DNA from: Vitrella brassicaformis CCMP3155 | Lineage: Eukaryota > Protista > Chromerida | Direction: 5' to 3' | DNA: 64,000 nucleotides | Assembly: GCA_001179505.1 (NCBI GenBank) | Contig: CDMY01000307.1 | Location: 62,001 to 126,000 of the forward strand | In this document: positions 1-64,000 of the stretch, piece by piece | Position numbering within the stretch: position 1 is the stretch's first letter | Layout: each line of letters opens with the position of its first letter | Position numbers and translations under genes: made by a program | Notes under the pieces: generated by a model | The model's input: only the letters and a program-made list of their open reading frames with translations | Told to the model about the DNA's origin: nothing | The model's database searches: none

Positions 1-238
1 TGTGTGGGTGTCTGACGGATTTTTTCAATGGGAGGATGCAGTACGTGGGAATCCTTTTTCTCACCACACACAGATTCATTCACCAACACCGAACACGCAT
101 TGTCAGCCACCATCCACCATTCTGCAAGTGCAGCACTGCATCTTACAAGCGACAGCGACATTGCCAGTGTCCTCACTGCAGTCATCGATAGATTGACACA
201 TTGAACAAAACCACCCCGGCACCGCCCCACTAAGCTCT

Positions 239-1750
239 TCACGAGTGTGTGACGTCCATTCGGCTCTGCTCGACCACCTGCAGCACATCACCCAGACGCA
301 CCGGCTCCGCACACGCACCAACCTGCACACACACATGACCCATGTCAGGCCTCTCTCTGCGTCTGCGTACCATCTTGACTGTCATGGCTCCCGCAGCGCA
401 GCCGAGCTTCAGACCGAGCTCCACAGAGCGGCCCCACACCCAGCCGAACAGAAAGCCCGCATCGAAGGCATCGCCCGCACCGGTGGCGTCCACAATGGCC
501 TCACTCGGTAAGGACACAGCCGGGCACCGATACACACGATATGGCAAAGAACTGCACAGACAGACAGGCAGCATGAGAGGGCAGACAGAGAGTGGCGGGG
601 CGGGATGGGTGTGTGTGGATGTGTGTGCATCATCTTACCTGTCCTGTGTGTCTGGGTGTGTCTTTCGCTGTGCTGCGATAGCGCCGCGGTCGCCCTGCTT
701 CATGACCACCAGGGGGACGCGGCGCACGAGCCAATCGAGGGCGGCCATGCGGTCAGACACATCTGCACGCACTCATGGTGTGGCTGAGTGGTGGATGGGA
801 TGTTGTTGTGTGTTGACTGACTGGCGTACTCGCGATGCGCGTGGCCTCGGTCTCGTTGGGGAGGAAGCAGTCGATCAGCGGCAGGACGTCACCCATGCCG
901 TCGAACCGATCTGAACACACACACACACACCCATCCATCTCTGTGTGTGTGTGTGTGTGTGTGTTGGTGTCTAGCTAAAGGCGCACCCACCACCAGTACA
1001 TGTATGTGTCTTGCCGTTCTCTGTATGTTTCTGTGTGAGTGGCGCGAGTGCAGTGTGACAGAGACGCCTGGGACACAAATCATTCGAATGCTTCGGTTGT
1101 CCGCATTGGCTTTGACGACGATCCCTTCACACAGTCTGGCAATGACGACGGGCATTACGGGATGTCCCATGCCATCTGTCTCTGTACACACACAAATGTG
1201 TCCACGGATGGATCCATTGTCATTGTCATGCCCACATGCAGCCAATGCACACACCACCACACACCCAGTCCACTAAACAGTCAGCTACTTGTGTGTCTTC
1301 CTTGACGCCATCCAGCCGCCCTGCAGAACACACACCAACACACACAGACACACACAATGCACACACAGATCAGGTCCTCTGCATCATGTGTGTGGCCCTC
1401 ACCTTCATGGTCTACGGTGCCTGGCCGTCGAGGACGATGGGGGCGATGGGGCCGAGGACGCGGCGGGCCTTGCCGGCCGTCAGGGGGAATCGCTGGGCGA
1501 AGGGCGCGTCATGGGCCACACCTGCTGCTGACGCCTCGGTGGTATAGACGGTGACGCTCACTGCACGCAAACGATAGCGGATGATCAGACAACATGACAG
1601 CAATGAGTACCGTCCTGGTTGTCGCCTGGAGGGGTGCCCAAGGCAATGTATGCGATGAAGGGGTCATCCGACGATGTCAAAACATGCAGCCGCACACACA
1701 GCCCATCGACCGCCTCGTAGTCCATCACGTGTGAGCAGTCGTCGAATGGC
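239..1750 (-). CDS. PfkB/ribokinase-family carbohydrate kinase (multi-exon; 5' end uncertain)
   Basis: Spliced exons give DCFLPNETEA (~830-910), VVMKQGDRGA (641-772) and the PfkB signature IVDATGAGDAFDAGFLFG (371-551). The last exon ends at the stop at 239. Upstream exons (1000-1750) could not be fixed. Confidence 0.8.
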
Positions 1751-1935
1751 GTGTGTGGCGGTCGGGTCAGCATACGATCCAGATGGCCGCCACGCTCACT
1801 CCTGACACACACATCCATGTTTGAAACAGACTACGAGCGACCTGCTCTCTTCATCCACTTACCGGTCTACCGCCACCATCGGCGACTCAGAGGTGCCGCC
1901 CACAGCCATCCTTCGATGAAGCACCATCAGGCCCT

Positions 1936-3186
1936 TCAGCAGGCAACTCGCCGACGGATTGACGCCCCCTCGTTGGCGGCGACAGCCGCCCAGCCCACAA
2001 CATCCTGCCACCCAATGCGGCACCGGGCGGGCGGGTCGTGTGGCTTGGCGTGCTGCTGGAAGGGGTGCTGCGAGAAGGGATGCACGGGGCGGTTGGGGAG
2101 GGGGAGGGGGAGGGGCGGGTTGAGGGTGATGGCGAAGTTGGGCTCGTTGCGGATGGCGCGAATCTCATGGTTATAGCGGAAGAGCTCGAGTGTGCCGTCC
2201 TGCTGGCCGTTGGGGCGACGGAGGGCCACATGGCGGCCGACGATCATCCACTGCGCAAACACACGGGGCAGTGACGAGTAGTCTTGCACCCAACAGACAC
2301 AGAGACAGAGAGCCATTCACTTATTGCCCCATTGCCTCTTCTGGTGTGTGTCGTGCTTACCGCCTTGGTGGGGTGTGTCTGCACATCTCCGGCGCCCACT
2401 GTGACCGGCAGCTGACAATAGCCAAAATGCTCTGAGAATCTCAGTGTGTCCGCCACCTCCCCCCAGCCGCCCTCGCCCCCCTCCTCCATCACCCACATGG
2501 CCTTCATCACATCGCCGTGACTCAGCTGATCGTCGAACTGCACCACGCCGCTCACCCCCGCACACTCGATGGCCTGCCGCAGCCGAATATTGCGGACGAT
2601 GGGCCGCACGGCATCTCTGAAGTGGCGGGCTGTCGCCTTGAGTCGGGCGACGGCGGTGAGGTCAGACAGTTCCAGGACGATGCTCATCGGCCTGGCGGGA
2701 ATGTCAGACACCTGCAACCGCCGAGCCTGACGACACACAGAAAGACACACATCATGGAGCTGTGTGTGTGTGTGTGTGTGTGTGTGGTCTCCCTTTCACC
2801 ACCTGAGTGCGGGTGTGTGTTGTGAGTGCGATGGTCGAGTCGATGCTGTCCGCCAGCTGGGCCAGACGGGCCGATTCGTTGGCGAGTTGACGACTGACCT
2901 TGGCCACCACCTGATGAATCACACGAGAGCATCATGCCACTCAAAGGCCTTTGTGCTGTGTGCAGCAGTCTGTTCTTACCAGTGGTGTGATCGCAGCGGT
3001 GTCCATCTGAGTGAGTCGGCCAATGCCATTGTTGACCTGCACACCACAGCACACACAAACAACACAAGCAGGCAACCGATGAGCGGGGGATGGACTGTAC
3101 GAGTGCGTGTGCCGATTACGTACCCTGGCCTGATTGGTCTGATAGGCCTGAATCTGTGCCAGCAGCTGCTGCCGCATCGCCGCCAT
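1936..3186 (-). CDS. Lineage-specific protein with coiled-coil N-terminus and F-box-like segment (3' end uncertain)
   Basis: ATG 3186 MAAMRQQLLAQIQAYQ, followed by GT-AG exons. Segment SIVLELSDLTAVARLKATARHFRDAV is F-box-like, then a long coding-biased region to ~1936. Confidence 0.55.
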
Positions 3187-3513
3187 TGACGTCTGCAGCT
3201 GTCTGGCCTCTCGTCTGTCTGCCCTCTCTGTCTGTCTGTCTGTCTGTCGACGTGGCTGTCTGTTTGTCGACGTGGCTGTCTGTCCGACGGGCAGTCTCAC
3301 AACGCACTCACGTCGGCTCACACGTGCCGTTATGCATCCTTTGCCGTTCTTTCTTCTTTTCAGCGACTTCTTGCGATCGCGAGCTTCCTTGAGGGCGTTC
3401 CCCGCCGACCCTTAGTGGAAAGCGCCACGAGCTTCTGCGCCGATGATTCAGGGCTGAATGCAGATCTACCCTCACCTTGCCAGCGCAGAGTGAAGATTGT
3501 CTTGTTCTGAGCC

Positions 3514-5537
3514 ATGGAGCCATCAAGAGGCCCTGTTGCTCATCGCAGCGATAGCAGCTCTTGCTGTTCCAGCAGCCGCCCGCAAAGCGGGAGAGGACGA
3601 CCCTCGAAGAGGCGACTTCATCTCGTCTTTCGGCTGTGCCTCACTGCTGCCGTCGCATCTGCTTTCCAGCCGTCCAATCATGCCTTCCACCATCCTCCTT
3701 CGCTCGTGCGGCGGCCGTCAGCAAGGCGGCCGCGTGCTATGGTGTCTGCGAGAAGGGGACCCCTCTCTCTCTGGATGAAGAGCTCAGACGAGCGGTCAGC
3801 GTCACTCCTTACGAGTGGAGGAGAGAAGAAGGAGCCCGCATCGTTGTTGGGTAAAGCGGCTGCTGATTCATCTTTCACCGGTCCTTTCGTCCGCTGGTTC
3901 AAGCGCCGCGCTTTGCTGGGTGTGGAGCCGTCACCCGAGCTGGCCGCCATCCTTATCGTCTATTTCGTCCAAGGTGCGTCCGGCCTCGCCCGCCTGGCGA
4001 CCTCGTTCTTCTTCAAAGACGACCTGCAGGTGTCGCCGGCTGAGGTGGCTGCCCTTACGGGGCTGATCTACCTGCCCTGGTTCATCAAACCTGTCTATGG
4101 CTTTCTGTCGGACGCTGTGCCGATCGCCGGATACAGGCGGCGGAGCTACCTCGCCTTGTCGGGTGTGCTTGGCGCCGCTGCGTGGCTCGCACTGGCCAAC
4201 CCAGACCTTGTCAACACACCCGCCACGGTCAGTGAGCGCACGAGACTCTGGTCTTTGTTTTGAATGATGGATGGATGGATGTGTGCAGGCGCTGGCGGCG
4301 TGCATATTGACGAACTTGAGTGTGGCTGTGGCTGACGTGGTGGCCGACAGCCTGGTGGTGGAGAGGACGCGTGACGGCCCGCCGGAGGCCACTGCCGGAT
4401 CGCTGCAGTCACTCTGCTGGGGCAGGTGAGGACACACAAGGGATGACACCCAAAACGACTCCATCTGATTTCTTTGGCTGCCTCCTTCCGCTCAGCTCTG
4501 CGATCGGTGGTCTGTTGACGGCCTACTCGTCCGGCTCTCTGCTGTCGTCACTCACCTCGCGGCAGGTGTTCGGTCTGACGGCGGTATTCCCGCTGCTGGT
4601 GCTCTTGATGGCCTTCCTCATCAACGAGAAGCCCGTCCACTTCGTCACCAACAACGGCGATAGCAGCAAAGGCGGGGCATCCCCACAGGTGAGGAACGTG
4701 GCCGTGTACGAGCAGGGCAAAGGGCAGGGCAGAGAGCTGACTGTGACTGAGGAGCTGGCGGAGCAGGCCAAGCGGCTGTGGTCGGCCGTCAAGCGGAAAG
4801 AGATCCTGCTGCCCACCCTCTTCCTCTTTCTCTTTCGCGCCACACCGAGCAGCGACAGCGCCTTTTTCTTCTTCCTCACGAATGACATCAAACTGAGCCC
4901 CGAGTTCCTCGGTCGAGTGCGGCTCGGAACCAGTGCCGGCAGCCTGGTCGGCGTGTGGCTGTACAACACTTTTCTGAAGGAGGTGCCCATCAAGAAGCTG
5001 CTCGTGGGGACCACGCTGGCCTCCCTGCCCATCGGCCTGAGTCAGCTGCTGCTCATCACACACGTCAACCGAGACCTGGGCATTCCCGACACCTGGCTGT
5101 GCTTCGGCGACGATGTGGCGGCCACAGTGCTGGGGCAGCTGGCATTCCTACCCACCCTTGTGCTCGCAGCGCAGCTCTGCCCTCCTGGTGTTGAAGGCAC
5201 CTTGTTTGCCACTCTGATGAGCATCTTCAACGCGGCTGCCGGTGTGGGCACCGAGCTGGGCGCCGTGCTGACATCGGCCTTTGGCGTGACCGACTCGGAC
5301 TTCACCAACCTGGGCGCGTTGGTGACCCTCTGCAACGTCAGCAGCCTCTTCCCTTTGCTGTTTATCAACCTGCTGCCCGACGGACGGCCGCAGTTGAGTA
5401 ACCGTGATGGTGAAGACACAAGTGCAAAGGGAGCAGAAGGGAGTAGTGGGAGTGACGGCCGAGAGGCCGAGGGAGGGCGGGTGAATGGGTTGGCGGAGGG
5501 GAGGGAAAAGGCGATGGATAAGGTGGGGCGTGACTGA
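3514..5537 (+). CDS. BT1: BT1/folate-biopterin transporter, plastid type (3 exons)
   Basis: YFVQG..GLARLA.SFF.KDDL, LPW.IKP.YGF.SD.VP..GYRRRSY and [14 protein letters not shown] motifs. Leader has a hydrophobic stretch then AVASAFQP. Introns at ~4228-4289 and ~4425-4495. Confidence 0.93.
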
Positions 5538-5863
5538 GCCATACATACATGCGCATACTGACTGACGACCGTACGTGGGTTGGACGTCCGTGTGTGAGGC
5601 CCATCGCCTGTTTTGTCATGAGTTCTTCTGACGGCTGCTGGCGTGTGTGCGAGTTGGTTGTGTGCATGTGTCGGCGACGACCGAATGTGCATATGTACAA
5701 TAGTGAGTGGACACTCACATGTCTGTGTCGGAGGCGTCTGTAGATTTTCTGCCGTTCTAGAACGACCAACTAAATGAATGAGTCTGCACATCCATCACAG
5801 GTATCTCACACCCGTCAGCACAATAGCACCATTTCCCATGCACCCAGGTAGCCAACACAGGCA

Positions 5864-7463
5864 TCACTTTCTGAGGAATCCCAGCGGCAGCTGCGAAGGT
5901 GCGCATGGGTAGGGAGGCGTCTTGAAGTACTCGTGGGCAAGCGCCTGACACACACAACCAACTCACAATACAGCATTAGTCGCTGTTTGCCCGGCAGTGT
6001 TGTGTGCACCTACCTCTTTGGCGGAGATGCGCTGGTTTGGATTGAGGACGAGCAGCTGTCTGAGGAGGGCCAATGAGAGCTCCGACACGCCAGGCCCGAA
6101 GACCTGCCTGAAGTCCTGGGGTGGGGCGTAAGTGAACTCACAGTATCGGGGCAGATGCTTGGCGCCCTACACACAACACAAACAGACAGCTGTAATGGGC
6201 ACCAACACAGACATGGATGGATGGATGGATGGATGGGCACCGGCCAGTTTGTTTCGGTGGGTGTCCCCATGACGTCGAATATCTTGGCCAGCTGATCCAC
6301 CTCTCCCTGACCGTTGAACAGCGGACGACTGCGCACACGACAGACATACACACACGCATCTCGATCCTTCCTGCCGGCCGGCTTGCTTGCCCACCCCAGC
6401 AGCATTTCAGCAAAGATGCAGCCGACGCTCCAGATGTCGACCTTGTCACCTGACACACACAGGCAGACCAGGTGGTCCACTCCACGTGTGTCCTCCTCTC
6501 TCTCTCCTGTGCTTACTGTACAGCCTGGCGAAGTAGAGCAGCTCAGGCGGCCGATACCAGCTGCGCACACGCACCAGGCAGGCACGTGCATATGAATCAG
6601 TCGTGTGCCCACGCCGGCATGATCCTCCCTGTATGTCTTTTCTTCCTTACATGGTGACGACTTGAGGCGTCATGGCCCGGTCGGGCGAGCCGTGGCTGCG
6701 AGCCAGACCGAAATCACCCAGCTTGATCTCACCTGACAACCATCGCACCACACAGGTGTGGTGTGTGCACTGGACAGTGGTGGTCATTCTGTGTTGGTCG
6801 CTCACCTTCTGCGTTGATGAAGACGTTTGCAGGCGCCAAATCCTTGAGAACGATGAGTGCACAAAGATGTATGTGAAGTGATTTCTTGCCCCTCTCTCAC
6901 CCTGTGAATGAAATACCACGAGTGCATGACCTCCAAACCTGACAAGACACGCACGAGCGCAGAACCATCCAGCTATGTGTGTGTCTGTGTGTTTGTGTGC
7001 TGCCGTCTGTCTGTCTGTCTGTCTGTCTCACCTTGCAGTATTTGCTGCATCATGCCCTTGATGTGCGCCTCAGTCAGCTGCGGATGGGAACCCAAAAACT
7101 GAAGACACACCCGTGAGTGAGTCAGTCAATGAGTGAATGAACTAGCCGGTTGTTGCTTGCCTTCTTGAGATCGGTGTGCATGAAATCCATCACCAAGTTG
7201 ACGAAGTCGCCCTCGGCATACACATCGATCAACTGCACACACACACACACACACAGACGTGAGAGAGAGTGCCTGTCTGTGTGTCTGTGTGTTCGTTCTC
7301 ACCCCCATGACGTTTTTGTGTCGGATTTCCTTCATGATTTTGATTTCCCTGAGAACGGTGAAGTGGATGCCGGCCTCGCCCACCGGCAGCCGGCCGCTGT
7401 GCTGCTCCTCGTCGACACACTTGCGGTCCAGCTTGACCCGCTTGACGGCCACTATCCTAAACA

Positions 7464-7501
<38 letters not shown>

Positions 7502-7758
7502 TGGATGAGTGTTTCTGTGTGCGGCAACACTCACTTGTTTGTCGCCTTGTCCAGCGCCTTTGCGACCGTCCCATACGTCCCGGCGCCGATGTTGGCGTCC
7601 AACAAGGAGTAGCGACCGCTGCCCTGCAACAAACAAAGAAGCACACACGAATGCGACAAGCAAGCAATCATTCTCGGTTCTGTTGCTGGTCTGCTTACCT
7701 TGCTGGTCGTGGTGCTTGGCGCCTGCGCCTCTCCCGTCGCCCCGCTCGCCGTCTGCAT
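5864..7758 (-). CDS. CDK7: CDK-activating kinase, CDK7/MRK type (multi-exon)
   Basis: [46 protein letters not shown]-loop [32 protein letters not shown]. These match Plasmodium MRK-like kinases. Confidence 0.9.
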
Positions 7759-7935
7759 GGCCTCGGGAACACTCACCGCTGACACTTATCCATCGATTGG
7801 CCAGATCTGCGTCGGTTTGCCGTGCAGAATGCCCAAGAGGCCGACGCGATTTGTTTTTGCCTTCTCAGGAAGTCAAACAGAAGAACCTGAGCTCGCAGTG
7901 ATGACGCGCACCAACTACTAGCGCAACACAGGGCC

Positions 7936-10013
7936 ATGGAGGAGCCTCGGAGTGGCCCGGCGGCGTCGGCCACGTCAGGCGCCTCCAACGCTGGCGGCTC
8001 GAGCAACCAGCATCTTCGCCTGTACCCCCTGGCACAGGTACGTGTTCCTCATTCATTTGGTTGATTGGTTTGCTGGTTCCGTCCATCCATCCATCAGATG
8101 CTGCCGTCATCCCACGAGCGCTACACGACCGGCACGCGTGTGTGGATGGTGACGACCAAGAAGGGCAGGCAGGAGTGGGTGAAGGCCGACGTCTATCGCA
8201 CTGAGGAGACCAGCGGGGCGACGAGAGTGTCCATGAGGGAGGTAGAGGGAACAGAGGAGTTCACTGTGAAGGTGCCGCACCAGCCCAAGGCATCGCCGCA
8301 CGGCCGACAGGTACTTACGTCAGTAGGCAGAGCTGCCTCCACCTCCACTGCTTGAATGATCCTGTGTGTGTTCTGTCTGATGTGATGTGTGTGCAGGTCC
8401 ACAAGGGCTTCAGGTTCGTCAAGACGGTACCTGTGCAGCGACCTGTAGATGAGGATACTGACAACGGCACGGTACTCGAGCAGCCACAGACACATGAATG
8501 AAGCAAGCAGCCCACACTGCCTCCCTCCTCTCCGTTGGTTGCCTTGTTGTTCTGTCCGGCCATCAGCCTCGCCTGTTTGAGCTGCCCCAGGAGGTCGAGA
8601 AGGGCGTCCTTTGGCCCCTCCTCGGCGGCGACCTTGCCATCAGCCTGGCCCGCATCCGCACCACATGCCGCCTTGGCCGAGAGCGGGTCTCTGCGGACCT
8701 CCTCAGATCGCTGATCGATGCACAGCTCACCGGCAAGGGCCTCCAGGACATCATCAGCTACGACCTCTCGTCCGTCGGTCATCTGCAGCGGTTCCTGTAC
8801 ATCATCGACAACAGCGGCGAGTGGGCGGCGACGGTGCGCATCATCAGGGTGGCGAAGCATCAGCGGCGGAGTGGTGGGAAGTTGCCGATAGAGCTGACCA
8901 GTGCTGATGTGTTGGGGGTGGGCGGCCGGGCGGTGTTCGACGGGCGGTGTGAGGCGCTGCGCCAGCTCTCACTCATCAAGCGTCACATCAACATGACGCT
9001 CGAGCGCCGCAGCAACGGCGAGGAGCAGCTGGGTGGGCGTCCACTGACCATCCGCCCACTTCACTCGCTGCCGGCCAACAGCCCCTATCGCAATGCATAC
9101 GACTCGGCCAACCCCGTGTGTGAGTATCTAGGTGAGGGCGAGAAGGGAGGACTGCGGGCAATGGATTAGTTGGCTGCGTGTGTCTGTGTATGTCTGTTTG
9201 CAGGCTGTGTGTGTGCTTCAGTTCGCGACGCTGCGTTGAACAAGTGAGAAACATGGGCAGAATGACCCACACGAACACATTAACACATTGGCTGCACCGC
9301 TCTGCCATGATGTGTGTGTCTGACCAGGAAGCGTTATGGAGGGTCGCGAGTCGCGGACCAGGGGGCCACCCGGCACAACGATGCCACACGCTACGAGCGA
9401 CTCGTCAGTCACACACACACACACACACACACAGACCCACGATTGCCTCACCAGCTGCCCCACTCCCTCATTGTCATACGTCCCTTTTCGCTTCAGCGGG
9501 ATCTCGCCACTCAGCAGCCGCCCGTCTGGAACTGCCGCACCACAAGCACCAGCCACTGGGCGGGAGACGGAATCTTCAGCCGCGTGATAGTGCTGCACGG
9601 CGACCAGCCCGGCCAGACCTTCGCAGCCCACATCTACATCCGCAGCTACTCCGACTTTGCCCGCGCCTACCTGCACACGACGGAGGGACCGGTGGATGGC
9701 AAGGAGGGTGCGGCGGCATTCCCCGAGACAGTGACGGTGGTGCGGCAGCTGATGGAAGCCGATGACGAACAGGCGGCGTTTGGCGACCAGCTAGCTGTAG
9801 CCCTCCCCCCAGCTGATGGCGGTGGTGAGGGTGAGGGTGGCGGGCAGACCGCAGGCAAGCACAAGGAGGGGCGGCACACGGACGAGCTATGAATGGGTCA
9901 GTGTGGACGGATGTGTGGCTGCCTGCAGGTCCTGCTGCGGCCGCATCATCGGCAGCGAGCGGCAGCGTGTAGAGAGGGATGGGGGTGGCAGCACAACGAT
10001 AGAGGACGAGTAG
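7936..10013 (+). CDS. Lineage-specific F-box-like family protein, copy 1 (with SH3-like N-terminal exons)
   Basis: Exon 1 MEEPRSG...PLAQ; exon 2 RYTTGTRVWMV..EWVKADV; F-box-like RLFELPQEVEKGVLWPLL...RTTCR; VIVLHGDQPGQ; ends DGGGSTTIEDE*. Highly similar to 19865-22310 and 26185-27998. Confidence 0.8.
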
Positions 10014-10241
10014 CCCACAGTAGCCGACTTACTGACCCGCACGGACACGCACGAGGGGAAGGGACAGGGGAGGGACAGGGGAGGGGCTGACTGCAGGCGT
10101 TGACTGATGAGTGTGTGGATGGATGCATTCATGGGATGGATACGTGAAGGTGTTGTACAGTTGTGTGTTGGTCCAATGCGCAAATGATTCTTCTCCTCGT
10201 TTCGTGTGCGAGCTCGCGAGCGATTTCCCTGAGATGCCAAA

Positions 10242-12720
10242 ATGAGCCCTTCAGGCGTCCTGGTGGTCCTGTTGTGTGCGTTGTGGTGCGAGAAGGCCTT
10301 CGGTGGCGCGCCATGTCCGTGCAAAGACAGGTGCAAGAACCCGAAGTCGACGCATTCATCATGGCACGCATTCATCTGCAGATGCATGGCAGATCTCCCT
10401 TCTGTTTGTGTGTTGTCCACCACATTTCAGCCGTCTGTGCGAGCCCGTGCAGCGAGTGCCGTCCAAAGAGGTGTTTGGCTTCGGCTCGGCCTCGTGGCGC
10501 CAATACGACTGGGACGTCGTCACGACGTCTGAAAGATACACACCCGAATGTGTGCTGTGTATGCGATGTGCTCGTTTGCATCATCCATCAGCATTGCCTG
10601 GGCGAACGAGTCGGACACTGAGCTGCTGTGCCACGCACACAAGCACAAGTACAGCCACAGAGATGGTGCACATCGAGGGGTGGGTGGGATCACACGTGCA
10701 TGTGCTTCTGTTTGTTTGTCCATCCAGTGTGCGGTTGATATCAGCGGCGAATCGGCCGGAGAAGGCCTTCCTGAACGGCTCTGAGGCAGCCATGGTCGAG
10801 TGGGTTCGGTACGCTTACACGAATGCACACACACATACAAACGGTGCACGGAAAAGAGTGTGTGTGTGTGTGTGTGTGTAGGTCGACCGTTGCTCGTCTG
10901 TCGTCGATTCACTTTGACGGCGTGACGTTCGACTACGAGGCGCCGATGGACCCCACCGACACCCACACACAGATGAAATACGCAGAGGTATGTGCTGCAC
11001 GGGTGTGGACGGATCCATGGACATCGTGTGTTGTGTGTGTAGCTGGTGAAACGGACCAAGGAGGCGCTTGCGAAAGAGCGGCCCGGCTCACAGGTAGACA
11101 AGCAGGCAGGCAGGCAGGCAGACAGGCCTTGTGTGTGAAAATGGCTATGCCATGGAAATGTCTGTGTGGTGTGTGTTTGGCGTATGTGTGCAGGTGTCGG
11201 TGTGTGTGCCGTGGTCGCCGTATGACATCGACCAGCGGTCCTATGACTGGCGGGCTCTGGCTGATGCTGCCGACTTTCTCTATGTCATGGCATATGACAT
11301 ACAGAGCCAGGTACACGTTTCTAGCTCTGCGTGTCACATGGATTCGTGTGTGTATGTTTAAATCTGTGTGTGTGTTTACGTCAATGTTTGTGTGTGTGTG
11401 TGTGCAGATTCTTTCTCGGTGCATTGCGCAGCCGAACAGCCCCATTGAGGCGGCGAGATACGGCCTCAATGCCTACATGTAAGTGCGCACCCATCCACAC
11501 TCCCTCACAGAATGACGGATGTCGTGTGTGTGTATGCGTGGGCATCAACACACATACATCCGCCCGCCCAGGCGTCTGTCGATCCCGCCTTCCTCTCTGG
11601 TGCTGGGCGTGCCCTTCTACGGCTATGTCTACGGGTGGGTGCATGTGCACATGTGGCTGACCTGACTGCAAGCGCCCATCTACACGTGACATATGTGTGT
11701 GTCACTGTCACTCACAGGTGCTTCAACACGACGATAGGCGACACGCCCATCTGTGCGATAGAGGAGGATCCATTCAGATCAGTGGCATGCTCCGACGCTG
11801 CGGGATCACAATGGTACACACGCACACACACGGATGCATATCGAGTACACACCTCTCTGTCTCCGTCTCTCTCTGTGTTTGGATGTGTGTATGCAGGCCG
11901 TTCCGTGACATGTATCGTGTCTACAGTGGCGAGCTGGCGGGCGTGTGTGTCTCTGGTGTGCATTGGGACGAAGCCACCCAGTCACCCTGGTTCAACTTCT
12001 ACAGGTACACGCACAACACAGACACACGGCCCCACCCACATCCGACTGTGTGTGTGTGTGTGTGTGTGGATGCAGCCTGACAGACACCAAGCTGCAGCAG
12101 CAAGGGGAGAACAAGATGATGTTTAGACGGTATACAGAGGTGCACACACACACGGCTGCCATGGCTGCATCTATGTGTTCATTTGTCAGGTCGTTAACAC
12201 CTTCTTCGTGCAGTGCCACCATCCAACCCCAACACATACCCGTGCGGCAGGTACGCACACACACACACGTGTGTCTCATTTACACCCACACTTCCTCCAT
12301 CCATCCATCCATCCATCCGTTCATTCTCGTGCACAGGCGTGGTTCGACAGCCCCCGCAGCATCAGGGCAAAAGTCAGAATGGCCAAGGATATGGGTACGT
12401 ACTTAAGTGGGGGTGCACATACACATGGCCAAATCCATCTCAAAAATCCATTTCAATGGCGTGTGTGTGTGTGTCTCCAGGTCTGCGTGGTGTGGGTCCT
12501 TTTGCCTTCGACCAGCTGCTGCCTCGGGACGGCGCTCAGATCAAGGCCTCGCCCGGTAATTCAGCATTCTCGTGCGCGCGTCCATCCATCCATCCATCCA
12601 TCCATTCCTCAATCAGTGTCCCCTTATGTGTGTGCAGGGTTGAAGGATGCTGCTGGGGAGTTCTGGGGGGCGCTGGGAGAGATACGACAAGCCGATGCGA
12701 TGACGGCAACCGGCCAGTAG
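10242..12720 (+). CDS. CTBS: Secreted GH18 di-N-acetylchitobiase-like glycosidase (~14 exons)
   Basis: Signal peptide and CPC N-terminus; FDGVTFDYE catalytic motif; FLYVMAYD; LVLGVPFYGY; ACSDAAG; WDEATQSPWFNF; WFDSPRSIRAK; LRGVG.F..D. Confidence 0.85.
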
Positions 12721-13308
12721 ATGGAGACGCTTCCTTCGCGCCAACGCATGTGCGTGCGTGTGGCTATGCGTGTGGCTGTCCACGTGTAAGTGATGATTAG
12801 CTTGCCTAGTGGTGCGTGGTGTGTGTGGTATGTGGCATCCGGAAAGTAGGTCGTTGTTGCTGTTTTTCATTACATGTCGATACAACGTCATGCTACATAG
12901 GGCTGTATTGGGTGGGCCATTTGGACTGCTCGGGACGGACAGAGACATCACGTCATGAAGCTGTCTTGGCGTTCATCCATCTACACAGCTGTTGTTCGAA
13001 ACGCCTTTCACATCATGTGGCCATGATGTGGCCTCTTCGTCTCTCTTCTTCCCATCTTCTCTCCTCTCCTCTCCTCTATTTTGTGTACAGACCACCTGTG
13101 TATGCCCGCATGAACAAAACGACAAAAATGCCCTCGCCCATGCGTCCAGCACTTCTCCTTGTTTGTCTTTCCTTCTGCCTACTCATCATCTCAGTTAGCC
13201 ACGCTGACCACTCCCCTCGTCCCTCTCCCCCTCTGCCTCTCTGCTTTTCGACTATATACAGAACCCTCGTTCAATAATGCCCACTGTCCACATCGGTCTC
13301 AAGAGAGC

Positions 13309-15489
13309 TCAGACAGAGAATCGATTCCCCTTCAAGCGGGTGAAGAACTCTTGAAGCGAGCGGAGAAACAAACCCTTTGGACGACGACGGGGGGCAGGGG
13401 TCTACATGACACGAAGCAACCATCGTTTCCTCCGCCTTGCCCTCACATCCACATCACTGCCTCATTGCCCTTACTTACCGGATCATCGGTGATGTCCTCC
13501 ACCGCTCGCCCAGCAGGAAGCTCAAAGACGTATTCCTGGAACAGCAGCCGGGCCTTGATGTCCTCGCGTGTGGTCGGGTCCTTGGGCCATTGCGGCTTGA
13601 TCAAGCCGCCTTGCGGGATGGCCCAGACGATGCGCCAGGTCTTCCTGCCATCCCCGATCGCTGGGCTTGTCCTCAAGTTGTCGATCAACGTTTGGTCGAA
13701 TCCACTGGCTGAGTAGTCGCTGTCGGCGGTCACTTTGAAGAGGTAGATAACGTCCTCAGCGCTGTCGATGTACAGCGAGTCGATGGTCGTCCACTTCTTG
13801 GACACAGGCACCCAGAAGCCAGGCTCGTGCACGTTGGCATAGGGCCTCTTCTGGTCTCTGTTGCGAGAAAACAGACGAGGCTCACTGTCCTGCTGGGTGC
13901 TGTCCAGTGATACCCGGATCACACCCCTCAGCTTGTCCTGCGGCGTCTGCATCCTTGACGCTCGAGAGCTCCTGTCCATACGTGAAACATGATGGCTGAG
14001 GGGCTCCAGAGTTATCGGGCGCCTGGTCCTTGCCAGAAACTCATGGACGAGGCCCTCAAACAGTTTTTCTTTGCCGACGATCTTTCTGGGGTCCATGATG
14101 ATGTCGAGCTCATCTTTCAGCTCCTGCTTGGTCAGCTTCCGGATGAACTCGCCGAGGATATAAGACGAGCGCCAGACGACGTTCCCAAAGGTGTAGGGGC
14201 CGTGGGTACCGGGATCGAGCGACATGAGAACGGTCTCAGGGAACTTGTCAGCTACGGCACCCCTTGGGGCTTCTCCCCTCCATCGTCGGGCGTCTTCATA
14301 CTTCATAAAGGCAACGGCGAGTTTCACATCCTTCTTGAGCGAAGACAGAGGCCGCAGGTAATCGTGAATGATACCACCCGCATAGCGGCGCTTGTTATCC
14401 ATCTGGTCGAGCCACTCGGTGCCCTCAAGGGCCTCAGAAACCTCCTCCTCAGTCCAGGTGGGCATGAGCAGATTGAGTGTGAGCTCTTTCTTGAAATCGT
14501 TGTAATTATCATGGCGCGCCGATGCAGCCAGCAAGGCGCTGCCCGGCCACGCACCAAACAGGCCACCTTCGAAGCCTGCACCACACACACACACACAACA
14601 AAAACACACAAAGAGAGAGAGAGTGTGTCACTCTCATACAGGCAGGCGTGCAGCCCCGTTCCCTCCCGCCCCGAGCTAACCGTCGATCAGTAGCCAGTCG
14701 CGCCGTAATGAGTCCAGCGGCTGCGTCTTTTGTAACTGGCGCAGCGTCTTTAGCGGGTCGAGAACGATGGCAAAGCCGTCCTTCGACAGCTCATACACGT
14801 TCTGGTCGACATTCGATGTCCTGAATGAAAACCAGAAGGAGCGGGCAGGTCACATCACGTCTGGCCGCCAGCAAATCTGTGCTCACTGACCTCTTGGAGT
14901 TGTCCACGAACCAGATCTTGAAGTTCTTGCCTCGGTGCATCTCGCCTTTCAGCACGGCCAAGAAAAAGAGAAGAAACCAAGACAAGCCGACGCCCGGTGA
15001 GCCACGCAGCAGAACGTTGAAGTACTTCCCCGTCTTCCTGTTCAAGTTATTATGCCTGTCCATAATGATCTTGGCGATGTCAACATAGGCCTTGCGGACC
15101 AACAACTTCTGCTCCTCCGTGAGTGGCAGCGTGATTGGTGCTGCCTCGAGGTTGATGGGATCCACTGACTCCCAGTATGGTTCAAGTTCGAGTCCGACCC
15201 TGAAAACCGGCGGTATGGCTTCGGCGAAGGCCTGCAAGTCAGACAGACAGACAAGACGAATGCACAGAAATACACTCATCATGCCCAGCTGTGTCGGTCA
15301 CTTACGTACCTCTCCCTCTGGCTCCTCTGCGTGAAGGGCAGTCGCCCTCTGCACGTGGCGATGAGTCGGGCGTTCCTGGCGAGCCGCCAGGGCAATCTGA
15401 AACGTGAGACGAGCCGATTGGCGCACGCCAGCCACCGTATGAGCGAGGGCAAGGCACGCAGTCAGGAGAAGGGAAAGCGCAGATGCCAT
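13309..15489 (-). CDS. Crinkler/RHS-type CR-NTPase plus restriction-endonuclease-fold protein with N-terminal signal/leader; catalytic residues degenerate
   Basis: GSPGVGLS (Walker A, K>L), WLLIDG, MPTWTEEE, LFEGLVH, FWVP...TIDSL, LFKVT. Five exons with GT-AG sites. Leader MASALSLLLTACLALAHTVAG. Confidence 0.75.
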
Positions 15490-16196
15490 AGCTCTGACCT
15501 CTGAATGCAGAGAAAGCGCACAACACGACATCTGGCATGAGATGTCATTCATCGAGGCGCAGATCTCCTCACCAATTGCGTCCACCCAGAACGACACGGC
15601 GACGACGCCGATGAGTGAAAGAACCACGTGAGGGAAGGGAGGAGATGGGAGGCGAGCCGACGTACAACTGACTGTGATCTAGGGTTTTTGAAGGGTTGAG
15701 GGTTCGGGCCACAAAGAGTGACGAAAGGGGACACGTGAAGCATGGGACTGCTTGTGAGTCAGCAGCACACACAAGCATCGACCCGTCCACCCACCGACGG
15801 CATGCCTTCCTTGCACTGCACCACATTGCTGAGTGCATTCATTGTGTGTATGTCTGCAGCAGCAGCAGTTAGGCAGGCTAACCACTCCCCCCTCCCTCTC
15901 CCTTGCTTGATCTCCCTCTGGCTGGGATCAGATCCCCCGTTTTACTCTCTCTGCCTCTCTCTCTCTCTGCCTTTCGACTGTACACCCCCGTCAGTCAGCC
16001 CATTAGTCAAGCCATCAATGATACACCACAGCAGCACAGCAGAGAAAGAGAGACCCGCCTCCCTCCCATACCCATTCACCCACCAACAGACACAGCAAGC
16101 ACCTCTCACCCACCACACAGGCCAGGCCTCTGCTATCCACTGACTCATCTAGCCATACATATTCCAAACTCGTCCCTCTCTCTCTCTCTGTCTCTT

Positions 16197-17875
16197 TCAC
16201 TCGGATCTTCGTTGCTGCTGCTGCTGTTTCTGCTGCTCTGGCTGCGCTACACGCCCTCCGCTCTCTCCGCTGCTGCTGCTACCGCTATCACTAGCCGGCT
16301 CTACGTACGCCCGGGGCAGCTTCTGCACACCTGCACAACAGATGGACCACACACATGGCATGGGGTGGGGTAGGTAGGACAGGACACAACCACACAAACC
16401 AGAGCGTAGGTGTTTGGACATTATGCGTACCCATGTGCAGGTCAAACAAAGGTGGGAACTCCTCCCATGGCCGCGTCGAAAAGTACCGAGGCGACCTCTG
16501 CTGCACACTGCCGCCAGCCTTCGCACTACCCTTGGGGCGTTCCTCCGGTCTCCTGTCCTTGTGCCCCTTGGTGTTGGTCTGCTGCTGCTCGGCTGTTTGT
16601 GTCTGTGCGCGTGTGGTGGGCTCGGCGAATGGCGGCCTGAGTGGTCCTGGTGGGTCGCTCGGTATGACGGCTGAGACCTTCTTGTGGTTGTTAGCGGCTT
16701 CCACCAACAACTTGTCTACTGCTGATGGGTCGTCTGCAACAGGCATCCAACACATGCGGATGAGTATGTGTGTGTATCTGTGTCACATGTATGTATGTGG
16801 CGCATTTCATGCCTGGGTGCGTAGGCTGCTTAGCTTAGCTTACCGTCTAGGTCGTATTTCTGCTGCTTCTGTTGTCGCCATGGCGGCGTCCCATATGGAT
16901 CCCCTGGGGACACGCACAGCATACACACAACAGATGCATCCACGCTTCTCTGTGTGTGTGTGTGTGTGTGTGGCGCTGTTTGTGTGCTGACCCCATGGAT
17001 CATCGTTAGGCCGTTGTGGGATGGGGATGGGGATCGGCACGGGCTGGGGATTCTGTGACAAACCACACACACACACACACACACACACACGCGTGTTGAA
17101 TACCACACTGCTTGCTGTGTCCAAAGGGGTCTTTGTGGGTATGTGGGCAGTCAGTCCTTACCTGCGGCCAGGGGACGGGGATGAACCACCCATCGTCTGC
17201 ACACAGACCAGCCAGCCAACCGCAAACACGTGCAGACATCACATCAATCAGTGGATGGGCAGGCAGGCAGCACATTCATCAGTCAGGTGCACACACACCA
17301 TCATCATCGCCGGGGAAGGGCAACACATCCGGCCACCTGCAGACACAGCAGACCATCACACAAATGACAAGTAAGCGTGTCATGAACGAATATGTGGGCT
17401 TCGGTGCCTTGTGTATACCATGATGGCCGCTCCATGGTGTCAGGATCCCTCAGCGCCCGTGCGTAAGTGTCCCTCACGAGGGCGCTCAGCTGGTCGTCGC
17501 TCTCATACACCAAGTAGGACGGCACCGTCCAGTCGGGCCAATAAAATGAAGAAGAAGAAGACACCTCACGTCCACGTGACCCCCGCTGCTCGGCCGCGGC
17601 TCTCTTGACCGATGCTGCTCGCCTGCAATCCCAACACACACACACACGCACAACATGCGCCTTCACCTCAGTGGTGCATATCGGCTTGTCTGTGTGGGTG
17701 TAGTGTACCTGGTTCGTGTGTGTCTGATCCTGCTGTGTGGATGCCAGCTGCTTCGCAGCGGCAATGTGCGAAAGAAGGTGGGTTTGTTGGTGCTGTCGGT
17801 GGTGGTGGTTGTGGTGCTGGTGAAGGCGAGCACGCAGGGGAGCAAGGACACGGGAATGATCAACAGGGCCTCCAT
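16197..17875 (-). CDS. Hypothetical protein with signal peptide and transit-peptide-like leader (probably plastid)
   Basis: MEALLIIPVSLLPCVLAF followed by a Ser/Thr/Arg-rich stretch. About 7 GT-AG exons with W/P/D-rich segments (FYWPDWTVPSY, DDGWFIPVPWPQ, YFSTRPWEEFPPLFDL). Confidence 0.6.
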
Positions 17876-18271
17876 GGCCTGAATGGCACCCGCGGTCGGC
17901 AATCACGGCTGCTCTGCGGACAGCAACAACAGCGACAGAATACAGAGGATTGTCAATCGATGCCTTTTCGCGCTTGTCGCCGCCTGCTCATCTGACCTGC
18001 TCTCGCTCTGCGAAATGGCCCTAGCTCGTTTGATCTTCCCTTGCCGGCTAAGCTCGCAGACGCCTGAGCTCGCAAAAGGGAGAGAAAAAGGAGGCGAATC
18101 GGGGAGGTGGTCGAGTGAGGAGGTGCCTGTGTGTGTAGGCCACACTGCAAGATCTTGGTGCTGCTTGCCGTCGTCGATTGTCCATTGCGAAGTAAGCTTA
18201 CGAGGCATTGCGGCGAGAGATCATTCATTCTGCGTGTGTGTGTGTGTGTGCTGCTTCGCTTTGGATGCAGA

Positions 18272-19381
18272 ATGAGTCATGAGGAGGGCCAGAATGGCCC
18301 GACTGCATCGACTGCGTCCGACTCGTTGGCAGCCGTTGATGATGCGGAAGATCCCCTCACGCAGGCAATGAAGACTCTCACCGATGCCTACTGGGTACAC
18401 AGAGAGAAAGGAAAGAGGCTCACCCACTCAGTCATGCTCGCACAGACCCACATCAATGAGTGGATGGATGGATGGATGTAGGTGTATCCGACGTCGCGGC
18501 CTCTGAGGGATCTGAAGAACCTGCCCAAGTCCAAGAGGAAGAAACCAACTGCAGCCACCACAGATGCCGACGGCAGACAGAGAGAGAGGTGCCCCCCACA
18601 CACACCGCACATCAACACAACAACGTATTAGTCATTTGTGTGTCGGTCGGTTGATTTGCTGTGTCCCTCATTGGCTGCAAGGATCAGTGTGTCGTCCGGC
18701 CCTCCCCCCGGCCCCCTGGAAGCGATGCACATGTACGCCCCGGCACTGAGCCAGCAGATGGCCACAGACCAGTCACGGCGGGAGAACCAACACACAACTG
18801 CCACCGCCGCCCCACCGAGTCAAGAGCAGCAGCAGCAGCAGGCACCCGAGCTAGCGTCACATCAGCCCTACCAGCAATCCTCGTTGCTCGCGCCCCCCTT
18901 GGTGCTATCGCCGGCTTTGCTGCGCGAGAACCCTTCCCTTTTGGCTCAGGTGAGGGCCGTCGTGCGGCAAGCAGAGGAGGGGCACCAATCAGACGAGCAG
19001 CAAGAGGGCGGCCACGCCGCTGCTGCTGCCGCCGCTGGTGGTGGTGGTGGTGTGGGTTCGTCGGCATCTGTGGTGCTGGACGTCGGTGAGTGCTCTCTCT
19101 TTCGACGCACATGTGACACATCGCATACGGCTGCCATGGTGCTCTCTGCCTATGAGTGTGTGTGTAGGTGTGAGCGGGATGGAGGGGCTGCTGTCGTCAT
19201 GGTACTACGCAGGCTACTACACTGGCAGACACGCGGTCAGTGAGAAGGATAACGAGGGAGGGAGGGAGGGAAAGAGCGAACATTGTGGATGGATGGATGG
19301 ATGGGTGGCATGCAGGCGTATCAGGAGATGCAGCAGGCGTGGCAAATGCAGGCCGCAGAGCAGAGGAAGACTGACACGTGA
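18272..19381 (+). CDS. SMN: SMN (survival motor neuron)-like protein without a recognisable Tudor domain
   Basis: C-terminal YG box EGLLSSWYYAGYYTGRH (~19180-19235). Weak N-terminal DD..L..AY-like helix. Low-complexity middle. Confidence 0.7.
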
Positions 19382-19864
19382 GCGTATCGACCTGACCTGA
19401 CCCAGTCAGGTCACGTGTGTGTACATATATATCCGGTGCAATGGACGCTTGACGGACTCATTGTTACAATTAGTGACATCTCCCGGCTTGGCTGTCAGTG
19501 CATCCATGCGTACAATGATTGGCGTAAAAGGTATAGACTATCGTATCACGCCTTTGGTTTGGGAAAGGCAGCATGGATACGTCAACACACACACACACAC
19601 ACACGTACGTCAGTCCATCAGTCTCTCAAAATGGCTGGTTGCCATCTGCTGGGATGGCCAGACGGACAGACAGACCATCATACAGACACGAGAAATAAAT
19701 GAAGCCGTCTGCAGCAGCCAGCCGTCCTGGGGCATGAGAAATCAGTCAGTGGGTCATGTGCTCCAACATCAACACACAAAAAGTTGAAAGCGCACAGCAT
19801 AGCTCTCTGTCCGTGCGTCTGCAGGTTCCCGTCTGCACTGCTGTGGCCGGGCTGACATGCACCC

Positions 19865-22310
19865 TCACTCGTCCTCAGCAATTGTGCTGCTGCCGCCGCC
19901 GTCCCCCTTTGCCCGCTTGTGCGGCCTCTCCGCCTCTCCATCGTCGCCACTTGATGCCGATGATGCGGCCGCCTTGCGCTTCTCGCCACGACTGATACCA
20001 GCACCACCAGCGGCTGCAGCAGGGGATTCACGCGATGACGACACGCCCACAGCCGCAGCGGGCACACCAGCAGACACCTGAACACATAACATGGCCTCTG
20101 TGTGTCGTTGATATGACATTGCTGCGTTACCTGTGTGGTGTGGCCGGCGATCTCTGCCAGCTCCTTGCTGAGGGCCGATTGAGCGTCGGTGAGGGTGTCC
20201 AGAATGGACGACAGGCTGCCGGCCAGCAAGGCACCATCCTGCAGGACACAGAGAGAAAAGTGAGTGCCGCTGCTCGCCTGTGTGTCTAGTGTTCTGTGCG
20301 CACCTCTGTATTGTCGGTATGTGTGGCTATGATGTTGTCTGCCCGCTCCAGGTCCGACGCTAGCTGAGGCACGAGCTGCAAGCCATACCAACACAGCGAA
20401 TGTCGCTCCTTGCTGCATGTCATCTGTAGACCCCTCTTCTCTCCCCTTACCGAACGCATCGAACGTATCTTCTGCAGAAGGTCACTAGAAGAGCCGCCGC
20501 CGCCACCCTGCCCATCTGCACCACACAATCAGGACACACAAGGCATGACAGATGAAAGCTGTCCATTAGTCGCATGTGTGTGGTGACCTGCAGGGGCAGC
20601 CGGGCCGTCCCCGCTGTCTATGTCCATCAAATCGCCGCCTGCAGTGGTGGACGAGGAGAGACAGGACTGTTCTAGTGCCCTTGTGTGGCGTGTTGGTGTG
20701 TACCATTGTGTTGCGAAGTGTAACCCACCGCCGCACCTGCAGCGGCAGACGATGAGGCGGCGGCAGCAGCAGCAGGACCTACAGACAACCACACACACTG
20801 ACCCGTTCATAGCTCATGCGTGTGCCGCCCCAGATTGTGCTTGCCTGCGGTCTGCCCGCCACCCTGACCACCACCAGCACCACCAGCAGCTGGGGGCAGG
20901 GCTACGTCTAGCTGGTTGCCGAACACCATCACGGGGTCGGCGGCTCTCATCACCTCCCGCACCACCGTCACTGTCTGGGGGAACCTGGCGGCTCCGACCC
21001 CCATCACCGGACGCTCCGTCGTGTAGAGGTGGACGGCGGCAAAGGTGCTGTAGCTGGTGATGCTGATGTGGGCCTCAAATTGGTGGCCTGGCTGGTCGCC
21101 GTGCAGCACTATCACGCGGTAGAAGTCTTCTAGTGCTGCCCGGTGGATGGTGCTGATAGTGCGGCAGTCCCATATGGGCGGCGGCTGACTGGCGAGATCC
21201 CGCTGAAGCGAAAAGGGACATATGACAATGAGTCAGTGGGACAGCTGGTGAGGTGCTTTGTGTGTGGCTGACCAGCTGGTTGTGGCGTGGGGCATCGTTG
21301 CGCCGGTGGACACCCTGGTACGCGACCTCAGACCCTCTATGCTGCATCCTGATCAGACACATCATGGCAGAGCGGTGCAGCCAATGTGGCGGTGTGTTTG
21401 TGTGTGTCACTCTGCTCATCTCTCTCACCGATACAACACAGCGTCGCGAACTGAAGCATACTCATACTCTGCAAACAGCAATACACCAAACACACACACA
21501 CACACACACAATCCGATGACCCTGCCGCCCTCACCGTCAATCGCACACACGGGGTCCGTTGCCCATTGCCCATAGCTCTCCCCTCCCGCCCCCCTCACCA
21601 TAATACTCACACACACACAGACGGGGTTGGCTGGGTCGTATCTCTCGCGGAAGGGGTGGTTGGCCGGCAGCGTCTGCAGGGTGTGGATGGTCAGCCGATG
21701 CACATCCAGCCGCTCCTCGCCGTCGAGGCGCTCGAGCTCCATGTTGAGATGGCGCTGGATGAGTGAGAGCTGCCGCAGCGCCTCACACCGCCCGTTGACC
21801 ACCGCCCGGCTGCCCACCCCCTCCACATCAGCACTGGTCAGCTCTATCGGCAACTGCCCGCCTCCCCGCCCCTGATGCACAGCCACCCTGATGATGCGCA
21901 CCGTCGCCGCCCAGTCGCCGCTTTTGTCGATGATGTACAGGAGCCGCTGCAGCAGATCGAGGGATGGCAGGTCATAGCTGATGACGTCCTTGAGGCCCTT
22001 GCCGGTGAGCTGCGTGTCGATTTGGGATTTGAGGAGGTCCGCGTCCACATGCTGTCTGCCGTGTTTGCACGTGCGGCGGAGGCGGGCGAGGCCGATGGAC
22101 AGATCTGCGCCGAGGAAGGGGAAGATCTCGTTGTCCACCTCTGGAGGCAGATCAAACAGGCGAACGCGCTGGTCCTCCTGCAAGCGAATAACGGAGCGAA
22201 AGAGACAGAGTGATTCACTGCATCGCTATGTGCTGTGCACACACGTGTACCTGTGGCTGAGGCAAAGGGGCAGCAGCCGATGACGCTGCTGACGGCGCTG
22301 CCTGGCCCAT
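19865..22310 (-). CDS. Lineage-specific F-box-like family protein, copy 2
   Basis: Exon 1 MGQAAPSAASSAAAPLPQPQ splices directly to EDQRVRLFDLPPEVDNEIFPFLG. Same core as copies 1 and 3. Long C-terminal exons end DGGGSSTIAEDE*. Confidence 0.8.
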
Positions 22311-22393
22311 CGTCACTCAGGCGCCCGAAGAGAAGCATGCAGACGCTCTATGGGATTCGCTGGCTCTCGTTCGAATGCTCACCAGCTGGCCTC

Positions 22394-22713
22394 TGTTGAG
22401 AAACCAATCAGGCTATAGCCAAGGTTATCCATCTGCGGGCCGACACATCATTTCCTCAACACCCCCCTTCGGACCGCAGAGCTAGGGTGCCCCCCTTTCC
22501 GCCTCTGCCTTTTCAAGGTTCCCAGTGTTGCCTCCAGGAATCCAACTCGCGACCCCTCCGCAGCGCTCAGCAGGATTGTTCTCCGCCCGGTTTGACCCCT
22601 TAAGGGTGTCAACCGGGGTTCGAACCGAGGTCAGTGGGCTCATAACCTGTTGAGAAACCAATCAGGCTATAGCCGAGGTTATCCATGCGGGCCGACATAT
22701 CGTTTCCTCAACA
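22394..22713 (-). mobile_element. TRIM: 320-bp non-autonomous LTR retroelement of the copia/Ty5 half-tRNA-primed type
   Basis: LTRs at 22394-22461 and 22648-22713 (TGTTGAG...CTCAACA). TSD GCCTC at 22389-22393 and 22714-22718. PBS GGTTATGAGCCCAC abuts the 5' LTR on the minus strand. PPT GAAGGGGGG abuts the 3' LTR. Confidence 0.93.
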
Positions 22714-22962
22714 GCCTCACTCTCAGCGCTCCATCTTTCTTTAGCTCGCGCATGCGCGCGATCCATCAATCTGAGGAGGCCTTGCGTTTGAGCAGGGTCA
22801 GTGCGGTGAAGGACACGCCTTACGGCTCAGACCGGCTATCTGAGTTCGAGGGAGGTATCATAATCCCTCAGGCCTTGGCCAGGTTTCCCATCGCGAAATC
22901 TCGACGATCCGCCAGCGCTGAGTTGGTCGCCCGACTCCCTCTCTCCATTCGGCACTGCGACG

Positions 22963-24148
22963 ATGTCGTGTCTGATCTTCGGTTGCCGCGGCATTGGGCG
23001 TGCGTTGGCCATGCGGATGAGCGCCAGGGGCGTCCCGGTGCATCTGGCGTCCAGGAGCGAAGATCACCTCAAGCAGTTGGCCTCAGAGCTCCCAAACACG
23101 ACGTATACGGTGTGCGACGTCACCAAGGTGAGGAACAAACATGGCAGAGAGCGGGCACGGAGCTGTCTTTCTGTATGCTGTCTTCCCTGTGTTGTGTGCG
23201 CGTGGATGCAGGAAGGTGACATCAAGAGGGCGTATGAGGAGGCGAATGACCAGGCAGGCGCCATCCAGGGACTCGCCTATGCCGTTGGTCGGTAGCCGGC
23301 TCTCATACAACACTCGTCTATCCATCTGTCTGAGTCTGTCTGTGTGCAGGTTCGATAGTCCTGAAGCCCTACAAGTCGGTGACGCGCAAGGATCTCATGC
23401 AGACCTTCGAACTCAACGCCGCATGTGCCATCGAAGCCGCCACCACATGCGCACCCACGTGAGACGACAGAGCAACGCGAACCAAGACACTCCCATGTGT
23501 CCATCGAGATGTGTCCTGTATGTGTGCAGCCTGAAGGATAGCGGTGGGTCGATTGTGCTGTTCTCCACCGTTGCGTGTCACGTGGGGCTTCCCAACCACA
23601 CCATCATCGCCGCCGCCAAGGGTACACGGACACACACATATGGCACATGGCACAGGAATGTGCTCATCGGTTGACACCTGCAGGTGCTGTGGAGTCGGCT
23701 ACTCGCAGCCTGGCGGTGGACCTGGCGCCAGACGTGCGCGTCAACTGCATCGCACCCTCACTCACACGGTTACACATACACAGTGGGTGTATACGCGTTG
23801 CCTGGACGCTTCTCCCTGGTGTGTGTGCAGGTCGTCCCTATCAGCGAGCATGACCAAGAGTGAGGCGATGGCCAACGCCATCGCCGCCATACACCCGCTG
23901 GGCAGGATCGGCGAGCCTGACGACATCGCGTCACTGGCCGCCTTCCTGCTTACCAACGAGGACAGCGGCTGGATCACCGGACAGGTCAACGACACAGATG
24001 AACAGCGTTGCATTATGTGCTAGAATACTTACGGGCGATGTGTGTGTGGATGGATGGATGGATGGATGGATGGATGGATCAGGTGATTGGTGTGGATGGC
24101 GGGCGGAGCACTCTGTCACCTGCAGCGCCGGCTAAAGCGAAGAAATGA
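22963..24148 (+). CDS. Short-chain dehydrogenase/reductase, atypical bacterial-like subgroup
   Basis: IFGCRGIG Rossmann motif, GSIVLFST, NHTIIAAAKGAVE (no catalytic Tyr), VRVNCIAPSLT, HPLGRIGEPDDIA, WITGQVIGVDGG. Confidence 0.88.
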
Positions 24149-24349
24149 GGCGGCTCTGTCGGCGTGAGCGTGCTCGAGGGTCCCCCGCTGTTGTGGATAG
24201 ATAGGAGTGACCTTACCTTTCTCGTGTATGCCCTAGCTATGTAGCTGTAGCAGGTGTGCTTTCATCGGTCGCAGACCACAGTGACTCTCCTTCGCTCCTC
24301 GATATGCTATGCTTGGTTGTATGTACATACGTCTGCGCATGCTCAAGAA

Positions 24350-24456
24350 CATCAGCGAGAGCGTCTGCTTTTGGTCAAGAACATCCCAAGACTCGAACTC
24401 GAGCTGGGTTTCGAGTCTGGGATGTTCTTGGCAATGAGCAGACGCTCTCGCTGATG
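24350..24456. other. ~107-nt near-perfect hairpin between two convergent genes
   Basis: Arms of ~47 nt: 20-bp, 12-bp and 9-bp perfect stems, one internal loop, one bulge and a 12-nt terminal loop. Confidence 0.85.
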
Positions 24457-24688
24457 CAGGAACCGGGGATCACACACACGCATACGTGAATGATGCCCTC
24501 CTACTGACGGCTCGCATCCAACCAATATGCGGCCGTAATGAACGTCACGTGAACCACCAAATGCGCACACCACACCGCGCACACACGTGCTGTTCCATCG
24601 ATAGGCTCCAGCTCCTAACACACCGGCCAAAAAAAGCATTCACATCTCGGTCTGTACATCATTTAGCATGGGGTGGGTTGGCCATCAA

Positions 24689-26096
24689 TCAGTCGAGGTG
24701 CTCAGAGGCCTTCCTGAGCTCTGCCGATATTTCCTCGTCCGTTATCCACCTGGGCACACACACACCGCATGCACCAGACGCTGCAGACAGGTGTCAGAAG
24801 AGATGGTGAGAATGTACATACCGTTGTGGCGGAACTTTGGCCGAGCCCTTCCTCCGTGTGGCGGATGACACATGCACCTCTGCTGGCGACCGCACCTGGC
24901 CACTCATCCGCTCACACGCAGGCTGCTGCGCACCTGCAGCCATCAAAGAATGCACACACGTGAAGGTGAATGGAAGGCACGGATGTGGCTCTTTCTGGCG
25001 ATGTGTCTGTGTGTCCTACTTTCGATGGCTCGTTGCTCCAGGCGCCGCATTTTGACCTGTGCGATCGTGGTGGCGAGCTGGGGCAGGAGGCCCTGGCGCT
25101 CCTTCTCCTTGTGATAGCTGACACCACACAACAATCAGGCTCGTAAGTACCGTACCTTAGTACGCGGCAGCTGCTGACTGTCATCAGGACGAATGCCTGT
25201 CTGTCAGTGCATGTCTGCTTGCCGTTTGTTTTTTCTGTCGCCGATGTCCAGTTTGATGTGCTCGATCTCCACCCTCTTGGCCCGCCCACCCACACGCAAC
25301 CCCTGACACACCGCAGATGGACACAAAGACAGACAGACAGACAGAGCCGTGTATCACGGCAGCCGCGAAATGATTGGTGCGTACTTGTAGTTGCTTGAGA
25401 AGGTAGCCGAGCTGCTCGTTCTGGAAGTCGACGGCATTGACGCAGTTGGTGTAGCTCACGCTGACACGCAATGCACCGCACCCATACACACACACAGAAA
25501 GACAGTGAATCAATGTGCGTGTTGGTCGTACTATCATGCCCACCCACCCCATGTGGTCGAGCTGCTGCCTCTCCTGGTCGGTCATGTAGGGCACATGTGC
25601 CTCCCAGTCGTCAGAGTGAAAGAAACCATACACCTGCCCACCACACACACAGAGATAAACAACGAGAAGCATGAGTCAAGGTCCGATCTCTTCCCACATG
25701 CGTCACGCACCTGGTCTGTCTGTGTGCGGCGCTGCTCGACGGACTCGTAAGACTCCTCCTCGACACACGCATCTGCCAAACCAACACACGCATTCACCAT
25801 CCACACACGCTGAATGCGGGCACCCGTCGCGATGGATCTTTTGCACCTTCTTCCTCTGATTCAGATCCCAACACGTGCTTGAACAGCCACAAAGCCATGT
25901 CCTCTCTGAGGGAGAGAGCGGTTTCACGAAATGAGTCGCGAAAGCTTCTGATAACGGCAGCGGCGGTTGAGAGAGAGAGCTGTTGTGAGCTCAGAGAATG
26001 ATGGATGAGCATTCTTGGCACCTTTCCGGATGCTGTGGGTGCCAGAGGAGGCGGCCTCCACTGACCGGCCGTACTGACATCTGAGTCGGTGAGCAT
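24689..26096 (-). CDS. Hypothetical protein (multi-exon orphan)
   Basis: GT-AG bounded coding-like exons (DMALWLFKHVLG, YGFFHSDDWEAHVPYMTDQE, YTNCVNAVDFQNEQLGYLLKQLQ, WITDEEISAELRKASEHLD*). No family recognised. Confidence 0.5.
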
Positions 26097-26184
26097 TGAG
26101 ATGAGAGGAATGGCCAGCTGGAGGGATCGGACGCACTGTGCCTCTGCACTCTTGTTTGCAGGCGTGTTTGGCCAGCGCGGCGCC

Positions 26185-27998
26185 ATGGCTGCAGCGGCAT
26201 CTTCATCCGCTGCCGCCGACCTCCCGCAGCCACAGGTACTCCATTCACTCTCTCATTTGGTTGATTGGTTTGTCGGTTCCATCCATCCATTCATCAGATG
26301 CTGCCGTCGTCCCACGAGCGCTACAAGAACGGCACGCGTGTGTGGATGGTGACGGCCAAGCGGGAGAAGGGCACGCAGGAGTGGGTGACGGCCGACGTCT
26401 ATCGCACTGAGGAGACCAACGGGGCCACGAGGGTGTCCATGAGGGAGGTAGAGGGGACAGAGGAGTTCACTGTGGTGGTGCCGCACCAGGCCAAGGCGTC
26501 GCCGCACGGCCAACAGGTACTTCACTCAGTAGGCAGAGCTGCCTCCACCTCCACTGCTTAATGATCCTGTCTGTGTTGTGTCTGATGTGATGTGTGTGCA
26601 GGTGCATAAGGGCTTCAGGTTCGTCAAGACGGTACCTGTGGAGCAGCTTGTAGATGAGGATACTGACAGCGGCACGGTATTCAGGCAGCCACAGACACAC
26701 GATTGAATCAAGCAGCCCACACCGCCTCCCTCCTCTCCGTTGGTTGCCTTGTTGTTCTGTCCGGCCATCAGCCTCGTCTGTTTAAGCTGCCCCAGGAGGT
26801 CGAGAAGGGCGTCCTCTTCCCCCTCCTCGGCGGCGACCTGGCCATCAGCCTGGCCCGCGTCCGCACCACATGCCGCCTTGGCGGAGAGCGGGTCTCTGCG
26901 GACCTCCTCAGATCGCTGATCGACACACAGCTGACCGGCAAGGGCCTCAAGGACATCATCAGCTATGACCTGCCGTCTGTCGGTCAGCTGCAGCGGCTCC
27001 TGCACATCATCCAGCAGAGCGGCGAGTGGGCGGCAACGGTGCCCATCATCAGAGTGGCCAAGCACCAGGGGCGGGGAGGGGGGCGGTTGCCGATAGAGCT
27101 GGACAGTGCTGATGTGTACGGGGTGGGCAGCCGGGCGGTGTTCGACGGGCGGTGTGAGGCGCTGCGGCAGCTCTCTCTCATCGGCCATTACGTCGGTGTG
27201 ACGCTGCGGCGCGTCAATGGCGAGGAGCGGCTGGGTGGGGAGGGGCTGACCATCCACACGCCAGATACGCTGCCGGCCGACCATCCCTACCGCGATGGAT
27301 ACGACTCGGCCAACCCCGTGTGTCAGATTGGAAGTGAGGGCGGGAGGGAGGAAGGGAGAGAGCTATGAGTGATGGGTGTGTGTCTGTTTGCAGTCTGTGA
27401 GTATGCTTCAGTTCGCGACGCTGTGTTGCTTGAGTGAGAAAGATGAGCAAAATGATACACATAAACACATTGGCTGCACCACTCTGCCATGATGTGTCTG
27501 ATCAGGATGTGCTGGGGAGGGTCGGTGGTCGCGGACCAGTTGGTGTTGCAGGATGAAGATGCCCCAAGCTACGAGCGACTCGTCAGTCAAACACACACAC
27601 ACACACACACAATTGCCTCACCAGCTGTCCCACTCACTACTCATTGTCATATCTCCCTTTCCCTTCAGACATCGCTCGCCACTCAGCAGCCTCCAGTATG
27701 GAAGTGCCACACCATCGGCACCAGCCACTTGGGGCTTGGCACAGAACTAGAACGCTTCTACCGAGTGATAGTGCTGCACGGCGACCAGCCCCACCACACA
27801 TTATTCGAGGCAACCATCTACATCCGCAGCAACCCCACCTTTGCCCACGCCTTCCTCTACACGACGGAGCGACCGGTGGATGGCAAGGAGGGAGCCGCCA
27901 CATTCCCCCAGACAGTGAGGGTGGCGCGGCAGCTGATGGGGGACGATGCCGTGGTGGCGTTCGGCAATCAGCTGGACGTAGCTGTAGACAAACACTAA
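26185..27998 (+). CDS. Lineage-specific F-box-like family protein, copy 3 (C-terminally shorter)
   Basis: MAAAASSSAAADLPQPQ, then exons and introns near-identical to copy 1 (RYKNGTRVWMV, RLFKLPQEVEKG, VIVLHGDQPH). Stops at NQLDVAVDKH*. Confidence 0.8.
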
Positions 27999-29470
27999 CT
28001 AATCTCTCAACTCTCGCGTGTACAGAGAGTCTGCCTGTCTGTGTGTCTGTCTGTCTGGCTGGCCACGGCAGCAGATGGGAGGCCGACAGGCAGGCAGGCA
28101 GGCAGGTGTGTGTGTGTAGTCGAGAGACTGACTGACAGCTTTGTTCGTGGCGGGGTGGGGTGCATGGGACGGAGTGGACGGACTTTCTTAGCAACGGGAT
28201 GCAATGGGGATCCTCACTGTCTCCCCCACAGACACATGGTCACCGACGCCCAACACACACACACACCAATCTCATCTCTGTTGACATATTGCCAGACGTC
28301 GAATTTATAGGCAGCGCCTCTTAAGTACACAAACATCGGTCTATCCATCTCACACACGTACACACATAAGTACCGACACGGCCAGGGCCAATGAATGCGA
28401 CACAAGGGAACACACATCCATGACGCCCACAGCTGCACCCATGTGTGTGTGTGTGTGTCTGTTGTCCACAGCAGCCCTTGATGCCCCGCGACTCTGACAG
28501 ACACACGCACAGACAGACAGACAGACAGACACACAGACATCCACAGATGCGTGCTCTTGTTGTGTAGACTGAAATTTCGTTTTACAGCAACACCGCTGCC
28601 TACATTTTATTATATCTTTCTTGTGGGGGGTGTGTTTGCATTGATGTGATGTTTGTGTCGCGGATGGACCTTATGCAGGTGTGGACGAGCCACGGCTTTC
28701 CCGTGCGTGTGATAGATTGAATCCATGTGCACACATTTCTTACGTCTCGCTGCGCTGACACAACATTCAGTCCGTAAGTCGCTTGCTCACCCACTCGCCC
28801 CCTCGCTCACAGTCTCTCTCGTTGAGTGTCTCTCCCCTCCCTCCCTCCCTCCCTCCCTCCCCCTCTCGAGGAAGAACCAGCATTCATGCTCCCACGAGGA
28901 GCCCCACTCGCCACACCACACTAATCAGGCCATATGGCATTCAGCATCTCACACAATCAGAACAATCAGAATAGAATGGGCAGCTCAGTTGCCGCGACAG
29001 AGCTGCGACAGGTGTGTGTGTATGTATGTGTGTAGAGGAGAGGATAGAATGTCGGGAAAACTATGCGGAGGAGCGTGGCGTGACAGAGAGGATAGAGAGA
29101 GTGAAGAGTGAGAGCCGAGAACTTACAGACAGACAGACAGACAGACAGCACTAGAAGCAAAAGAGCACACTCAGATAATAACCAAATTATGCCTACTACC
29201 CTAATGGGATTGCGATATTCATCAGCCGTGGACGGTAGGCGTCCCTCCCCGCGTGCCTCCTTTGCAGCACACGGACACGACACGCAACCACCACACCGCA
29301 TCGCATCCTCACCTATATCACAAAAGTACAGCAAAACCCCCTAGCTTGTGGATACGCGCACGCGCACGCACACGCACACGCACAGATGTGAGTGTATGCA
29401 CAGACAAATTCTAGAGCCACAAGGGGGTAGAAGATGCTCGTCTTGACTAACTTGAAGAAGACTTGGTCAA

Positions 29471-30423
29471 CTACTCAACTTGAATCCAACCACTGTCTGG
29501 CTCCACTGCAAGCCACAACAGACATACACACATGCACATGGCCTCCCCCTTCTAGATACCCCTCCCTCCCCCACTGTGTGGTTCCCACTGCTTACCGAGG
29601 TTGCATCTGATCTCTCCTGGCATGTTCTCGAGGGTGTGAATGTTGACATATACCTGCTCGGCCGCGATTGCCGCAATCAAAGCCGACAGCTCCTCTCCCT
29701 CGAGAGCATTGACGAGGTCATCGCCGTCGAATATTCCATCTGCCGGCAAAGCAAATGCACCCGTCCGTCCATCGCGCGCCCACACGCGCACACACGCTCA
29801 CACGTACCTCTCACGACCACGCCATTCAGGATAACCGGCTCTCCGGGCTTCAGTGGCGCATTGCCCGAGTTGGGAACTCCGGTGAGGCCGACATCCGACA
29901 GGGCACCATCGAAGTTGCGGAAGTTCAGAGGCAGGATGAAGCCCACAACGTCGCCGGTGCACGGAGCACTGCTGTCATCGGCGCCGGCCGCTGTGGGTGT
30001 GCCGGTGAGTTCGCCCTCAGTGCAAAGGTGGAAGTGAACGCCAATCACATCCACGATGTCATTGAGAATCTGCAAGCAACACAAGGAGAGGCCGGTCAGG
30101 CGCGTCTCAGTGCATCGTCGGCACGTACGCACCAGGTCGAGTATAAGCTCCTTGCCCGTGAAGACGAAGCGGAAGAGGCCCGTGGCATTGGTCTCGCTCG
30201 GGATGGGCTGCTCGAACTCCGGAAGGCATTCAAACTCGAAGGGAACATTGATCTTGCTTGGAGGGTCCTGCTCCTGGACGCCGGACTTCGCCGCCAGCTG
30301 ATCCTTGACGTCTTTCTCCGGGGCCAGCCACTGGAGGGGGAAGGGCAGGTCTGGCTTCTCTCCTGCCGTCGCCACACATGCTGATGAGAGGGCGATGAGA
30401 ACGGCGACGCACAGACGCTCCAT
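29471..30423 (-). CDS. Secreted CHRD-domain protein
   Basis: Signal peptide MERLCVAVLIALSSACVATA; SETNATGLFRF; GVHFH; C-terminal YVNIHTLENMPGEIRCNL, matching the CHRD YxNxHT..P.GEIR motif. Confidence 0.8.
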
Positions 30424-30713
30424 GGGCCTCTCGTGTGCGGAAGGGAAAAGTACGAGAGAGAGAGAGAGATGTCGTTTTTTTGCTCCGAAGTTGTACAGTG
30501 TGTGGTAGATTCGCCGTCGGGGCCGCTGAAATGCTAGGATTACGATGGGCGCTAATCGCGTCTCATGCACCAGACGCGGCGCACACAGTCCTTTCCTCCC
30601 TCTTTGAGGCAACACATCAGCTTGTCTACAGCCCTCTCCCTCCGTCGCTTCATTCGCAGGCCACTCTCACAGACCGGTCAGCCACATATATTGCGCGCGT
30701 CTGTCGTCATTCA

Positions 30714-31895
30714 TCATCCTGCAATCGCGCTGATCTCATTGGGGTCCAGCCTGATGGCAGGGCCCATCGTGGTGCTCAAAGTGGCCTTCCTGAACAGCTT
30801 CCCTGCACACAACACAGCAAGTCAGGAACAGCCAGGTCGGTCGGTTGTGGTTGGTGTGATTGATTGCCCTCTCCCTTCCTTCTGTCTGCCCACCCACCCA
30901 CCCACCTACCCCACCTGATGCGGAGGCAGGCCTGTTGTTCTTGACGGACACGAGGAGGGCAGCGAGGTTCTCCCTCAGCTCCTTGGCGCCGGACGTCACC
31001 TTCCCGATGCCCATGTGCAGCACGCCCGTCTTGTCGGCACGGTACTGATACGTCTCACGCCTGCCACCCACAGGAAGGACACGACACACACGGTGTGTGT
31101 GGCTGCCTGCCCCTCTCCCTCCCGTCCTCCCTCCCCCCGCCACACAGCACACCTGAATCGCTGGACGGCTTCGTCGAAGTCATCAGTGACGGTGCCCATC
31201 TTGGCGGTGGGCATGAGGCCCTTCGGCCCGAGGATCTTGCCGATCCGCCCCACCTTGGCCATCACGTCGGGCGAGCAGATGAGGATGTCGAAGTTGATCT
31301 GCCCCTCCTGGATGGAAGCGATCATTTCCTCACCGCCGACCTCGTCGGCGCCAGTGGCGGTGGCGAGCTCCTCCTTGCCAGGCGACGTGATGATGGCGAT
31401 GCGACGCGTCTTGCCCAGGGAGTGCGGGAAGGTCACCTGAGCCCGGACGGTCTGGTCGGACCTGACACACACAACCACAGGCCATGTGATGCGTATCGTT
31501 GTGAGCCTCGCGAGCCTGTCTTCTCCTCACCGTTTGGGGTCGATGCCAAGGTTGAGGTGGATCTCCACTGTCTCGGTGAACTTGGCTTTGGCGAACTTCT
31601 TGGCGAGCTCAATCCCCTCCGCCACAGAATGCTCCTCCTCCTTGTCCGGCAGATCGTCGGACACGTCTCGCCACCTCTTGCTGAGCTTCTCATTCCCCCG
31701 CACCAGCACTGCAGGCCGTTCAGTGAGCGACGGGCGGGATGACGGGCGGGGCGGGGCAAGCGCAGAGGGAAGGGGGGCGAAAGCTGACGAGTGGGAGTCA
31801 AGGCGGCGGCCGAGGGCGAGAGAAATGAGGGCCAGGAGAGGCAGGATGAAGTGAGGGAGGGGGAGGGTGCGTCGAAAGACGGAGATCTTGACCAT
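30714..31895 (-). CDS. rpl1: Plastid 50S ribosomal protein uL1 with bipartite leader
   Basis: AKFTETVEIHLNLGIDPK, DQTVR, ILGPKGLMP.AKMGTVT, YRADKTG.LH..IGK, STTMGP. Leader has a signal peptide then SSAFAP. Confidence 0.95.
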
Positions 31896-32402
31896 TCCTC
31901 TGCACAATGGTGCTGCACTGCAGGTATCCATCATCACTTCTGCGTTTCCTTGTTCCCAGAGTGATGGCTTCAGAAAGCTCGCTGCAAGCTGTAGCTCGCA
32001 ACAGAGCGAAAGCGAAGGGAGGGAGATTTGTCATGTGTGAGCAGATGTGGCCACTGTCTGTGCGTCAACCATCCTAATCTGGCCCCTTGGCGTCGCCGAC
32101 GAATCTGTGTAGCTTCGCTAACGTGTGACCAGGTTGGGTGGGGACACAGCTGGCTCGCCAGATAGCTGGCAACATGACGGAGAGGCCGACCTGAGTGCTC
32201 TTTTGTCTTTGTGTCGTCATTGTCAGGCCTGCAAGCAGCGATATCTGTTGACGGAAACGCACGACGCCTTCTGCCGAGAGCGGAGGTGGGAGAGGCCGAA
32301 ATTGCCCACGAGAAGGCCGCAGTGGGTGTGTCTGTGCTTCAGGTAGCCTTGTTGATTGGTGATCTGTCATTTTCGTCCCTTCCCCAGCCCCCACAGGATA
32401 GG

Positions 32403-32905
32403 ATGATGGCCGAGCAACTTGCGGCCGAACCCTACTCCCAGCCTCCAGTCGCCGCCCCCACCCACCCCACCGCGGCCAACGGCAGCGGCGCCGGACAGCA
32501 GCAAGAGCAGCAGCATGACGAGTCCATAGATCAGTTCAACGGCTTCACGGGCATCGGCCCGGTGCAGTCGGACATCGGCGGCAACGAGACTCCCCATCGG
32601 TCGGTGTCGCAGGTCGACGTCGTCCCCGGGGGGGAGCCAGAGCCAGAGGAGGGGCCGCAGCGTAAGTCGATAAGGAGAAGGGGGTGCGTACCAGTGAAAG
32701 GGAGGGAGGGCGTCTTATCCGTCCTGTTGTGTTGTGTGTGTGGGTGTATGTGTGTGTGTGGTGTAGTTGACATAGCGTTTACGACTATCCAGAACGATGC
32801 CACGGATGAGAGCTACCGGAAACTGGTGGCCCTCAAGGTCAGACACTCTGCCTGCCTGCCGGCCAAGCAGCCAGCAGCTATGCCCCCAACGACACTGACC
32901 CACTG

Positions 32906-32941
<36 letters not shown>

Positions 32942-35900
32942 TGAGGATGGTGCAGACGCTGTATTGCTCTCGGATGCCGGAGCTTGACGCGGCGTTTGTG
33001 TTCAAGATAATCATGGATCGGTCCTACAACTCCTTCTGTCTCATCAAGGGCGGACAGATCATGGGCGGCATCACATACAGGACGTTCCTCGAACGCGTAA
33101 ACCACCCACGCCCCATCCCCCGACCCACCCACCCACCCACCCACACGCCCACACGGCAAAGGCAAACGAGATGTCGACGTGGCTTTGTGTGTGTCTGTGT
33201 GTGTGTATGGGCGCAGGGGTTTGTTGAGCTGGCACTGCTGGCCATCGGCCCTGAGGCGCAGGCGCAGTACCAGGACTGCGGGAGCGTGTTGCTGGCGCAT
33301 CTCAAGGAGAACCTCAAGAGCCTCCAGATGGCCGATGACCAGCGGCTGGAGTGCCTCGTCACGTTCGCCGACAACGGCGCACTCTCCTTCTATGAGAGAC
33401 AGGTCAGCCGACCTCACCTCACCCCACCTCACGCAGTGCAAGGGAGTGCGGACACTTTGTTTGTGTGTGTGTGGCTGTCAGGGTTTTTCTTCCCACCTGC
33501 GATGGCCGGTGGAGAACTACAGTGGGCTGATCACGCACTATGAAGGAGGTGGGGCGGTGACCATGGGATACACCACACCACATGATACCATACCACACCA
33601 CATGGGGGCGCTCACCTGCCTGATTGGTTTGGCTCTTTCTCCCCTGAGCAGCGACGTTGATGGACTGCCCCATCAGCCACGAGATCGACTACATCGAGCA
33701 GCTTCTGCAGGCCGAGCAGGTAGCCAAACACACACACACACACACACATGAACGGGTGGAGTCACATGGCGCTTACACTCTGTGTGTGTGTTTGTGTGTG
33801 TCTGTCTCTTTGGTGCGTCTCGTCTGTGTCTGCAGCAAGAGGCCGATGACGGCATCCACGACCACAAGAGCACCAAGAAGATCAACATCCCTCAGTTCAG
33901 GTGTGCAAGACACGAACGAACAAGCCGTCCGTTGCTGCATTTGTGTACCTGCCTGCCTGCCTCCCTGTGTGTGTGTGTGTGTGTGTGGTCTCTGCTGGTA
34001 GGCATGAGTTGCGTCAGAAGACTGCGGGCGATGCCGAGGTGGTCCTCGCAGATCTCGAGTTCGACGGTATAGCCACAACACAACACAGACACTTGACACG
34101 GATTTTCCCCTCTCTGGTGTGTGTCGCGGATGGCAGACAATGACATCCCTGAGGCGTGGGAACTCAAATACGGCATTATGGTGCGCACACACGACCACAC
34201 ACACACACAGACACACACACCACATCAACCGTCAGCCTGCACGAGTCTCTCCTCGGTTCTTGTGTCTGGTGTTCAGAATGTCTACAACCAGATCCTGCAG
34301 GAGCGCGTCCGCCTGCAGTCGCTGCCTGACCCAACGTAAAGACCCACCACCACCACCACACACAGACCCAAACACACGCCTCCCTCTGCTCTGTGTCGCT
34401 CCTACCTTGGTGCAGGGAACCGACTGACGATCCGTCCATCGCCCGAGCCAAGAAGATGCTGCACGCCCGCTGGGAGGACTACAGCCGCCGGTTCAAGGCC
34501 ATGGTCCACTGGTCGGCCGTCAGGCGGGGCTTCATCACCGGGCACAGCGACGTCACCCGCCCCGTGGGCGTCGACACCCCCGGCGAGGGCCGGTGCAGCG
34601 TCTGCTTCGGGCCGGGCTACCAGTGGGACCGCACCAACCCCCTGCTCACCTGTTCGGCCTGCGGGGTTTCCGTGCACAAGCACTGCTACGGCATCAGCGA
34701 CCGGGAGTGCCTCAAGAGCCAGCAAGCGGGGGGCCAGTGGCTGTGCCAGCCCTGCCTGTGGAAGCAGAAGCAGAAGTCGCAGGGGCTGCCGGTGCCGGAC
34801 GGGCCGCTGACGTGCCTGGCGTGTCGGCGGAAGGGCGGCGCGCTGCGCAAGGCGAGCAACCACGAGTGGGTGCACGTGACCTGTGCCCTCTGGCTGATGC
34901 CCGAGGCCGTCTGCCAGAACCTCGAAAAGATGGAGGGCTGGTCCTTCGAGCACCTGGCAGAATGGAGGCACAAAGAGGTCGGTTCGCAAACTAACACGAC
35001 CAAGCCCAGCCCACAACGGCCCATCTCTCTCCTCTCCCCTTTCGTCAGATGTGCTCCCACTGCCGCAATCGCGGCGGGTTTGTGGTCAAGTGCGCCTATG
35101 TGGGCTGCCTGACGATGGTGCACCCTATGTGCGCATGGCGCGAGGGGCTGTTCGTGCGAGCGTTCGAGTCCAACCAGTACCTCTATTGGGAGGGCAAGGC
35201 CGACAAGTGCTTCCCGCAGCTCAAGATTGAGTACTTCTGCAACAGACACACTCCACAGCCAGCCGGGGGACCCCCGAGGTCAGTGGCCAGGGCGGCGGGG
35301 GAATGCGCGAACGACCCGTTGAGAGTGTCTCTGTGTGTGTGTGTGTGTGTTCTTCCCCTGGTTGGTTCAGGGACACCGAGCAGCAGCGTCAGTTCCGTGA
35401 GTCGCTCAACGAGGAGGAAAACGAGAACATGATTCAGGTGAGCCTTGACGCACTCTCACCACGCCCCCCCAACCCCCCCGCCCACACCACACACACACAC
35501 ACACATCCATCCATCCATCCATATGTCATCCCCTCTGTGTGGTGGATTCCATGCACACACAGCGTTTCCATGCCCGCTTTATCTCTCAGGAGCGTCACGA
35601 GGCCGGCGCCCGCCGCGGCTCCCGCCCCCGCATTCGCACATCCAGCGACGACGAGGACTGGTCCGAGGCCATGCACCACGAGGCCCCCAAGAGACGGCGG
35701 CAGCGCAGCCGAGACGACCTGGGCAGCGACGAGGACGCGGAGCCACGGGCCCGCATTCTTGGTGCCCGCACCAAGAATGCGCGTGGCGGCAGGAAGGACC
35801 ACCCCTGGGCACACTGCGACTCCTGCGGCAAGTGGCGGCGGCTGCCGGGCATCGAGTCCCGCGAGTTTGCGGACCTGCAGATGATGCACCACTGGGAGTG

Positions 35901-37266
35901 CGCCATGAACAGGTGGGACCCCGAGAAGGCCAGCTGCGACGCGCCCGAGAGCGACCCCGGAGGAGGAGGAGGAGCGGGCAGCCGCAAGGGCGGCAGCCGG
36001 CGTGAGCGTGACGAGGGCGACGAAGACGCCTTCATGGACGAGGACGTCTTGATGCTCGAGGAGGCCAGGGAGAGAGAGCGGAAGCCGCCCAAGCACAAGA
36101 AGAAAAAGAAGCGCGCGGCGTCCGCCGAGGGCTACGACGGGCCGCCGATGGACATCAACACGGCGCAGCAGATGTACCCCGAGGCCTTCATCCCTCTCAG
36201 CAACCCCAAACTGCGGCAAAACCCAAACGCAATCAGACACCGCATCTGCACTGCCTGCGGGGTGAGCTGAGCCAGCGATGAGCGTAGCAAAGCATGGGTG
36301 GGACTCAGAATCGAACGAACGGGTGACTGACTACGTCTTGGTGTGCGTGTGCCGGTGTGTGGTGTGATTCATTCAGCAAACTGCCAGTGCTCAGTGGCGC
36401 TTCTGGGACAACTACCTCGTCTGCAACAAGTGCTGGATGCGCAAGCGAAGCGCCAGGAGGCGCGGACTGGTCAGTCAGTGACAACACAAACAAGGTTTCA
36501 TGCCCCCCGCTCCCTCCCTTATATGTGTGTGATGTGTGATGTGTGATGTGTGGTGGCGTCATGTGATGGATCCAGCCCGACGAGACGGTCAACGCGCAGA
36601 TCGCCGCTGAGGCCATGAAGGCGGCTGCGACGTCGGGCAGCTCCAAGCGCAGCAAGTCCTCCAAGAAAAGGGATGAGGACGACGACCTCTACCACCCCAA
36701 CGAGGACGCTGGCGCACCCCCGCCCCCACCATCATACCACCACTCACCACGCACCCCCGCTCCCCCACACCACCCCGACCACCACGAGTACCCCCAGCGG
36801 CAGCAGCAGCCATATGGATCAGCAGCAGCAGCGGACGTGCCCAACGGCACAGGCGACATGGGCCTCGGCATCTCCCAGCACCAGCAGGAGCATGAGGCGG
36901 CCATGGCCATGGTGGCTGCGGCTGCGGCTGCTGGGGGCGTCGGGGGCTATGCCGCTGTGGCTGGGTGGTCCCAGGAGGGTGTGGGTGCTCATGGGGAGGC
37001 CGAGGGCGGCGCAGAGGGGATGGGGATGGAGCCCAGCCAGGATAAGGTATCGTGACACACACACGGACAGACAGACAGACACACACACACACACATGAGC
37101 ACGCCTCGGTGTGGTTGTCTCGTGCGGTGTTCAGGGCTATTCGGTGGTCCCCGCCCCAGGCGTCATGGGGGGCGGCGGCATGGCGGCCGCGTCGCAGCCG
37201 GCATTCCAACACCCACACCCACTCCCACTCCCGCCTGCACACACACACCACGACGCCGTCATGTGA
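32403..37266 (+). CDS. Chromatin protein: GCN5-type acetyltransferase domain, PHD/ePHD (PZP), CW zinc finger and GATA-like finger
   Basis: GGITYRTF, FVELALLAI, LVTFADN, QGFS, HYEGATLMDC (GCN5 fold). C-x2-C...HKHCYG PHD and WVHVTCA...HPMCA...YFCNRH ePHD. WAHCDSCGKWR...WEC..N.W CW finger. CTAC-x16-CNKC finger. No bromodomain seen. Confidence 0.85.
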
Positions 37267-38771
37267 CGACGTGATTTGACTGTTGCCGATCGCACACACA
37301 CACACACACACGCAGCGACCGACCAGCGGCTGTGCTGTGCCCCCGTCATCTTTTTCTTCTCTCCATCTTTCTCTAGTATGTCTGTGAATTTGCCTGCGTC
37401 TGGTGGCGTGGCGTGCGGTGTCTTGACGTCTTGTTGCGACGGCGGGAGGGAGAGAGGGAGAGGGGGAGAGGGAGAGGGAGAGGGGGAGGGTGTGTGGCCT
37501 AGTGCGTAGAGAATGCCAAAAGTGCAGACAAAAGGCCGACTGCCTGCGCCCCTGTGCCCTTTTGACCTTGAGAAGTGTCATGGTGCATCTTCCTCCCGAC
37601 GCGACCGACGCATGGGGGAAGGTGCGCCGTGGCATGACCGAGGAGAAAAGGCCACAGGGCGCGGCGCAGACAGACAAGCGATGAGAGGAGCGACAGACAT
37701 GGTGCGTAGTCTTAATACAGGGTGCCTGTACAGCGAAACAGCCAGACAGACAGACAGACAGACAAGGATGGATCCATGAGTGCTTTGAATGGCATGTGTG
37801 TGTTGACGGAGACAGGCAGGGAGGCAGGCAGGTCAGAGGCAAGTAGATAGACCTCCACCTGACCCTCTTTCTTGCGAGCTGATGGATGCCGGTCCGTGCA
37901 GTTTCAATTTGAGTCACCGAGTGCCCGTCTCTCTCCCTCCCTCTCTCTCTTTATGAGTGTGGCTGAGCGATAGTGATCCTAGAGTGCGTTCGATGGCGCC
38001 AATTAGCAAGGGGAGGGCGTCACGATGGCACACACACACGCACACACGCACTGGTGGTCGATGGAGAGCAATTAATAAAGGGTGGGTGGGGTCACTGGCT
38101 AGTCGTTGCTTGCTTGTTCCTTGATGATGGTCTGCACCGCTTGTTGTGTGGTGCTGCGTCTCTCTTCTCTCTCTCCCTCTCTCTCTGTGTGTGTGTGTGT
38201 GTCTCTGTGGATTGTGCATTAGACAGCCGGCCTGCCTCTGCCCAGCTGCTGCTGCTGACGTGACTAAATGTTAATGTACCATTCCTTGAGTCATCGGACA
38301 CCACGGCCACACACACACACACACACACACACAGACATGACACCTGTCTGTCTGAGCAGCGGAGCACACGACAGCAGCCAGGCCAAACTTGGGGCGAACC
38401 ATCTCAGCAGACACACACAGCAACAGCAGAGCGGATGAGAGAGTGGAAGGATGAACGCGACGCGGCAAAAACTAGAGAAGCAAGCCACAGCGAATTCCTC
38501 TCTTTACCTACCGTACCTCACTCACTGACAGCTTTCTTTCTTCCTGGACGCAAATTGATCAGAGTATGCACAGCCACAAGCCCTCGATCGAATCATCGAC
38601 AGCATACCCAGCAGCAGACAGACCAGCAGATAGACGGAGAGAAGGAAGAAAGGTATTCACAGCCACCCATCCCCCCACCCCCACCCACCTCACTCAGAGA
38701 GAGGGAGAGAGGGAGAGAAGAGAGCAACAGCTTGCTAGCGCAAAAAACTTCCACCGTCTGCACAGCCACCC

Positions 38772-39071
38772 NNNNNNNNNNNNNNNNNNNNNNNNNNNNN
38801 NNNNNNNNNNNNNNNNNNNNNNNNNNNNNNNNNNNNNNNNNNNNNNNNNNNNNNNNNNNNNNNNNNNNNNNNNNNNNNNNNNNNNNNNNNNNNNNNNNNN
38901 NNNNNNNNNNNNNNNNNNNNNNNNNNNNNNNNNNNNNNNNNNNNNNNNNNNNNNNNNNNNNNNNNNNNNNNNNNNNNNNNNNNNNNNNNNNNNNNNNNNN
39001 NNNNNNNNNNNNNNNNNNNNNNNNNNNNNNNNNNNNNNNNNNNNNNNNNNNNNNNNNNNNNNNNNNNNNNN
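38772..39071. other. Assembly gap (300 N)
   Basis: Run of N. Confidence 1.
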
Positions 39072-39161
39072 CAAGTACACACACTGGACATGATGGAAAC
39101 AAGTTACACCCCGCCCCGCCCCGCCCCCCAGCACCCGCACCGGCACCGGCACTCCCCTCAG

Positions 39162-41291
39162 TCACTCCCACTTCTTGTCTATCGACGCCAGGCTGTCCGC
39201 CTGTGTGGAACGGTCACCCCAGTAGTTCACCTGTGACTGCGACTGCGACTGCGGCTGCTTCCTCTCATCCCTCTCCCTCTCCCTCTCTCCCCTCTCCTTG
39301 TCATGCCGGTGCGTGTGCGTGCTGCCGTCTCTGTCTCTGTCTCTGCCTCTGCTGCTCGTGTGTGTGTCGTCGGGCGAGTCCATTGAGGGGATGAGAGCCA
39401 TGAAGGATGGAGGCGCCTGGGAGGGCGGAGGGGGGGTGGGGGACCGGGTCGCCGTCCGCAGTGAGAACCGCGGCGTCAGCAGACGGAAGAACGGACCTGA
39501 GAGAGACAAACGAACGACGGAACGACACACAAGCATGGAGCCAGCCATTCTTGGTTGGTGTGTGGCTTGGCGAGTGCGAGTGGCTGACGTGGTGATGGTG
39601 TGGCGAGGTTCGAGACGGGGGAGAGCGCGGCAGGGATGGGCGGGGGCATGGTGGCCTCGAAGAAGAGGTCTTGCAGGAAGGTGGGCATGTTGGATACCCA
39701 CGTCAGCACCCAGGCGTCCCACCCAACGGGATACCTGGTCGACTCGATCGACATCCACACACACGACGTCAGGTCAGATGTGGTCGGTGTATTGTGGGTG
39801 TGGGGGCCTGCCTGTGTCTGGGGTATCTGGAGGTGAGGGCTGCCTCCAGCGCTCGTACGGCGAGGGCAGGGTCGGCTCCCGCCTGGTCCACGTAAGACTT
39901 GAGCTGCATCGTGCTCGACTTGAGGCACACACACACACACACACAGACACACAGACACACACACACACACACACACAGACACACAGAGAGGCACACAATG
40001 CCGTCGTGTGCGTGTGAAGTCCGCTGACTGAATGTCAATTTCTCACTTGGACGAATTCTTTGCCGTGTGAAGACTTGACTTCGGCCTCGCTCTCCTCCCA
40101 GAGGGCCTCGGCCCGCTGCGGGCTGCAGCCCGTGTAGAGAGGGGTCTTCATCAAACCTACACACACACACACACACACCCCCACAAGCAGACAGTGCATC
40201 TGTGTGCGTCGGTGTGTGTGTCTTGTGTGTCGAGGACACCCACCTGGCTCGACGAGCACCACCTGGACGCCCCAGGGCTTCAGCTCTCGCCTCAGGCACT
40301 CGGCGAAGCCCTCTGTGGCATACTTGGAGGCGCTGTAGGCCGACAGGGCGGGCATGCCCACGCGGCCACATATCGACGACACCGTCACCACGCGGCCGTG
40401 CGCCTTTCGCAGCAGCGGCAGGAACGCCTGAAGAGTCGCACAGGGGCATGAGTGAGGGAAGATGCCCATCGTGTGGTTGGGGGGGGAGCCTCCCCTCTCT
40501 CTCTCTCTGACTCTCGCTGACTTTGGTGATCCGGACGTTGCCGAGGACGTTGACGTCGAAGTGCAGCTGCCACTCCTCAAATGGCACCATCTCGAAATAG
40601 CCGTTGCGCAACACACCTGTGTGTGGCACGTGGTGAGTGACCACACAAAACATGCGTCGGAGTATCACTCACACAATGAGCAGCTGATCTCTGTCTGTCC
40701 GTCTGTCTGTGTGTCTGTCTGTCCTACCGGCGTTGTTGACGAGTGCGAAGAGCCCCTGGGGGCAGAGAGAGTACACATAAGTGAGGGCATTGAGGATGGC
40801 CGACCGCTCCCTCACGTCGATGATCAAAGGGATCAGCCGCTCGGTCATCTTCATGGCCGACAGGTTCTCCACACCTGCTCAGCTCACACGCACACACAGG
40901 TGAGTGAGGTGGGCCGTGCCGTCGAAGGAAGCATCAGTGCACCCCCTTTCAGCGACCGACCTGTTTTGGTGAGGCAGGCAGCGAAAACCCTCCCCCATCC
41001 CACCTTCTCAAGCCGCAGAGCCAGCAGCTTACCGAAACCAGTGTCACACCCTGCAGCAAGGGCACACACCACACACAAGCTGTGTGCTGGCTTCTGTGGT
41101 GTGCCTGTCTGTGTCGCCTGTCCGCTCGCCTCACCTGTGATGAGAATGGCCTTATCTCTGAGGTCCTTTCTAGGCAGCCGCCAGAGCGACAGCAGGAGCC
41201 TTATGACGGCCATGAGGACGAGCAGCAACAAGCATTCGCCCAGGAAGACCAGGACCAGCAGCGACCAGTTGATCTTGAACCACGTCCACAT
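39162..41291 (-). CDS. Membrane-anchored classical SDR (retinol dehydrogenase/17-beta-HSD/BDH1-like); 3' end approximate
   Basis: N-terminal TM helix, ITGCDTGFG, LVNNAG, DVNVLG, VSSICGR, YSASK, LRRELKPWGV, RYPVGWDA. Confidence 0.9.
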
Positions 41292-41679
41292 GATATATAA
41301 GTACACACACACGCCCCGCCCCGCGACCTCCACGATGCCGTGGGAGGGCGGGGAGCCAACCAAAGGGCCGGCAGGCAGGCCGGGGCTCAGCGGAGCCGCA
41401 GATGAGAGACCACGTGCCTGGGAGGAAGGGACAGCTGCCGTCACAGAAGAGGGCTCGCTGCTGCCGGCAGATCAGCCGGTCACCGTCTGGTCCGCCTCAC
41501 AACCACACCGCCTCGCGCAATCTGGAAAATTGCAGCAGGTGCTGGCTTGGCTTGTGTGCCACTCTCCTCAAATGTTCAGCCTCTCTTCGCCGGATTTTGC
41601 TTCTCTCAGAAACGCCAAGCTCGCAAATTGGTGTGAGCTCGCAGATCCCGGGCATTCGTGAAGGAAGGGAAGCAGCCGA

Positions 41680-43755
41680 ATGGCGGCGTTGTACGAGGAT
41701 GACGACCAGTTCTGGTGAGCTGCGATCTGCCAAACAAGCGAAATCACTCATGGCGTCACGACAACTCCTGTCTGTCTGCCTGTCTGTCTGTCTGGTGCAG
41801 GACGGACGACGACGAAGACGAAGAAGACAAAGAGGACGAGAATCAAGATGGCGGCGATGGAGAGCAGCCAGTCGACCAGAGAGATCAGCCGTCGCATCAG
41901 GAGGACAGTGACCCTCAAGAAGCAGCAGCAGCAGCCGCTGCTCCGCCACCAGGCCCACTAGATGGGCCTGCTGCCGCTGCTGCCGCTGCCGCAGCCGTGC
42001 CAAAGCCCAAAAGAATACGGAAGAAGTGAGATCACAGCAGCAGCGACTGCATTCGTGAGAGTTCCTGTGTGTGTGTGTGTGGCCACACAGGTGGGTGGTG
42101 GAGGAGAGCACCGACGTGAGTGACTTCGACGCGCTGCTGCCGCCGTCTGAGCGGGCGCTGGACTACCCCTTTGAGCTGGACACCTTCCAAAAGAGGGCCA
42201 TCCTGAGGATCCACCAGTCGCAGCCCGTCTTCGTAAGCTAAACCAACCTGACACAGATGGACACAGATGCAGACACCAGACTCATCGACCGAAGAACTGC
42301 TTGCCTTGTCTGTGTGTCTGCAGGTCGCCGCGCACACATCAGCTGGAAGTGAGCAGTCTGCACATCTATAGATTGTGTGCAGTGCAGTGGAGTGAGTGCT
42401 GTTAATAGAAAGAAGTGTGTGCGTGTCACTGATGGATGGATCAGAGACGGCCGTGGCCGAGTACGCCATCTCGATGGCCCACAACGCGGGAAGGCGGGCC
42501 ATATACACCTCACCCATCAAGGCGCTCAGCAACCAGGTCAACTGGCTTGGCACGGACGGACGGACGGACGGAGGGAGGGAGGGAGGGAGGCACTTTGTTG
42601 ACTGTCACTCTCTCTGTGCGCTGTATGTGGGTGCAGAAGTACCGTGACTTCAACGCCAAGTTCCCGTCTGTGGGCATCATTACTGGCGACGTCAGGTCAG
42701 GTGCACTCATACTCATACACACCTGAACGCTTGTGTCTGTGTGTGTCAATGGTCCGCCCGTCAGCATCAACCAGGAGGCATCGTGTCTGATCATGACCAC
42801 CGAGATCCTCAGGACCATGCTCTACAGGTAGCTAGGCAGGGGAGCCAGCTGCCCCAAGCCATGTTTCCGTGTGGTCTTATCCATCCATTTATCCATCCAT
42901 CAGGGGCGATGACACCATCCAGGACCTGAGCGTGGTGGTGTTCGATGAGGTACGGAGCAGTGCCTGGGGAGGATGGCGCACCAACACCAACAAGCATTAG
43001 AAGGTGCCGCCACATCACATCTGGCTCGTCTCGTTTTGCCCCTCCCTCAGGCCCACTATGTGTCTGACGCCGAGCGTGGCGTCGTGTGGGAGGAGGTCAT
43101 CATTCTGCTCCCCTCACACGTGCGTACGCAGCCACCCTTCCCACCCCACCAACTGAGAGGCAACGCAAGAATCCGATTCTCTGTGTGTGAGCTGATTCTC
43201 AGATCAACTTGCTGTTCCTCTCAGCCACGGTACACTCACACAGAGACACGGCAACTGGTTGTCATTCTCCTGCTTGCTTGTGTTGTCTTTGTCAGTGCCC
43301 CAACTTCCTGGACTTCGGCGACTGGTGGGTGTGCTGGACAGAAACGAGCGACAGCCAAGAACGAGTTGGTCACTCACTACTGGGTGCCTGTCGGTCGTCT
43401 GTGTGCCTTAGGATCGGTCGCACCAAGAAGCGGACGGTGTATGCGGTGTACACCAAGATGCGGCCCACGCCGCTGCGCCACTACCTCTACGTCCAGGGCA
43501 AACCCTTCCTCCTCATGGACAACAAATTCAGATCGGACGTACGTGACAAGACGTGGGCGACGGAAAGGCAAAGCGCCGCACCCCGGCATGGCACACTGTT
43601 TGTTTGTTTGTATGCCTTGTCTTCCTTCTTCCTGTTGGCCGTCCGTCAATCAGGCCTTCCTGCAGGCGCATCAGCACATGAGAAGCCTCAAGGAAAAGGA
43701 CACCGCCGCAAGTAAATAATAAGAGAGACAGGGAGAGAGACGACAGACCTCTCCG

Positions 43756-43791
<36 letters not shown>

Positions 43792-46700
43792 TGTGTAGGC
43801 AAGGCAAGCGCCAAGGGCAAGGCTAAGGCGAAGCCCAAGGTGGTCAGGGCGTCCAACTACGTGGCGGGCGTCAAGACCGACACGCACCGGCTGCAGGCGC
43901 TGCTCAAGGAGCTCGAGAAGGAGCAGAAGCTCCCTGTGGTCGTCTTCGCCTTCAGGTGAAACCAATCACAACGAACACACACACGCTGACACACCTGTGT
44001 GTGTGTGTGTGTGTGTGGTGTGCAGCCGTCGCAAGTGTGAGTCGTATGCCTGTGGGATGCCCAACCTCGACCTGTTAGACTCGACGGTGAGTGACAGACG
44101 GGCAAGGAAGGCTTGAAAGAAAGGCGTACGTCTGTCTGTGTGGACGCCAATTAATGTGTGTGTGTGTGCAGAGGAAAAGCGAGATTCACGTCTTCGTGCA
44201 GGAGTCGCTCAAGAACCTCTCCGATGCCGACCGCGGCCTCAAGCAGATCCAAGCCACCGGTAGACCCTCCCCCCCCTCTGTCATGCCTTCTCTCTCCCCC
44301 CCTCTCTCTCTCTGTGTGTGTGTCTGTCAGTCGAGCTGCTCGGCCGTGGCCTGGGTGTGCACCACGGCGGGCTGCTGCCGATCGTCAAGGAGATGGTGGA
44401 GATCCTCTTCGCCCGTGGGCTGGTGCGCGTGTTGTTCGCCACGGAGACCTTCGCCATGGGGGTCAACATGCCGGCGAGGTCGGTGGTGTTCGCGTCGCTC
44501 AAGAAGCACGACGGCAGCAGACTGAGGATCCTAAAGTCCAGCGAATACACACAGATGGCGGTCAGGGTGCACTGCACACACAGAGGGAGGGAGGGACGGA
44601 GGGAGGGAGGGAGGACATTTTGTGTGTGGTCTGTCTCGGTCAGGGCCGTGCTGGAAGGCGGGGCTTGGACGAGTACGGCAGCGTCTTCATCTTCTGCGAC
44701 CCACAGGAGATGCCCGACCAGAAGGTGCGGAAGCCACCTACACACACACACACTGACACACACACAGTGGACTTCCATGTGTGTCTGTCTGGGGTTTCAT
44801 CAGGAGGTGACGACCATGATGATGGCACAGGCGACCCCTCTCCGCAGCAAGTTCAAGGTCTCCTACTCCATGCTGCTGCAGCTCGCCAAGTCGCCCCTGC
44901 TCAGTGTGCAGGACATGATTTCACAGAGCTACTCCGAGAGCGACAGATCAAGGGTGGGGTGCCTGTGCCAGCACACACACATACGAGGGATGGATGACCT
45001 CACACCGTGTGTGTGTGTGTGCGTGTGTGTGCGTGTAGAAGCTGCCGATTTATCGGCGTGACATCAAGCGGCGTCAGCAGGAGCTGGAGAGCATGCAGCC
45101 GATACAGTGCCTTCTCGGAGAGCCGACGTAGACACACACGGCACGGCACACAACACTCCACTCCCCGACTCAGCACAGCCCAGCAATGGCCTCGTGTGGG
45201 TAATGCTGTGTGTCGTGTGTGTCGGTCGATGAAGCATCGACGAGTACGTCAAGGCCAGCTCCCAGTTCGAGGGTGTCACCAGAAACCTCCACCGGTCAGC
45301 CAGCAGCCCACCAACCACACGCAGCGACGGACACGTAACCAATCACCCTCCCTCCCTCTCCCCCTTCTCTCTCTGCAGCAAGCTCTTCACGTCCAAAGCC
45401 TCCACGGACGTCTTCTGCCCCGGCCGCATCTGCATGTTCTCCTCCCTCTCGGCCTACCTCGGCGTCTCGTCACCCTGCTACGGCGCCCTCCTCTCGCTGG
45501 ACTTCAAGCCCCTCTCGCAGAAGCATGATCCCGAATTCGAGGCGATTGTGCTGCTGCCCGAAGGGCCGGAATGGCCGCCACCTGCTGGTGGTGGTGGTGA
45601 CGCAGCGAAGGGCAAGGGTGGTGGTGAGGACGGGGAGCGTGTGAAGGTGGTGGGTGAGGGGAGGCTGGTGTCTGTCGGGGTGGTGGAGGTGGGGAATGAC
45701 GAGCATGAGCAGTTCTCCAGATGGGTTCACTGCAAGTGAGCGAGCGAAGGGAGGGAGGGAGGGAGGTGCATGTGTTGCTGGCTGCACCTCTCTCTGTCTG
45801 TGTCTCTGTGCCTCTGTGTCTGTGTCCCTGCCACGTGCTCAGGTACATTCCACTGCGGAAGGTGTCCAAGGTTACGGTAAGACGATTCCCACCGCACACA
45901 GGAGCAGCCGGCCATGTGATGTGTGCCGCGTCTACTTGTCAGGAGCTGGTGGTATCAGCCGCCGTGACCAGTGACGACGAAGACGCCGACGTCAGCATGG
46001 CGAGGCTCGGACAGGTAAGAGCGGAAAAAGGTGAAGAACAACACAACGGGAAGACAAGACACACTCAGCACCGACCGACGTGAGTGGGCCTTCGGTTCCG
46101 TTGCATCGTCCATCGTCCTTTTAGGAGGTGGCCCGCACCTGCACCGACCACGACTCGCCCGCCCGTGACGGCCTGCCGGCCCTCCAGATCTCCAAGCAGT
46201 TCAAGGAGATCGAGAACGAATTCTACGAGAACATCCTTAAGCAACGGTCAGTCAGCACATAATTAAGACGCGTTCGTTGGTGCTGCTTGGCTTGACGACC
46301 TGTGTGGCTCATACAGGGATCTGTCGAGGGCGCTTGCGGCCAACAAGTGCCACCGCTGCAAGCTGAAGGAGCCCCACTTCCAGCAAGCCAGCAGAAGGGA
46401 TCAGGTGGGTGGGGCGCCGGGGGGGTGGGGTGAAGCGATGCGGTTGCGATGCATGGCTGCCGTCCTCTGTATCGGTCCAATCACTCTCACTCAGGTCGTC
46501 AGGGACATCGAGGAGTACTCCTTCTCCCGTAAGTCAACCAGACAGACAGACAGACAGACAGGCTGAAGCCGGCAGCACGTGTGTGTTGTGTGGCGGTGAG
46601 GTGACATGGTTTCTCTCTCTCATGTGGGTGTCTGCAGTCAACGACGAGTCGTTGTATCTGCTGCCGCTGCTGCAGTCCAAGATGGCGGTGCTGCGGAAAC

Positions 46701-47699
46701 TGGGCTACATCGAAGAGGACCAAACACTCACACTCAAGGTATCTGTGTGTGTGCTCGACTCGAGAGTGGCCACATCACACCACGCACAGATGCCATGCCG
46801 CTGAGTGTCTGCCTGTCTGTCTGTCTCCTTGCTGTATTCAGGGCCGCTTTGCGTGTGAGGTAGTGACTTCAGACGAGGTGGGTGGGTCTGGCAGCACAGC
46901 ACGGGGGCATCCGGCCATCCAGCCCTTCGTGAGATCTCCTGTCTGTCTCTGGGTGTGTGCGTCTGCGTGTGTGTGTGTGTGTGTTTTGAATGGCAGCTGA
47001 CATTGGTAGAGGTGATAATGAGCGGCATCGCAACCAACCTAGAGCCGGCAGAGGTCGTCTCCATCCTCTCCAGGTACCCACCGTACCACCACTAACATGG
47101 CATATCGCGTCTTCGCCCATCTCTCTGTCTGTCTGTGTGTCTGTGTGTCAGCTTCATCTTTATGGAGAAGTGCGAGGACGAGCCAGAGGACCCCACGGAC
47201 AACATGCGCCACGCGAAGCAAGTCGGCGGACAGCGCAACACACACACAGACACATACACACACACGTCTGACCCTTTGCCCATCATCCGTCCCTTCCTTG
47301 CTCTGTGGCCTCCACCAGGCTGTGGCGGATTGGCATCGCACGGTAGACGCCGCGCAGAAGGAGTGCCGTGTGCAGATGGAGGATCCCGTGACGGTCAACT
47401 TCGGCCTCACACAGGTGGTCTACGAGTGGGCTGTCGGCAAGACATTCGCCGAAATCATGACCTGCACCACTGTCCAGGTGCATGTGCACTCCACCACACA
47501 CCACACACAGGCCCTTGATGACTGTGTGCAGGAGGGTTCCATCGTGCGTGCGATTCTGCGTCTGAACGAGTTGTGTAAGAAGATGAAGGCTGCGGCGGAG
47601 AGGCTGCTGGGCGACACTGCCTTGGCAGAGAAGCTCGAGCAGGCCGAGAGCTTCCTGTGCAGACCGCCGGTGTCCATCCCGTCGCTCTACCTGACATAG
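41680..47699 (+). CDS. SKI2: Ski2-type DExH RNA helicase (exosome cofactor), >25 exons
   Basis: YPFELDTFQK, VAAHTSAGKT, YTSPIKALSNQK, FDEAH, LSATVPN, WIGRTKK, HHGGLLPIVKEMVEILF, FATETFAMGVNMPAR, QMAGRAGRRG, EGSIVR DSHCT domain. Confidence 0.93.
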
Positions 47700-48107
47700 T
47701 CAGTGATATCACCACGTCAGTAGAGACAGACACGTCCGTAGCTAGCTAGCTTGCGTCGAAAGAGCATGGGCTTCGGTGACAGTGAGTGACTTCTGTGTAA
47801 TGCCATCATCCACAACACGTTCTCACGGGAAACAGACTCCTTCTCATTCAAAACAGACTCGAGAATGGCCAGGAAGTCAATGAATTGAAGTCACTGCAAT
47901 GTGGCTCTCTGACCAATCAACCGCCCGACCGCCACAGACAACCAAGCAACACATGCGTGCAGCCGGCACTGATGCTACTCTCAGGAGCCTTGCCACAGCC
48001 TCTCCATGAATCATTGACAATGAATGCGATGCATGAGCTCCGACAGGACGAATGAATGAACAGATGACATGCATCACGAAAATGTACATGTATGGGGTCT
48101 GACTATA

Positions 48108-49144
48108 CAGTGGGCCTCGGATAAATGGGACCCTGCTTATATGGGAAAATCGTTATATGGGAAAATTAAATCCCATTTAACCAATGTACATTTTGTGCAT
48201 TTTTCAAGCCCGTGACATTCATTCATTGTGAGCCGTCGCAATGACCTGTATGTGGTCCAGCGTGCCTCACTGATTACTGTGAATCAAATTTCACCGTCAA
48301 ACAACCACAAACAGCCGAGATCGGGGCCGCTGAAGTGAGGCCAAGCAAGCACAAGAGAAGCAGCGAAGCAAACAAGCTGCGGAGCGGCATGAACGGCTTG
48401 CCTTTGAGCTTACAGTAGCATTTGCAGTGAAACAGCGAGACAAAAACCATCGTCAGACGAGAAGGAGGCCGCCTGCGGCCCTCCTCACCAGCGGAGTGAG
48501 GAGGGCTACTCAGAGTCTCGAGAGCTTCTCCGCCTCTCTCGAGAACCGTAGACATTATCATCGCACCGTCTGTTTCCCCTCTGCTCAGCCATGAGCTTCT
48601 TCTCCACGTTGTTCCACCTTCAAGCTTTCGACGGCGAATCATTCATTGAGTGATTTGAGTGATTTTGAGGAGAATGAGTGAATCATTTATCATTCGTGAG
48701 TGAGGGGGAGCGAGGCAGGCTATGCAGGCTATGGCAGAGGAGGATAGTGGTAAGCAGGTGAGAGGTGTGATGTGGTGAGTGACTGTCTCTGCATGATCCA
48801 TGTGTGTTTTTGGACATTCCATCACTCAATCTGTCGATTGCTCGTCGCATTCCATCATTCATTCTCCAGTGAATCACTCCTGCTTGTCTGTCTCGCCCAA
48901 GCAACGCTCAAGCACTTGCTCTGCTCGCTCTCCTCATCCACGCCGCCGGCCGGGTTGCTTTTTTTTCTTTTTCCGGGCCAAGCTTGACGCCAGGCGAGTC
49001 AGGTGGCCTGCTGCGATGCACTGGTGACTCAGACGGACAAGCAGAAGGCGTGTGAATTGCCTCGCATAAATGGGACCTCGGATATATGGGAAACTCGTTA
49101 TATGGGACACCCTGGACCGTGTCCCATTTATCCGAGGCCCACTG
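48108..49144. mobile_element. Tc1/mariner-pogo(Tigger)-like MITE, 1037 bp
   Basis: Perfect 24-bp TIRs CAGTGGGCCTCGGATAAATGGGAC, TA on both flanks, subterminal (T/A)TATATGGGA repeats. No transposase ORF. Confidence 0.88.
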
Positions 49145-49187
49145 TAGTACGTAGGCCCCCACCCCGACCTTCATGTATACTGTGGTG

Positions 49188-49487
49188 NNNNNNNNNNNNN
49201 NNNNNNNNNNNNNNNNNNNNNNNNNNNNNNNNNNNNNNNNNNNNNNNNNNNNNNNNNNNNNNNNNNNNNNNNNNNNNNNNNNNNNNNNNNNNNNNNNNNN
49301 NNNNNNNNNNNNNNNNNNNNNNNNNNNNNNNNNNNNNNNNNNNNNNNNNNNNNNNNNNNNNNNNNNNNNNNNNNNNNNNNNNNNNNNNNNNNNNNNNNNN
49401 NNNNNNNNNNNNNNNNNNNNNNNNNNNNNNNNNNNNNNNNNNNNNNNNNNNNNNNNNNNNNNNNNNNNNNNNNNNNNNNNNNNNNNN
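49188..49487. other. Assembly gap (300 N)
   Basis: Run of N. Confidence 1.
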
Positions 49488-50520
49488 TGCAACTTGATCA
49501 GGACCGTCACTCGGAGCGTGCGGTGGACGACCATGACGACGAGTTGTCTGAAGCAGAGCACACATCGTCGTGTCGGTGCTGTGTTTGGTTCTTATACTGA
49601 TGATCATTGTCGACGCCGACGTGCCCAACTAGCACGCCCAGCATGATGATGATATGGAGGAGGGCGGCGGCCGCCAGCAGGCACGGCGAGGGAGGGGCAG
49701 CCTTTCGCCACTGAATGTCAACCCACTGGCTGTTGATGAGGACGAGCCGCCCATCGAGGAGGAGGAAGCACCCGGCGAGATGGATGAACGGATGAATGAA
49801 TGACTGAATATGAATGAATAAAAATGAATGATATGTTTACTTCTCCCTTTCCTTCACTCAGAGGTTGCTCCGCCTGACGCCAACAAGCTGCCCAAGTGTC
49901 CTCCAGGCGAGCCGCATCGCACCCGCATCCATCTGACGAGGAGCAGGTACCCACAGGCATCTGACGAGGACATACCCATGGAAGCGGCACTTTGCTGCGT
50001 GTGTCGATGTCCTTCACTTACTTCAGGCTGCGTGTGATTGTGTCTCGTCCGCTCTCCTGAGCGAGCTGTCTCTTCCCTCTCTCCTCCGGAGGAGGGGCAG
50101 TCCAGAATCCTGCGAGGTACACTAAGCAGCACTGCAACACGTGAACCACAGAGACCGTCTGCGGCAGTGGATAGGCAACAACAGGGGCCGAGATGAGCTG
50201 AGGTCAGTCGATAAGACGAATGCTTGTGCGATGCTCACCACATTCTTATTTACATTGCCTGCCCTGTGGTGCAGTGTTTGGTGCTGACCTGACCCTCATC
50301 GCAGGTCAGACACACGTCCACTGCCAACGATCCAACTACCTCGACCTGGCCTGCATCGTCAAGATCAACCTGACGCCAGACGCCCACCCACCCACCCACC
50401 CGCACACCCCCACACACGACAACACGGACGAGACACAGGCACGCCGAGGCATGGTGAATGGACATGAGCCGCTCATCAAGCAGAACGACCTCAACTTTGT
50501 GTGTGTCTGCTGCACGCCTT

Positions 50521-50645
50521 GGTCCCTCCCTCTGATGTGTCTCGCCCTCGCCCTCGGTCCCTCCCTCTGATGTGTCTCTCAGAGGGCGAGACACATCAGT
50601 TCTCAGAGGGCGAGACACATCAGTTCTCAGGGCGAGACACATCAG
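50521..50645. repeat. Mixed tandem/inverted 18-22 nt repeat (foldback)
   Basis: Two CTCTGATGTGTCTC(GCCCTC) units followed by three inverted (GA)GGGCGAGACACATCAG units. Confidence 0.8.
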
Positions 50646-50961
50646 TCCATCAATGCATCCATCCATCCATCAATCCATCCATCCATCCATCCATTTGTGT
50701 GTGTCTGTCACCATCGATGATTTTGTCGCTTTGGCGCTGGGCAAGAGTAGTGCACTTATCCCCTTTTTGTCCTTCCTTCCCGGTCTCCGTACATGTCGAA
50801 AACTTTGCACTGGCGAACAATCGTGATTTCACGTGAATGGTGGTCATTCTGCATGTCTGGATGGACGTTTCTGTGCCCGCTACCATCCCTCAAAGTGCCT
50901 CAGCAAATTTCGCGAAATGTCCATAAAGTGGCGGAAAAACTGACCCGCTCAGTTTGCTGTG

Positions 50962-51579
50962 CTCCGCCTCTCTCGAGAACCCGTAGACGTTATTATCGCA
51001 CCGTCTGTCTCCCCTCTGCTCAGCCATGAGCTTCTTCTCCACGTTGTTCCACCTTCAAGCTTTCGACGGCGAATCATTCATTGAGTGATTTGAGTGATTT
51101 TGAGGAGAATGAGTGAATCATTTATCATTCGTGAGTGAGGGGGAGCGAGGCAGGCTATGCAGGCTATGGCAGAGGAGGATAGTGGTAAGCAGGTGAGAGG
51201 TGTGATGTGGTGAGTGACTGTCTCTGCATGATCCATGTGTGTTTTTGGACATTCCATCACTCAATCTGTCGATTGCTCGTCGCATTCCATCATTCATTCT
51301 CCAGTGAATCACTCCTGCTTGTCTGTCTCGCCCAAGCAACGCTCAAGCACTTGCTCTGCTCGCTCTCCTCATCCACGCCGCCGGCCGGGTTGCTTTTTTT
51401 TCTTTTTCCGGGCCAAGCTTGACGCCAGGCGAGTCAGGTGGCCTGCTGCGATGCACTGGTGACTCAGACGGACAAGCAGAAGGCGTGTGAATTGCCTCGC
51501 ATAAATGGGACCTCGGATATATGGGAAACTCGTTATATGGGACACCCTGGGCCGTGTCCCATTTATCCGAGGCCCACTG
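50962..51579. mobile_element. Partial copy of the pogo-like MITE (right ~620 bp with right TIR and TA)
   Basis: Matches 48528-49144 with a few substitutions and has a different right flank. Confidence 0.85.
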
Positions 51580-52235
51580 TATGTTGTTGGGCACGGGGCG
51601 GATGAGGGGGTCATCCTTGTCGAGACATCGGACAGACTCAGTCCAGCTCATTGATGTGTGCCTTACTTGTGTGTCATGCAGGTGATGACACCACCTGTAG
51701 AGGCGCAGGAGCAGCCTGCCGCGGGAGAGGACGGCGATGGTGACGCGACGGACACCGCACAAGAGGGGTTGGGGCTCGTAGCGACGAGCCGATGCCCTCA
51801 CTCAACGGGGCACCGAAGGTGCGCACAGCACAAGAGATACACAGAGAGAGAGAGAGAGAGTGAGTGGTGTCAGGGAGGGAGGCGGACACGCCTCGCTTGT
51901 CTGTGGACGTGTCCATGCAGGAAGCGAGCAGTGGGCTAAAGAGCGCGTCAACATGATAGGGCAGGCACTCACTGGCAGTCCGCCTCCGAGATCGGGGTAG
52001 GGTTCCCGTTCCCCAAGGCACCTCCCAAGCGAAGTGAGCAAGATAATCGAGCTCACTCACGAAAGGCCATGCACGCCGGCATGTGTTTGCTTTTGTCAGG
52101 GGATACCTTCAAGCGCACGCGTCTGGACACGTCGCGCAACGGAGGCGACCGCAACGGTACAACAGACACATCGGCCCGCCAATCGCCGCCCATGAGTGCA
52201 TACCTGTGTGTCATTCAGGCCACTTCGGGTCGAGC

Positions 52236-52535
52236 NNNNNNNNNNNNNNNNNNNNNNNNNNNNNNNNNNNNNNNNNNNNNNNNNNNNNNNNNNNNNNNNN
52301 NNNNNNNNNNNNNNNNNNNNNNNNNNNNNNNNNNNNNNNNNNNNNNNNNNNNNNNNNNNNNNNNNNNNNNNNNNNNNNNNNNNNNNNNNNNNNNNNNNNN
52401 NNNNNNNNNNNNNNNNNNNNNNNNNNNNNNNNNNNNNNNNNNNNNNNNNNNNNNNNNNNNNNNNNNNNNNNNNNNNNNNNNNNNNNNNNNNNNNNNNNNN
52501 NNNNNNNNNNNNNNNNNNNNNNNNNNNNNNNNNNN
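52236..52535. other. Assembly gap (300 N)
   Basis: Run of N. Confidence 1.
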
Positions 52536-53141
52536 TCGAGAACCGTAGACATTATCATCGCACCGTCTGTTTCCCCTCTGCTCAGCCATGAGCTTCTTCT
52601 CCACGTTGTTCCACCTTCAAGCTTTCGACGGCGAATCATTCATTGAGTGATTTGAGTGATTTTGAGGAGAATGAGTGAATCATTTATCATTCGTGAGTGA
52701 GGGGGAGCGAGGCAGGCTATGCAGGCTATGGCAGAGGAGGATAGTGGTAAGCAGGTGAGAGGTGTGATGTGGTGAGTGACTGTCTCTGCATGATCCATGT
52801 GTGTTTTTGGACATTCCATCACTCAATCTGTCGATTGCTCGTCGCATTCCATCATTCATTCTCCAGTGAATCACTCCTGCTTGTCTGTCTCGCCCAAGCA
52901 ACGCTCAAGCACTTGCTCTGCTCGCTCTCCTCATCCACGCCGCCGGCCGGGTTGCTTTTTTTTCTTTTTCCGGGCCAAGCTTGACGCCAGGCGAGTCAGG
53001 TGGCCTGCTGCGATGCACTGGTGACTCAGACGGACAAGCAGAAGGCGTGTGAATTGCCTCGCATAAATGGGACCTCGGATATATGGGAAACTCGTTATAT
53101 GGGACACCCTGGACCGTGTCCCATTTATCCGAGGCCCACTG
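52536..53141. mobile_element. Partial MITE copy, probably the same locus as 48108-49144 assembled twice
   Basis: Appears identical to the right part of the first copy, including the following ~43 bp of flank (TAGTACGTAGGCCCCCACCCCGACC...). Confidence 0.75.
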
Positions 53142-53844
53142 TAGTACGTAGGCCCCCACCCCGACCTTCATGTATACTGTGGTGAGACACACCTACCCCG
53201 ACACACCATTGCTTGTTGCTTGTTCTGTGTGAGTGAGTGAGTGAGTGAGAGATATCGATGGGTGGGTGGCTGGGTGATTGAATGGATGGATGGGCTGCAA
53301 GTGGTGAATCAGTTGCTGGCTCATTTTCGCTCTTTGTGCTGCTATGCGTTGAAAACGAACACATACATTGACTCATTCAATCATTCGTTGACCCATTCAT
53401 TCACTCATTCATTCACTTCCTGGCCATTCTCGAGTCTGTTTTGAATGAGAAGGAGTCTGTTTCCCGTGAGAATGTGTTCCACCCACCTGATCGCACAGAC
53501 AGACGAGGACACTTCGTGATGCCTCCCGTCGCTCTGGCCCAATCAGGTGCGCACTGCTGCACACCAACCGCATTCATGAGATTCGCAAACCCTACTCATA
53601 ATTAGGGTTCAGCTGAGCACCTCAGCCACCGCCCCGCCCCCCTGCAATGGGAAAAAGCCTCCCGGCAGCGATCGGCAATGAATGCGAGCTTAGATTGAAA
53701 GAGGGAGGAGAGAGAGCAGGAGAGAGGCTCACAAGAAGGCCACACACTCAGCCAGGAGTAGCCAGAACACAACAACCAAAGCCGCAGCATTGTGTCTGCT
53801 CGCGGTCTCGGGCAGGACGACTTGTGTTTCCGCGTGTTGTTTCG

Positions 53845-54469
53845 ATGGTGTGGGACGTCGGAGGGCCTAATGTGGAGGAGGTGGACTTATGGCTCTACGA
53901 CGTGACGGAGGCCAAGCTGCAGGGCATAGCCAGATCCCTCCTGGACGTCGACCATCTCTCCCCGGCGGACTCAGAGAAGCAGCCCTACTACCCGCCGAGG
54001 GGTGAACTGTGTGACGAGCGCCTTGTGGTGTCGCTGGTGTGCCGTCACGACTGTCACGACCGCCGTTACGACAGCAAGACGGCCACACCTCTGAATGTCG
54101 TGTTCGTCGTCAACACAGGTATCAGGGTGTGTGCGTGTCTGTGTGCGTTGGTCTGTGTGTCTGTCTGTCTGTCTGTCTGTGTGTGCAGGGGTGTGGGGAT
54201 CGTACCTCAGCGAGAAGACCATGAATGCCCTCAAGGGCGGTGTCAAGTGCGGCTCAGACGCATTCATGGCGGTGCGGATAGAAAACATTGCCTTCCACGT
54301 CTGGCGCTCGCACGGCCACTTCGTCGAGGCCAACGTGCTGGGGATGGGGGCGCTGCGGAAGCTCGGGTGGTCGCCGCTGATCGACTGGAAGGGCGAGTCC
54401 TTTGTGCTCGACAACGCTGGCCTGTACGGCAAAGGTGAGAGCGGCAAAGCATCCAGCTCGAGCGAATGA
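53845..54469 (+). CDS. Retropepsin-like (clan AA) aspartic-protease-family protein, catalytic Asp replaced by Asn; start uncertain
   Basis: DLWLYDVT...LDVDHLS, RLVVSLVCR, NVVFVVNTG|VWGSYLSEKTM.AL, SHGHFVEANVLGM. One intron at ~54118-54188. Confidence 0.6.
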
Positions 54470-54739
54470 GGCAGTGAAGCCTGCCGCCTGTCTTTGCTGA
54501 GGAACAGTCGTGGGCGAAGGCAGGCAGGCCGCACACACACACACACACGTCTGCACTGTGTTGAGCACGAGCTGATGTGATATGTGTAACTTTGTCCGAC
54601 ACTGTGTGTGGTGGGTGGCTGGAAATATGACGCACCCATGATGCTTGACTTGGTGAGCGAGCCGATTGACCCGCTGTATGTTCCGCGTTGCCTGTCTTTG
54701 CGCCGACTGGTGGGGTGGGTGACAGACGCCGGTGTACTG

Positions 54740-55720
54740 ATAAGGCCAATTGTTCGGCCGATTGACACATCACTATGTGCTCTTCAGTGTCTGCCATCAC
54801 CCACTCCCCCGCCCAGCCTAGCTGCCTGTCTGCCACATTGTGACGCACACACCACATGGACGAGCACACTTGCTGTCTGTCTGTGTTGGTGTGTGGCTGA
54901 TGTGATGCCTTCTCGTCGCTCTGCCCTCATCACGTGACTGGTTCCTTGTCTGCTCTGTCGCAACAGACAGGGAATTGGTGACGCGACTGCAGCAAAGCGC
55001 CAAGAGTGAGTGCATCAGACATCCACCCACCCACTCACTCACTCCCTGACTCACTCACCCACTCACTCACACAATCACTAATTCGCCGCTGCTTGCTATT
55101 CACAGATGCCTGCAGGACACACACCGTGTTCTCCCTTCTCCCTCCACCCAGCTGCCTGTATGGTCGCCGAGACACCACACCCTACTACATAACAAACGCA
55201 GACCCACCCACACATACTCTCCCTCGCCCAATAGATGTCATGGGCTTGTGCTGGCTTGTTGAGTCCATCATCGTGGTAAGGCCAATTGTTCGGCCGAATG
55301 ACACACCACAATGTAATGTGCCGAAATATGTGAGTGAGAGTGTTCTCATTCGTTGTCTGCCATCACCCACTCCCCCGCCCAGCCTGTCTGCCACATTGTG
55401 ACGCACACACCACACGGACGAGGACACTTGCTGTCTGTCGGTGTTTGGTGTGTGGCTGATGTGATGCCTTCTCGCCGCTCTGACCCCATCAGGTGACCGG
55501 CTCCCTGTCTGCTGTCAAACACATGCAAGAGAACGGTGACCCGATTGCCGAGCAGCGCCAAGACTGCATCTCACTCACTCACGCAGTCACTAATTCGCCG
55601 CCGCTTGCTATTAACAGGTGCAAACAGCTGTCCGCTCGCCGAAAACACCACACCCTACTACATAACGCAGACCCGGCCCACCCACAAAACGACGAACAAA
55701 TACTCTCTCCCTCGCCGATG
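54740..55720. repeat. Degenerate tandem duplication, ~540-bp period, non-coding
   Basis: Shared blocks TAAGGCCAATTGTTCGGCCGA, GTCTGCCACATTGTGACGCACACACCAC, GGCTGATGTGATGCCTTCTCG, CACTAATTCGCCGC and ACACCACACCCTACTACATAAC occur in both units. Confidence 0.8.
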
Positions 55721-55733
55721 ATCGATCACTACA

Positions 55734-57492
55734 CTAGCCACTCAGCAACTTCCTCTCGCCGCCTCTCTGCAGCGCCCTCCTCTCCAGCCCTTTGAGAATG
55801 TGCCCTGCCCTCGCGTCCAGTTTGAGCACCATGTCGCCCAGCCCCTCCCTCTCGAGCCGCGTCACGCCCTTGTTGACGATGGCCACGGGCACCTCACGGT
55901 CCAGCGCCAGCTTCACCAGCCTGTAGGCTGTCACGCACACACACATACAGACAGGCAGGGCAGCCAAGTGACGAGTGGAGGCGTGCACTGCACGTGGGTG
56001 TGGTGTGTGTATGTGTGTGTCTGTGGGTACCTGAGAAGACTTCGAGTGACGATCCCACAACCAGGAGGCCCTCGGCATTCTCTACCTGCTTGTTCACCTG
56101 CACATACACAGAGACGGACGCACACACTAGTCCGCGTGAATATCTCTTATTATGTTGTAGGCGTGCATCCGCACCGTACCTGTCGTTTGATTGCCGGCGA
56201 CACCACATCGCCGAAAAAGATCACAGCTGGTTTGAGCATCCCCCCACACCTGCGACGCGCCGCGCCCAGGGACCCCCCCACACACACAGGGACCCACACA
56301 GGGGAGGGATGCACTCGTATACACACACATGGGATGGGTGTCCTTCCTGTGTCTTAGAACTGCACCGCTGGCACGTTGGCACGGTGAAGGAGCCGTAGTC
56401 GACAATGTCGTCCAGATTAGCGTCCCCATCCGCCCGCAGCCGATGGGCGTCCAAATTCTGCAGTTCTTCGCCGAGACCATGCCTGCGCCAAACCCAGTTG
56501 ACCAACACGAGTCAGATGAGGGGTCCGGGGCCGTTCGTTCGTCCGTGTGTGTGCGGCTACCTCCCGATCCAGCGCTCGTTGAGCAGGAGCAATTGCGTCT
56601 GGAAGGCCTTGCGTGACAGCTGGTGACCACAATTCATGCACACCACCCTGTCGCTCCGCCCATGCAGGTCAAGCACATTCCTCGAGCCAGCCTATACCAC
56701 GTCACACACACACACACACACAAAACAGGTGCCTCATGAGCATGGATCCACGAGTGTCTCGAGTGTAGGGATTCCCACTTTTTGGTGCAGCCTGTCGACA
56801 TTCTGTGTGACGATGCCCTCGACCGCCCCCGCAGCCTCCAGCCGCGCCAAGGCGATGTGCGCGTCGTTGGGCTTGGCCAGGGCAAAAGCCCCGTAGCCGA
56901 ACATCGAGCGGGCCCAGTAGCGTTGGCGACTCCAGGGGTTGAATATGTACTCGTCATGCTGGATGGGCCTGTGGCCTCTCGAGTAGCTGCCTGTCGGCCC
57001 TCGATAGTCCGGAATGCCACTCTCTGTCGAACACCCAGCCCTGACAGACAGACAGAGAGATCAACAGCACCGTAGGTATACACACGTGTGTGTGTGTGTG
57101 TGTGAGTGTGTGTGTGTTCCATAATCTCACCCGGTGATGACTTGCAGCCGTTGGGTCTCCCGAAGGAAATCATAAAGCTGCTCCACCTGATCATCGCCAG
57201 ACACGTCCTCAGGCAGCCCCTCAGCCATCTCAGCATCATCAGCCATAGCCGCTGGGGCAGCTGGAACAAGCAGCTCTGGCCGGGCAGGCACGGTGCTCAT
57301 CATGCTCCTGCTCTCCCTGCGCCTCCGAGCTGGCAGCAATGGGCTCCTGTGGAAGCATGTGGCCACCGTCCGCCACCGCGAGTGCGCCGGATGGTGCAGG
57401 AAGGCCATGATCCGCCTGAGGTCGATGCCAAACAAGAGGAGAATGCAGCGGGCGGTGGAGCTGAACGTGGCAGCTCTTCGACGGCGTCTCAT
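55734..57492 (-). CDS. SIRT4: Class II (SIRT4-like) mitochondrial sirtuin; alternative start 57408
   Basis: ITGAGVSTESGIPDYRG, RQRYWARS..G, PN.AH.AL, TQNVDRLH, LHG, RADGD, LKP.V.FFGD, LLVVGSSL.VFSG.R. Arg-rich presequence. Confidence 0.93.
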
Positions 57493-57833
57493 AACCAGGA
57501 TGATCTCCCTCTGGCACTTCAAGCTTTAAGCTCGCAAGGCGCGAGCGATCCAAAATGTGATCTAATTAATCTTCCCTTGGTCCCCAACCTCTTGTCGCGT
57601 CTTGCGCTCTCAAGTGCCAAAGCCGCATACAGAAGGTAGGCGTGAGTCGTGAATCGGTGTCGATTTTCCTGGACAAAACGTGTTTGTTGTCTGTGGTGTG
57701 CTGTGCGCTGGAAAAGGGTGCTTATCTACCGACAACACGTTCGCAGGTCAGCACCAGGCGCCTTTGAACAACCAAAGGGGACCACGAGTGTGTGGTCTGT
57801 CTTTCAGGAAAAGACGCCTCAGAGGCCATCGAC

Positions 57834-60557
57834 ATGTCATTGAGCGGACATCTCCCCCTTCGGACTCAAATCGTCAGAGGCCTCACAGCCTCGCTCGTCC
57901 CAATCTACGGCCGGGCGTCAGTCGATGAAGACCATGCGGACGATGCTACGTCATTCAGGACGCCAGGGTGGCGCTTCTCAGGAACAAACAGCCGCCGAAC
58001 CTCCACTCAAACCTCACACAGACAGAGCAGGACGTCGAGGACCTCTCGCACGTCGCGAGACGAAGAGGGTCTCCGCCAGGCCGACGTGGAAGCGGCAGCC
58101 CCCTTTCTTCTCGGCGGGCTTTCGCTGTCGCAAGGGGACATTGCTGATATTGCTGAGGGGGCCGAAGGGGAGGAAAATGGCGATGATGAGCTCGACGCCG
58201 CGGGAACTGTAAGCCCACAGCCACAGCCTGCAGGGGGTGACAGGGATGATGTCGGACCTGTCGAGGAGGAGTTAACACCGGCCCGTCGAGCTTCGCTGAC
58301 AAGATATTCTCTTGGGGGCCAAGGGCTGCAGGGCACGGCTGGGTTCCTCGCTCAGATGCTCGGCAATGCGATGGAGAGGGCGCCCGACGCAATTGAGGCG
58401 TCGAATGTCCGGCTGCCAAGGGCGCCTACACAGTCCCGGTCGGTCGGACAAGATGAGGACCGCCTCGATCACACACATACCGAACCGGTGAGTAAGACGG
58501 ACACGTGGTCCTTTTTTCTCACCTTCCATATTTTTCTCTGTTGCAGCACTGCCGCTCGTTTGGGCCTGGATGTGTCGCTGACTGAAGGGCTCGAGATCGA
58601 TATAGGAGCCCGGCGCGCCCTGGGGGCTACAACAGACCAGATAAGAGAGGACCCGGCAGTCCTTGGTGCGGGCCTCGAAGCATTTCCTTTTTTCACCCCC
58701 TCGTGCTGCGGCTCGGCCGTCGTCTTCTGTGTGGTTTATGTGGGTGTGGCGGTCGGGAGCGCCCTGCTGGCAGGAACGGACGAGACCTTGGGCAGGATGC
58801 TGCTGGCCGTCACCCCCAGTATCCTCATCCTCTCCTACTTCACTCTCATCTATCGCCGTCACGTATTCCTTACCCAAATGCTCTACACCTTTCTCGAGGC
58901 CATCGGCTGGATGATCCCAGTTGTTTGCGTGCGCGTGCTGGTGGAGTGGGCGATGGCGTCACACGTGCAGCGATGGATGGACGAGCGAAACGAGACGGCC
59001 CTCATCCTGTGGGCCCTTGTCGAGGCGTACATTCTCGCGGCTTTGATGGAAGAGAGCCTCAAGTACGTCTGTGCTCGCCGGGTGCTTTGGAAAGATCATG
59101 TAGCTGATCCGCGAAGTCTTATTGGATATTCGCTGGCCGCAGGTAGAGCACCAAAGGAGGAAAGACCGCGTACCTACTCGTGTCTTCTTCCCTATCGTGT
59201 GCCTGTGTCCAGCAAACGGCTTCGCCCTGGTCGAAAACTGGCTGTACATCTTCTCAGACAGCAATGAGAGCAGTGTGCTGGGGCTGCCCGAGGCCTCTGT
59301 GGCGGGAGTGCTGAGGATGCTGATCTCTGTCCCAGGACACTCACTGACCGGTACACCCATTGCCAGGCAGGACCGATGGCTGGTCAACCCTGTTTATGGT
59401 TTGTGTGCAGGCATCATCATTGGCGCGATTCTGGGAAGGCGGAAATTCCTTGGCAAGTACTTTCAGACGCGATTCTATCGAATCATGGTCAGCTGAGACA
59501 CAAGACGAAGGAGCCACCCTCGCGGAAAATGTGTCTCCCTCTCCAGGTTTGGCCCATCCTCATTCACGGCACATACAACTTCGTGTTGGTCGTCACCCAC
59601 ATGTACCGGCTCGAGTGGTCCCTCGGCCTGGCAATCGCCCTCGCCCTCCTGCTGGCGGCCTTCTTCTACTCGCGGCACATCCTGCTGGAGCTCAAACGGG
59701 TCCCACTGGTGGACGTCCATCGGCTGTGGCGCAAGGGCGATGTCATGAGCCCCGATTGCTGCTGCGGCGTGCTGCTCTTCAGCGGCTGCCGCGCCGCCAT
59801 GGCCGACATTATCCACCCTGACGGCCCTACTGACGCTCATCCACACACCCAACTGACGGACCCCTTCATGAGCCCCGGATCGACGCACACGTTCGGCAGA
59901 GGGCAGACATCCTTCGAATCGAGTGTCAATGCGTCCCTCCCCCTGCCGTCCTTCACACCGCTCCCCTCCTTCACGCCGCGTGATGCCGCAGTCGCCGGCC
60001 CTGCCCTCAGCAAGAAAGGGTCCAATGTGGTGCTCAGCAAGCCTGCCTCGTCCGTCACGATCGGCGCCACGAGCAACAGGAGCCAGGCCACGTCGATCGT
60101 GAGTCAAGTGCCCAGCTTCACCCAGCATAGAGGCCGCATCTGCGCGCAGCTGCAGCAAGCATCCACAATGAGCGACACAGCCAGCAATGCAGGCGATGCC
60201 ACCCTCACGCCGCAGCGAACCACCCGATGGGCATCGATCATCGAGCGAATGCTGGGACAGGGAAACGAGCAGCACCCCACCCAGCGTGCTCGCGTGCGCA
60301 CGGTGGTGTTCCAGCTCGTGTGTCCTTACTGCAAGAACGCCCTCATCGTGCACAACGTGCTGCTGACCGAGGTGACGTGCCCATTCTGCCACGAGCAGTT
60401 TGCGGTGGAGAATGCGGGCAGGAAGGAGTATGGGTTCATGCACACACTGCTGGAGGAGATTCACGAGGAGCAGGAGGAGCACATGTACAACAATGAGGAC
60501 GACAGGCGCAGCCACAGCAGCAGCGCGGCCAGTGCCGTGGGCAGCGTGCGCAGGTGA
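57834..60557 (+). CDS. prsW: PrsW-family (M82) intramembrane protease with long N-terminal extension and C-terminal zinc ribbon
   Basis: Multiple TM helices with LMEESLK, GFALVENWLY, VPGHSLTG and LIHGTYN motifs. C-terminal CPYC-x15-CPFC. Confidence 0.85.
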
Positions 60558-60838
60558 AAGTGTGTGCCTATATGTCCGTGTCTCGTATTTTCTCGTGCCT
60601 CCCTGCCTGATCTGACTGACATTGCTTTGCTCACTGGACTTTGGCTGGGGCGGGAGACTTTCCTTTTTCCCTCAGTGACATGGCATTCATTGCAAACACA
60701 ATGCCCTACTATGCATTGCCCAAAGCGTACATACGCATCCGTCCAAAAGTCCTCTGACCCACAAGACCACTCGCTGTCTCACTCGCTGTCTCACTCATAT
60801 CAGCGAGGCCCAGAACTGACTCACTGAGTAGTCGAAGT

Positions 60839-62097
60839 CTAGTAGGCAGGCGGCTGCTGTTGGATAAGGACCATTTGCTTCCCGGCCGGCTGAGCAGAGG
60901 TGGCAACGTACGGCTGCGAAGGCTGGGTTGGCTGGCCGAGGACAGTCCCCGGCATCAGCACCATTGGCTGCACTTGACCCGGCGTCAGCATCATCCCCGC
61001 TCCAGGCTGTGGCAACGCGGTTGGCGTGATTGGGGGCATGTCCTTCTTGAAGCCGTGTGCCCTGATGGGGTCAAAAACCATGGCGGGAGAGGGCAGGGAG
61101 ATGGATGCATTCAGCTGACCGCATGACGTGTCGATACTCCTGACAGAAGGTGCTGTCAGAGATATACATCCCAACAGAAGGTCAGCTGAATATGTCTGGC
61201 TATTGTCTGTCCACTGTTTTTCTGTCTGTCTGTCTGTCCGCTGTCTGTCTGCCGATCCTCACCAAGGGCCGCACCAGAAGACACAGCAGCAGTCCTGAAG
61301 CGGCAAGAAAACGGGCAATGAGAATGGTGCAGAGACACGACTCTGATGCGTCCTCACCTGGGCACAATCCAGCGGCTCGATCTTATAATACCTGACGTCG
61401 ACGCACCACAGAAGACGATCGGCAGAAATGAGTAGTAGAAGTCCCTCTTAGCTGAGCAGCTGCCTTACGCTCGCAGCTTGGTCCGGTAGTGAAGGTTGAG
61501 GACCAGCAATACGATGGCAAACACCACAGACACCACGCTGAACATCCAGCCGGCGATCCGATTCGGGCTGATGTTAGGGATGTAGAAGAGAGCTTGCTGG
61601 ACAATCGATATCACCCACGAGATCATCCATAGGGTGAAGAACAACCAGAAGCCTGCGGCAGCACATAGGAGAGAGACCACCCGTGGTGACAAAGGGCGAA
61701 AGGCCGTGTTTCTTGCCCGTGCTCCATCGGAGAATCTTTGTCTCGTCCAGGGGCCACGCCTACAGCCATCCATGTGGGAGCGAGTGAGGTAGAGGGACAA
61801 ATCGAGGGTCGTCGTGTGGGCTTCTGCACATCTTGAAGTAGGCAAAAATTGGGTTGATTACGAGGCCGACGGTGCCCCAAAAACAGCTAGAGCCGTCGCT
61901 TCCACAGTCGAACACGCCATCAGACCAACGACCTGCATGCAGCACGGATCAAGACTTAGTCTTGTTCGTGCGTCTTCTCTTGCCCGCCCACCCTGCCATT
62001 CGTGGTCTCGTGGGTCGAAAGCCTGCCCTCCTCCGCGGGAGGGCCCATACGTAACGACGGGTGCTGGCAGGGGAGTCGGCTGGCCGGAATATACCAT
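60839..62097 (-). CDS. PLAC8/Cys-rich membrane protein, tandem copy 1
   Basis: GRWSDGVFDCGSD, two TM helices, RTKLR.YY.I, DCCCVFWCGPC.TFCQEYRHV. Pro/Gln-rich tail. Confidence 0.8.
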
Positions 62098-62473
62098 GAT
62101 ACGGAAGGAAACAGGAAGGGGAAGAGGGGAAAATGTCTGTGAAGTCTCGGGGCCTCAAGTCGGGGCCTCGGTCAATACCAGAATTTCTTTGCAGCCCTCT
62201 TTTTCCTTCAGTAGTGATTCGCACAAAAGATCCCATGCAGACCCACTGAATTCATGCCTCCGAGGGACCTCTGATCTGAGTGAGCGTTTGCTCTCTGAGC
62301 CTCTCTGACATTATGTTCTGATCTACGTGCGACTCATCTTGTGAGACGTTCGTGTGTCTACACTGAGACATGATTCATCATAAATCTACATTGAAGCTAA
62401 CAACAGAGGCTACGACAAGACACTGACTAATTACCTACGCATACATCACATTGAGGGCTGGGAGGGCGCCAGA

Positions 62474-63798
62474 TTAGTAGCCAGGCGGCCCCTGCTGCTC
62501 AGCCTCAGGCTGGATGATAATCGTCTGCTGACCGGCCGGCTCCGCAGGGGTCACAACTGGAGGCTGGATTGGCTGGCCCAGCACAGTGCCCGGCGGCACT
62601 GCCATTGGTTGCACCTGGCCGGGCACCAGCACCATTCCCGCCCCTGGCAGTGTTTGCAGTGGGCCGCCTGGCGTGATTGGGGGCATGTCGTCCTTGAAGC
62701 CGTGGGCCCTGATGTGTATCACAACCATGCCGACAGGAGACAGGAAGCGATCTGTATAAGTCGATAGATGAGAGCTCACCGCATCACGTGCCGATATTCC
62801 TGACAGAAGGTGCTGTCAGTAACATACACGTCAGCAGAAAGGGCCAGCTGAATATGTCTGGCCATTGTCTGTCTACTGTTTTTCTGTCTGTCTGTCTGTC
62901 TGTTTGTCCGCTGTCTGTCTGTCGATCCTCACCAAGGGCCGCACCAGAAGACACAGCAGCAGTCCTGCAGCGGCAAAAAATCGACGGCCGATGATCAATA
63001 GTGCAGAGACATGAATCTTGCGCCCTCACCCCGAAGCCGTCTGTCTCCTGGATTTTATAATACCTGACACACCATGCTATCCACACAAACCCCCGGAGGA
63101 GTGAACGAATGTGTGTCTGCCAGCTGGGAACTGTCAAGCGGCCTTACGCTCGCAGCTTGGTCCGGTAGTGAAGGTTGAGGACCAGCAATGCGATGGCAAA
63201 CACCACGGACAACACGGTGAACATCCAGCCGGCGATCGGGCTGATGTTAGGGATGAAAGAGAGAGCTTGCTGGACAATCGGTATCACAAATTGTAGGGAC
63301 CAGAGGGTGAAGAACAATGTGAAGCCTGCATCGACACACAGAGCGGCATACATATGTGATGACAGCACGGGAAGGGCCGTGTTTCTTGCCCGTGCTCCAA
63401 TGGAGGATCTTTGTCTCGTCCAGGGGCCACGCCTACAGCCATCCATGTAAGAGCAAAGGGGCAATCGGAGGCCTTTGTTCCACTTCTGCGTCTGCACACC
63501 TTGAAGTACGCAAAAATGGGGTTGATTATGAGGCCGACGGTGCCCCAAAAACAGCTAGAGCCGTCGCTTCCACAGTTGAACACGCCATCAGACCAACGAC
63601 CTGCACCACGCAACGGCGCAAACAAGCGAAAGTTGAGGCCTAGTGGAGTCTTCCCCCTCTCGTCCACCCACCCTGCCATTCAAGGTCTCGTGGGTCGTAA
63701 GCATGAGCTCCTCCAGGCTGATCGGGTGTTCTTCCCTCGGGTCCCCCATAGGTGACGACGGGTGCGGGAAGGGGAGTGGGCTGGCCGGAGTATGCCAT
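62474..63798 (-). CDS. PLAC8/Cys-rich membrane protein, tandem copy 2
   Basis: Same exon structure and motifs as 60839-62097 (MAYSGQPTPLPAPVVTYG..., WSDGVFNCGSD, DCCCVFWCGP). Confidence 0.8.
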
Positions 63799-64000
63799 AA
63801 GGGCGTCCTAACTGTTCCGGTCGGGGAACCCTGAGGCTCCCTGGTGGTTGGAAGCGTGTTTTTCCTCAGGGGACGAGGTTCGAGTTGGGGCCGTGAAGGA
63901 GGAACGAAACCGCAAGTGCATTCAACGAATTTGCAGCCCCCCGCACAGCTAGTGTTTAGATCAGCAGGGTGGCGTCCTTCATTGGCACTTGCAATGGGGA

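What the first reader, a model, noticed from the sequence alone, without database searches (positions are those of the whole stretch)
22389..22718. Complete 320-bp LTR mini-retrotransposon (TRIM) primed by half an initiator tRNA
Seen: two LTRs of 68 and 66 bp with TG...CA ends and terminal inverted repeats TGTTGAG/CTCAACA, differing by 3 substitutions and one 2-bp indel. Also a perfect 5-bp TSD (GCCTC), a PBS GGTTATGAGCCCAC touching the 5' LTR on the minus strand, a PPT GAAGGGGGG, and 186 bp of non-coding interior with short hairpins. Known: GGTTATG(A/G)GCCC is the PBS of Drosophila copia and yeast Ty5, which prime from the anticodon arm of a cleaved tRNA-iMet rather than its CCA end. Inferred: a young, very small non-autonomous element mobilised by a Ty5/copia-type partner in a chromerid, whose apicomplexan relatives are nearly transposon-free. 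It sits in the shared upstream region of two divergent genes.
Basis: partly seen in the sequence, partly recalled or inferred. Interest (0 to 1): 0.82.

Follow-up and report, generated by a model that had tools for sequence, protein, structure and literature searches.

The report
Miniature LTR retrotransposon in Vitrella
This is a real 320-base non-coding "mini" LTR retrotransposon, one of a small old family in the alga Vitrella brassicaformis. It appears to start its DNA copying from half of the initiator methionine tRNA, borrowing the enzymes of a copia-type element. It is a known kind of element, found here in a new branch of life.

Summary
Confirmed. Window 22394-22713 (minus strand) is a complete 320-bp TRIM-type LTR retrotransposon. 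It has 66/68-bp LTRs (TGTTG...CAACA), a perfect 5-bp TSD, a PBS and PPT abutting the LTRs, and a 186-bp non-coding interior.

It is one of six full-length copies (85-94% alike; five have their own perfect TSD). At least 20 solo LTRs also occur in the 72.7-Mb Vitrella brassicaformis assembly.

The 14-nt PBS is the exact complement of nt 27-40 of an initiator-type tRNA-Met. Its only assembled gene has a 9-nt intron at 37/38, so the match exists only in the spliced tRNA.

The same PBS, a similar PPT, LTR tips and leader flank the ~210-bp LTRs of a Ty1/copia family, the likely helper.

Not supported: "young". The LTRs are 4.5% diverged, the family is old, there is no empty site, and there are no RNA data. 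Priming and trans-mobilisation are inferred, not shown.

This is a known kind (TRIM/SMART; copia/Ty5 half-tRNA priming) in a new host lineage. Smaller TRIMs are already published.

First readers of this scan noted apparently the same family elsewhere in this genome (s1-199314, s1-221694, s1-221982, s1-233350).

The parts
22389..22393 (.). Target-site duplication, left copy (GCCTC)
   Evidence: Identical 5-mer at 22714-22718. Other copies have different perfect 5-bp TSDs.
22394..22461 (-). 3' LTR of the element (68 bp, TGTTG...CAACA in element sense)
   Evidence: Direct repeat of 22648-22713. Contigs from other genomic copies diverge exactly at 22394 and 22461/2.
22462..22470 (-). Polypurine tract GAAGGGGGG abutting the 3' LTR
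   Evidence: Read directly. Conserved in all six full copies. The related copia LTR is preceded by GAAGAGGGG.
22471..22633 (-). Non-coding interior (leader plus 3' untranslated remnant)
   Evidence: Too short to encode a protein. No Rfam match at E<=10. No covariation-supported structure. The leader is 83% alike over 48 nt to the leader of copia copy F2_B. The 3' part is 69% alike over 166 nt to a TRIM-like 3' end on contig C832.
22616..22626 (-). B-box-like motif GGTTCGAACCC in the leader (significance doubtful)
   Evidence: Only match to GGTTCGANNCC in the window, but 27 of 100 shuffles give at least one. Intact in four of six copies.
22634..22647 (-). Primer-binding site GGTTATGAGCCCAC abutting the 5' LTR
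   Evidence: 14/14 complementary to nt 27-40 of the spliced tRNA-Met(CAT) gene on G000:C378. The identical 14-mer follows seven copia LTRs.
22648..22713 (-). 5' LTR of the element (66 bp)
   Evidence: Direct repeat of 22394-22461 with 3 substitutions and one 2-bp indel. Contigs X1 and X3 run from 22657 into the right flank.
22714..22718 (.). Target-site duplication, right copy (GCCTC)

Best explanation
A non-autonomous miniature LTR retrotransposon (TRIM/SMART type) of Vitrella brassicaformis. It descends from a Ty1/copia element by loss of all coding sequence and of the middle of the LTR.

It keeps only what replication needs in cis:
- the LTR tips (TGTTG...CAACA) that an integrase recognises;
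- a PBS;
- about 30 nt of leader;
- a 3' untranslated remnant;
- a PPT.

Inferred mechanism:
1. Its RNA is packaged and copied by Gag-Pol of the related copia family.
2. Minus-strand DNA synthesis starts from a 5' fragment of the spliced initiator-type tRNA-Met. That fragment is cut in or near the anticodon arm so that its 3' end is about C40, as in Drosophila copia and yeast Ty5.
3. The copia-type integrase inserts the cDNA and makes a 5-bp duplication.
4. LTR-LTR recombination later produced the many solo LTRs.

Shown: the structure, the copy family, the TSDs, the PBS-tRNA complementarity, and the shared cis elements with a copia family. Inferred: the primer's identity and cleavage, the helper, the transcription start and end, and past (not present) activity.
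For: Structure and junctions.

Family:
- Six full copies, five with distinct perfect 5-bp TSDs.
- Twenty-two solo-LTR loci, 14 with perfect TSDs (12 distinct).
- Solos are 95.9% alike on average.

tRNA:
- No contiguous GGGCTCATAACCC exists anywhere in the assembly.
- ARAGORN calls a tRNA-Met(CAT) with a 9-nt intron at 37/38 on G000:C378.
- Its spliced anticodon arm is GTGGGCTCATAACCCAC.
- It has three G:C pairs in the anticodon stem and the T-loop ATCGAAA (A54/A60), both initiator hallmarks.

Helper:
- The same 14-nt PBS follows seven ~210-bp LTRs.
- On C832 these flank ORFs with Pol_BBD, gag_pre-integrs, rve, SH3_retrovirus and the start of RVT_2.
- The same LTR type lies 1.3-1.5 kb downstream of RVT_2 hits on C703, C736 and C902.
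- TRIM versus copia copy F2_B: pre-PPT, PPT and the first ~30 nt of LTR are 75% alike over 59 nt. LTR end, PBS and leader are 83% alike over 48 nt.

Literature: half-tRNA priming in copia and Ty5 (PMC5371799). Ty5 tips TGTTG/CAACA and a PBS complementary to the iMet half (bioRxiv 10.1101/2025.04.25.647736).
Against: - No RNA, cDNA or polymorphism evidence. All runs found were contigs, and none is on record as RNA.
- Only the window copy has the perfect PBS. Three copies share GGTCATGTGCCCAC, a 12/14 match.
- The middle of the copia LTR has no counterpart in the 68-bp LTR. The copia LTR appears to end CAACT, not CAACA.
- The one copia copy read in full (C832) lies in a gapped contig and has only the first ~45 positions of RVT_2.
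- The tRNA has C1:G72, not the A1:U72 usual for eukaryotic initiators.
- The family is old: LTR divergence is 1.5-11%.
Confidence: 0.85

Rival explanations
1. The mobile unit is the 68-bp repeat itself, a MITE-like DNA transposon with about 11-bp terminal inverted repeats and a 5-bp TSD. The 320-bp form would be a composite of two such units around captured DNA.
For: The 68-bp unit has imperfect inverted termini: 16-nt arms, 81% complementary. Single units outnumber 320-bp units about 4:1 and carry their own 5-bp TSDs.
Against: - The DNA between the repeats is the same at six loci.
- It starts with a 14/14 complement of the tRNA-iMet anticodon arm exactly at the repeat edge, and ends with a polypurine tract exactly at the other edge.
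- Both edges are homologous to LTR-flanking sequence of a copia family.
- The two repeats are always direct, and there are no inner TSDs.
- Solo LTRs are the normal recombination product of LTR elements (PMC3281118).
Confidence: 0.03
2. The element is the same, but the primer is the 5' exon half (nt 1-37) released by the tRNA-splicing endonuclease. It would not be a fragment cut from the mature spliced tRNA.
For: The gene has an intron at 37/38, so splicing necessarily produces a 5' half ending three nucleotides from the PBS edge. A primer ending at A37 would still pair with PBS nt 4-14 and yield the same cDNA.
Against: PBS nt 1-3 (GGT) also match nt 38-40 (ACC) of the 3' exon, in the TRIM and in all seven copia junctions. 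Pairing therefore extends across the splice junction. Splicing halves end in a 2',3'-cyclic phosphate, which cannot be extended without repair (general knowledge, not tested). GGT could also simply be inherited from intron-less ancestors.
Confidence: 0.08
3. The mini-element is transcribed by RNA polymerase III from tRNA-like internal promoter boxes. These would be an A-box-like TAGCCTGATTGG in the LTR and the B-box GGTTCGAACCC in the leader, about 43 nt apart by my own count from the sequence. The arrangement would be analogous to Cassandra TRIMs, which carry 5S promoters.
For: A perfect B-box consensus lies in the leader, and a second B-box-like motif, GAGTTCGATTCC, lies in the interior of three copies. 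The spacing is tRNA-like. A 68-bp LTR leaves little room for a Pol II promoter.
Against: - The B-box match is not significant: 27% of shuffles give one.
- The A-box-like motif has G where A14 is invariant.
- ARAGORN and Rfam see nothing tRNA-like in any copy.
- The motifs are mutated in several copies.
- There are no RNA data.
Confidence: 0.06
4. Assembly artefact or local tandem duplication rather than a mobile element.
For: The assembly is a short-read draft with many gaps (PMC4501334).
Against: Both junctions are present without differences in contigs of independent runs X1, X3 and X4. The interior-LTR junction is also present in an environmental metagenome, X11. Six loci share the architecture with different TSDs.
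Confidence: 0.01

Closest known systems
TRIMs (terminal-repeat retrotransposons in miniature) of plants, as surveyed in PMC4717578
   Same: Short LTRs with TG...CA tips, PBS and PPT, a short non-coding interior, a 5-bp TSD, solo LTRs, presence near genes, and dependence on an autonomous partner. Size is within the published range; the smallest, CcaRetroS9, is 233 bp with 52-bp LTRs.
   Different: The host is an alveolate alga, not a plant or animal. There is no sequence similarity. The PBS is complementary to the anticodon arm rather than to the 3' end of tRNA-iMet; the plant PBS type is from my own knowledge.
SMART / FRetro129 of grasses (PMC3281118)
   Same: About 300 bp in total (292 bp; 85-bp LTRs, 122-bp interior), TGT...ACA tips, 5-bp TSD, and solo LTRs. 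The candidate copia partner shares PBS, PPT and a short LTR motif but not the LTR body.
   Different: Here the LTRs are shorter (66-68 bp) and the interior longer (186 bp). Solo LTRs outnumber complete copies about 4:1, whereas in grasses complete copies outnumber solos 3.4-50:1. The PBS type differs, and the sequences are unrelated.
Yeast Ty5 and Drosophila copia (half-tRNA-primed Ty1/copia elements)
   Same: [quoted passage not shown] Tips are TGTTG...CAACA and the TSD is 5 bp. That GGTTATGAGCCC is the Ty5 PBS is from my own knowledge.
   Different: Those elements are autonomous; this one is a 320-bp non-coding derivative. Here the tRNA gene carries an intron inside the region that pairs with the PBS, so only the spliced tRNA can pair.
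Cassandra TRIMs (5S rRNA-derived Pol III promoter in the LTRs; bioRxiv 10.1101/2023.07.14.548913) and retrozymes (hammerhead ribozymes in the LTRs; own knowledge)
   Same: Miniature non-autonomous LTR elements.
   Different: No 5S, hammerhead or any other Rfam family matches the element at E<=10.

Membership tests
TRIM / SMART (miniature non-autonomous LTR retrotransposon) | Two short direct terminal repeats with TG...CA tips | tested here: met
   66- and 68-bp repeats, TGTTG...CAACA, 95% alike.
TRIM / SMART (miniature non-autonomous LTR retrotransposon) | PBS next to the 5' LTR and PPT next to the 3' LTR | tested here: met
   GGTTATGAGCCCAC at 22634-22647 (-) and GAAGGGGGG at 22462-22470 (-), both touching the LTRs. 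The PBS is 14/14 to the spliced tRNA-Met.
TRIM / SMART (miniature non-autonomous LTR retrotransposon) | Short interior without coding capacity; whole element well under 1 kb | tested here: met
   186-bp interior, 320 bp in all. No RNA family match.
TRIM / SMART (miniature non-autonomous LTR retrotransposon) | Evidence of transposition as a miniature: several copies at unrelated sites, each with its own TSD | tested here: met
   Six full copies, five with distinct perfect 5-bp TSDs. Solo LTRs with 12 distinct perfect TSDs.
TRIM / SMART (miniature non-autonomous LTR retrotransposon) | Mobilised in trans by an autonomous LTR element | not testable with these tools
   A candidate is found: a Ty1/copia family sharing PBS, PPT, LTR tips and leader. 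Mobilisation itself needs an experiment.
Half-tRNA-primed Ty1/copia lineage (copia, Ty5) | [quoted passage not shown] | tested here: met
   Exact complement of nt 27-40 of the spliced tRNA-Met(CAT) on G000:C378. That tRNA has 3 G:C in the anticodon stem and A54/A60, but C1:G72.
Half-tRNA-primed Ty1/copia lineage (copia, Ty5) | A cleaved 5' tRNA fragment actually serves as primer | not testable with these tools
   No small-RNA or cDNA data were available.
Half-tRNA-primed Ty1/copia lineage (copia, Ty5) | Ty1/copia-type Gag-Pol (integrase upstream of RT) in the autonomous relative | tested here: met
   C832 minus strand: Pol_BBD, gag_pre-integrs, rve and SH3_retrovirus, then the start of RVT_2. 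That copy is truncated in RT. Same-type LTRs lie downstream of RVT_2 on C703, C736 and C902.
Cassandra / retrozyme / tRNA-derived SINE | 5S rRNA, hammerhead ribozyme or tRNA-related sequence inside the element | tested here: not met
   No Rfam match at E<=10 in the window copy or in five other copies. ARAGORN finds none.
MITE (DNA transposon derivative) | Terminal inverted repeats and TSD, with no PBS or PPT and no direct-repeat architecture | tested here: not met
   Short imperfect inverted tips exist. However, the 320-bp form has direct repeats with PBS and PPT at their inner edges, homologous to copia LTR flanks.

The most novel reading that the evidence does not exclude
The 68-bp LTR is too small to hold a normal promoter, and the mini-element instead carries a tRNA-type internal Pol III promoter. 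This would consist of an A-box-like motif at the end of the LTR and a perfect B-box in the leader, at tRNA-like spacing. That would make it a tRNA-promoter counterpart of the 5S-carrying Cassandra elements. A milder variant is that the half-tRNA primer is handed over by the tRNA-splicing pathway, because the initiator tRNA gene has an intron three nucleotides from the primer's end.
Probability: 0.07. Interest if true: 0.75.

Novelty: new member of a known kind. Interest (0 to 1): 0.42.

Why it matters
- It shows that miniature LTR retrotransposons, and copia/Ty5-style half-tRNA priming, exist in chromerids, the free-living sister group of apicomplexan parasites.
- The published TE survey of this genome required LTRs of 100-1000 bp spaced 1-15 kb apart (PMC4501334). 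By those settings it would presumably miss this family; whether the family appears in that paper's TE tables was not checked.
- The PBS pairs across the splice junction of an intron-containing initiator tRNA gene. This is a clean natural marker that the primer comes from processed tRNA. It also explains why naive searches for a complementary tRNA gene fail.
- The abundance of solo LTRs shows that 68-bp repeats only 186 bp apart recombine readily.
- None of this overturns current understanding. It extends a known mechanism to a new lineage.

Tried and rejected
1. Plain search for the tRNA. GGGCTCATAACCC is absent from the assembly. The 12 hits to GGGCYCATAACC are the TRIM, copia PBSs and three non-tRNA sites, with no tRNA by ARAGORN. 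A gapped pattern that allowed an intron resolved this. Four other gapped hits lack the initiator T-loop and are at chance level.
2. tRNA-, 5S- or ribozyme-like interior: nothing in Rfam or ARAGORN.
3. Conserved RNA structure in the interior: RNAalifold finds 1 compensatory pair in 55 and a positive covariation term, so there is no support.
4. B-box: not significant.
5. Relatives in JGI metagenome contigs, by the LTR-PBS junction 19-mer: ten hits, all 19-27-nt chance matches.
6. Empty site: no paralogue in the assembly within 2 mismatches, and no joint 22393>22714 among the contig joints listed (four joints were not shown).
7. Expression: no run on record as RNA, and all runs were served as contigs.
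8. More copia copies could not be read. Consequently the 3' end of the copia LTR (CAACT?) and the existence of an intact helper remain unverified.
9. Ke et al. 1999 (Ty5 PBS) is not held in the library. The exact Ty5 and copia PBS strings are from my own knowledge.

Full report
OBSERVATION. The sequence at 22389-22718 is exactly as described.
- The repeat finder and a pairwise alignment show two direct repeats, 22394-22461 (68 bp) and 22648-22713 (66 bp).
- The repeats differ by three substitutions and one 2-bp indel.
- Both start TGTTGAG and end CTCAACA.
- GCCTC flanks them on both sides.
- Read on the minus strand, the right-hand repeat is followed at once by GGTTATGAGCCCAC, and the left-hand repeat is preceded at once by GAAGGGGGG.
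- The element therefore lies on the minus strand: 5' LTR 22713-22648, PBS 22647-22634, interior, PPT 22470-22462, 3' LTR 22461-22394.

A FAMILY, NOT A SINGLETON. The window belongs to an assembly of 72,700,666 bases in 1064 contigs. These are the exact figures of Vitrella brassicaformis CCMP3155 (PMC4501334), so the 'chromerid' attribution is right. A search of that assembly with the 320 bp gave 41 matches.
- Full-length copies. There are six, of 303-335 bp and 85-94% alike. Five have their own perfect 5-bp TSD: GAGGC, AGCCG, GCTCT, GGTTC and AGGGG in element sense. The sixth is degraded.
- Partial copies. There are two.
- Single 68-bp LTRs. These occur at 22 loci. Fourteen have perfect 5-bp TSDs by naive boundaries, which is twelve distinct sites because two loci are present twice with identical flanks. 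Two more loci fit after allowing for small rearrangements, and one matches 4/5. A chance 5/5 match is about 1 in 1000 per locus.
- Complete solo LTRs are on average 95.9% alike.
- Logan contigs of three independent runs bridge flank to LTR on both sides without a difference. Contigs from other copies peel off exactly at 22394, 22461/2 and 22647, which independently marks the LTR borders. An environmental metagenome contig covers interior to right LTR without a difference.

THE PRIMER-BINDING SITE AND ITS tRNA.
- A plain search failed. GGGCTCATAACCC does not occur anywhere in the assembly. None of the 12 sites with GGGCYCATAACC is a tRNA gene.
- A pattern that allowed an insertion after CTCATA and required the initiator-type T-loop found one gene on G000:C378, at about 53625-53706 on the minus strand (L050:1488-1569).
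- ARAGORN folds it as tRNA-Met(CAT) with a 9-nt intron at the canonical 37/38 position (sequence).
- After splicing the anticodon arm reads GTGGGCTCATAACCCAC. The PBS is the perfect complement of nt 27-40.
- Initiator hallmarks met: three consecutive G:C pairs in the anticodon stem, and A54/A60 in the T-loop (ATCGAAA).
- Hallmark not met: the tRNA has C1:G72 instead of the A1:U72 usual in eukaryotic initiators. I therefore call it initiator-type.
- The 14-nt match ends exactly at G26. In many eukaryotic tRNAs this base is modified and could stop reverse transcriptase. That is inference from general knowledge and was not tested.
- The pairing crosses the exon junction, so only spliced tRNA can be the primer.
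- Only the window copy has the perfect PBS. Three other TRIM copies share GGTCATGTGCCCAC (12/14), and no other element in the genome uses that variant. The variant looks like an inherited mutation of a sub-lineage, not a second primer.

THE LIKELY HELPER. The identical 14-nt PBS follows seven copies of a roughly 210-bp LTR on contigs C89, C416, C832 (twice), C861 (twice) and C1037.
- On C832 the DNA between two such LTRs encodes Pol_BBD, gag_pre-integrs, rve, SH3_retrovirus and the beginning of RVT_2, which is the Ty1/copia order. That copy is truncated in RT and the contig has gaps.
- LTRs of the same type lie 1.3-1.5 kb downstream of RVT_2 matches, on the same strand, on C703, C736 and C902.
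- The genome holds at least 63 RVT_2 matches, several in open frames of more than 1000 codons.
- Against one of the C832 LTR copies, the TRIM aligns over pre-PPT, PPT and the first ~30 nt of the LTR (75% of 59 nt). It also aligns over LTR end, PBS and ~30 nt of leader (83% of 48 nt).
- The last ~100 nt of the TRIM interior and its LTR also align (69% of 166 nt, E 1e-17) to a diverged TRIM-like 3' end on C832. C359 matches that C832 3' end at 83% identity over query positions 573-781, and matches the TRIM query itself at positions 30-94.
- The mini-element therefore looks like a copia derivative that kept both LTR tips, the PBS, part of the leader, the 3' untranslated end and the PPT, and lost the rest.

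AGE AND ACTIVITY.
- LTR-to-LTR divergence is 4.5% in the window copy (3 of 66 sites, a wide error) and 1.5-11% in the others.
- No copy pair is closer than 94%.
- I found no empty site in the assembly or in contigs of four runs, and no RNA run.
- 'Young' is therefore not supported. The data fit an old family with no sign of current activity, although the window copy still has intact cis signals.

MECHANISM, SHOWN AND INFERRED.
- Shown: the architecture, transposition as a miniature to many sites with 5-bp duplications, PBS complementarity to the spliced initiator-type tRNA, and cis elements shared with a Ty1/copia family.
- Inferred from the known biology of copia and Ty5 (PMC5371799; bioRxiv 10.1101/2025.04.25.647736): a 5' tRNA fragment with its 3' end near C40 primes minus-strand synthesis, the copia family's Gag-Pol acts in trans, and solo LTRs arose by LTR-LTR recombination.
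- Unknown: where transcription starts and stops inside a 68-bp LTR.
- The LTR contains a CCAAT motif and the palindrome GGCTATAGCC. The element's 3' LTR lies 56 bp upstream of, and in the same orientation as, a minus-strand ORF starting at 22338. An SDR-type gene starts at about 22963 on the plus strand. These are observations only.

COMPARISON WITH WHAT IS KNOWN.
- This is a TRIM/SMART-type element.
- FRetro129 of grasses is 292 bp with 85-bp LTRs (PMC3281118). The smallest plant TRIM is 233 bp with 52-bp LTRs (PMC4717578). The size is therefore small but not a record.
- Differences: the host lineage; half-tRNA priming in a miniature element; the intron in the primer's gene; and a solo-to-complete ratio near 4:1, where grasses show the reverse.
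- The published TE survey of this genome required LTRs of 100-1000 bp, 1-15 kb apart. By those settings it would presumably miss the family.
- A library search for TRIMs in alveolates found no such report. That is not proof of absence.

RIVALS.
- MITE reading of the 68-bp unit. It is contradicted by the PBS and PPT at the inner repeat edges and by their homology to copia LTR flanks.
- Pol III promoter reading. It rests on a B-box match that 27% of shuffles reproduce. ARAGORN and Rfam find nothing tRNA-like.
- Splicing-half primer. It cannot be excluded in silico.
- Assembly error. It is excluded.

LIMITS.
- Reads were available only as contigs.

EARLIER NOTES OF THIS SCAN. First readers flagged 322-, 335-, 303- and 320-bp TRIMs elsewhere in this genome. 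These are apparently the same family, judging by their sizes and titles; I did not see their coordinates. None of those notes had been followed up.

Noticed in passing
L050:1488-1569 (-) = G000:C378 about 53625-53706: This is the only initiator-type tRNA-Met gene found in the assembly. It carries a 9-nt intron (TGCAGGGAC) at position 37/38 and has C1:G72 instead of A1:U72. Introns in initiator tRNA genes are unusual.
   Followed up: partly
L043:4288-4772 (C832), L054-L064: A repeat of about 485 bp or more has at least 40 copies that are 96-98% alike. It ends in an (AACC)n tail with variable 3' flanks and two alternative conserved 5' continuations. It looks like the 3' end of a recently active non-LTR retrotransposon or SINE.
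   Followed up: partly
L043:5275-5501 and L048:952-1175 (C832): The ~210-bp copia LTRs appear to end CAACT rather than CAACA before the PBS. On C832 one LTR is preceded by a PPT and followed by a PBS, giving a tandem LTR-interior-LTR-interior layout. A first-reader note (s1-218471) reports LTRs ending AGTT...AACT elsewhere in this genome.
   Followed up: partly
L043:4040-4280 (C832) and G000:C359:101111-101329: A diverged TRIM-like 3' end, with the interior end, the PPT GAAGAGGGGG and a short LTR starting TGTCGAGGAAATGG. It is about 70-80% alike to the window element and hints at a second short-LTR subfamily.
   Followed up: partly
L016/L022 (C365, C585) and L020/L021 (C448, C133): Two solo-LTR loci each occur twice in the assembly with identical flanks and TSDs. 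They are either segmental duplications or uncollapsed duplicate contigs.
   Followed up: no
window 21306-21456 and 21759-21909: Summed contig depth here is 5-30 times that of neighbouring bins in all four runs, and many contig joints lie between 20485 and 21758. Other repeated sequences therefore lie just left of the element, inside or next to the putative minus-strand gene.
   Followed up: no
window 22404-22408 and 22658-22662; 22411-22420 and 22665-22674: Each LTR contains AACCAATCAG, a CCAAT-box-like motif that is antisense to the element. Each also contains the 10-nt palindrome GGCTATAGCC. The copia LTR has GCCCAATCAGC in sense orientation.
   Followed up: no
L010 (G000:C430:46272-46570): A solo LTR without a TSD is followed immediately by a second TGTTGAAGAAACG start, and there is an inverted LTR fragment 200 bp away. 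This is a nested or rearranged insertion site.
   Followed up: no
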